A DNA stretch of 56,590 nucleotides, filler included, from Sphacelaria rigidula (taxonomy: Eukaryota), in the NCBI GenBank assembly GCA_964200075.2. It is 4 parts of 4 records of this genome, joined end to end, with 100 filler letters (N's around TTAATTAATTAA, not from the genome) between each part and the next. Parts side by side here need not be neighbours in the genome. Positions count along the whole stretch, not along the records: positions 14,177 to 28,252 come from CAXNAA020002473.1; 3 more parts are not named here. One strand, given 5' to 3'. The notes below the pieces were generated by a model. The model worked only from the letters and a program-made list of their open reading frames with translations, ran no database searches and was not told the DNA's origin. Positions 1 to 56,590 of the stretch are shown here, one piece after another. The translations under genes were made by a program, and so were the position numbers. The first letter of the stretch is position 1; each line of letters begins with the position of its first letter.

Positions 1-349
1 TTTACGGGCCACAGGATATTGTGTGGGGATAAAATGCCCCATTTTTGGGGGGGGGGGGGGGGGGGGAAGAAAAAATATGAATGTCCGAAGAATGTGAGAG
101 CAGATTCACTCGCCACCACTCCTGACAGCCTTCGGAACGTTATATCCCCAAAGTTTAGGAGATGGGGAGATTTTTGTATCCGCTCCACATTCGGGAGCTA
201 TATTCGTTTCTGTGTTCATGACAGCTATCTACGGGCTGGCCGGTCCTCGGAGTCCTGCGACTACATAGCCCCTCCTGCCCCGTCTTCCCTTTCGCTCGCA
301 ACCTGTACACGCGCGTCCGGTGCCTCGAATTCGATTTTTTTTTTCGCAG

Positions 350-3300
350 AACACGTCCGCACCTGGCAGTGGTGCGTCAGATGACAAAAAGTCGTCATCG
401 AGTTCAGGCAGTACCGCCGTGTCGGTCTCTGGGGATGAGGGGGGGGACATGGTATCTTCGTCTCCGCGGGCGGCGGGCGTTGGGGGAGAGGGCTCGATGA
501 CGGAGGTGATCAAAATGGACAAAAATGTGTTTCGTTGTTCAGGTTATTAACTTTACATAATAGTTTTGCTTCCGTATGTAAAGTTTGCTTTCATACTCCG
601 TCGTGTTGTATTTTTTTGAGGAAGGTTTTTCCATTTTTCTCGTGTGTATGGCGATTGTTAGGCTAATCGTGTCGGACCCAAGTGTGTTTATTGTCTAGCA
701 GCACTCCTGTAACGGGTCACGATTTGGATTTGGACTTCACAGTTTGTTTGTTTTTTAATCTCGCTTGTAGCTTCGTTAGGTATCGGTGAAGAAGATGATG
801 TCCGGGTTCGAAAGAGTGGGCTGGCGAACAGCTAGCCATATTTTCATGATACGAGAAATGAAGAAGTGGGCGTTACCTGCAGGCGCCGATTTCGACACAA
901 ACGCGTCCTGCGCACGCTAGGAGCACAGCTCCCATTGAAGATCCGGATATCGGTGTCAAGGCTAAAATCAAGTCGGACTAACTTTTTCGTCTCACGTGAT
1001 GGACTACACTGGAGGCACGGCAGATCTAAGGGTCAACTCTCTCCCTACCGCATACGTCACGCCGCTCACCTGTTACCCCGTGTGTTGGTGACCTTTACAC
1101 ATACATTGTGACGTACATATGCACAGATGTTGGGGCGATCACTTTGGGTTCACCTACTGGGTGTCTGTGTACTGAAACGGAAGGTGGATGCGTCGGAGGA
1201 GAGCTCCAGCCTCCCTGATATTCATACATTGACGCATGGTTATGATTTCAAGTGATGGGCGTCCTTGACAGATATGATGTGCATTTTGCCCAAGACTTAT
1301 TTTTTGGTCATATGACACTCCAAACAAGAATGATCGCCAGACACGGTCTTGATTTCTTGAAGGAATCTCGGGTTCGAGATGGTGCCTGCGCCGAGTATCG
1401 TGTACTCCTCCTGCCGACCGTGTCCGACGTGTGATTGTCGTGATGTCCGCTGGTACTGTCTCACTCTTCCCATCTCTGTTTCGTCTACGCTTCTTGTCAC
1501 TCTTGTGTTCTCTGTTGGTGATGCCGTTCAGAGCGTTTCAAAGGAGGCGTCGGCCGCCTCTGACGGGGACGGGGTGGATTCGTCTTCCTTCTCAAACCCA
1601 CCGGCGGTGAGCAAACATACTCTAGCACCCCCCCTCCCTCGTATTACCGGATCGCTTGTTTCTTCATCTAATATTCATCATCACTCAGTTTTTTTTTTCG
1701 TGTCTCAACGTTTTTCGGGGGTCATCTTGATCGTCTGAAAGGAGACAGCTCAGAGTAAAAGCAAGCACCCTAGAGTAGCGTGGTGACCGATTGCCGCGAC
1801 AGCACGCGGCGGGATGACCGATCAACATATGCTCGTGGACGCATGATGCAACTCTTTGCTGTCTTTTTTTTTCTTGTGGCCCGATGAGACACGGCCTCAT
1901 ATGCAGTGAGTAACTTGCTGCCTCGGCGGTGGTGAAGGGTAATCGAGAGTTTCCCCCAAAGATGATGGAAATATCCCGCGTTTGGTGCATTTGCCGGCCA
2001 CCAATTGAGTTTGAAATATGCCTTTGAGCTATCGTCACGATATGGGGTATCGATGGCCTGTTGTGGAGCAGTTTTAAATATCGTTGCTGGCCTCAGACTT
2101 GTGCCCGAGTCGAGCTGGTCGTCGTGCTTCGAGTTGATTTTCTGCCGTGGCTAGTATCTGACAAATATCTGTCTTCCCCCACCCCTCCCCTCCATGGATG
2201 TGATCCTCGGAGACTCACCCCTAGACACTAGGATTAAAAGATATATCTTGATGAACGTGATTGTACCAAAGCTGGCATATGCTGGTATGGGAGGGGAATG
2301 CGAAATTGGTAGATATATTGCAAACAGTACAGATGGGAGCAGCTAACGAAATACCTAGATCTGTCAGCAGAGGGTTATTTTTATTAAATAAACTCGTTTT
2401 TTGTTTTCGGCCTTCTTGCGTCTGTATTGGTATCGGAACAATTTCAGGAAGTGACCGGTCACATCTGCTCCCCTCCCCCTCCCTTCTTGCGCAGTATAAT
2501 AGTGTAGATACGTTGGCATTCCATGAAATGCGAAGCAATGTGACAACGTAGCATATCCAGCATAAAAAGTTGAAAGGCTCAACACTCAATCGAGATACTG
2601 ATTCGTTTCACTTTTTTTCTTGAGCAAGTGTTTCAAATTTGTTCACCCCCGAGGACTTGTGTCTTGCTATCCACCACGGAGTTTGCGGGGGTCTAGCTCA
2701 ATATGCGCGATAGCCAAACAGCGGAGGGATTGATTCCTCACGTTCAACATCAAAGTCAAAAGTGTCATCATCCGTGGATGGCGTTTACACGTGCACACAG
2801 AGGTTGCGGCGTGTCGAGCCGAATGCTCGTTTTGTCGTGCACAAGAGAATACAAAATGCTGCTGCTGTTTCAGAAAAAGGTCTCAGTGCTGCTCCAGAGC
2901 CTTCCTCCCCGCCAAGGGCTCCAGAAACTTGGAGACTCGAGCAGTTATACAGACAGCCGTCTTCGTTATAATCAGAAGTGATCCCTGTTTAGCCCTCCTT
3001 GCAAACACAAAGTGTTTGCAGACTGGTTCACAAAAAGAAAAAAAAACACTCATCGGCAAAACTTCGCGCGCCGTTTTGAGGAGTTATACCGTGAAATTTT
3101 GCACAACTGTGCTATGGGTCATTACGCAACTTTCCAAGGTCGAGGTTTTTCCACTTCTTGAATTTTTCACAGTTTTTTCGGGGAAACTTCGATCTAGTCG
3201 GACCCCCGTGAAACGGTGAAGAAAATAAAATAAAAAACCTCGTCCATCTAAAGTTGCGCAATGACCCATAGTACAGTTGTGCGAAATTTCAGGGTCCAAC

Positions 3301-6300
3301 TCCTTCAAACGGCGTGAAGTTTTTCGCGTTTGTGCGATGAACCCTGCCGTGCCACGATGAAACGGCAAACCACCAGATTTTAGTATTGAGAATGGCGTTA
3401 TTTCGGCCTTCTTTGACGCGAACATGAAAAAATTCAGGCACCAGTTAAACGAGTTTGGCCACAAAACTCTGTGGGGTACTTCCTTGAGTTTCGCGGCGAC
3501 AGAGCGTTCGCGAAAAAAATGAAAAAAACAAGAGACCGTAGCCCCGGTTTTCCGGGGTCCCACAGTGGACGACGTCGAAAAAACGACTTGGATCCCGTTG
3601 GACCCCCGAAAAACGTTAAAAAAAATCAAGAATTAGAAAAACCTCGTTGACGGAAACTTGCGTAATGATTCATAGCACATGAGTGCAAAGTTTCAGGATC
3701 TAACTCCTAATACATGCGTGAAGATTTGCGCATTTGTGCGAGGATATGAGCGTCAAACGTGCAAACTCTTAACTACTTGGTTTGAGTATGACAACATCTT
3801 TTAGGGTTAATTTTACGTCAAGGCAGGAAAAATTGTATGAAATGTTCGAGTTTCTCCACCAAACTTCGTACGTGTCTTCCCCGGACCATCCCGGGACGCA
3901 TCATATCATTTTTCTCTTGAATTCTGTACCGCCTTCCGGAGGTCTTTCTACTGGGACCCCCGGAAGCCGGTAGAGAACGGAGAAACCTTGAACCCTTGCC
4001 AAAAACACACTTTTCTTATCAAGAGCGTCAACACCTACGGAATTCCAAGTTTGAGGATGATCTGAGCTTCTCTTCAAAAGAAAAAAGGAAAATCGTCACG
4101 AGGCTCCCTGGGTCTTTCCTGCGTATCATGTGTGGAACTTGGACGACGCCAAACTCCACATCACCGAAACATTACGGTTTCGGGTATAATTCGACCCCGT
4201 TGGAACCGTTTTCAAATCCGTCTCCCTCGTTAGATCCTTGAGGTGATAACGGTAACTACGATTTGAAGCATGTGGAGATTGGGTGAAAATTGGGCTTGGA
4301 ATTCGTGTTGTCAATTTCGGAACAGTTTGAAAGGCACTGATTGATCGAGACACATTTTTGTCCACAGCGCCACCGCTACAGCCTTGAAAAAAAATCCGGC
4401 TATGTCACCCTCTTCGTCTTTTCATTGCGGTCAGTGTGACACCATACATGCAACTATTGGGTGCGTATTGCAGAAGGCATTTGCAGATGACAGATTTTTT
4501 TTTTTTCCGTGAACCAGCCTGTACGCATTCAACAATCATCCTTCACCCTGTTGTCAAGATCCAAAGTGATATCCGCATGCCACTGTACTCCTCAGGCAAG
4601 AGGTTCTACTGCACTTTCTTGATAGTGTGCAAGGAAATACTCAAGACGACCTCTGTACCATCATCGCATACAATTTTTGACGCATTACAGGAGATGAGAT
4701 CTGCCGCTGCTCGAGCCGTGTAATGACCGTTGCAAGGGTAGGATGAATGATGATTCGTCTGGAAATCACTTGGTTTTAATATGGTTGATTCGAATCGTAC
4801 GAATCAATCCCTAGGATTTGTTTTCAGCGTTGCAACCCAGGTACACGCAGCCCGGACACGTGGAATGGCGCAAAAGTTGCGTGGATACCCCCTTGGACCA
4901 GCCGTCAACTTTTTTCTCCATTTTGGGCAATCAGGCCGAAAAAATCGTGGATTTGCTGATTCGTAGTCGTGATGATTCGTCCTAACCGTGGAACGTTGGG
5001 TGTCGTGTTTCCTTTGCCGCTGTCATCGTACATGTGTGCCGAAATGGTGAATGCGTGGTCGCTCACATGTGTACCACGCTGTGTTCTTGTGCAGGCGGCA
5101 GAGGTACAGGAGGAAAGTGCTAGCGTGCCAAGTTGGGGAGGGAAGAAGTCCTTCCTAGATGTGAGTGTGCATGGGGTAAGGGGTAAATGAGTTGGGAAAG
5201 TTGGCCTTATTTTTTTTCAAGAGTATTTTCGCTTGCCACTCCTCGTCACCGTGAACTTGTGTTTTGAAAAAAATAGGGATCGGGAGATACTAGTATCCGC
5301 TCCAATCGTAATCGTACTTGGTGGGAAAAAAACACTTATCAAAATGAAACGACTTGGGGGCTAAGAGCTCCATATTTTTCCTCATCGAGTATGTCTGCGT
5401 GATCAAATCGATCCTGATCGTCACGGTGAACTTGTGTAGTGGACCATTTTTCTTTCAAGATTCGAGCTAGTCAACGCGCTAGAGCCGAACGGCCGTGATC
5501 AAAGTAGGTTTAACGGCACTTCCGCGCGGTAGAGGGTTCATTCTCCGAATAGGCACGGCAATACATGACAGGGAGTTGTGCGTTGAACACGACCTGCCTC
5601 TTTCACCAGTGTGTACCGACTGTATGGAGCACTTGCGAGTTCTGATGACAATTATCTTGCCGAAAAAAATCCTGATTGCGTGATTCCCTCTCTCAGAGGC
5701 ACCCTTTGCTGCAGTAGTGTGGTTGCAGTGTTTCCGGGGGTGGGGAGACAAGAAGAAGGCGGTGGATATTTTCTTGCACATTTTGGCACCCGAAGTAGCA
5801 TGGCTGTGAGTAAATCGCGTACACAGCGCAGGCGGTAAACCCCGAAGTACGCTGATCCCACGTCTCCATCGCGTCTAAGCTCGATGCGCTAGCGTGTTGA
5901 GCGACTACTGTTGTCGCCGACTGAGTCGGCTCACACAAAATAGTGCAAGGATCGGACGAGTCATCGCTTGCTCGAATCAACAAATCTGTAATTTTTTAGG
6001 CCTGGCCGCTCCAAAGAGGAGAAAGAAAAAGTTGACCGCGGACTAAAAATAAAGACATACCACATATTTACGCACATCTTGCTGTGTTTCACCCGTGCCT
6101 GGGGTGCGCGTACCTTGGGTGTCACGCTGAAACAAAAGCCCAGGGATCTATTGGTTCGGTACGAATCAATTATACTAAATAAGCAAGTCATTTTCAGATC
6201 AATCGTCTTTCGTCCGATCCTTGCAATAGTTGCGTGATGACTTGAAATGAGACCCGAGTGTCCGTCCGGCCAGCCATATATATATTATATACAAAAATGA

Positions 6301-6791
6301 ACGCAGGAGAGGTAGATAGCAGAAGCCACTTTTTAGACTTTTCGCTACACGGCTTTACTCGGCGCAGACGTCGGCGCCTGTTGACGTCACCCTCTCTGCA
6401 CACGCTTCCACCGCGTAGAAAAGCCATTGGATTCTGACCTACCCGTCTCCCCCTCCCCTCCCCTCTCCTCCCCTGTTGGGGCATTCAGGTGGTGAAAGCA
6501 CCGGGCAACCCACCACCGCCTCCCTCCGTGGTGCCCAGCAACAAACCGGCTCTGCAGTCCACCAACAAGAGGGCGGAGAGCTTGAAGTCGCCAGGGCGAC
6601 GGCCACGCTCTGACAGGGACGGCAACCCCCGCTCGCCCATAAGGTCGGGGGGCGGCAGGGGGGGAGACCGAGACAGGGACAACAAGGGTCGCAATCATCA
6701 CCATCACCACAACGAGGGTTCTCGCGTTCCCAACGGTCGTGCGGGGGGTGCCGATCGCGGGGGTGGTAGGGAGAAAGGCACTTGGGCGTGA
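350..6791 (+). CDS. 3' exons of an unidentified intron-containing gene (low-complexity Ser/Gly/Arg-rich C-terminus), 5'-partial
   Basis: Four putative phase-0 exons with pyrimidine-tract+CAG acceptors and GT donors: 350-505 (NTSAPGSGASDDKK...SMTE|GTGATC), 1532-1606 (SVSKEASAASDGDG...NPPA|GTGAGC), 5095-5160 (AAEVQEESASVPSWGGKKSFLD|GTGAGT) and terminal exon 6489-6791 (VVKAPGNPPPPP...EKGTWA-stop). They splice in frame. No recognisable domain; extra exons may be missed. Confidence 0.6.
2194..2360 (+). mobile_element. Short LINE (non-LTR retrotransposon) ORF2 fragment
   Basis: Sequence ATGGATGTGATCCTCGGAGACTCACCCCTAGACACTAGGATTAAAAGATATATCTTGATGAACGTGATTGTACCAAAGCTGG aligns by eye to ~45326-45495 of the LINE in contig 4 (MDVILRDSHLDTGIERYILMNVIVPKLEYAG). 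Confidence 0.75.
3055..3741. repeat. Three diverged copies of a ~100-bp unit (one inverted, two direct); probable non-autonomous DNA transposon with sub-terminal repeats
   Basis: ~3238-3337 (CCTCGTCCATCTAAAGTTGCGCAATGACCCATAGTACAGTTGTGCGAAATTTCAGG...) and ~3642-3741 (CCTCGTTGACGGAAACTTGCGTAATGATTCATAGCACATGAGTGCAAAGTTTCAGG...) are direct copies. ~3055-3145 is the reverse complement. Confidence 0.6.
4730..4995. mobile_element. Diverged MITE copy (same family as 5944-6225, opposite orientation)
   Basis: Aligns over ~270 bp to the reverse complement of 5944-6225. The ORF track echoes this: RTNQSLGFVFSVATQV (+) versus RTNRSLGFCFSVTPKV (-). Confidence 0.7.
5944..6225. mobile_element. MITE with terminal inverted repeats, possibly hAT-type
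   Basis: TIR TGCAAGGATCGGACGA at 5944 and TCGTCCGATCCTTGCA ending 6225. If the TIR starts at CAAGG, the 8-bp flanks AAATAGTG / CAATAGTT match 6/8, like a decayed hAT target-site duplication. Confidence 0.75.
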
Positions 6792-9700
6792 AGGGGCTTA
6801 GAGGGGAGGGGGGTACCCCCCCGGGCCGGGGGGGGAAGGGGGAGAACGACGTAGGGGCATGTTGGGGGCGGGAGGGGGGGCGTTGCCAACCTTAGCGTGG
6901 TGGTGAGATATGGGTGAAGGTTGTGGCGTTGAGCGAGCGATTGTTTTGATTGGAGTATATCGAGGGCAGGAAATGACATGGGCGTTCCTCGTCCCTTTGT
7001 TTTTTTTTGCCATCGAGTCGTAAGTGTGGGTGCGTCTTGCCCTCCGGGTCCCGTTCTGTTTTTTGTCGCAGCAGCTATGGCGGCGCGAGAGAGACGAAGG
7101 GGGTTGAATGTATTGGCAGGGGGCAGGGGAGAGGGCATACAGCGACAGAGAAGGTGCCCGCGTTGGGTACCTTGTACCTACGTGCTGCTCTTGACGTTCG
7201 GGTTATCTTTTCCCGGAAGAATGTTGAGGTCTGGGTGTGTTGAGCTGGATGGTTCGTTTGCTGTTTCTGTTGTTTCTGTATGTCGTCTTATCCTCTTTCA
7301 TCGCGTGGTATTGGGTTCGATATCTTCCTCCCATCCCACCCCCCGCGTCTTGTGTTCTGTAGTCTTAGTTCTTGCGGTGTTTAATGCGCTTGGAGTTGCC
7401 CCCCCCCCCCTGCTCAAGCCCGAATTCACTTGTGTTGGTCAACAGATCAGAAGCATAACCTACGCCCAGGTTGCCTTTCCCCCTATTTTATGTCTCTCTC
7501 CTGCGTCTCCCGTATATCACCAAACGTTTCGGTGCTGAAACAAGAAGATATGGTGCTCACGCAATTTTCGTTTTCATGCTCACCCACGTTAGCTAAGACA
7601 CTAGGATGAAACGTCACGGGAAAATGAAGAAACAAAAGCGGAGGGGCAAGTGGGTGGGGTAGACGGGGCTCATACGTGTGGTGGGTGCAAAATCAAAGTA
7701 ATTGATGGCGCTCAGAGTTGTGACCGATGACAAACAACCATGTAGAGTTTTTTTCAGGATGGAGCCCTGGTGCCGAAGTTCAGCTCAGTTTCAGTTCTTC
7801 TGGTGACTGCTGCGTTGAGCGTTTTTTTTCTTGCTCCTCCTCTTTTCATGTCTTCTCTTGTTTTTTTTTTGTACTACTTTATACGGTGGCGTTTTATCGT
7901 TTTGTTTCCGTAGTAGGAGAACGAGGCGTCATTGTAGAGCGTAGGACGGGTGATGGGGGGTGGAGATTCGAAGAGCGAGGTTGGCCAGGGTTTCGATATT
8001 TCTGCTTTATGTGGTTGTTCGTTTTCTTTTTCGACACGATCTGGAAAATAAGAAACGATAGAAAGAGAGTTTTTAAAAAAATGAGGACGGAAGAACAAAA
8101 GACGAGATGAATCTCGTGCCGGATTGAAGAAAAAAACATGTCAAGGTGAAGACACACTGAGCATCCTTCTCCTCCTGCCCTTCCCTCAGCTTTGCGTTTG
8201 GTGCTGTCACGTCGAGGATAGGTTGCGGGCCGTTTTCTTTGGTTTGGGGAGGGAGAAAGAACTACGTGGTTGGTTTGGCGCTGCTTCACAAATGCGGGTC
8301 GAGTGCGATCTATTTAGACACTCGGCTGATCATCGCCCCCATGTTTCAGCCTGCTGCCCCTGTTGCCACAGCGGGGTTGTCGGGAGAGCAGAAGCTCTGA
8401 TTTCCATCCAAGGGGTACATGTGCGGCAAGGCCGTTCGAGAAACAACGCGGTGAAATCGAGAGTAGACCGGCGTTCTACTGGACGAAGCGGCTATGGTGG
8501 GGGAGTAGCAGGCTTGGAAGGTTCACGGATCTGGACTCGTGAACAATCAAGAGAGGGGACTGTTCGAAAAGCACGGTATCGTGTGACGATGATGGTGATG
8601 GGGGTGTACGGTGTGTACGCATGTAAGCTCGACGATGCCTTTAGGTGTGATAGCTGCTAGGCTCTTGGTGCGCATCGGTCCACGGTCATGGTTTGGACAT
8701 GGGAGAGAAGGACCTCACCAGAGAGTCGGAAGCGGCGTGGCATGTGTGTTGTGCGAGGTATTGAGGAGAGACGGGAGGGAGCGGGGGGAAGGAGGCGTAA
8801 TCTATGCCGGGGGCGTGGCGTGAGTGCAATATATGGTGGCGAGCGTAGTGTCGGCCTGGCTACCTTCCGGCGGGTCTGCTGGTGTGGATGATAAACCCAG
8901 GACGCGATATTTCTTGGTTGTTCCTGTTGTATGCTTTGATTGTACCGCTGGTATGTTCGTCTGCCGGCACGCGTACCGCAATAAATAGCTTTGCTTGCGT
9001 GCTGGGTTCATGGAGCCACATCGTGTTTTTCTTCTGTTCTTTTTCTTGTCTGGAAGTAGCGGTCGATGCCTTGGATCAGGAGGCTAAACGTGGGAGAAAT
9101 GTGTGTCTGTGTGTGTTGTGTATTTTGGGGTGTGTGTGGATGAGTTTAACGGTCGTGCGTGTTGGTTTCATGGTTCGCGGGAAGTTATAGTGCTTTCATC
9201 TGTCGCCTTCTCTGATGATGGTGGTGACCTTTCTCCACCCTAACATGAGGCGCTTGCGCGCAGAGGTTGAGCGTTGGTCCTTGAAACGATGTCCATGCTG
9301 ACTGCTGCTCGTGTGGTGTCGTAGCGGCAAATTGGTCTTTGTCTCTGGTCCTCGCTTGGACTTGAGTGTATTCGAAAGTACACCGCGGTTGCTGAAGGAT
9401 TGTGGCGGAGTTGGCTACGGCGGCGTAGCGCAAGAGCTTTCTGATACACGACTTCTCCAAATCACACGTGAAAGAATTCATTGGGCAGCGCTGTGCTTTG
9501 GTCATCGTAGGTTAACGCTGTCGTGGAGGTGTATGTTGCCCTTCCGGCATGACTGATCGTCACCATTAGTTGCCTTCAACGTTGCGAGCTGAAGATCTTG
9601 GAACGAGGGGGAGCTCGAAGTCGTGCTGTTGGCCTTGCGTTTCGTCTTGTTCCCGACTTCGGTTGACTCAGCTTCGCTGTCCTAGATCGGGCATCAGCTC

Positions 9701-9841
9701 TGAAGGGGTGTGTAATAGGGGCCGTACGTGACTTGATTGACCTCAGTATACCGCACGCACTGGCGTTTTTTTTTTGCTGTGCTTCCTTTTTGTAGTCGTG
9801 CTTCAGTGGGAGGTTTCAAACTCCCCGTGAATCGTTCGCCT

Positions 9842-9865
9842 CTGCTGCTGCTGCTGCTGCTGCTG
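9842..9865. repeat. (CTG)8 microsatellite
   Basis: Read directly from sequence. Confidence 0.95.
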
Positions 9866-12792
9866 CTTCTGTTTTCTCTTTATTTGTGCCGTTATCTTTA
9901 TCGTCGTGAAATTCGTGACTGGTGTTTTTTTTTTATCTGCTACTTCTTCAACATGGAGAGATGATTTATTTTATTTTCATCGTCCCTGATGGGGGGTTTT
10001 CTTTCGGCGAAGGACACGGAGGGTGGGGGTGTCATTCTTCGTGTATGTGAAACATATAACCTGCTTCCTCGTCCAACGTGTACTGGGTGACTCAACGAAG
10101 AAAAGCGTTTTGTGATTTATTATGGAAAGGTTCTCCACAGTAGCAGTAGAAGTAGAGGCGGGTAGTGCCCTGTGTTTTAAAAGTGTGCCACTTGATTCCC
10201 AACTAGAAGCGCTTTGATACCTCAACCCCTGTTCTCCCCTCCTCCCAACAGGTGATGGTCACTGCGACGATGCTTGGACGGGGTGGGGGGAAGCAGGAAA
10301 AGGGTGCAGGAAACCCAAGTATTTCACGCACACAAATTGTGCTGGAATCAACAAGTCGATTCCTCGATCACGGGTGTTCCCACACCTCTTTTTTGACGAG
10401 AGAGACGTACACCGTCGCCGTGTGTTGGGTGGCATCCATCGCCTGGGGCTCGATTGTCTAGTCCCCTCGACAGAAGGGTTGGGTACACGTTTTCTTGAAC
10501 AGACAAGCAGCGACACCACGTTTTCTGTATTATTTGAAAGAAATCTGGCAAGTTGTTCGCTGCCTGCTGTTTGCCGTGGTCAGCAATCAGTATACAGCGA
10601 AGGAAAGGTAGGCGGCGGGGGGGTGATGGCCGCCTCAATCTCCTGCCACGGTTGGCCACGAATCAAGCTTACAATTTCCCGTGTCTCCTGTTGTCTTTTA
10701 TCCCTTTTTCAGGGCTCGATTTTTTGTCTAACCGTTGTGCGCGCCTGCGCTTTGCTTTGTCTTGGCCGAGGAGAGGCGCGTTGCTTGCTATACAGTGGCA
10801 GCAGCAACCTGAGGCGGGGCGTGTCTGTATCCGTTTCCGTTTTGTACTGTGATGTCTCTCGAGAGAGTGAGTGAAGGAACGAGACTGCGAAAAAAGGAGA
10901 TGAAGAGTGCCGATTGGACATGGCGTAAATGTTGTCCTATAAGCATATAGTTTTTCCATTTCAGGAGGCGTTTTTTCCCCCTCCGTTACTTGCATTGCAT
11001 GTGTGCAGTTTCTCTTTTTGTATTCTCGTGGTTAGGATCACTTCAATTATTACTACTACAAAAGGTTCCCGCGCGATAGCTATAATATTGATATATACTG
11101 AAGTCTGTGTGCGTATACGGTTGTTCTTGGAGAGGGTGGTTTCGTCACACTCACACCGTGAGCAGGAATTCCACGAAAAATACACATACTGAGAAAATTG
11201 AGAGAAAAACATAGAAACACGTGCTTGTCCATGGTGCGATGTTCCTAATCGCGAAATGTGCTATGCTTTTTCGGCAGCGCGGGAAGACAAGAATGACGAG
11301 AGGCGGTGGCCACCTTCGGTTGGCGTTGTGTAGTGATGCTCTCTGCCTCCCCGTTTTTTCGAGCCTGGTACAGTGCCACTGGCACCCCCGACACTGTCTT
11401 CTTTGAAAGGCTACACACTTTAGCCGAGCTGGGCTGTTTCTGACTGAAATATTGATTCGTTGTATTTATCTCCCCCCACCCCCCCTGCCCCCTCCCCTTT
11501 CTTTAAGGTGCTTCTCGAAAGGTACGTCAGGATGGTAGTGCGATGAAGCGAAGGTGAATGGGTGCGGGAGATAAGATTGGAGGCTGTTTCTGTTTTTTCA
11601 CCGTTTCGTGTGTTGCAGTTTTGCTGCGTGCATTTATTCTACTATACAATGAAAGTTTGTGTAAGTCGGGTTTCAAGAGACTTGCATGTGTCTCTCCTGC
11701 GTTGCATGCTTTTCTTATCATGATGCATTTCGCCCATACGTTGCTTCTCGCCTCCTTTTTTTCTGTGCGTTATTCTTGCTGTGTGTTGCTGCCTTGCGAA
11801 GTTTGGCTGTGTGTCGGCGGGGGGGGGAGGAAGGGAGGGGGGCGATTTGTGACCAGTGCGTGGATGCACACCACACCAACAGGCTTGGTTCGTTTCTTGT
11901 ACCGCTATCCATGTTGGCAGCCACCCACTCTTTGAGGCAATGCTGGGCTATGACTTCCGTGGATACATGAAGAAAACGGTTTGCTGTGCTTTTTTGGAAG
12001 CCCTGATTTTGCTGTCTCCAACACGCGCATTGCCCATCGTTTTGCGGTTTGTGGCGATTTGCTCGAACAACGTGTGTAATATTATGCTTGATGGGGGACA
12101 GGGGCTGAGGGAGGAGGGGGAAGGGGTGCTCCCAATCCCCTGTAAACGGAGATGGAAAGAGGAGGGGGGGAATACAAGGACTAGATGCTTTTCTCGACAG
12201 GTGTGTGCGTGTGTGTGTAGGACGGGCTGTGACTCGGGTAATACCGTACTAGAGCAGTTGCAAAAAAATTAACAATCAAAATGAAACGCGAATGAAATCT
12301 ATGAGTAGAGGTTTTTCTCCCTGGATAATGAAGTCATGGAAGATGAATAAATGAAATGGCTCGTTAGAGGAGCCACGCACGAGAGCAAGCAAGCTTAGCT
12401 GGACCAAGATTGAGGCGTTACGTATGTGTTCATCGTAGTGTTGACGGTGATGATTGGTGCACATCATATCCGGCGCACCCCAAGAGAACAGCGGTTGTTC
12501 GGCGGGAAAGAGTACAGATGTCGACGCATATACGCCGCGAACGGTGTGCAGAACCAGCAGCTGTCCTTGATTATTATCATGAATGGCATGGTCGGTTATT
12601 TTCGTGGTAAACTGTTCCACGTTCCACTTTGGCTTTTGTGTCGGATGAGAGGGCAAAATAGGTGGGTTTAGGAGACGGGGAGAAGTGAGTGTGGAGGGGG
12701 AGGGGGGGGGGACGTACTCATATGTTGCTTGAAGTGAGTGGGATGAAGGTAGAACTGTCGTTGTCAAATTGTTGAAGTCAACACCCTAGTCG

Positions 12793-12815
12793 ATATATAT
12801 ATATATATATATATA
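12793..12815. repeat. (AT)n microsatellite
   Basis: Read directly from sequence. Confidence 0.95.
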
Positions 12816-12956
12816 CACATCTAGTGAAAACACGTACGATTATCATTATGTTGTGTGTTGTGTAGATGGTTTAGTTCAATCAGTTTTTTCACGGTTTTGC
12901 AGTCACCCCTAGCACAGAGAAGGAAGCGAATGGTGGCTTGCTGTCTTTTTCTGCAG

Positions 12957-13699
12957 AGTCAGGATGTTAGCAAACTTGTGTTGTGCCATTGTCGACACTA
13001 CTCTTGTGCACTGACGCGCCTCAAGGGCACGAGGAAATGCACGACTGCTTCGCATACCTCATTGCTGACAGCAGCTATAGGTAGGAGGCATGCGCCTGTT
13101 GTCCTACTTCGCCCACATGGACATCGTTTGCGTACCCATCTACAATGATTCCTTCCTGTTTCTGCGAACCTTTGCAACTAGTATCTTATCAAGCAGTGCT
13201 CAACGTTCGGCACAAATCATGCATACGGATACATGGTGGTGGACAACATTTTGCACGGATTGACTCTATACTGTGTGGTACTGGGATGCGAGGCCGCTAG
13301 TGTACGGATTCATGAAACAAAATATGCACAAACCCGGTATCAATCAGCTGTTCGTGATGTGTTTTCCAAGCTACCTGATCAAGTACTCATGGGAGGATCA
13401 TACACTTCTTCCTGTCTACAGAAATGGCGAAAATCAATTTCGGCAAAACCCGGATTTGAAGTAGGCAGGAGTGCCCCAAAACAAAAATGCGAGGCCCTAT
13501 GCCGATTTTTTCAATCCTAGGTGTTTTCGGGGGGTTACTAAATCCCATACATGAAGAATACATGAAAAATAAAAAAAGAAGAAAAAATCGTGCTAATGAA
13601 GCTTTTATTGTTCGCATACCTTCGGAGCCAAGGCCAAGTAATATTAATAAGTTTCGGCACTACATTGCACGCGAACTTTTGTTCAGCGGCCAATCTTGA
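12957..13699 (+). pseudogene. Possible decayed piggyBac-like transposase C-terminal fragment
   Basis: Fragments HYSCALTRLKGTRKCTTASHTSLLTAAI (12957-13080, flanked by CAG and GT), NHAYGYM and FRHYIARELLF resemble, in the right order, the piggyBac C-terminal pattern YS...R.T.KW...F..LL..AI.NAY.L ... FR..LA..L. The resemblance is weak and frames are broken. Confidence 0.35.
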
Positions 13700-14020
13700 A
13701 ACCTCGGAGCCAAGCGAATCTGAAAAGTGGGCTAGGCTCCTCTCTGCGGGGTGATGAAAAGTGTCCAAGACGTGTGTTCGCGATATTCCCTGTTAAGGGA
13801 TCAAAAAGGTGGTCAAATGTCCTCAAGTTGAACAATCCGTGGGCCAAAAATATGTTTGCCATAACATCCGGCCTAAGACACGCCCTTATAGACTGTATAC
13901 ACACACATATATATCCTACAGTATTCAAAACGGCTCCCATCAGGTGAGGGGAGGAGCTTTCGTTGGCTTCCTTGGGATGTCATCAACACTCGTTCCGTTT
14001 TTTTTCGGACGTCTCTCCAA

Positions 14021-14076
14021 ACAGCCAATCATCTATGTTGAGGATGGTGCTTTTGATTGAGGATGAGAACCCGGAG
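14021..14076 (+). repeat. High-copy repeat end at contig break (copy 1)
   Basis: ACAGCCAATCATCTATGTTGAGGATGGTGCTTTTGATTGAGGATGAGAACCCGGAG; near-identical to 28200-28252 and to the reverse complement of 28365-28420. Confidence 0.9.
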
Positions 14077-14176
14077 NNNNNNNNNNNNNNNNNNNNNNNN
14101 NNNNNNNNNNNNNNNNNNNNTTAATTAATTAANNNNNNNNNNNNNNNNNNNNNNNNNNNNNNNNNNNNNNNNNNNN
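14077..14176. other. Artificial contig spacer (44 N + TTAATTAATTAA + 44 N)
   Basis: TTAATTAATTAA places a stop codon in all six frames. The identical spacer recurs at 28253 and 42424. Confidence 0.97.
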
Positions 14177-14203
14177 GGTGTGTGGGGGGGGGGGGGTGGG
14201 GGT

Positions 14204-14238
<35 letters not shown>

Positions 14239-17200
14239 GTACTCATGATTTCGTGTCAACACCACAACAAGTCAATGACGACGAGACGAGCCCTATGGGT
14301 CGTCCCATTTCCTATCCATCTACATACTATAGCTGGCAGGCCAAAAAGTTCAGCCGGAGATTACAGAACGTATAAAAACGTTGATGCCGATGAATCCGCT
14401 TTTCACTGCTGAATCCCACCACTTACTATAATATTGTATAGCGGCGGGCCGGTTGCTCGCATTTCTTTAGAATTGGGTACATTTGCGAGTCATTCTACGA
14501 TGCGCGCGGGCGGGGGTTATCTTAATTGCACGAAAAAAGAGGCTCGAAGGGGTGCCAGACGACCTGCCACATTCACGGTGTGCGTGTACTTGATTCAAAA
14601 CGGTGTCAATCGGTGTGAATGAGCGTTGCTTATCTATATGACAAGCTCATTCGAGCAACCGTTGCTGCTTTCAACGACGATATGGCTTGGAATTCGTGCA
14701 AATAGTGGCCCAAAATACCCCCCCCCCTCCCTGTGTCGTAGGATGTATCTTGTACATACTTGCGTATATTTTAATGATGGCACCCACTTCAATTACGAGC
14801 CTTACTACAGTACAGTAGTACTATAAATGAATCATATAAATAGTGATCGCTGCACTATAAAATCAATGATTTGATACACGTACGCCGTAGTGCAAGCTTG
14901 TATACTGAAGCCTGATCATGACTTCGTGCACCCACGCCTAGCTGCCGTGAACACATGCCCACCATTGCAGGTTCAATGTTGACAAAAAAAATAGTTGTTT
15001 TGAATTTTTAGATCACTGTAAATGCATGAGTATGCCCGGTGCCCTAGGTGGTGCTTGTCCACCCTACTGCAGATTAGACCTGCTGAACCTTTTGCCTACT
15101 GCACCTACACCTAACAACAAGCATGCATCTGCCTGTCATACACGATGCTGCTGCTGATATTGATGAGTTGTTTGCTCCTATCTGTCCTTCTACGCATGTA
15201 TAGTATCTCGCATTGTGTACTGCCACTGTTCTTGCTCGTTGTGTACGGTATTATGCCACAGAAAAGTGTATGCAGTAACTAGACGCAACTGATTTGAGAG
15301 TGCAAACGGCAAGACCTGACTGTGACTGGCAAGATTTTGTCAACAACATTTCTATACCTGAAAGCCCTTGTGCAACAGTCAGTACATGTATAGTGCAACG
15401 AAGAGGCCATATCACTGTTGTAGCGTTACAAGAGTAGTATGTCCCACCCTGCGCGTGGATCCCAGGTTGTCTCCACTTTGTTCCCACTTTTGACTTGACC
15501 CAGTTAAAAAACAGGTCGCAACAGCTACAAGTAAGGCGAGTACATCTGGACCTCGGGACATAAAAGCGCGCCAGGCATTCTTGAACATATATAGTTTAGA
15601 CAGAGGCGAGGGTGTCATATGTAGGGAGGTATATACATTATTTGTACAACTAAATATATATGGGAACATTCATGTGACGTGAACATACGTGTCTCGGGCT
15701 TGTTCATTTCAGGGGGGATTTGGTATCCAACAACGTACTTTATCATGTGTTTTGTTTGTAATGGGTAGGTCTGAGACCTTTTTGAAAACTTGGAGACTAT
15801 ATCATAGTAGTTGCAGGAGGGTCTGTCTCAGCGCGCTTTTCAGCATGTCATGCGTAGATCTCCAGTGTTATTGAGTAGTCCGGCGCACCGCCTGGCAAGT
15901 TGCAACACTATTTCCAGTTATGGGTTCTAAAGGACAGTGCGAACATAATGGGTGCTGCTTCTGCTACCCGCTGTTACTACTCCAGGCGGACCCAGCTCGG
16001 CGTCCGTCTCTGTCTGTTGTTGTGTCGTCGTCCCGTTGAGTCCGTCTCCGACAAGAAATTCATGACGGCAAGATATCTGGACCTCGACAAAATACATACA
16101 CACTGCTTCTCAGGGGGCCGGGTCCATGCGTTGCACCAGTGGTCCCATCATGTGCAACATCGATCGGCGGGGAGACCTCCAACATTCTTCGGTCAACAAG
16201 CGGGATGCACAAACGGCATAGCTAATTATCGATGTACGAGTGCGCATGATGCTGACTACTGTGCGTACCACCTCATCCTGCATCTACATGTCTCATTGAA
16301 CTCATCACAACGGCTGGATGCAACGGCCTTTCGTTCCCAGCGGCTGCGAGAATATGACGTAAACATGGAGTACAGACAGGTGTATATCGTCGGCACTTTT
16401 TTCCACTTCCCCGTCAAGAAGCAGTAGTTGCGAGTTTCTCCGCACTTTGCACCTGCGGGAATATATGTGCTTGAAGTTTTGCATATTTTGAAAAGTTCGG
16501 ATGCCGTCAGCGCGTTTGGTAGTTTTGAGATGATGCCGGTTGTGTGAGATTCACGGCGGTGGGGGACACACATGCTTGTTTCACTGAACGGTAGGTATTG
16601 TCCGTACACATTCTTTAGAGTAAATCACGTCATCTGCCATCAACATTCGATGAATAAACGAAGACTCAAAACTTCGAGACTTCCATACATATATATTGCA
16701 TAAAGTACGAATTTTGGATGTTGCTAGTGTTGAAATGTTGGTGGGTTGATGGCAGATTGTGTATACAATAAATCGACGTGACGTAGCACGCATCAAGTCT
16801 CGTCCTGGTGATGAACCGTCCGAACTGTCGTCCTTTTTGCGTGACGTAATAGTCTGATCGAGTATTAAGGGAGAAGTGACGACCGAGGTTGATGTTTTAT
16901 GGGCGAACGGACGATCGCGAAGATCTCGGGGCAACAGCTCAGCTGCTTATTATTGCTCTGAATATATACTGTACGCGTGTTCTTCCTGCACGTGATATGT
17001 ATTGTGACACCCCCACCCGCTGTGCTGTTGTTGTGACACCCCCACCAGTTGCCGCATTTGCCTCTCTCGTTCGACGCCACCACAGGGAAAATGCGTATTT
17101 AAGTATCTCTCATTTCGTCTCATTATTGAGCGGTAGGCGGTGCGCGGCGTGCAGTAGAGCATCACGAACCAGGGTACAGACGACAGAATAGAGACAGGAG

Positions 17201-17862
17201 AAACAATCTAGCATGTTTCCCTAAACGACAGAGATTATCTAAGGTTCTTCGCGTGACTTCACGTCATTCATCATGATCGGTGCATGGCGATGTTGCACTA
17301 GCTTTTCCCAATCCTCCTGCTGTTGCAGCATTATAAGTGCAAGATTCAAATTTGGAACATAAACACCAAAGCACAGAAGAAAATGTCATGCATGCGTTTT
17401 CAAAAACAAACTGCATTGTCTCAGTCAACTACCGCGCTCGATTGTCAGAAAGCAAATGTAAGACACAAGCCCACCAAGCCACATTGCCCTCAGCACTCGC
17501 TGTCAATCCAGTCTGTTCATCTTCTTTGTTTTTCTAATCCGAAAATTAAACCTGGCCACAGGCGACCTCTCACGGTTTATCACACGACCTTAATTAAGCC
17601 CCAGATATGTTCCGCGATAGAAAAGACGGTGGGCCGCTGCCGTTTTTATGAAACCGTCTGGGGGGCGATCGGTGCAAAAATACGGAACAGATTTTCAAGT
17701 TTTTTCTATTCCTGTGCGAATTTCGCAAGTTTTCGGACGTTTGCGTGATTCGATTCTTGCTGAGGGTTTTGAGATGAAAAATCTTCAGAAAAGTTTGACC
17801 AGTCACATAAACTGTGTCAAACTCCCCAAAAAGAGTTGTCGATGCAAAACAGAATCTTTATT

Positions 17863-17986
17863 CCGTTGAACAGGTGGGGCTAATGTATGGCTCTTCATTG
17901 ATAACGGGCAAACTGCTGGGTGAAATGGAAGAAAATAACGGTCGTGTATATTTCGATTAGCCTTCCCCTGCCCGCTGGAAACCGTT
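17863..17986. promoter_or_regulatory. Cluster of MYB-binding/MSA-like AACGG motifs upstream of the MYB gene
   Basis: CCGTTG at 17863-17868, TAACGG at 17902-17907, TAACGG at 17936-17941 and CCGTT at 17982-17986, all 190-315 bp upstream of the ATG at 18177; another CCGTT at 17640. Confidence 0.4.
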
Positions 17987-18176
17987 TTCTATAAGGATTA
18001 ATGTTGCCAAAACCAACAATTTGCCTCTATATATTCAAAATCTTGGCAGCAGGACACACCCTCCCAAACACACTTCAGCGAACTACAACTGTCTGTGACA
18101 ACACGCCGGAAGACGCAACCACTTGACACATAATTACTGCAGCACCCCTGCTTTGGATACCAAAAACCAGCCAGCC

Positions 18177-21100
18177 ATGTGGGCTCTTTCCAACTCTGGA
18201 GGTATCCAGGTTATTCATCAGCAGCACATCAGCGACCCCGCGCGTCTCGGTGCGCCGCCGACCACCGCAACCACTTCACGCAGACTTCTCCCGATGGCCA
18301 CAGACACGACTCACGGGGCATGTGGTAGCGCAACAAACAACGTCATGCCTAGGGTTTCGTGTGTTTCCACAACATCGCCATCTTGGCAGCAGCAACAACG
18401 CAGGACTAGCACACGCAAGCAGCTTCAACAATCTGTCGAGGGGAGCAGCCCGCGCACCGCGGTAGCCGACGCAACGAATATGGTATGCAGTAAACGTGCC
18501 GCCTTCGTAGCCACCAGCGTTGACCTTGATAATGAGGCCGCGCGCCAGCAAACCTCCCCAGCGCCGAGCAGCTTGACGTCCGTTTCAACAACACCAGCAC
18601 CAACAGCTGCATCTGTCACAGACACGTCCTCGGCCGGTTTTTCGATCGGTTCGACCAGCACCAGCACCAGCAGCACCCCCAGCGATCGCGCCCTGTTTTC
18701 TCCTGACAACAGCAACAGTGCAACGACTACACCACCATCTATTGCTGCTGGCCGCGGTTGCGAGGACCCCAGAGGATTCGACACCGAAGCCCTTTTGCTT
18801 GAACCCTTGCTTCCGTCCCCGAGATCTCATCACAAGGGCACGAGCTCAAACAAGGTGCATTGTGAAAATCAATTGTCACTGGGGGCGAGCGAAGATTCGT
18901 CGTCAAACAACACCAGTGGCATGAGCTCGTCTTCTCACCACAACTCGAGTGCTGAGTCGGCCGCAGTGAGCGCTGGCTGGCACAACCACGGCGCCGATTC
19001 GACCTGTGCATCATCTGCTTCCTCGGCTGTGTCTACTGGTGGTATGTCGGCAGGCGGAAGCGGCAACGGCGCTGGACTGCTAATTCCTGTTTCTCCAGCG
19101 CTCACGGCAGGGCACCAACGGACCGGGCCATTTACCCCGGTTGGAGAGTCTCGACTACGTTCGCAAGAGGTGGGTGGAAATCTTGGTAGCAGCAGCAGTG
19201 GTAGTCAGCAAAACAGCAGTGGTTGGTATCTCAACCTTCCGCCACATGCTCAAGCGCAGGCTTTCGAAACTCAGAAGCAGCAACAGCAATCTATCGCTGG
19301 TGCTTGCTCCAACACTTCGGCCAACACGGCAGCTGCCGTGGCAGCAGCCGCGGCCAATGTGGCCGCGGCGATTCATCAAGCCAGCATGCCGTTCTCGGCG
19401 ACATCATCGTCGACGTCTTCTCCAGGCCTCTCCCAGCAGCAACACATGTCTGTGAACCGGCCGTCATCGTCAAAATTATCTCCGACTGTGGCATCAACGA
19501 CGTCTGCTCCCGGTGCTCGTCGGTCTCCCTCTGCATGGCAACGTGCTGCACTGGAAACTCATGTTCGCAGCGTGACCGCGGCCGACGCTGTCAGCGGCGG
19601 GATCCCGCGCGGCGGTGGCGGTGATGGCGACAACAGCACCTCCGTTTCCCACAGTCGACCGAGATTTGTCACGAAGGAAGAGTGCCTGCCCGGTGCTCAC
19701 ACGGCGGCTCGCGGTGGCCCCATGCATGCTACGGCCGCGGCCACCAGCATCAACGACAGCAACCCCTCCCCTTGGTCCACTGCGATGAAGCAAGAGGTTA
19801 CCGCCTCCTCCGCCAAGCGCAACTTGCAGGGCGGGCTCAACGAACCCCAGGCATCGTACGCACGCTCTTGCTCCCCCGCCAGCAGTGGCGGCGGCCGCGA
19901 GTTCTCCCTGAGTCCTGGCGGAGGCGGCGGCGACGCCTCCGGCGACGAGGGCTTCAACAGCTGGCAGCCATCATCGAGGGCCAACAGCTTTGGTGAAAAT
20001 GGAACAGGGGTGTCACGCCCTGGCAAGCGGATGTACGCGCAGGTCACGCCTTCGCCACGCGCGGTCGGCGCCGGTGGAGCCATGCATACTATGAGATCGT
20101 CTCCGTCAGGTTTGAGGATTGACGCTGTGGGTATCTCCGCCGACAGCGGCGGTGATAACAAGCGAGCGAAGACCTTTGGCTCCACCCCGGACAGTTCCGC
20201 ATGGGGCAGCAACTTTGACAACGGCAACAAGCACGGCGGATGGGGCAGCGCTGCTGCCATGATGAATACCCATAATCAAAGCTACGCCGCAATCTCCCCC
20301 GAAGAAATGCACAGGGTTTCCCCCGCGCAGGTTCCTGATTCCGTGAACAACACCAACAACCGCCGGCGCCGTTCCGCTCGCAGCGTTGCCGGAGCCGCCT
20401 CCGTCCAGTCGGCAGCCGCGCTGGAAGCTGCATCCGGACCGCTGACAAGCATCAAGCGCGACGGCAGCTCGACGGAGGACGACGAGAGCATCGGAGGGAG
20501 CGGTGACTCTACGCGGGACTGGACCGAAAGGGACTCTGACGAAGAAATGGCGGCGGCGGCCACCGGCGGCGGGGGCGACGGGGGCGACGGCCGCGGGGCA
20601 GTGGCGGGCAAAGCGGCGGCGGCAACCTGCGGCGACGGCAAGGGCTCTATCAAGGCCTCGAACAAGGTGCCCTTCAAGCTCGACCCGAGACTGTGGGTCG
20701 TCGTCGAGCGCCGTGCTATTTGTTCGGCCAAGCAGTGTGCGTACCGAAAGTGAGTATTTTACATAGTTGCGTTTGGGTTTGATCGTCTCACAATAACATG
20801 CACGTCTGCACGTATGCTCTCAGCTTCGTTAGGTCGTACTGGTGTGATTTCCGGGTACGATAGTCAACGCTCGCGGCGTTATCCGAGACCCGGACCGAGC
20901 AGGGAAGTCGTCTTTCGTGTGCATCGCTCGCCTCAACTTCGGGCATTCTCACCACTGTGTTCCTGATGGCATGTATGTGATTCTGAACCTCTCGTGTTTG
21001 TCAACAAAAGTTGAACAATGCAGTGCCTCCGTGACAGTCACTACTGCTGTCACGTCTATCGTGCATCGTGCGCGTTCCTCATCATCCGCATAACACACGT

Positions 21101-21528
21101 GAATTTCTAGTTGCTTCCGACGTTATGCAGTGTGATGTTCTTTCGTTTTCCACGATGAAAACAACTATGCGTCTTGAAATGTCGGTACAGCGAAGGTGTG
21201 AAGAGTCTCCCATGTGCATACCACACACGAAACACGGAATGATGCGCACGTTGTCCTAGGAATTACGGGAAACACAAGTTAACGCGCCCGGAGAAACGGT
21301 CTCAGCCATCAGTACGTACACCATGATTCCATCGGTACTACAACTAACTTTGCCCCCCCCAACCCCACCCCACACACAAATACGATGTGGCTCTGACGAT
21401 CCATGCAATATCACCTTGCTCATAGTGCCTTACATGCCACAACACATCAACTAAATACTAAAGTACCCCCTTCGATACCGCCACTCCCCTCCATTTGTTC
21501 CCCGCCCGACTACGGTTGCGACCGTCGG

Positions 21529-21567
<39 letters not shown>

Positions 21568-24500
21568 TTCGTGAATTTCAACAGCGAGGAAGATCACCGT
21601 GCTCGTCGCCGGCACTACCATGCCCTCTGCAGCCATGTGCACCAAAACGGAGAGCGCAAGGGAATGCGATTCCAACACCATCAGGTGTGCGGTATGCACA
21701 GATGAAATATGTCCTGAAGTTCTCGCTAAATCTTCAATTTTCTTCCTCATATCTGAGTCTACAAAAACTAAAAAATGAAAAGTAGAGTAAGAGGTCTGTG
21801 CATGCAGCCCCGGTACGCACCCCGATGTTGTTTATTTGTACTGCCGTGTCCGATGTCTAGTCTGGTCGTTGTTCGTGCGAAGAAAATCATCATATTTCGA
21901 CCCATTTCGCTCTATTCAACTACTTTGGTGGTGCGGGGCAAATCTTATGGAAAGGGATGAGGAGCAACACGTGACGTCTCCATCGCGAATGTTGAGCGCA
22001 CCATGGATGGCGGCATACGACCGCAAAACAACGTGCACGAGAGGCTGCTTGAAGCTTGCAAACATTGGTTGGTTCTCCACTTCGCAAACGGCTATTTTCC
22101 TTCCCTTTGCTTGCCCTTTTGCGATACTTATCCATGCTCACATATGTTCATCTCTCCTGCTCCTGCTTTGCGCGCCGCACCGAACAGCTGGAGAAGGTAC
22201 AGAAACACCAGAGGGCACACCAAGTGACTGCCAAGCAGGTGTGTGTGTTTGTGTGTGTGTGGTGTTGTCCAACACCGCGGAAAAGAGGGTTGCTAAATTG
22301 TAGGGTGGTTCCTGAGAGTATGTCATGTTTGTCACCAGCTTCTTCCCGGTGAGGATTTCGGTTCCTGTTTCTACATGAGCACGGCAGAAGCTCTCCTTGT
22401 TTTTTCGCGAGCTGTCTTCATCATTTTACTTCTGCTGGCATGTGACCCTCCCGACACTACTCTCCTGTTGCCTCGTTCGTTGTTGTGCATTTCGTTTCAT
22501 TTCCTTCGTCCCCTCCCAGAACTCGCAGCGGTCCAACGTGGTCAAAACCCGCTCTCCCTCTGGGTCACCTGTAGCCCGCTCCAAGCGCTCGTCCACCACA
22601 AATGGCATGCGGGAACAGACACGGGCGATCAAGGACGCTAACGTGAGTAACTACACCGTAAACCGAGTAACATGTTGTCTTGCTTGTCTTGTTTACACAA
22701 ATAGGTTTCACCGCAGTCGCATCACGAAACCATTTTTCATCAAAGTGGTGTCTTGATCTCTTTCTTACAGTGTATCTGTATCCCCAATCAACATGAAAGG
22801 TCAAGAGATCAAATCATGAAGCGACGATTCCGAGTTTCCTCCTTCTTCGCCCCCCTTCCCGCACACACATGAAACGATTTCGATCTTCCCGTAATCTAAC
22901 CCTCGACTTCAATCCATCTGCACCGGCCGCTCGCGCACGTTTTTGTGTACCAGGTGGAAGCGCACAGTCCTAAGGACTGGACGCCAGAGCTTACCAAGAA
23001 ACTTCAGACCCTTGTCGATGAACTGGGTGAGTAGCTTAACACGTGAACCAACCGGAGGATGCAGTGTACAGTCACCTTGTTTTCACGAGTAGCCCCGGGG
23101 CGTGTGTACAGCTAACGCCATAGGTGGGATCAAGATGGGATTATCCAGGGTTGACTTTCAAGTGTACTTGTGACGTGAGCAATATACCCACCTCTCCGCT
23201 CGCCCTTGGGATTTTAATCGAAGTGCCTTTGAATTGAAGTCCACCCGTCCTCTCCCCCGTTCGCTCTCGGGAACAACCCAGGGCCCAAATGGTCGGCCAT
23301 CGCGGAACGACTCCCGGGTAAAACTGCCACCGCGTGCATGCTGCACTGGCGCGTAGGGCTCAACCCCCACCACATGGTCAAGGGCAGCGGTACCTGGACT
23401 GCGGAGGAGGACGAGCGTCTTTCAAAGCTCGTGGAGGTTGTGGGCATGAAGGTGAGGTTTTGTTTCTGCTGCAGTTACTCGTTAATGAATAACGACGAAT
23501 CGGCCTTCGTATATTATGCCGGTTGGACAACTTCACTACAGTGTAGCAATTCGTACGGTGGGAGCGAGCGAACGCGTCTTTGGAAGTCTGGACACTTTTG
23601 GTGAAAATCCAGTGTAACTAACCTCCTACTTCTTCCTGCCGTCGCTTGCTCTGAAAACGTCCTCAGTGGTCCGATCTTGCCCGCCACATCCCGGGCCGCA
23701 TCGCGAAGCAATGCCGTGAGCGATACCTCAACCACCTCGACCCGAGCCTCCGCAAGGACATGCCGTGGACGGAAGACGAAGAGGCCCTCCTCATGCGCCT
23801 ATGCTTCGCGAAGCAGAACCAGGTGAAACTTCCCTCCCTACTTCTTGATTCATCTTTGCTGCTTGGTCCAATGCCCTTGCGCCCTCTTTTTTTTTTTCAG
23901 GTCCGGGGACACACTCCTAATCGACCCTTCCCCCCTCCCCTTGCCTTGCCCCAATCTCTCAGTGGGCGGAAATCTGCCGTCAGTTGCACGGCAGAAGCTA
24001 CAACGATGTGAAGAACCGCTTCAACCTCATCCAGCGCAGAAACAAGCGCGCCAGCCTCAACCCCGCCCCCCCGCAGCTGCAGCCGCAATCCACATCCAGC
24101 GGGGCCAGGACTCCTGCATCATCTTCGTCATCCACGACCACCGCCACCTCCGCTGGCAGCCGAACCCCTCCCATCACGCCGAACACATCCGGCGACATAA
24201 CCCCTACGAGCACCCCGTTTCAGGCCCAACAACAGCAGCAACAGCCGAATAGTGTGTGGGGCATGGCCACGAGCGCTTCTCGCCCCACCGCGCGCCGCAG
24301 CGGCAGCGCCGCGGCGATGGAAAACCGGAGTATCGGTGCCATGGGCTCGCGCGCAGGCATGCGCGGGCCGTCTCCCGTCGGCGGGAACGGAAACACCACC
24401 CCGTTGGCGGTGCAGACCAACAACGCGCCTAACGGTTGGGCGGCGGCGGCGGCGACGGCGGTATCGCAGAGACGTTCCGTCGGCGGCGGCGGATTCCCGA

Positions 24501-25114
24501 GCCAAGGCAATGGCGGCAACGGCATGAACATGACAATGGGCAGCCAAAGCAATTTACAGTCGTTCTCGTCCGGTCGTCCCGCGCCGACTGCTGCTGCGGC
24601 GGCTGCCGTGGCATCCATCAACAACAGCAACAGCAACAACAACAACAACAACAACCCGCAGCAGTCCTTCGCTACCCTCATGGGAGACGAGCTAGGGGAC
24701 TTTGCGCTAGTCGACGCCAATGATCTCGGGGGCCCGGGAACCGGCTTCGCCCCCGGCGGCTACTGGCACCAGGTCGTCAAGGAAGAGAGCCCACAAAGAC
24801 GTGCTCTCGGCGGCGGAGGTGGAGGGGGCGATGTCCCTGACAACATGGACGCTTTCTCGGGGTTGAGTAGAGCCAGCGGAGCCGGAGGCGCTGCCGCTGC
24901 CGCCGCTGCAACCCCCGGAGGGTCGCTTATGTCAATGCCGGCCGCCTCGAATTCAGCGAACAATGGTGGGTCTCCCCTCATGGGTGGATCCATGAGTTTC
25001 ATGGATGGAGACTGTGGATCGGCGGGGCTGGGTGGGGAGGAAGAGGGTGGTGTCAGGTTACCGCCTCCGCCGCCTCTTGGTGTGACCGGGTCATCCTCCA
25101 TGGATACCTTGTGA
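18177..25114 (+). CDS. Three-repeat (R1R2R3) MYB transcription factor, ~1465 aa, with an upstream Cys/His zinc-finger-like module
   Basis: Eight phase-consistent GT-AG exons: 18177-20749, 21585-21684, 22188-22238, 22520-22642, 22954-23026, 23282-23451, 23667-23822, 23963-25114 (4398 nt including stop). Spliced repeats: R1 WTPELTKKLQTLVDELGPKWSAIAERLPGKTATACMLHWRVGLNP; R2 WTAEEDERLSKLVEVVGMKWSDLARHIPGRIAKQCRERYLNHLDP; R3 WTEDEEALLMRLCFAKQNQWAEICRQLHGRSYNDVKNRFN. The start codon is taken as the first in-frame ATG of the 876-aa ORF. Confidence 0.92.
21532..21563. repeat. (TG)16 microsatellite in MYB intron 1, just before the acceptor
   Basis: Read directly from sequence. Confidence 0.95.
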
Positions 25115-28100
25115 AACCAGCTGTCGGCAGAAAACTTTCGTGTCCTTTGCCAGGGTGTATGGCCCACGAGTACCGTTGATGTCCTTTTTGTTTCTCTTAT
25201 ATGTTCAAAGAGGGCAGGATTATGTGTTTCATAGACGTCCACGTCGTTTCCCGTCCCGTCGTCAGCGCCAGCGGAATTTTGCGGTCTGTGTTGGGGATGG
25301 GGGGGGAAGTTGTGTGATGTGGTTCAATGTCATCTCGTCCCTGTGGATATGAAGTGCTGTGGATGTGTTCTGTGTGTGTCTGAGTGTGTAATGGTCATGA
25401 AGACAGCCATTTCGCCATGAACATCGTATTTTATCGTGAGATGACTTATTGTGTACAACTATTACAGCGTACTTTTTTCGTGCATACCCTTGAAGAGTTG
25501 ATTGTACATGATCGACATACAGATGAAACCCGGCTTTTTGTTTTCGGAGTTACCAAAAGAGAAAAACAAGGGGAAGATATCATATGAAATGGGATGAATT
25601 AAGTGAAAATAGGGGGGGTGGGGAGACAACGAGGTCATTTGCGGCCCCCATACACAACGAGTAGCCGGCGTGATGATGTGGATGAAAGGCAACCTGCTTT
25701 TCGTTTGTTGTTTTTTCCTTGATTAATTTTCGCCCGGGATATTTTGGTATCATGTTTTTTTTGTAGGAGGCGGTCATTTCTTCACTGAATGGTTGCACGA
25801 ATTGATTGCGGGAAATTGCACGAATCACGAGAAAATAGTACCTGCTACAGAAGGAGGTACAGAAGGAGGTTGAGGCGCGACGTCGTATTGCCGATGTTCC
25901 CCCTTCTCTGAGCGTGGGTGCTGTGTTTGGTCAGTCTAGGATGTTGTGGTTATATACCACACTGTACGTCGACCAATTGCACTATCCCTCGACTAATTGC
26001 GGATGGGTTGAGTTGCAAATTTGCAAGGCATTCTTTGGAGGGTTGTAACTCTCTTTTTCGTCCCTCAGAGAAGTAGGGAGGGTCAATCACGGGGGGTGGG
26101 CGGGTGAGGATATTGGGAAGGATACTCTCTCCCAGAGTAAGAGTTGGAAGGAGACTGTGGAATATTGGGCATCGTGAGTTGTTTCCTTTGCGTATATCGC
26201 AAAAAAAAGTCGATTTTGATGAGTATATGTATGTATGATGATTTTCGTGTTGGAGTCATCGTTGAAATCGTCTTTGCTTGTTTTTGCCTCTGGATACAGT
26301 ACGTTCGTACTGAAGGTGTACCATAGACTTCTTTGACACGAGTAGATGTTATGGATATGCTGCACGTTTGTACTAAAATCGTAACATAGAGATGCCACGG
26401 GTGGATAAAATCTTTGGTTTGTATAGTGAAAACTGTATCGACTGTGTTATACATATAAATACATTGCAAATGAAGGAGTTGCACAGAACAAGAGGTGGTC
26501 CCATGTGTATGTATCATCATCATCATGCTTTGATCTGAGCAGGCGGGCGTTTGAATTTTACTTTTCGTGAGATGCATTTCTTTTAGCCAAATTGTTGGAA
26601 TAATTATTGCGTTCTTTTGTTTATAGTTTGATTTTAGTTTCTTTTTGGCCTAATTTTTTCGAGAAAGCTCGGATTTTTTCTTTACTCGAGATGGTCATGT
26701 TCGGGTGGTGGTGAAGAAAACTTGAATGTTCTGACACTTTGTCTGCGCCCTGTACCGTTTGTCTCTTGAGCTTTTTGCAAAATAGGCATCGATATTCATT
26801 CAAGATCCTTCGATTTCCGATGGTGGATTGGTAACATTAGCATGACTCACGTAGGTGACACATTCCGCATTTTTCTTATAGGAAGCGGGATCCAGATTAC
26901 CTGTACCACTTACCCCCACGCACCAGTAGATCCGTTTCGGCGACGAATGAGCGTACACATACCTGCAGAAATATCAGTCATTGCACATTAGCATTAGCGG
27001 TATATCGGATCTGTGCTGGGCGGCGCATCTCGTACCAGCGCAGCGGTCATCCGGCATGTGTTTGATCTAGAGATGATCTATTGTGTTCTGTCGGTACATA
27101 TGGGGAAACAGTTGTAACGGCCTGTGTGCACGAATTTGCTACTGAAGCCTCGGTGAGAAGGTGGTAAAAAGGTCCACCGTCGTTTTGTGGTGCAGTGTGT
27201 GTGTTATTTTCGGCTGTGTGCTGTAGTATGACCTTAGAAGGCGGGCGAACAAAATGAGATGTATGGGGGGCGGAACATGACCTTCAGTAAGTAGTCTGTC
27301 CGTGATCTTTGGTAACGTACAAATGCACCACCGGCGTGAAGCCGTGTAAGGTATCTTCTTTTCCCCCCTCCCCCTTCGCTATATCCGTATTTTAGTGCAT
27401 GATGCTTATGGATAGGATGGGTGAAAGAGGTACGCGAGGAATCATGTATTAGTTCTGGAATTCCCTCCTTCATCCTTTCAATTGGAGTATATATGTGTGT
27501 GTGTGCGTTCCGAGTGAAGCTGGTGTCAAGCAGCCAAAAGGCGACGAAGGGAGGATGTGGCAGCCATCTGTTATATATATATATTATATACGGAGCGGTC
27601 GTGTGGCCATTGTGAATTGTTGGTGTGGAAGTGTACTGACGAGTGGAAGGGCAGAGTTCGGGATGGGGACATACGTATGCTACAGGGAATCATCAGCAAA
27701 TGCAATTGAACAACTATCTAACAGGAATATTGATGAGGAGAAATATTGATTTCGAAACTGTTATTTCATTCCTTCATCTTGTTTAGGTCGGCACGCCTTC
27801 TTCCTCTCACAACGATGAGTGTGAAGCAAGCAAGCAACCGGTCAGTTCTTCCTTTTATCATCACTCTTCATTCCTGCCGTCTACTTCATGTTGCTAGACT
27901 GTCAGTGACACTTGAACCCCAACACCCGTGCGGAAGGAAGGAGGCGTTTTCGCACAAGTGAAGCGAGTCGGTGGTACATGCATGAAGTATCCATACTCGT
28001 ATACCCAGCGGAAAATCATCACTACTACTATTATTGAAGAATGCAGTGGGAGCCCAGTTGGAAATCATGAAGTCGTATTTTTTCAATTTCCGTCGTGTCG

Positions 28101-28199
28101 TCGATTCGCTTGGACTGGGATGTACGAAACCGCGATAGGTGAAGAGAATGGAATTTGACGCGCAAACTCAGCTGCTGCTTTGTGAGACCTCTCCTGCTA

Positions 28200-28252
28200 A
28201 CAGCCAATCATCTATGTTCAGGATGGTGCTTTTGATTGAGGATGAGAACCCG
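28200..28252 (+). repeat. High-copy repeat end at contig break (copy 2)
   Basis: One mismatch to 14021-14073. Confidence 0.9.
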
Positions 28253-28352
28253 NNNNNNNNNNNNNNNNNNNNNNNNNNNNNNNNNNNNNNNNNNNNTTAA
28301 TTAATTAANNNNNNNNNNNNNNNNNNNNNNNNNNNNNNNNNNNNNNNNNNNN
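28253..28352. other. Artificial contig spacer
   Basis: 44 N + TTAATTAATTAA + 44 N. Confidence 0.97.
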
Positions 28353-28420
28353 AAGATTTTAATCCTCCGGGTTCTCATCCTCAATGAAAAGCACCATCCT
28401 CAACATAGATGATCGGCTGT
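28353..28420 (-). repeat. High-copy repeat end at contig break (copy 3, inverted)
   Basis: CTCCGGGTTCTCATCCTCAATGAAAAGCACCATCCTCAACATAGATGATCGGCTGT is the reverse complement of the 14021 repeat with two mismatches. Confidence 0.9.
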
Positions 28421-29053
28421 TAGCAGCAGCAGCAGCAATAACAACAGCAAACACAAACACACACAGCAAGACTTGAAGCCGCGGCACGATACACTACAGA
28501 CTGCACATCGAAAGTATGAGGCGTAGTAATCAGGTGGTCGACGACCACACCATCATCGTCTGTATTATGAATCTCACAACTATGTGCCTCTTATGTACTC
28601 CCGGTCCCGGCGTAGAGTAGGCGTTTTGAGTTGTGACAAAGGAATGGTTTTGAACCCAAAATGTCGAGTGTCTACCTCAGTCTACCAGCGGGGGGTGGCT
28701 GTCTAAGGGTTCGACGCGCTCTCACTTCCCGTGCATTTTTTATTTTCGTCTGCACCCCCAATAGTGTTGTGATGATGAAAATACCGTGTCAAAATTCCAG
28801 CGCCTAACTCTTTGAATTACCAAAGTCACATCGCCAGGATTCATTCAAAAATCACCGACAACTGGCCCAGCTCGCAACATTAAATAGAAAAATAAGATAG
28901 AAGTGAAACAAGAAGAAGGAAAAAGCTCAAGGGTCTTAGAGCAGCAGCGTAAATACAGACATACACTAGCGGGTAACGCAGAGCCACCGACAAAAACATA
29001 ATCAACAACCCGTGTGTCGCACTGTGTGTACGTCATCACTTCGGAGATTAGGT

Positions 29054-29469
29054 TCAACCAATGCACTAAGTCTGTTCTGCAGACCGTACCTTCCGATAAA
29101 TCCTACGCATGTACAAAAATACTTCATTATACCTAGGCAAGCGAGGGCAGTAGCAGCTATCCCCCTCACCCCCCTGACCAAACCTAGTTCTCTTCGGGAA
29201 TCAATGCCCGACAAAAAACAACTCAACACTTTCATAAAGTCTCACTCAGTACCAGATTCAAGCCATGCACTAAGTCAGTTCTGCAGACCTTATCTCTCGA
29301 TAAACCCTTCCCAGTATTTCATTATACCAAACGAAGTGAGGGTAGTGGCAGCCATCCCCCTCGTAGTGGCAGCCATCCCCCTCATCCCTCTGACCAAACT
29401 TGGGATCTCCGTCGCCCAATAACCGATAAACGACAACTAAAAATTTCTATGCAGTCTCACTCAGTACCA
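29054..29469. repeat. Diverged ~200-bp tandem duplication
   Basis: Units ~29054-29254 and ~29257-29469 both contain ATGCACTAAGTC...TTCTGCAGACC near the start and end in AGTCTCACTCAGTACCA. The ORF track shows the echo ALSLFCRPYLPINP / ALSQFCRPYLSINP. Confidence 0.85.
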
Positions 29470-29599
29470 TGTGTTCCAAGAACAAGCCCTGCCCGCGTGG
29501 AGAATCGAGAAGTCACTGCACGTGAGATCCGGGGGCGCCATTGCCAGTAATCCGGGCTCAAACTGCACATCATTTCTTACAGGGTAACCTCTGACTCAA

Positions 29600-32500
29600 T
29601 CATGAGGCACATCTCAGCATTTTTAGACAGTCCTCTTCACGTGCATGAAGATCGGCATTTTCCATCTCAATATTTTCGAACAAGATCGAACGAGGGTCTG
29701 TGCATTGATCAAGGATTACGAATCCGCATAATATCTGGCGTTTACTGTTTGTCCAGAGCAGCCTCTCAAAATACCGCAACAGTCCAGTCCAGCTGGTAGC
29801 ATAGAGTTGAAAACCGCAGTAGCGAGACCTTACAAAAAGCGAAAGAAAATCATAGAGTAAAAGGTCGTGAACGCAAATGTACCGCATTGCAAATAGTCAT
29901 TCTTCAAACGCTTCAATACGAAAGCTACTCCCAAAAAGCGAATAAATTTCACCTTCGGCCAAGCCGCGAGGGTAGCGGGGTGTAGGGCTACATACCAGCG
30001 GTAAATATTTCCGGTGTTCTTGTAACGGTCGCACCCGAAGGCTGGCGGCGTGAAGAATATTATTTTCGCCATGGAGAACAACGAGTGGAACATAGAACAA
30101 AACCACAGTTACAAATCTCAGAAAACGCCCAGTTTGTACCATAACCGTGGCGAAGATGGAGCTGCGAATTCAAACGGTCGCGGAAGCAACGTACAACACC
30201 GAAGCTACCTGGGAAGCTCGAGCCCAATTCACCTTCGGACAAGCCGCGAAGGGTTGTACGATGTACCGCTCCATACCAACGGCAAATTGCCTCGCTAATC
30301 CTACAATGATCGCCTGCGAACGTCGGCCCAGTGAGCTATAATTTCTTCCTGTGCCGAGTGGTGAACGGAAGATGACTGATTGTTTCCCCCGCTTCTTGTG
30401 ACAAATACGCAACAAACGGCTGTTTGTATCAAATGCGTGACAAAAGCTATGGCGATCAACACCAAATCGCGTAAAAAATATAGAAAACGGTGCCACGGGG
30501 AAGGTGACATGAGCCGCTCAATGCCACACCAAACTCTCTTGCGAAGGAAACGTGGGAATCGCAGGAACCAGAGTTGTTCACATATGATACCGCTTTTCAC
30601 CTCTGTCAGGTGTCGGTAGTTCGTAGCATACCTTGACTGGCTCTTGCTCTTGTTAGGAGATAAACACACTTCAAATGAGACTATAAATACACTCAATGGC
30701 ACGACCGACATTTAACGCCGAGAGAGAATTAAATGATTAAACCTACATTGTGCAGAAAATACAGAAGATACATACCAATTTCATCAGTGCCGAACTGCCA
30801 GCGAGGAAACGAGCAGAGACGTAGCCACGGGCCACACAAACCAGTGCATACCCAACTTAATAACCTGCTCAATACTAAGCTCAGCTCCTCTCCAGTTTGT
30901 GCTCCAAGTACTTTCAAGAGACCCACACCAGGGTGACGTAGTCAACTGGCCCGCACTACATTCCGCAGCTACCATCAGGTCGCTCAACATAAACCGGGTA
31001 CTGCCGAATGAGTGGTGAGGGAAGACTCACTCGATTTGAGACAAGTCTCGTTGATGCCACCCTCATATACGTTGTCCATTATAGTTATGTTGAACGAATC
31101 ATGAAGTGTCAACGCTTTCGTGCCCTTGAAGGTGTTGCCTGAAACCAAAGAGGAACGATCGTTGTGGGCAGCGAGGGGTACAGAACGACGGCGGCGAAAG
31201 GGAAAACATATTGCTGTCGGGAGCATATGTATCGTGTGGCGCGGCCACAGACTACGTGGCTATAGTCCATGACAACTCAGCACCGGATAATCTCTGATCT
31301 ATCTACCCGAGACCGCCATTCGTGACACGAGAGGGTTGAGCGCATCCGTATTATGAACCGAGCACTCAGTTGACTCGTACCACGAATCCCGACAACACAC
31401 ATCAAAATCACCGCATCATTATTTTGCTTCTTTTGTCCGTCTGTGGATATCCAAACACGCGATTCGGATAAAGTCTCGAAGCCTTTCGTTACATGTCCAA
31501 AGACCGATGGCGGGAAGACTACTGACCCTACCTACTGTGACTGAGCCTTGCGCGTTACTCCAGGTTTTAGAAGAACGGGGACTCGGGAACCGAGGACGGA
31601 CGGAATCAGGAACCTGTAACACTATAAAATATTACTCACCGCGCACAGTGTTGTAGTCGCCGTTGCTCAACCTGATCCCGTTCAATGAGCCGGCGACAAA
31701 GTTGTTGTAGAACGCGTTGTCAGAGGAGCGCCCGCCTGTCGTCCACGGAACGTCGCTGCTTGATCTGTAGGTCACCATACCCTCTGTGGCGACGAACGCC
31801 GGTGGAAGAGCAAATGGGAGATCGCCGGGGGGGGGGGGGGAAGAGGGGCGCGGGGGGGGGGAGGGGGGATGAAAGATAGCGCACAGGATTAGTCACCACT
31901 GCTGACATCGCTGCGTTGATGGTGATGAGGATCAGGAGTGCCCGTTATAAAACGCACACCAGCTCAGACAAACCTGTGTACCAAGCTTCACACATCTTCA
32001 CCATGTTGCAGCAGGTTGCATTTGTTGGGCCTGAGAGTCGAGTCTGGCGCCGAAATTGACAAGTGTTAGAGCGGAAGGGAAAAGCAATCGACTCCGAAGT
32101 GAGCGAACCCATTGGAATAAACTCTTCTGCAGAGAACCAGGGAATCCCGAACAAGTCACCAACTCGGGTAAATTATGTGAGTGAGTCTTTGATTGACTAA
32201 TCGGGTGTCGCACGATAACGGATCCTCAAAGAATCCACCAGTGGTCACAAGATACACGTACCCACGACAAGACGGTAATAGTCCCTGAAAAAATAACGGG
32301 AAGGACAAAACCAGAAGGATAGAAGTATCAAAGCAATTGTTGTATTTAATGAAGAAATGTACGTTAAAAAATGAGAACTGAAAATATATTAAAATAAAAA
32401 CACACACTTTTAAAACCATTTATTTTGCACCATAAAACATGATCAAAACCATTATCTTCGTTGTTGCTACCTAATGGATGAAATAGAGGATGGAACTATC

Positions 32501-35500
32501 AAAATAACAAAAGAAACAGCGTGTACAACTTGCCAGTATTATTTTCGAAGACGTTGCTGAACACCATGTTGTAGTCGCCCCCGAGTATGATTCGGACCCC
32601 GGTGTGCTGGTTGACAAACCTGTTGTCGTGGATCATGCAGGCTTGAGATTCCATGATTGACACTCCAGCGTGTGCGTTGTCGTGCACGTAGTTGCCTGTT
32701 TCACAACACGAACGCAGTCGGGGAGGTGCAAGAACATGGAAGAAACTCCAGAGTTGTTGAGAGACTCCGTCCTCCCCAGGGTGTTTCTTTCCACCACGAG
32801 CGGGAACGAAAAACAACTTCACCACCGCAGCGGAACTTGACTCTTTCCACAAGGACCCCCAGCGGCAAAGGCCCTATTTTTCTGCGCAAAAAAGGGATCA
32901 TCAATACAAATATTATGGTTCCGATGGCGACTTCGTAGCCCAAGTTGAATCCTTGACTCGTGCAAATATCCCAGACTCACGAAAAAAATAATATCATAGG
33001 TTTGGGTCAGGCTTATTGACAGGGTCAGGGTTCGGATTGTGTTTTTTTCATGACACCACACGTCGACGCGATCGTCAACAGCTCCCAGGGCTACGTCAAA
33101 GTCAAGTCCTGTTCACCCATCCGATACCTCCGTGTTCCGTGTACGGAATGATTTTGCGTGGAGGACTTACGGGAGAGTGAGAGGAACATCACACCCATTT
33201 TGGGTTTCGTCACTATGGCACGGTACGAACAGGCGAGAGAAGAACACACACGAACAAACGAGAATGAAACAACGCACCGAACGCTGCGCTGTAGTCGCAG
33301 CCACGGTGGAAGTAGATACCGCTTTTTTCGTTGTTGTACACCTCGTTGTTGAAGACCTGAACATTGTTGCAACGCTTGGAGGCGATTATCCCTGCATGCA
33401 ACCGCCATGCAACGCAGCATTTGTAGCAGCAGAAACCACTCAGACACAAACAGACACGGTATTTTATGCATGGTTGGGGCTAAAGGACTGCATTTTGGAC
33501 GGTTCTAGGAATACAACACAAGTAGACGGGACGAATGTGCGGAAATATGAACAATAACAATAACAATAATAATAATAATAACAAAAATAAAAATAAAAAT
33601 AAAAAGCATAATAATAAGCATAATAATAAGCATAATAATAAGCATAATAATAACGATGATGATAATAATAATAATAATGATAATAATGATAATGATAATA
33701 ATGCAACAGCATGCCCAGCCTACGCATCCATTGTGGCAAGAGTGACGGCTGGCAGTGACGAGCAACAACCAAGTGAGAAAAGGGTCATCACCATAAACGA
33801 TGAGGAACGCGGAATACCCACCATGGTTTTGGTTGTTGTAGACCTTGTTGTGGGAGATGGTGAGGTAGTCGCTGTCATCGTGGGGGTCGAATCTGATATC
33901 CCGTGATGAGCGTTCGGTGCAGTTTCCCCCCGAAATTGTCCGGGAATTGCGGCACCACAGTGCCAAAACAGCAGTATGATGGCACAAGAAACAGAGAATA
34001 GTGTGAGAACACGATGGGTGGACGTATTGACAACGTTCGCTTACATGTAAAAGTACAGGCCACTCCTGAACCATGCAAAATCTCAGGTGAACTTAGTACT
34101 GTAAAAATCGAGAACTCCGGATGAAGCCTCCACGACGTCGCGATTCCGGCGACGTAGCCACCGCTAGCAACAAATCGTTGACCCTGAGAACTTGTCACGT
34201 GGTAACTGGTGTGCTCCTTCAGCTACGTTTAGTTGCTACAGTATGCCTCTGCAATAAATCAAATACGACGTGCATACAACCTTTGGTTAAAGATACAACT
34301 TCGGTGAAGGGAGCAGCGGGATGCCCAGAGTGTCCAACGTCCGTTAGCCTAGACATTCTGAGGCTGTATCGGTCACGGCAGCAGGAATTTTGCCATTCGC
34401 GGCACTTCGTTGCGATCAGCAGCCGGACAACATGTTGTCTCGAAGAGAACAGGAATTGCTCTTCAAGACTCTGGAGGTTACAAGTCTAACCACGGGCCGG
34501 GTGTACTAACCATGGGCGGTGGCATACCTGAACTCCTCAGCAGAGTAAGGGACGAATACTGAACTCACCCGTACTGATGGTTGTCCCGCATGATATTGTA
34601 GCTCCAGTTGCCGTCCTGGTGGCCGAAGCTGTACATGCCTGACCATTCGTCGGGGCAACAGAAGATCGAGCTCGATGGTTACATATACACGATAGATGTC
34701 TCTCACTGTACCATACTATTGAGCAAAAAGAGGGTTCTTTGCGAACAGCTTCAACAAATGGATCCTCTTGCCAATTTTCTAAGAGTGCGCGAAAAGAGGA
34801 TGTATTTCGGATTGCTTCTGCTGTACAAATCCCATACCCTCACAGATTCAGAATTTGCACAGCAGAAGCTGCTCGAAATAAATCGTCACTTCGCCCGTCA
34901 ATTCATCCAGATATTGGGCAAAAAGATAACTAATTGCGAACAGCCTCAGCTAGAGGCTGTGCAAGTCCCACATACTGTACCGTGATTGGCGTATCAGATT
35001 CGAGAGGCACACGAAATTGTTAAAAACTCATCATTTTGCCCCCCGACTCACATGTCACTCGAGGCAATGAGGGAATTCCCAAGAGCGCGTGCTGCCTGCA
35101 AATCCCATACACTGACTGCGAGTGTATGTCCACACGACTGAGCTCAGCTGTGGTAGTGGTGCGGCTACAGCATTTATCTCCCTAGACTGTACATGACAGT
35201 CCTGGAAACCCCGTAGTCCCGTGCTTACCGACACGACAGCCACGATAACAAGATATAGCAGGGCTATCGCCACAACAATACGCACGGTATGGTGCTGTAC
35301 TGGACTCTACAGTACCGTCCAGAAGAGCACCATAACGTGCAGATAGGTGGGGTGGCCTATACACTAAAGAGTTAGCACGGCGGCATGCGCTATACGTATG
35401 GCAATACAATGCGGATGCTTGTCAGTTTAGATATGGGTATATGGGGGTGTTGTATACCGTCATGTAGCCGAGGGAGGTGGATCGTTCGTTTAGAAAATTC

Positions 35501-38500
35501 AACTGTTTAGTTCTCACAGCCCTTGTTCATTTCCGTGCATGTTGTCAACGGGACTGTGCGGACGACATTCAGTACAATAGAGCAACGAAGGCCAGCTATG
35601 ATCGGGTTTGCCTGCTGTACTGTCGCCAGCGTTGCTTGAAAGCCATACAGTCTTTTGCGGTCGGCGGGTGATGGCGTGGGTGTCAAATGTATCGGCACGT
35701 GTTTGATCATAAAGCACTCTTGTTCCTCGTTGGGTCATGTCTCGCCCCAGCTTGTAATGATTCCGGGAAGCTGCTGTACCGCGGGCTTCACGCAGCGGGT
35801 ATGTGCTCCAGATTGCAGCACGGACGCACCCCTCTTCGCCACGCTAGCAACAGTTAGGTCACCACCATAGGTATCGTTTTTCACTCCGCATGTCAAGAAG
35901 GTCTCCACAAGTGTTTGATCTGTCATACACCCCCCGGACTGGCGTGTGGCACGCTCTTGTCGTCGGGCACCTAGATGGTCACATATCGAGTAAAATCAAT
36001 GATGAATAGCACCCCCCAAGTTCCATTTGGATCTGCTATTGCCGCAGCACCGTCCTTCCTGGCATGTGTGTGACAGAGAACAGTAACGGTGGCGGGAACA
36101 TAGCCCCCTTTTTCAACGACATGTTCTGCAGCGCACAAAGGCGCGTCCCGTCCAAAAAGAGAGACAGAGAGAAAACGATCTTCGCATTGGTGAGCTCCAC
36201 AGACACGAAGAGGCGGCATCCCTCCGCACCTCGATCTTCTTTGGGGGTCTGTGGCAGGCTGTGCAGCAATTCAACATACCTACCGGCACACGAGACATTC
36301 GGTACATGCTGATGACATGAATGATGCCAGTCTCTCGAGGGATTGGTGATCGCCGAGCGAGGACACACAAAGACGCGGGCGAGGACTTTCCTCTCTGCCG
36401 TTGCTTTCCTCTCTGTGATATCGTCATTGACACCCGTGTACACCGCATTCGTTCGGTGCACCTAACCACAACTGCTTGACTGCTGCATAAATTTGGGGAG
36501 CAAAATGGTTTCGCTCGGTGCAACTGTTTCGCGCCATCCCTGCTAGAAAGACATGCCACTTGAACCTCATTTTAGAGACCAACCCCAAAAATAAGGATTA
36601 ACTGTCTTGTTGTGTGAATGAACATCATGACGGGGTCTGATATATTGTGCCAACATTGAAATCCTGTGGATGACATGGTTCTGAAATCCTATTTTTGCTA
36701 CAGCATATATGGAAATTTTGCAGCGCGGGGGCTGTTCGCGGCGAATCCTCGTTTTCCCCAATTTTCATCAATTTTTGCTTTTCAAACGCAAAATTGGGAA
36801 AAACGAGGATTTGCATCGTTTCTCATCTTCATGTTCTCGTTTTTCCCAATCCGGATTTTTTTCTAAGTTCAAAATAGAGAAAAATGAGGAGCAACCCCGG
36901 ACAGCCCTTGCTGTAAAATCCTACGAGTATACACGAGCATATGGGAGATGTACAGGAGTTAGCGTCAGAAGTATGCAGAATTCGTAATCTCTTGGTTTCT
37001 CAAAGATTTTCCTAATTCGTTTCGCTGACCACCGCTCATCACAGTGAGTGTTGAATGCCAGAAAACAGGCATCTGGAGGTATTCAATTGATTTAGACAAT
37101 TATTGAAAGAAAAAATATCGGCGATCAATATCGAGTGACTCACGGGCTTGACCGATGCTTCGGGGGTCCTGCGAAAGTGCAACCTCAAGTTCTAGCTTTT
37201 CGAGTATTTTCCGTGGACCGAACCGATCCCGATATTATAACTGACAATAAAAAATTGACTGTTTTTGTTTTTAATTTCACCTAGACACTGCGCTGAAGCC
37301 GGAAAACTATGTTTTTTTGGACCATTCACGGTCAATAACACCCTCCTGATAAACGGGGCCTTTACTCCCTATCACCCCACAACACCAACTTGTGCGTTGT
37401 GATTTGAGCACGGTCTACTTGTTTTGCCTAAACTATCGACGCCACCACTTTCGAGTGCTCATGGAAAATCTTATGCGAGAAAAAAACGAAATGAGGTCAT
37501 CCGCAGAAAATATTAGACTGGGGCCTGTGCAGTATAGGAGGGGAACACCATCTCGATCACTACTGTGAATAAATCGTTACGTATTCATTCATCTGGATTT
37601 GCCTTTTCGTTGCGGAAGAGCCGAAAAACTATTTTTATTGATCCAAAAACGGTCAATAACACCCTCCTGAGAAACAGAGTATCTACTCCGTATCGCCCCT
37701 AAAACACCAACTTGGGCACTGCAGGTTGAGCGCGGCCTACGCATTCCCCTTAATTCTACCGGCGCTAGCACTTTCAAGTAGTAGTGAAGAATAGTACTCG
37801 AAAAAAACTCAAAAACTACAACAACGATGAATTCTGGAAACTTCTGATGCTGACTACTATACAGCAAGGGTTTCTCGGACGTCCTCCTTTTGGCCACTAA
37901 TTTGACTTGAAAGTGGGAAAAAAGAGGACTTGCGAGCAGTCTTGCTGTCCAAATCCGATATACTATGCCGTTGCCGGCGTATGACACTCAAACTGCAGAG
38001 ATTGTCGAAACCCGTCTCGCCTCCCAACCGAATCAGTTGGGCAGGAACGGAACTTTTCGACAGCCTCTGCTGTTGAAATTTCATACACGACTGCAAGTGC
38101 CTGTCTAATCAGCAGTAATTACATCACTAGGCTGTTTGTGCGGGCGATTGAACATATCCCCTCAGTAATTAAACTGATGGAGTTTGAGAATCCTGTCGTC
38201 CGTTCTCTACCCATCGTATTTGGCATCTGCAGGGTAAATACACCACACCGTGGCTTCAGTATTTTGATAGATGTACGAGTCACTAACCTTACGATTGGTA
38301 GACAACGGACTACGAGGTTTTTATAACTCACGTCTATACATATGCGAATTATGTACCGTGTGGTCACCACCACCACAGTCGCATCGAAGGCTTGATCCTT
38401 CGGGGCACAGCCGTGTAGACATGTACTCGTGGTCAGTGTATGGAATTTGTACACTGTGGAGGCTGTTGAAGAATTTTACTCCCTTCGCCCGTTTGATATG

Positions 38501-41500
38501 TGAAATGGGGGGCAAGAGGATGGATATTCGATAATCTCTGCTGCCTCTTGAATCTCATCCGCTGACTACGGTGCAGTATGTGGGACTTGAACAGCAAAGA
38601 GGCTGCTCGCACATGTGTGTTTTTTGCCCAATTTCAGTATGAAATGGGGGGGGAATGAGGATTCATTCCGAACAGATTCTGCTGTATACAAATCCCATCT
38701 GCCAGTGGATATGGGATTAGTACAGCCCTTTCTGTTCGAAATAAATCCTTTATTCCCGACTCGGAATATGGAATCGGGCATGGAGAATTTATTTCGAACA
38801 GCAGCGGCTGTTCAAATTCCGGCTTTCTATAGCACGAGTGCTCCAGAGGATATCGATAAAGTGTCTATACATATAAATAAGAGTTTCGGAAAACATTTTT
38901 TTCAGCCAAAACCTCAGAGATGAATTTTGTCTTCTTACTAGAGGTATCTCAGTCTCGGATCCCGGTATCATGCTTTGTTTCGTTCTATTTTTTCAAGTGA
39001 AAGTGATGGTCATTCATCATAAGATGAGACCCGTTGAACGCCAGGTTGGGTCCTCCCATGAATCGCGATCACTTTCACGTGGGAAAATAGTACCCAGCTC
39101 AGAGCTAGAGAATAATCCAGGACACCGGGAGCCGAGCTTGAGATACCTGTACTAGAACTCAATGAAAAGATAATCATCCCTGAGTTTTTCTGGCCTATTT
39201 TTGTTTTGCGAACCTCTCATTTCTTTTCGACAGAATCCCTCTAGAGGGGTAACCTGACCCCCAGAGGACGCTGTATCGTTGATTATCCTCTAGAGCATCT
39301 CGAATGCTCAAGATGATGAGGTACGGCCTTTACAAGGTCAAGATCTTGCGAAGATTTTCGAAGGTCTGACACCTTCGTCAGTGTGCACGGTTGCGAAGGT
39401 CAGCATCATGTACCTTGCGGCGAGAGTAAAAGTGTCCACCTGTGAACAGCCTTCCTGTCATGGAAAAGGGACGATACCTGATCGTGGGGATCCCTTGCAA
39501 CATCGTCGGTAGATGCCGTTAACAAACCGCTCAGTAGCATCGAGTCCACACCTTTTCCAGCGTATCTTTCTCGACACAAGCATCGAGGGCACACCCACAG
39601 CCAGAATCTACACTACAGTGCGAATACCCTTTTCGGTGTACTTCAGGAGTTTCGTGAAGTTGTCCAAAGATCCAACTTTCATCCTCTTTAAGGGCTGTCA
39701 GCAGAGTGGAACTGTGGAAACTCACCGTAATACATGTGGTGAATTTCGGAGAACTTGATATCTCCCCATACGTTCACCTTGTCGAACAGCTGTTGCCATC
39801 GTGCCGTCGTGCAGCGATTCGAAGTCCACACAGTCAGCGTCCGAAGCAAGAAAATATACACGAGGTGCCAAGTGTGAAAAATCGAAATCTGCACAATGAT
39901 GGCTGATTTCAGGGGGGAAAGAATTGCCTCGCGCATAGCCAACGAATACGACGAAGTGACAGGGAAAATTCGGCGTTATTCACCAACCACAGATGTAAAA
40001 TATACCAATTTGAAGGATGATCAGGGTCACCGTACATCCCGCAGGGGGGAGCAGCTGCAGAGCAATATGTGGGAACACGGAGATAGCAGGACGTTTTCCA
40101 ATTCGAAACACTTCGCAACTTACACAACATCACTTCTTTTTCGTGGCACTTTGCAAGCACTTGTGGCATAAAGTCACATGAAGACGGTATGTCCGCATTA
40201 GAAACAGTGTGTAGCACATGTCTCCCGCCATCTTCCCGACACCTTCGCCCACGGTGATCACGACTGTTTTACGTTCCTCGAACTTGACATATTTCAACAA
40301 ATGACGACGTACGTGGTCTTCGAGAGCAGCTGCAGTAATAGCTGCTGATGCTGTTCTCACTCACATCTTCGTTCTCGTTGACGGGAAAATCTGGGTCGCT
40401 CTTGTTCTCACAAAGACCCCGGACTTTCCACGTGAGGCCTGCCCAATTAACATAGTTGACGCAACCACAATATGAAGCCAAGCACATCAGCAGATTCTCC
40501 GATTCATTGATGGATGAAATACGCTCCAGGAAAATTGCGCAACGGCAGGTACATCATGATGGCAACAACAGGTCCTTTTTTTATTCATGCTCGAAAATAA
40601 TTTCGACTGTATAAAGAGATCACACCCGGATGTGATCGGTGATATGAATATATACCTGAACCCGTTCCTTTGCGGCACAAGATATTATACACTCTGGAGG
40701 AAATTGAGATACTGGCGCCAATGCGATTCACATAACCCGGCTTCAAACCGGCTGCGCTCCTCGTGAGTGACCAACGGGTGTTGCCGGAATCAGCTTCTGA
40801 AACCTGCCCCCAACTCGCTGGATCGCATCGTGCTGACTCACCGTAAGACTCGCTTGCATCATAGCCGAGGTATCCCATTTCAGAGTGGATGATGTCCTGC
40901 AGGTAAGGATATCGAGAAGCGAAACCGGAAAGACGATTACTTCAATCGGCATTCCAGTTAGCACAGCAATCATCACAGTAAACGTCTACGTTGACGCGCC
41001 TTTGTTGCTGAGAAAATGTCGGTCCTACCTGCTAATTACACTCTAAACTGTACAGCGTTCAGTCTGTTTCTTACAGCTGTGGGTTGAGGGGAAGGGGGGG
41101 CGTGTTGTTTAGTATTCAGACGTCTGACGCGGGTTTAAGGCCGCCAAGAAGTGATCAATGCCATCACATTTCTTGGGCATTTCGTATCTCCCCACCGAGA
41201 GGAGTCTAACCCGTTTTCCCGATTGGCCTTGCTTCGGGCCCCTCTGAACTGGCCTCTGAACCAAAATGTAGACAAGATATGCGAGCAAAATACGACCGGA
41301 TAAGAAGAGGGCGGGGTTTTTGGCACCATAGCGAAGGGCGTCTTTTTCCGTTGTGAAAAAAGTATCTGCAGCGAAAACAGCAGCGGGTGGTGAATCCAGA
41401 GCTAGGGCAAACGCCACGAGGACACCAGGTTCGGAGTTGGATCGGGCTAGCGTTGCTCCTGCGATGGTTTCTTTGAACCCAGCACACCCTGCTGCTTCTG

Positions 41501-42075
41501 TTGCTGGTGCCTATTCCACAACGAAGGGGCGTGTGTGGCATTCACGTCCATAATCGTGGCCACTGTTTCAGCCCCACCTTGGAATAACACCGTTGTTGCT
41601 GCCATTAAGGACCTCGTGAATTGCTGTCTTTCTCTAGTCAAGGTTCAAAGATTGCCCGGAGACAAATCCGACGATATCGGTCATGGTAAGAGAGGTATAT
41701 CAAGCTGGAGATTCCCGATGTAATGGGACGCATATTCAACTTATGAGGGGTGCCACTCAAGCATTGGCCTGATGGGGGGAAATGCCACAGAACGCTGTGG
41801 GTGCACAATCACAGTCCACTATACTGTGCCAAGTCGCGGAGTGTTAACACCAGCGCGCGACTACCCGAAATAGAGGTAGAGTTTGGTCAGCGGGGACAAA
41901 ACCTGATGACGAGTGCCAGATTTGAAGTGTTTCTCACCATGCGGCATTCTCCCATGTCTTTTTCTTCACCTCGGCACTCGTCACCGGTGGGCACTTCGCT
42001 GATGCAGCTGATATATGAGCGCCCTTCACTGTACAATTCCCTTACGCCCCTGGCGCTCGTGTCCCATGCTGCCAC
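29600..42075 (-). CDS. Mannuronan C5-epimerase (AlgG-like alginate epimerase, right-handed beta-helix), 5'-partial
   Basis: Eleven phase-consistent minus-strand exons: 42075-41938, 40896-40842, 40438-40365, 39789-39726, 34638-34569, 33892-33822, 33391-33278, 32695-32534, 31783-31640, 31138-31031, 29697-29600 (365 aa + stop). The spliced protein contains GRSYIS, MDIIHSEMGYLGYDASESYGLTWKVRG, SEIHHMYYGMYSFGHQ, catalytic YGFDPHDDSD, NHGIIASKRCN and Asn-rich beta-helix coils. The last exon is the least certain. N-terminal exons would lie beyond the contig end at 42423. Confidence 0.93.
33548..33702. repeat. Compound (AAT/AAC/GAT)n microsatellite in an epimerase intron
   Basis: Read directly; it generates the spurious poly-I, poly-N and poly-Y ORFs in the track. 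Confidence 0.95.
34800..34985. repeat. Dispersed repeat; related inverted copy at ~38566-38830 in the same intron
   Basis: GCTGTGCAAGTCCCACATACTGTACCG (~34956-34982) matches the reverse complement of CGGTGCAGTATGTGGGACTTGAACAGC (~38569). Both regions also carry TTCTGCTGTA(TA)CAAATCCCAT. Confidence 0.6.
36715..36919. mobile_element. Small MITE-like element with ~43-bp imperfect TIRs
   Basis: ATTTTGCAGCGCGGGGGCTGTTCGCGGCGAATCCTCGTTTTCCC versus the reverse complement of GAGAAAAATGAGGAGCAACCCCGGACAGCCCTTGCTGTAAAAT. Confidence 0.65.
37295..37790. repeat. Two diverged ~165-bp direct repeats ~320 bp apart
   Basis: ACGGTCAATAACACCCTCCTGA...ACACCAACTTG occurs at ~37328 and ~37649 with similar flanks. 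Confidence 0.8.
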
Positions 42076-42423
42076 CTGTTGGTTTTTGGGGTACGAGACC
42101 AGTCGCGTGGAAAGGTAAAACTCCCACCTATTTCGCTGTGTCGAAATGTTGCTCGCGAGTAGATAGCATTCTGGGCTTCAGCGTGGGTTGCTAGCAGCAA
42201 CCCTTATGTGAACGCACCATACGAAGAGGCCCTACTGATTTTGACCAAAGGTGGCACGTCTTGGCAGGAGTTGAAAGCAACGTCGCCAATCTGTGGTTGA
42301 ATGATATCTATGACTGACATACGGTTGGTACTAGAAAATACCCCACTGTATATTTTCGACTACAGGGAAGTACAAAATTCGACTCAACGGTCGACGAGGG
42401 AAAGGGATCGCTGAACCCCTCTC

Positions 42424-42523
42424 NNNNNNNNNNNNNNNNNNNNNNNNNNNNNNNNNNNNNNNNNNNNTTAATTAATTAANNNNNNNNNNNNNNNNNNNNN
42501 NNNNNNNNNNNNNNNNNNNNNNN
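42424..42523. other. Artificial contig spacer
   Basis: 44 N + TTAATTAATTAA + 44 N. Confidence 0.97.
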
Positions 42524-43135
42524 CGTAAGTCACTCATGACTGATCGCAGATGATTTTCCTTTCAATATTTGTCAAGAGGATTCAAATATCTCCGGATGCG
42601 CATTTTTTTGCATACAACAGTCACCGTGATGAGCGGTGGCAAGCAAAACAAAGTTGGACAATCTTTGAGAAACTAAGAAATTACGGATTCTGCATACTTC
42701 TGACGCTGACTACTGTACTCCAGGCCGAAGCACGGATGTTTGTTTTCTCTTCTACTTCTTGGACTTTTCTACGCGCTACTCGCAGTTATAATCGGAGAGG
42801 CATGTTCCATCATAACCTTGAACACGCATGCACCATAAGTTCACGCCGCATCTTCACCTATGAGCAGGCGACCTCGCCGTCCTATCTATCATCATGCAAC
42901 TCGTCGTACCAAAAAGGTTTACTCGTGATTGCTTTTTAGTTTACTCTTGAAAGCCCAAGACTTGTTTGGTCTACGGCGGGCTCCGGTCGAACATCGAAGA
43001 GGTGGAATGTAGAAAAATCAATGAGGAAACATGAACTGCCTTCTCTCGCTTCCAAAAAGACTATTATAGAGAAAGGGAAACCGATACTGTGCCAGAATTG
43101 TTTTTCAGGAAAATAGCAAGGTTGTGTTTTGTAGG

Positions 43136-43675
43136 TTACGGGTATGTTCGGTATAGGGTATGAGATTCCTTGCAGATTTTACGGGAATAATATCGGGTAC
43201 GGTATGCAAGTCTTCCAGAAACTACAAAACTGTCGAGTACTGGTTTGAAAGTCTTGGCAAAAATTACGGAACTTGTCGGGTGCGGCATGGGAGGCTTATA
43301 TAATATTCGTATACCGGCAGTCGGGTATTTCTTCAAGAGCGTACTCGCGCTCCGGGTACGGGTAAACACTCTGTACGGAACTCACAGAACTGTCGGGGTA
43401 GGGTATAGCTATAGAGGTTGCACATAAAACCGTACCCACAACCGGGTATCTCATCAAGACATACCCGTGTCCCCTGGTCACGACACGGGAGGCTTAGAGA
43501 ACTCACAGAACTATCGTGAAGGGCACGAAAGTCTTACAGAGATTACAGAAGAACGGTCGGGTACCGGTATGGAAGTCTCACAGAGTATACAGAACTGTCG
43601 GGTACCGGTATGAAAGTCTTACAAGTCACAGAGCTGTGAGGTACGGTAAATACCCGGGAAAATACCCCGGGTATA
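43136..43675. repeat. Degenerate tandem array of a ~35-45-bp unit (CAGAACTGTCGGGTACCGGTATGAAAGTCTTACA-like); probable non-autonomous DNA transposon
   Basis: Recurrent GTCGGGTA(C)GGTATG / AAAGTCTT / CACAGAACT motifs throughout. Confidence 0.75.
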
Positions 43676-44059
43676 CAAAAAAACGTATGCTACAAAAGAC
43701 GAGCTTGGTATTACCATCACTCCCGTGGTGGGACCTATGTCACTAAAGTGACGAACTCCAGTGACGAACTCCAGATGACAGTTCACGAAAATTCTGAACA
43801 GCTGCACGGGGTTGACAGGGAAAGACTGCATGGGCACTCGCAGTAGTACACGTGCACGGGTGCACGAACACTTCAAAAGAGCACATGAAGGAGCATTCAC
43901 GGCTGCCCGCTCTCTGGAAGCCCTTCGGCACGACAAGATCGTCGACGGTCAATTGGCGACTTCCGGTAGTATGCTGTAGTGTGTAGTAAAACAGATGAAG
44001 ATTTCGATGGCGGGATGAAACAAATGTGGGTAGGGATAACAGGGACTATGGGAAACCAG

Positions 44060-46349
44060 GCGAAAAAAGATGGACAACGGGATAGCCGCACTATGGGCAC
44101 AGAACGCTAAAATGGCCAGTAGTTCGAAGGGGGGGGAGATGAGCTCCAGTTGAGCACTACCGTAAAATACGAACATCAGAAACTTACACGAAGTTCAACA
44201 CGGAATTCGATAAATAGATCAACGAGTGGGCAGAAGCAAATGTAGAGACGTCGAAACGGGAGGATAGTGGCTTGGAGGAATTGCAGATATAATTTACCAG
44301 AGATGAAGTAAAGGGGTGCGTATCTAAACTCAAGAACAAAAAGGCAGCAGGGGTAGACGGAATAGTGAATTAATTTCTCAACTACGGGGGAAGGGGGGAA
44401 TGCTTACCATGATGGTTACGCTGTACAACTGGATATGGGAAAACGAGTACACACTCAAGAGATGGGGAGAAGGAGCAGTAGTCAATCTTTTCAAAAAAGG
44501 AGACCAGGCTGACCCAGGGAACTGTAGAGGGACAACGCTACTGAGCACAGTAGGGAAAATGTTCTGTAAGATTCTGAATGATGGAGTAGGAACAATGCTA
44601 GAGAAGGACGAAAACAATACGCGAGGGACAAGCGGGTTCCAGATCAAACCGTAGTTGCGTAGATCATGTGTACATACTAGGTAAGATTGTTCAAGGAAAA
44701 AAGAAAGCCGGGCTGACAACGTACTGTTTTTTTCTGGACGTGCAAAAGGCTTGGGGCACAGTATGGAAACATGGGCTGTGAAAAACGTTCTGGGAAACTG
44801 GGATAGGAGGAAAGATGTGAAAAATGGTAGAGAAGATAACAGGATGTGCCAAAAGTGCCATGGTGCTGGGCCGGTAAATATAAAAATATTTGGATATGTT
44901 GAAAGGAGTCGCACAAGGATGTACATCATCACCCACTTTATCCAAAGTATTTCTTAGTGACCTGATACTAGCGATGGAAGCAGAAAATCAAGGAGTCAAG
45001 GTGGGCGAAGATGGTGATATCAGGTTCGATGTTCACAGATGATTTTGTGGGAATTTCAGGAACAGCAGAAGGGTCGCGAAAAAAAGAACGAAAGACTCTA
45101 GAATACGCTAGGAAATGCAGAGTGACAGCGAATGTTGACAAATGTGCGGTACTCGTCTGTGACGAAGATAAGAATACTCCAGCAGAGTTTAAATGGAAGT
45201 GGGGAGAAGAGGAACTGCCGATCGTACACCAGTATACATATCTTTGTATAGAGATCTCAAGAAACCGTGCTTAGGATGCACACATGAACCAAGTAATAGG
45301 AAAGGGTATGGCACAAATAGGTAGGATGGACGTGATCCTCAGAGACTCGCACCTAGACACCGGGATTGAGAGATATATCCTGATGAACGTTATCGTACCA
45401 AAGCTGGAATATGCGGGAGAAGTATGGGAGGGGAACATGAAGTTTGTGAGGAAGATGGAAACAGTACGGATGGCAGCAGCTAGGAAGATACTTGGATACT
45501 CGAAAACGACGAGTAATACAGCTTTGAGAGTGGAGCTAGGAATGTATACTCACTTGAAATAAACAGAGACATGAGGAAATTGATGTGGCAATATAGCGTA
45601 AAAAACACGCAGAGAATGAGATTGCCAGCTATAGTTAGCGATAGGGCTGTATGGAAGAAAAGTATGAAGGGGCATGCTGAAATAAGATGGGATGAAGAAG
45701 TCGAGAAAATATGGAAGGAGATAGGAGGAAACCAAGACGAAATATTGTCCATAGATGAGGGCGCGGGGTATGAGACAAAATCAAGAGACATTATCGAAAT
45801 ATGGGAAAAGGAGCGCTCCGACGCAAAATAGACGAGGAAGAACACCTGGAGATACACCGGGTGGTTGAGAGAGGGATCGGGATGAAAACATATCTGCATT
45901 GCCCCGTGGGCGCGGCGAAAAATCTGAAACTACGATTTTGGGTGGAGGACGTGGACCTGCCAGAAAGAAGAAAGAGATATACCAGTAGTTGGGTGGAGAA
46001 CGAAGTAGATGCACAGAACTGCCCCTATGGCAAAGTAATAGAGTGTGAACTATACAAGGAGGAACGGGACGTGCTAAAAGGGGAAATGCGGGGCGTGAAA
46101 AAGTGGCATGAATTATTTTCATGCATTAGACAGTAGGGAGAAAACGATAGCTGTACTAGGAGATAGATGGTGGCCACAGACGGCGAAACAGGATGGGGGC
46201 AATATATGTAAAAGGGCTTTTGAGCAATGTATGGAAGTAACGCAATGAGCACCTAAATGTCAGAGGTGTCTCTATTAGGAGTAGGGACGATGCTTCGTCT
46301 CGAAAGAGATGCATGGTCAATGGTCAAAGGACTAAGACAAGCAACAAAG
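44060..46349 (+). mobile_element. Decayed LINE (non-LTR retrotransposon) reverse transcriptase
   Basis: Ordered RT motifs across broken frames: EVKGCVSKLKNKKAAGVDGI, VVNLFKKGDQADPGNCRGTTLLSTVGKMFCKIL, FFLDVQKA, GVAQGCTSSP, SGSMFTDDFVGIS (YADD-like), YTYLCIEI. Many stops and frameshifts. Confidence 0.92.
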
Positions 46350-48772
46350 AGCTTCTCCCTCACTCCCAAGGCTCTGCATTTTCGGAGCCTTTGGATAATC
46401 TTTGAACCGTAGTGTGCAGCCTCAGAAAACCCTTGGACTTGAATAAGAGATACATCCCTACCGTAGAATCCCCTTTGAGTAGGTATTCGGAGCTGTCATT
46501 CCCCTTGATCCCTAACAGGTTGCGCTCTGCCCAGAGGAAAACACGCGCCGGCCACGCCTGCTGAGGATTATTTGAAATCACACTAAACCGTCACGCGCCC
46601 GTGTTGTTTACGTCCGCACAACACTCATGGCCCAATTGTTTCAGGTACTATAGTAAAACTCGAGAGTACCGAAGATGTAGGCCTTGGGGGATTAGGTTAT
46701 CAAGTCGAAATGATTTCGCCGCTTCAACGGATGACCCACCCCTCGCCCAACCCCTGAGCAAAGCGCAGACATACAGCGGTGAAACATATTGTGAATACAA
46801 CGGGTTCCACAGGCGAACCACCATATGGTGAAAAGAGAAAGTGATGCGAAGAGACATCCTACAGAAGAGCGATGCCCGAGAGAGATCGGTGGAAACGCAC
46901 ACTGCTTGCTATGGGTATCTTGATTGTGAAGTGGCTGTGGCAGTGGTGATGGGCCTCGTCGCCACCCTGAGTTCTGAAGCGGCACTTCAAACCTCAGGAT
47001 GAGGGTCCCAGATCAGAGCCTTCATCTCGGGAAATAATCCTCGGAATCCGGCGTGTATCATTGGCGGGGATTCCTCCTTGCGCCCCGATCTTGTGACGCG
47101 AAAGAGTAGTGTTTATCATCGTCACGACGATGATGATTATCATCTGATCGCCATCATCTGATCACCACCCCGTATCATTCTCTCAATACTTGCAGGGTCA
47201 GCCAAGAAGCTCGCATTTCTCTAGCTCACGATAACGTATGCAGTTTTCCCGTACAAACTGGACGGAAGCACATTGCTGTGAAGTGCAGATCAACGTGCTG
47301 ATGCACGCTTTGGCGTGAAAGAGTAAATGTACGGCATCAAATATAACATAAACCACGATACCGGATTCCGCACAGAGGAATGTATCTGTCGAGATCTAAA
47401 CTCAGCACGTTCCGATCTTGTGGGCATCTCTTGAACCAGCTAGACACGGAGTGCAATGGTGTCACACACACAAGAGAAAGGTGGAATGCTTGGCTCAATT
47501 GGAGGCGTTTTGAGATGGACATTTACACGCACGTACTACACGTCAGCATGCGAAAACTAGCCGCTGCAGTCATGTATCATCCTAAGTATACATTCACAAA
47601 AGTATGGCCCGCTGCACTACTTGAAAATAGTGTGGGTTGAGATTTTTTTTGATTTTTTTCCTCTGATGATGCACCACTCTTTGTGGGTCTGAAGTCGACG
47701 TACTTCTCTCGCCACAGCGACATAGATCCACTGTTGAGGCCCGAGGGTCAAGAAACGATTGTGGCGAGGGGAGAGCGAGCGTGTAGCCATGCAGCTGCGG
47801 GATACAAGAGATGAACACAGCAGCAGGAGGTGCATCAGATGTGTACATCGACTACACTCCACCCTTTTGTTGCAGACTTGCTTGTAACCCGCCGGTCGAT
47901 GTACAGATCTATTGACATCTCTACTTGGGCGAAGAACGTAGCGGCACACCACGCATATCCCACTACGGAGCAATGCTACGGTAGGGCTGCACTTTTCCGG
48001 CAAAGTCTTGTCTGGTTCAGGGGCTCCCCGTTTGCAAATTCGGTCGGGGTATCCCCAGCACATTGGAATAGTACTCATGGCGTACTCTCACATATTTTCA
48101 TAAGTCGTGTTTTGGATGAGATCAAGGGCTTTGAACAAGTCTGACCTCAGAAAATATCTGTGCACCCCTACCGTAGCATCACTTTACGTACGTCGTGGCG
48201 ATCCGTGAAATGTGCACGTGTACAGCCTCGTCTGTGTGCACAGCATTACGCCAGCGACGACCGCGTGCCGAGCATGGGGAACCTCTTCTCTCCCCCAAAC
48301 ACCCCAACACCTCCCCACCGCACGCACCCGACACACGGATTATCCGAAGCATTGTCCCCACGGGTCTGGGATTTGCTGGGTGCGTCAGGCGCGGGTTAGC
48401 CAGGCATATACGTCAACACCAGATTACAGAAGTAGAGAGAGGTTGTTGTATATCGCATCGAAGCTTGACTTGTGTGCACACCACGATGCAAGCAGCGAAT
48501 ACTGTTTGTCTGTGCAGCAGAATCGCAAGTTCACCCGTTCAACTGCAGTCGGAAACGTCACGCCTGCATGCACACACGCTCCACAACACGAGCACCCGTC
48601 GACAAAGCAATGCATCCTTTTCCTCACCTCGGGTGTATATCGTGTGTGTCTCACCCGCGGATTCTTCCGCGAAAACATTTGTGCCCACAGTTCAGGTGTA
48701 ACGTACCGCATCACGCCGCCGTTCTAGATGACCAACACCTAAAAGCCCACCGACCTTCAAACCACACAGTGA

Positions 48773-49827
48773 TTGCACACCCACAATCTACACTCACCAC
48801 CGCAGCCAAAAAAAGACGACATCCACAACACTTCATCAGCAGCAGTACGTGCCTCCACGGACACCAACAATGGTGTACAACGAGTCATCACGGCTGCACA
48901 ACGGCAGCGCAGGCGAGAGAGGGAACGCGTGAACAACGCGAACAGCAAGGCGGAAATCAACAGAAGGAGACGCAGAACTCGCGCGAAGGATAATGCGGTT
49001 GTTCAACAGCGATTCTACCCAAGGGAACGTAGAGCAGCCACCTTGTCACCAAGCAGGCAATCGGTTCGATGATATTCTGCGTCACGAGGACGATATATCG
49101 CGTCTACAAAGTATTGTCACTCAGCGGCGTGAGACCCTCCAAAGCGCGCGGGAACGAGTGGGTATAGTATATATATAAAAATATATAGAATATTTTGAAC
49201 TCACGAGCGTGAAACATGCTTTGTAACGAGGCGTCCACAAGATTTATTGCTGACTTTCGTAGGCAAGTTCCTCCGCCCCCGCCCCAGGAGATGAATGTTT
49301 GGGCCAATTCCAATGCTAGGGGCCCGGTTGGTGGATTCGTGCTTTACTTTGTGCGGGGGTACACATGCGTTCGCGACAGTTCGAACGGACGCGCGATCGC
49401 GGTGGTCCTGCAATGTTTCCGGCGGGCATGCACATTTCGAGGGACAATCTATGCTCACGAGGGCTTGGCAAGGCAAGAACGCCCAGACCCTCGAAAAAGA
49501 CGGACGGGACCGGGGCGCAGCCCCGGGTCTCGTGCGGCTTGTATACAAATAAACAATGCCGACCCTTGCCGCTACTGTGGTGCTGAATTGTTTGAGATAG
49601 AGTCCAGAGGGATTTGTTGCAAAAACGGTAAATATGCCCTTCCGAGACTACCGCCTCTACCTGCTGTCCTTCACGAACTTTACAATTATTCGGAGCCATC
49701 AGCACAGACGTCCCGCAAAGAACCCCGCGCGTACAATTGCCGTTGCAGTTTCGCCTCGATGAATGTCGAAGATGAGGAACTCAAGAACATGTTCGGCGAT
49801 CATCTCCTGTCCGTCCAAGGAAGGTGA
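48773..49827 (+). mobile_element. Helitron RepHel N-terminal remnant
   Basis: Basic Arg-rich stretch (RQRRRERERVNNANSKAEINRRRRR), then CRYCGAELFEIESRGICCKNGKYALPRLPPLPAVLHELY...RAYNCRCSFASM...LSVQGR. This matches the C-x2-C-x-A-x-L-F-x2-E...CC-x-NGK-x2-LP-x-L...R-x-YN...F-x-S pattern of the Helitron N-terminal Zn-binding region. Rep and helicase domains were not found. Confidence 0.8.
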
Positions 49828-50960
49828 TAAAAATACGATTTCTCTTTCAAATAAATGTCTCTTCGTATGTATTGCAAACTAATAGTGCATGTACATGTAC
49901 TCCACAAACATACATACAGAAGGAGGCACGGTTCAAGAGAGGGTTGTGCAGAGGCCGTGCAATCTCTCTTAAAGCTACCATTCTGTTATCCCCTTGTAAA
50001 AAAGGTTTTCTGTTGAACCGAGTGCTTGGTGTAAGCGAGGTTTTATCTCATACCGATATACCCCGAGTATATGGTCTCTAGAGTGCGGGTGAGACCAAAA
50101 TGTCTGGAGGGTACGCTTGCTAGTGTCAAGGCGTCTCACTCATTGGATTTGTCATGTATATGGGTTTTCGACCGTGGGTGAAATCAAGGCATCTGGAGGA
50201 TATGCACGTTTATGTCGACGCACCTCGTTGAATTTTTAACTTGACATACTGTACTGTACTGCGTACAACAACTGCTACCGCTGTAGAACACGGACTGAAG
50301 CCGCAAGGGCGCGAATCGACTTCACTTACGAGAAATCAGGAACCATCACTCTCTCCTGCGATACCCAGCAACATTATGACTACACTTCTTGGCAGCTTCT
50401 TCAGGTTTACACAAAGTCTACCACCAAACTTTGTTTCGTTTTTGTCCTGGACGCATAGTCGCTCATCTAAGTGAGCTTCGCCCCACGAAGATGGTATGAT
50501 ACTTCGGCCATGTTGCATTGTCCGGCTACTTCCTCAAGGTGAAACAAGGGGGTTTGACGATCGGAGGAAAATAAGTGGTTGCGGTTTAAGAGAAACATGG
50601 TTCAGTTTCAGAGAGTGGTGCATCAAGCCATTGTGACCTCTCTTAGAAAGCGGTAGGCACGTCAGGATGTTCGCTAGCCTTTCGCGTGGTTTTGCGGCAC
50701 TGCTCGTAGATGTTTCAGTCATTGTAAGCGGTGTTTCGTTTTTTCTTTTGCATGCATTCTTCGGATTCTGCAGCCTCCACACCGTTATCGGATGGTTCTT
50801 GAATGGCTTTTCCACAGAAAAATCTCATTCTGGGCGAAACCTTCATCACTTTCACATGTACCCTCTCACCCGCGCACAGCGACATATTCTCAACAACAGC
50901 TTTCAACTACGCTGGCTCATTTTCATTCAATTCTCACCGCCGTGCTCTCGCTTGCGATTC

Positions 50961-51005
50961 GGGCCCCCGCGCCCACTGGGGACGGGGGGCCCTTCGGTAC
51001 CCTAG
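50961..51005 (+). mobile_element. Helitron 3' terminus (GC-rich hairpin + CTAG)
   Basis: GGGCCCCCG-CGCCCACTGGGGA-CGGGGGGCCC hairpin at 50961-50992, a 9-nt spacer, CTAG at 51002-51005, then T (Helitrons insert between A and T). Confidence 0.75.
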
Positions 51006-51601
51006 TATCAATATACCGTGTAGGTTTAGTTACGGCATTCGAATTTTTCGTCAGAATATTCAACTGGTTCCCATTTGTTTAGATTTTTGTTGTTTGCTAC
51101 GGCGGTCAGTTTTGGCGTCTTGGTCTAAACCTTGAGTGGAAAGTTCAGCTTCTAACTCTTCAAAAAGGGCCGTGCGAAGCTGGTAAAGCGTCAAAAGATG
51201 CCCATCAAGCTGGCCCAGCTTGTTGTGTCAGGGTTGTTATTGGTACTTTCATCTTTTCCTATTTTTGATTCTTGTCGATGTTGACAAATAGTGACCGCCC
51301 GCATGATCTTTATAGGTTGTTCTGTTGTACTGACTGTACTATTCCGTAAGCATCCTGCCTGTACTCCATTGTCGGCCGCATCCACGGTAGTGGTAGCTGT
51401 CCGTCAACGTCTGCCGTCCAGTCAAGTATAGCTTATAACATGTGTGGCACGAGCATGACCTCACGGCTGGCCACCCCACATACTTCCGATTGATGAAGCA
51501 GGTGGAGTAACTCAAACAGAAAGGGTGGACATCACTTCTTCTTACACGTTGCCGAGCAATTGCTCTTCCGTGTGACCCCACCACTTAACAACGTTTTTGT
51601 T

Positions 51602-51858
51602 CCCGGTCACTTTCTACGATAGCCCCCCCCCAAAACCAGCGAAAAGTGTCACGAAAAAAATGGCCATACGGCGCCTGATATTCGGGTTCAGGCTGCATGA
51701 AGCGCCTTATATTGGCGACATTGGCTAGAATGAATCCAAGCGTGGGAATCCCCAGCATCTCGTTGTGCTCAGCTTTTCCCATTTCGATTTAAGTGAAGAT
51801 TTTATCTCCCGAAACCATGCACTTTTGGGGGGGGGGCTATCGTAGAAAGTGTCCCCGG
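51602..51858. mobile_element. MITE with ~28-bp TIRs
   Basis: CACTTTCTACGATAGCCCCCCCCCAAAA (51608-51635) and TTTTGGGGGGGGGGCTATCGTAGAAAGTG (51823-51851), extending imperfectly to CCGG on both sides. Confidence 0.85.
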
Positions 51859-51975
51859 ATGTAGCATCTTTGAATGCACGGATCATTCCACCTGCTCCAT
51901 CATACTATGGTACGAACATCTCTCATTCGCCATGTTCACATGCGGTCTTGCCCCGAAATAACTACGGGCGTGCTG

Positions 51976-52054
51976 TGTTAGATGTACAACATATCCACTG
52001 AGCTAACAGTCAGCGCTGACTGTTTAGCTCAGTGGATATGTTGTACATCTAACA
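51976..52054. repeat. 79-bp loop-less palindrome (one-base indel)
   Basis: TGTTAGATGTACAACATATCCACTGAGCTAACAGTCAGC|GCTGACTGTTTAGCTCAGTGGATATGTTGTACATCTAACA. Confidence 0.95.
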
Positions 52055-52559
52055 AAAGTACAAGCGGGGTCCGACAGCTGGTTAGACTGTTGGACTCCGG
52101 TTTCTACCTAAGGGTCTCTAACATGCTGATATCCTCTGCCTACGGGCCCGAGAAATTCAAATACAGTGGGGGAACTACATACTGGCGGCCTTCCATAAGG
52201 CCATTTGAGATATAAGGCCGCCAATATTGCCTTGTCACACCTCTTACGATATAAGGTCGGTCTTCCTGTCTAAGCCGAAATTGGCCAATATCGGAAGGTC
52301 ACTCCACTCCACAGGCAGGGGTGCGTATCACAGCACTCCGTGTCTTGACGATGCCCTGCGTATCGGGTAAGCGCTGCCAAGTACGGGAGCAGACCCCTGC
52401 ACCGCCACTCAACACCAACCATAAGTGCAGCAGTTGCATCCCGTTCACACACGTGGCAGATCACTTCGGCAAGCAAGACGAAATCGTGGCCGAGCGTTCC
52501 ATGAATGAGATTGTAGGTTACCTTCGCAGGGCTCGGATGGGATATACGATTGTCCACAT

Positions 52560-54990
52560 CTCCAGGAAGACACGCCAGGGTGACATCCACAACTTCTTGA
52601 GTAGCGCACCTCGGAGAGACATTCACGGCGATGAACTGCGCCAGTGGGAGCGGGGCGGTTCGAGGATCACGCCATCCGAATGGATTTCAAACAGGTCTGG
52701 GTTAAGAGGTAAATGGCGAGATCGGCCGTGCGACTGGGGTCATCACGAGATAAACCCGCATCGCGCACGAGGCGAGTAGCGTGCAGAAAGGTCAAAGAGC
52801 TGATTCAAGTTGGGGTGAACAACTATGTGGAGGTGTATGATGGAGAGTTGGAGGTATATGCTCGAGTGTGGGACATGAGAGGATGGTACAGGCATCTCAA
52901 AGGAGGGTGGAAACTGTCAAGACGACTGATTAAGAGTGAGCAGTGCATTCGAGATGAGAACGGGAATATACTGTGGGACAGAGGTTTGATCAGTGAGAGA
53001 TGGGAATGATACTCCTCCACATTGCTGAACGCCATATTGGCAACTATCGACCGAACCATCTTCGAGAAGACTGCTCAATGACCGATAGCGCTATCACTAG
53101 AAGACCCGCCAAGCCCAAGTGAAAGTGACGAGGCTCTGAGAGCTATGTCGAACGGCAAATCGACGGATCCGGATGGTCTACCTGCTGAAATCCTGAACCT
53201 TGGACTGAACGTGCAGGGGTCGGAGATTCTGTTCCACTCCCATGACATCGTCTCTGCAATTTGGACATCTGACAAGGTGCCGAAGGGATGGAAAGATGTC
53301 ACCATCAGAGTACTACACAGAAAGGAGGACAAGGCCAAGTATGGTAACTGACTACAGAGGCATTTCGCTTGTGGCACATACTGCTAAAGATCTCCTCCGA
53401 ATTGTAGCCAACAGACTAGACAATTTTTGTGAGGAACCTGATGTCTTCCCGGAGTAGCGATGCTGACTTGGGCGCCAATGATTGACCACAGATATGATGT
53501 TTGTAGTACGCCAACTTCAGTAGTTAGGACGGGCGAGCAACGTTCCACTGAACACGTGCTTTATCGATCTGCAGAGAGCCCGCGGATGCGAAGACCGCAC
53601 GCTCCTGTGCAAAGTGCTTGCTAGGTTCGGAATCCCGCCGCGAAATGATTACGATAATCCGTATGTTTCAGAAGGTTACGTTTCGTCCCCGCTGTTGCTC
53701 ATCATCTTTGTCGCAGTCTTGGTCGACGTGTTCGTTCAACGGTTCGCGGTGGACCCAGCGATCACCTCAGACATGATTTTTCCAGATGATGCGCCAAAAG
53801 GTGACAGTGAACACCTGGAAGAGACGCCGCTGGAAAAGGTGCGGCACGCGGTGTGGGCAATGCTTCTTGCGGATGACACCGGCAGAGTCTCGAGAACCTC
53901 AGACGTCCCTGCTCGAGTGATGGGCGGGTGGTGGGTGTGACCGGCCAGGAATTCGGCCTCGCGGTCTCCGAGAGCAAAACAGAGTCCATGCGCCTGTGGT
54001 CAGTACGCAGTCCCACGGAGGCCGCCCCGCAAATCAAAGCTGGTGGTCAACGATATAAGCAGGCGGGGAAGTTCGTCTTCCTTGGTGGTGCTATCAGCGC
54101 GGATGCGAAAATATCTATCGAAACCAACCGTCGCATCAGCGCAAAGTGGACGTGCATCCGAAAATTTGGCTCCCAACTCTATGATCGGCCTAACGGCCAG
54201 CTATCCCTGAAAGTCGGGCTGGTTGAGGCGGAGGTGGTAGGAGCTGTGTGGTACGGATGTGCCACATGGACGTTACGTTCTGAGGACTTTGACAGTCTGC
54301 GCACTTCTCATCTCAAGCTTTTGCTGCGATTGGTTGGATTCCGCAGGGAAGATCGAAAATGTCTACAACACACTCTCGCACGAAGCGGTGCTCGAGATGA
54401 CCACTGCGAGCGTATTGAGACGACTATCCGCAAAGATCATCTCTGGTTCCGGGAGCCCTTGTCTGGCAGAAGGAAGCACGCCGTCCTAAGTGCATCATGA
54501 ACGGAAGGTTAGCCGCACTAGGGCCCAGGGGGGCTGGCCGCCGCCCCAAACGATGGGAGGAAAACCTCCAGGAGAACCTACGTGCACTAGGGGCTATTCC
54601 GCACAAAGGAGCGCGACGGAAATGATTCGTTCACGGTGTAGAGGCTAGCGATGCATACAAAGGGGTCACTGCGGCGAAGAACATGGGCAAACGGAATATT
54701 GAAGTCGAAAAAGGAGCTGAAAAGTTTGAGGACACGCGGTGACAGGAAGACAAACGCGAATCGGCCCGCCGTCCCAAAAGGCTGCTGCATCGAGAGCCGT
54801 CGATCAAAGAATCCCGTCTGCTCATACCGGTCGTTGATTGTGTCCTCGGTCGGTGCCTCTGCGGCGCCCCCTGGTGTGTGTCTGTATCTGCTCTGCTGCC
54901 CTGAATTCTTTGGGCTCCACCACGTCCGTAGTCTCCTTCTTTTCTCCTCTCCCTTTCCCCCATATTTCTCTCTTTATATATATATATATA
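52560..54990 (+). mobile_element. Decayed LINE (RTE-like) reverse transcriptase, a second family
   Basis: Ordered motifs: IRDENGNIL...ERW, MSNGKSTDPDGLPAEIL, VPKGWKDVTIRVLHRK, YRGISLVAHTAKDLLRIVANRL, TTDMMFVVRQLQ, CFIDLQRA, SSPLLLIIF, AMLLADDT (YADD-like), KFVFLGGAIS, WYGCATWTL. Frameshifted; ends near a (TA)n tract at ~54975-54991. Confidence 0.92.
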
Positions 54991-55557
54991 TGGGTGTGTG
55001 TTCTTCCCTGCCGGTGTATGTCAGTGTAGTGTGGTACCTCGCTTCATTGTGTTTGTCCATGAATGAGAGAATCCATACCCCAAAGAGTGCGGTCGTAGTA
55101 GATGAGCCGCAACCATTTCCTCCCTTTCCCACGGCCTTTGGTTTTCTACGACTAGGTTTGAGTATGGTTCTGCGCAAGATCGTTTCCGCCGAAGCCATGC
55201 GGCAGGGGCCGGCCATTTCTTGTCTCTTTTGTGTTACTCGTATATTTTCTCCTTCTGCCTTAGTCTACTCTGTTGTTCTGTTCCGAATTTTTCTGCAGCG
55301 GGTGTTACACTTTTGTTGTGTCTCGGGTACGTCTATCATGTTACCACGGCTGGATCCCTGGAGAGTCAGTCAAAGTGCGACAATCACTCAACAGATCAAA
55401 TCAAAAGTGGGGCAGTCCAAATGCTCACCCATGTAGGGTTGAGTGGAGGTATATTTTCTGCTTTGTTGTGTGATACTCCAACGCGCACATATAATTGTAA
55501 ACGGTTTATATTCAAAGGGTGTGTTGAGTTGGCATGTTCTTTTTGTCGTTTGATTCT

Positions 55558-56215
55558 CCGGACAAGGGGAAGACGTTGGTACACGATAGAACGATCTATT
55601 CGGTTGGGATATTTTTTATGTTTATCGCGTCCTGGGATTCTTGGACAAGGTGAAGACAACGGTATGCGATAAAATGGTCCATTCGGTTGGGTATATATTT
55701 TTCGTTGTCTTCCTGTTTTCCGGCTTTTCTTGGACAAGGGGAAGACACCGGTGTGCAATAAAAAATATGTTGGTTTTCTTGTTTTTTTCTGTTGTTTGGG
55801 GTATCTCTGGACAAGGGGGAGACAATGGCATACATTCAATGGGTATGTTGGGTTGGGATGGTTTTTTGCTGTTATTCTGATGTTGGGGGGAGACAATGGC
55901 ATATACATTCAAGGGGCATGTTGGGTTGGGACGGTTTTCTTGTTGTTTTTCTCTTGTTCGTTTTTTTTACAAGAGGAAGGCAACGGTATACAATATAAAT
56001 GTCTGTTAGATTGGCATATCGCTTTCCCGCTGTTTCTTCGCTGTTTAGGGTTTTGGGGGAGGAAGGGGAAGACATTGATATACAATCAAAGGGGGTGTTT
56101 GGTCGGCATGTCTTGTTTCCGTTGTTTTCCTGTGTCTTTTTGGACAACATGGGGAAGACAGCGGGATACGATAAAGGGGCATGTCGGGTTGGCGTGGTTT
56201 TCTCGATGATTTTTC
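55558..56215. repeat. Degenerate tandem satellite, ~8 units of 75-92 bp
   Basis: Anchor GGACAAGGGGAAGACA-like motif at about 55560, 55643, 55732, 55809, 55884, 55969, 56061 and 56142, most followed by a GGTAT..ATA-like motif, a (C)GGTTGG-like motif and a T-rich tail. Confidence 0.85.
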
Positions 56216-56534
56216 GTTGGTTTGATTATCCTTCGAAACAGGAAAGGCGATATAATGTCCTTCGCAAACTGCGGGTGCTGCGGCCGAGAAATAGCCCCAG
56301 TTTGTTTCTGTTCTCTGTGTCCCCACCTTCACCACCAGAGAGGGTTGGGAGCGCACGAAGTCCTCCTGCAACAGCCGCGCAGACGACAACACCCCACCAT
56401 ACATGAAGAAGCCAGCCAGGGGTACACTTTTTAGGTCAAACCTTGTTTGAGGGTTATCTGAGGTTGCACACTAAGGCCCAGATATTTGTCATCGAGAGGC
56501 TCCTACAACGAAGAGTCTGTGACGGTCTAAGAGA

Positions 56535-56590
56535 CAACCAACTAGACTACTGACAAGTCAGCGCTGACTTATCAGTAGTCTAGTTGGTTG
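56535..56590. repeat. 56-bp loop-less palindrome (one mismatch) at the contig end
   Basis: CAACCAACTAGACTACTGACAAGTCAGC|GCTGACTTATCAGTAGTCTAGTTGGTTG; it may continue beyond the window. Confidence 0.95.

Follow-up and report, generated by a model that had tools for sequence, protein, structure and literature searches.

A Spliced and Conserved Cys/His Module Fused to a 3R-MYB in the Brown Alga Sphacelaria rigidula

Introduction

The locus studied here raises the question of whether a Cys/His module, assembled from three exons, truly belongs to a three-repeat MYB protein of a brown alga, and what kind of finger it would then be. The window is a joined stretch of 56,590 nucleotides (filler included) from Sphacelaria rigidula (GCA_964200075.2). 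Complex multicellularity arose independently in brown algae. Their 3R-MYBs are reported to outnumber those of animals or plants, with at least fifteen ancestral orthologue groups, and most of their 2R/3R MYBs are described as holding the DNA-binding domain only, set in disordered sequence (PMC8854648).

Gene Structure and Support from RNA-like Runs

Exon joining yields one open frame of 1465 aa with a single terminal stop (18177 to 25114). The three exons that contribute to the module are spliced via GT-AG introns, and five further exons lie downstream (table 1). The spliced Cys/His residues read in the initial annotation are recovered unchanged. Exon 1 lies in a frame open for 884 codons and is covered from 18083 by RNA-like contigs with small holes. 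The 3′ end of exon 3 was deduced from the length of an RNA contig (exon sum of 347 nt against a gap of 346 nt, with one ambiguous base).

Both joints, 20749/21585 and 21684/22188, are present in all three RNA-like runs (X1 and X2 from one study, X8 from another) and absent from the DNA-like run X5, "RNA-like" being a tool's guess or an unrecorded RNA status. Contigs of 2914–3098 nt in X1, X2, and X8 span 24667–25800 and extend further into the 3′ UTR.

Table 1. Features of the gene for the Cys/His module and 3R-MYB, in window positions
Feature	Position	Strand	Content
Exon 1, coding part (aa 1-858)	18177..20749	+	Long low-complexity N-terminus, then module start
Module part 1	20679..20749	+	L-D-x-x-L-W motif (W840 at 20694); C849 (20721) -x4- C854 (20736)
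Intron 1	20750..21584	+	835 nt, GT-AG, phase 2; inside the module's variable loop
Exon 2, module part 2	21585..21684	+	H868, H870, C873, H875, H877
Intron 2	21685..22187	+	503 nt, GT-AG, phase 0
Exon 3, module part 3	22188..22238	+	C-terminal helix; H898 (22206), H902 (22218)
Exon 4	22520..22642	+	Basic linker and predicted helix (~aa 935-947) ahead of MYB R1
Exon 5	22954..23026	+	MYB R1 start (D957 at 22975)
Exon 6	23282..23451	+	Remaining R1 and R2 start; PF00249 E 5e-13
Exon 7	23667..23822	+	Remaining R2 (KQCRER) and R3 start; PF00249 E 6e-11
Exon 8	23963..25114	+	R3 end (to ~24037), low-complexity C-terminus, stop codon; PF00249 E 0.005
Long 3′ UTR, beginning	25115..25800	+	Continues past 25800

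The MYB Repeats

Three PF00249 stretches (E 9e-41) are found on P0009, a protein identical to aa 870–1385 of the window model. In the orthologue P0005, the MYB part aligns to c-Myb (1H88) over R1–R3 with E 4e-32, and its structural model contains three helical MYB repeats with a separate helix (295–307) ahead of R1. The recognition motifs of R2 (KQCRER) and R3 (N-x-x-K-N) are kept both in this alignment and in the window model. The window protein shares with c-Myb, B-Myb, and MYB3R the three tandem repeats and both motifs. It differs from them in the placement of the DNA-binding domain, which occupies the C-terminal half after a low-complexity arm of ~830 aa and is preceded by the Cys/His module and the pre-R1 helix.

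Extent and Conservation of the Module

After splicing, the Cys/His set comprises C849, C854, H868, H870, C873, H875, H877, H898, and H902. It spans 54 residues from the first Cys to the last His within a domain of ~68 aa carrying 15 Lys/Arg against 7 Asp/Glu, and 55 residues separate H902 from the first Trp of R1, in agreement with the gap of ~55 aa given earlier. The module starts ~40 bases upstream of the start first given, at the L-D-x-x-L-W motif (20679–20696), the Trp of which is kept in 28/28 rows covering that position. The description of the module as the only ordered-looking segment of a disordered N-terminus needs qualification: a few short conserved motifs also occur there, and the model of P0005 (677 residues), on which disorder was assessed in place of the window protein, reaches high confidence only over residues ~191–270 and 300–480.

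The module is conserved as tightly as the MYB domain. Its identity to three orthologues is 62–64 of 68 positions, and that of the MYB region 140–142 of 151; for the same three proteins the N-terminus shows 7–26% and the C-terminus 20–23%. The nine Cys/His positions are conserved, but H862, H889, and H890 are not. In the 31 aligned rows the C-x4-C Cys pair and the H-aromatic-H His pair are invariant (the aromatic residue being Tyr in 21, Phe in 7, and Trp in 3), as is the H-x2-C spacing, with Tyr, Phe, or Trp preceding the His. Of 38 rows fitting the ligand pattern, 31 carry His and 7 carry Cys as the sixth ligand (H875 in the window protein), and the spacer ahead of the His-x3-His pair is 20 in all but one. 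None of 5000 shuffles of the window protein matched the pattern in strict or loose form; the conservation data outweigh this control, because the pattern was derived from the tested sequence itself. The module is almost certainly a real conserved domain.

A profile search of 1.84 billion representatives gave 84 matches at E ≤ 0.001, including one TPR protein that is a false positive through summed multi-repeat scores. The named carriers are brown algae in every case, Ectocarpus included; the stramenopile scope first suggested goes beyond these carriers. Most MYB fusions have the basic linker/pre-R1 helix motif in common. The initial annotation had overlooked that the module makes up a family of its own, which comprises paralogues as well as members with tandem copies or without MYB. 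Tandem copies occur in P0045, P0056, and G000:C10987, with at most two each, some records being incomplete. No domain other than the module is recognizable in short members without MYB. Four short proteins begin with Met, carry a net acidic N-terminus, and stop 4–9 residues past the module, a layout that would suit a simple activator whose DNA-binding domain is terminal. The language-model neighbors of one MYB-less member include C2H2-type clusters at 0.84–0.87, which serves as a lead only. The family is unlisted in the Pfam copy searched: at E ≤ 10, 13 families were matched, each by single members, out of 31 members.

Predicted Fold and Metal Binding

The AlphaFold2 model of the module (pLDDT 83.8, pTM 0.67) is a confident small beta-rich fold with a single helix at the end (63–76), which carries both His of H-x3-H. 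These results support the fusion of a c-Myb-type 3R-MYB to a spliced, conserved, and folded Cys/His module, which is listed in no searched domain library.

Exchange between His and Cys is typical of metal ligands, and fixed spacing with a His-x3-His helix marks structural zinc sites. Zinc binding by the module is very probable. Two zinc ions would be held by eight of the nine Cys/His residues: H898 and H902, one helical turn apart, would complete one site in the way known from classical C2H2 fingers, and C849 and C854 may form the other with H868/H870 or H870/C873. The gene product is rather probably an R1R2R3 transcription factor of the c-Myb type that bears an additional metal-binding domain of ~68 aa, which folds independently and belongs to a family absent from the searched libraries.

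Function of the Module and Its Relation to Known Fingers

The main role of the module is, with moderate confidence, DNA contact. Among PDB sequences, its profile best matches the helix of 1MEY, a designed consensus zinc finger (E 0.012), with the register kept at −1. Counted from the first helix His, positions −1/+2/+3/+6 are Gln in 26, Glu/Asp in 30, Lys in 30, and Lys in 25 of 31 rows; the helix may contact DNA, since these base-reading positions of C2H2 fingers are conserved. Nevertheless, the module differs from classical C2H2 fingers (TFIIIA/Kruppel, PF00096; 1MEY; SWI5 finger 1). It is twice as large, does not have the C-x2-4-C-x12-H spacing, and its helix-His site would take C-x-[H/C]-x-H as first ligands. 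No C2H2 Pfam family was matched by any of the 31 members at E ≤ 10, and none of 92 collected proteins fits C-x2-4-C-x12-H-x3-5-H with the core Phe/Leu.

In the fusion, R2R3 would bind an AAC-type core through the retained c-Myb motifs, the finger tethered by the pre-R1 helix would extend or sharpen this site, and the disordered arms would recruit co-regulators. AAC-core (MBS/MSA) elements are the targets of 3R-MYBs, a class with a cell-cycle role. The two DNA-binding modes first suggested may exist.

A less likely reading, though one to be weighed, is a zinc-bound protein-interaction or chromatin-reading domain, with a C2HC site (C849, C854, H870, and C873) and a second site from the remaining His/Cys. 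PHD, extended-PHD, and LIM-type fingers have C-x2-C pairs and a knuckle with an aromatic-H-x2-C-like element. The module resembles them in this element, the H-x2-C of which is fixed in 31/31 rows, but it is His-rich, opens with C-x4-C in place of C-x2-C pairs, and closes with a C2H2-like helix. A pocket could arise from conserved Trp and Gly positions, and linker length varies. Mutations in CASZ1 fingers are reported to disturb protein partners also (PMC4695013), and fingers can therefore take such roles. Against this, no PHD or LIM family was matched among the 31 members at E ≤ 10 (one hit zf-RING-like, E 6.3), those positions of the helix that are exposed are both conserved and basic, and the module stands as the sole recognizable domain of the short MYB-less members.

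The "Castor-type" label given initially is not supported, as no TFIIIA-class finger is present, no C2H2 Pfam family was matched (0/31), and no collected protein fits a C2H2 or Castor pattern (0/92). It is doubtful that the module is a remote Castor/CASZ1 repeat with a remodeled second Cys pair. The Castor motif runs C-x4-C...H-aromatic-H, with C-x4-C directly after H-[FY]-H and a closing H-x3-H. The module shares its opening (H-[YFW]-H) and its close, and tandem copies exist in relatives. Its 54 residues are near the 58–61-residue period given for CASZ1 fingers 1–4 (PMC10377389). However, the residue following H-x-H is Ala/Ser/Pro/Thr and not Cys in 37/38 rows, and the second C-x4-C is missing. 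From the sixth ligand to the last His pair there are ~22 residues against ~12 in a TFIIIA-type finger, a spacer ~10 residues longer. The stretch C873–H902 has 30 residues, whereas CASZ1 fingers are described as TFIIIA-class C2H2 of ~23–26 residues in arrays (PMC10377389 and PMC10696751). None of the 84 profile matches shows the Castor pattern although multi-repeat scores sum, in a library presumed to contain CASZ1. In contrast to arrays of 5–11, one copy was found in the window and two at most in relatives, with no array of four or more, and the upstream Trp motif and the MYB fusion are further differences.

Binding of RNA in the manner of matrin/U1-type fingers, which would link the MYB to transcripts, is improbable. 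A redox or metal (Cu, Ni, and Fe) sensing switch on the MYB, with Cys/His that are not structural zinc ligands, is very improbable: the ligands are His-rich (six His and three Cys in the window protein, one residue spare) and one subtype has a further His-rich run ahead of the helix, but that run is not conserved (His in 19–20/31), and structural zinc sites are usually recognized by just such a fixed spacing, His/Cys swap, and His-x3-His helix.

Brown-Algal Context

The EsV-1-7 repeat is described as a short, cysteine-rich putative zinc finger enriched in brown algae and relatives (bioRxiv 10.1101/2024.02.19.579948). The module is likewise a lineage-enriched putative finger of brown algae, but differs from the repeat so described in being His-rich and MYB-linked. 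No EsV-1-7 match was found among the 31 members in a Pfam copy that may not hold this model.

The fusion of the module and a 3R-MYB may be undescribed, as had been proposed. The Pfam copy searched does not list the module, and the survey of brown-algal MYBs leaves it unmentioned in its main text, where "zinc finger" and "C2H2" have zero occurrences (PMC8854648). Returning to DNA contact, we tentatively propose that the module is a zinc finger that binds DNA sequence-specifically, of an undescribed class and with a nine-residue Cys/His set. Missed by domain-profile surveys, it could be all that binds DNA in a small hidden family of transcription factors, and its fusion to R1R2R3 may have made some of the expanded brown-algal 3R-MYBs bipartite, with new targets, before the orders split.

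A conserved extra domain on several 3R-MYB paralogues offers a testable reason for functional divergence despite alike MYB recognition residues, and a zinc finger on MYB regulators may provide a second way of reading DNA. The family, missing from the searched Pfam copy, includes short proteins without MYB, which a survey based on domains would leave uncounted as regulators. Structure, binding, and knock-out work is feasible because the domain is small, well modeled, and present in Ectocarpus.

Gene Structure and Splicing

The window gene encodes a conserved, folded Cys/His domain (hereafter the module) joined to a c-Myb-type R1R2R3. It lies entirely within the second contig (G000:C2473). The four contigs of the window are similar in size and are separated by N gaps at 14077-14176, 28253-28352, and 42424-42523, and adjacency across a gap therefore does not reflect a genuine genomic neighborhood. 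The eight exons form a single open frame of 1465 aa, and all seven introns are GT-AG. The MYB part matches 1H88 with an E value of 4e-32 and retains the recognition motifs.

Exons of the window gene (window positions) and further genes with module exons in S. rigidula (contig positions)
Feature	Contig	Position	Description
Exon 1	C2473	18177-20749	
Exon 2	C2473	21585-21684	
Exon 3	C2473	22188-22238	
Exon 4	C2473	22520-22642	
Exon 5	C2473	22954-23026	
Exon 6	C2473	23282-23451	
Exon 7	C2473	23667-23822	
Exon 8	C2473	23963-25114	
Module gene	C1903		Also encodes R1-R3
Module paralogue (L004)	C15035	5123-5434, 6410-6456	Long insert; Cys as sixth ligand
Module gene	C14524		First exon part only
Module gene (L024)	C10987	1315-1455, 2589-2655, 7396-7530	Tandem divergent modules

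Splicing was assessed from four of the eight listed sequencing runs (X1, X2, X5, and X8), with no run recorded as RNA. The introns are skipped in X1, X2, and X8, which come from two studies, and are not skipped in the DNA-like X5. Six of the seven joints are present in all three intron-skipping runs. The two joints from which the initial annotation had assembled the module, 20749/21585 and 21684/22188, are found in each of these runs. The joint after exon 3 is absent from the joint list because rows at a repeat in this place were excluded; it is bridged by a 1508-nt contig with the expected length.

A possible alternative 5′ splice site exists within exon 3 (22224-22238). The last five codons of this exon are missing from the orthologue models P0006-P0008 and included in the window gene and in P0005, and the RNA contigs of the window locus agree with the longer form. 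The partial NCBI protein P0009 (source name Sphacelaria rigidula) is 100% identical to aa 870-1385. It begins within the module, and thus the public model halves the domain. Two single-base differences from X5 were seen in intron 7 (23873 and 23883), adjoining a T run.

The Module Family and Its Putative Zinc Sites

A seven-sequence profile searched against 1.84 billion representatives matched 84 proteins (E ≤ 0.001); every family match was found with this profile, which rewards conserved ligand residues. Many matches are fragments covering a single exon, and a TPR protein is among the 84 as a false positive (64/84 scanned). In the pattern census, which covered all 92 collected proteins, 38 rows from 37 proteins fit the pattern. 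P0032 and P0039 matched solely through apparently intron-derived cysteines, and 35 proteins remain without them.

The consensus is L-D-x-x-L-W-x8-C-x4-C-loop-H-[YFW]-H-x2-C-x-[H/C]-x-H-x2-G-x3-G-x2-F-x3-Q-x-[ED]-K-x3-H-Q-x2-H. The loop is mostly 12-13 residues long, although lengths of 69 and 138 occur. At the sixth ligand position, 31 of the 38 rows have His and seven have Cys; the seventh is His in 36/38, its loss being seen only beside Cys. A 20-residue spacer precedes the last His pair in 37/38 rows. The 31-row alignment A3 omits near-duplicates, two long-insert rows, and copies without the seventh His, and the apparent invariance of H48 is therefore partly an artefact of row selection.

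Eight of the nine Cys/His residues may form two zinc sites. The first would be closed by the His-x3-His of the helix, together with C873/H875/H877. In the second, C849 and C854 would combine either with the H-x-H pair (Castor-like) or with H870 and C873, as in a PHD-like knuckle.

The initial annotation regarded the module as Castor-type. Its first half agrees with the Castor motif, but the H-x-H-C-x4-C core is absent, and the profile matches include no Castor-pattern protein. The length of the module is near the CASZ1 repeat period (PMC10377389). Reviews assign the CASZ1 fingers to the TFIIIA class of C2H2 fingers, with 5 or 11 per array (PMC10377389, PMC10696751), and the module has no such finger. 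The module should not be classed as a Castor finger. Remote kinship with Castor/CASZ1, judged from CASZ1 descriptions and motif patterns, is improbable.

Helix positions -1/+2/+3/+6 carry Gln (26/31), Glu/Asp (30/31), Lys (30/31), and Lys (25/31). The helix may contact DNA, because these residues are conserved in a basic domain and because the module is the sole recognizable domain in short activator-like proteins. DNA contact is slightly favored as the role of the module; protein or chromatin binding is rather unlikely, and RNA binding would be very surprising.

Conservation in Brown Algae

Orthologues from independent annotations have the same spliced module ahead of their MYB repeats; they come from Pylaiella littoralis, Ectocarpus sp. 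CCAP 1310/34, and two EukProt records. Against three of these orthologues, identity is 91-94% (62-64/68) in the module, 93-94% in the MYB domain, 57-76% in the linker, and only 7-26% and 20-23% in the N- and C-termini, respectively. A second paralogue group, also with MYB repeats, includes Ectocarpus sp. 12, Scytosiphon promiscuus, and Discosporangium mesarthrocarpum (module 57-62% identical). Discosporangium belongs to an early-branching brown-algal order, and therefore the fusion, like at least one duplication, is probably older than the divergence of these orders. This carrier range is stated for brown algae; the other profile matches carry no taxon, so a wider stramenopile spread is unsupported.

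The low-complexity N-terminus (18177-20680) contains short motifs common to the orthologues: the leucine-rich L-L-L-E-P-L-L-x-S-P-R-S, R-F-V-T-x-E-x-C-x-P, and the acidic S-P-D-W-x-E-x-D. These are candidate phosphorylation sites or docking sites for co-regulators. The C-terminal motif L-M-G-D-E-L-G-x-F ... G-F-A-P-G-G-Y-W-H-x-x-V-K (~24680-24785) is likewise kept in orthologues. In P0005 it marks the one further stretch predicted as helical, and it is a possible activation or interaction motif.

Paralogues and Architectures

At least five genes of this genome have module exons (the window gene and those on C1903, C15035, C14524, and C10987), architecture and gene counts being lower bounds. 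The loop of the C15035 module holds a glycine-rich insert of ~50 extra residues, a type recurring among the profile matches. The C10987 gene has at least two tandem modules, the first degenerate with altered His spacing, and no MYB match was found on its 8.5-kb contig.

Pfam MYB matches lie downstream of the module in 21 of the 35 proteins. Across 22 aligned proteins, the last module His is 19-134 residues from the first MYB Trp, and ten of these proteins have a distance of 33-36. In most of them, R1 is preceded by a short helix and by an A-G-[VA]-E-like motif. In the window, the helix and an A-G-[VA]-E-x-x-x-P-x-x-W-like motif found in most module-bearing MYBs are located immediately 5′ of R1 (22598-22980), and may be part of a larger DNA-binding unit.

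The remaining 14 proteins are MYB-less, several being fragments, and the C-terminal end of P0026 resembles the beginning of a MYB repeat. P0047, P0049, P0054, and P0058 have a Met start and net acidic N-termini and end 4-9 residues past the module. P0033 groups with these four in a single branch (96/90). These five MYB-less proteins, of 168-347 aa, end in the module with a common H-P-E tail, and such short proteins are a possible hidden transcription-factor family. P0045 and P0056 have two modules each, without a MYB match.

According to a brown-algal MYB survey, most 2R/3R MYBs consist of the DNA-binding domain alone, and its main text never mentions a zinc finger (PMC8854648). No description of the module was found in the literature, subscription papers and InterPro/CDD entries being outside the search. 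The module represents a genuine, unannotated family of putative zinc fingers, and its combination with MYB is a new MYB architecture.

On a different contig of the window, a long trinucleotide-like repeat (33505-33906; poly-Asn/poly-Ile frames) adjoins a minus-strand frame resembling the coding sequence of another gene.
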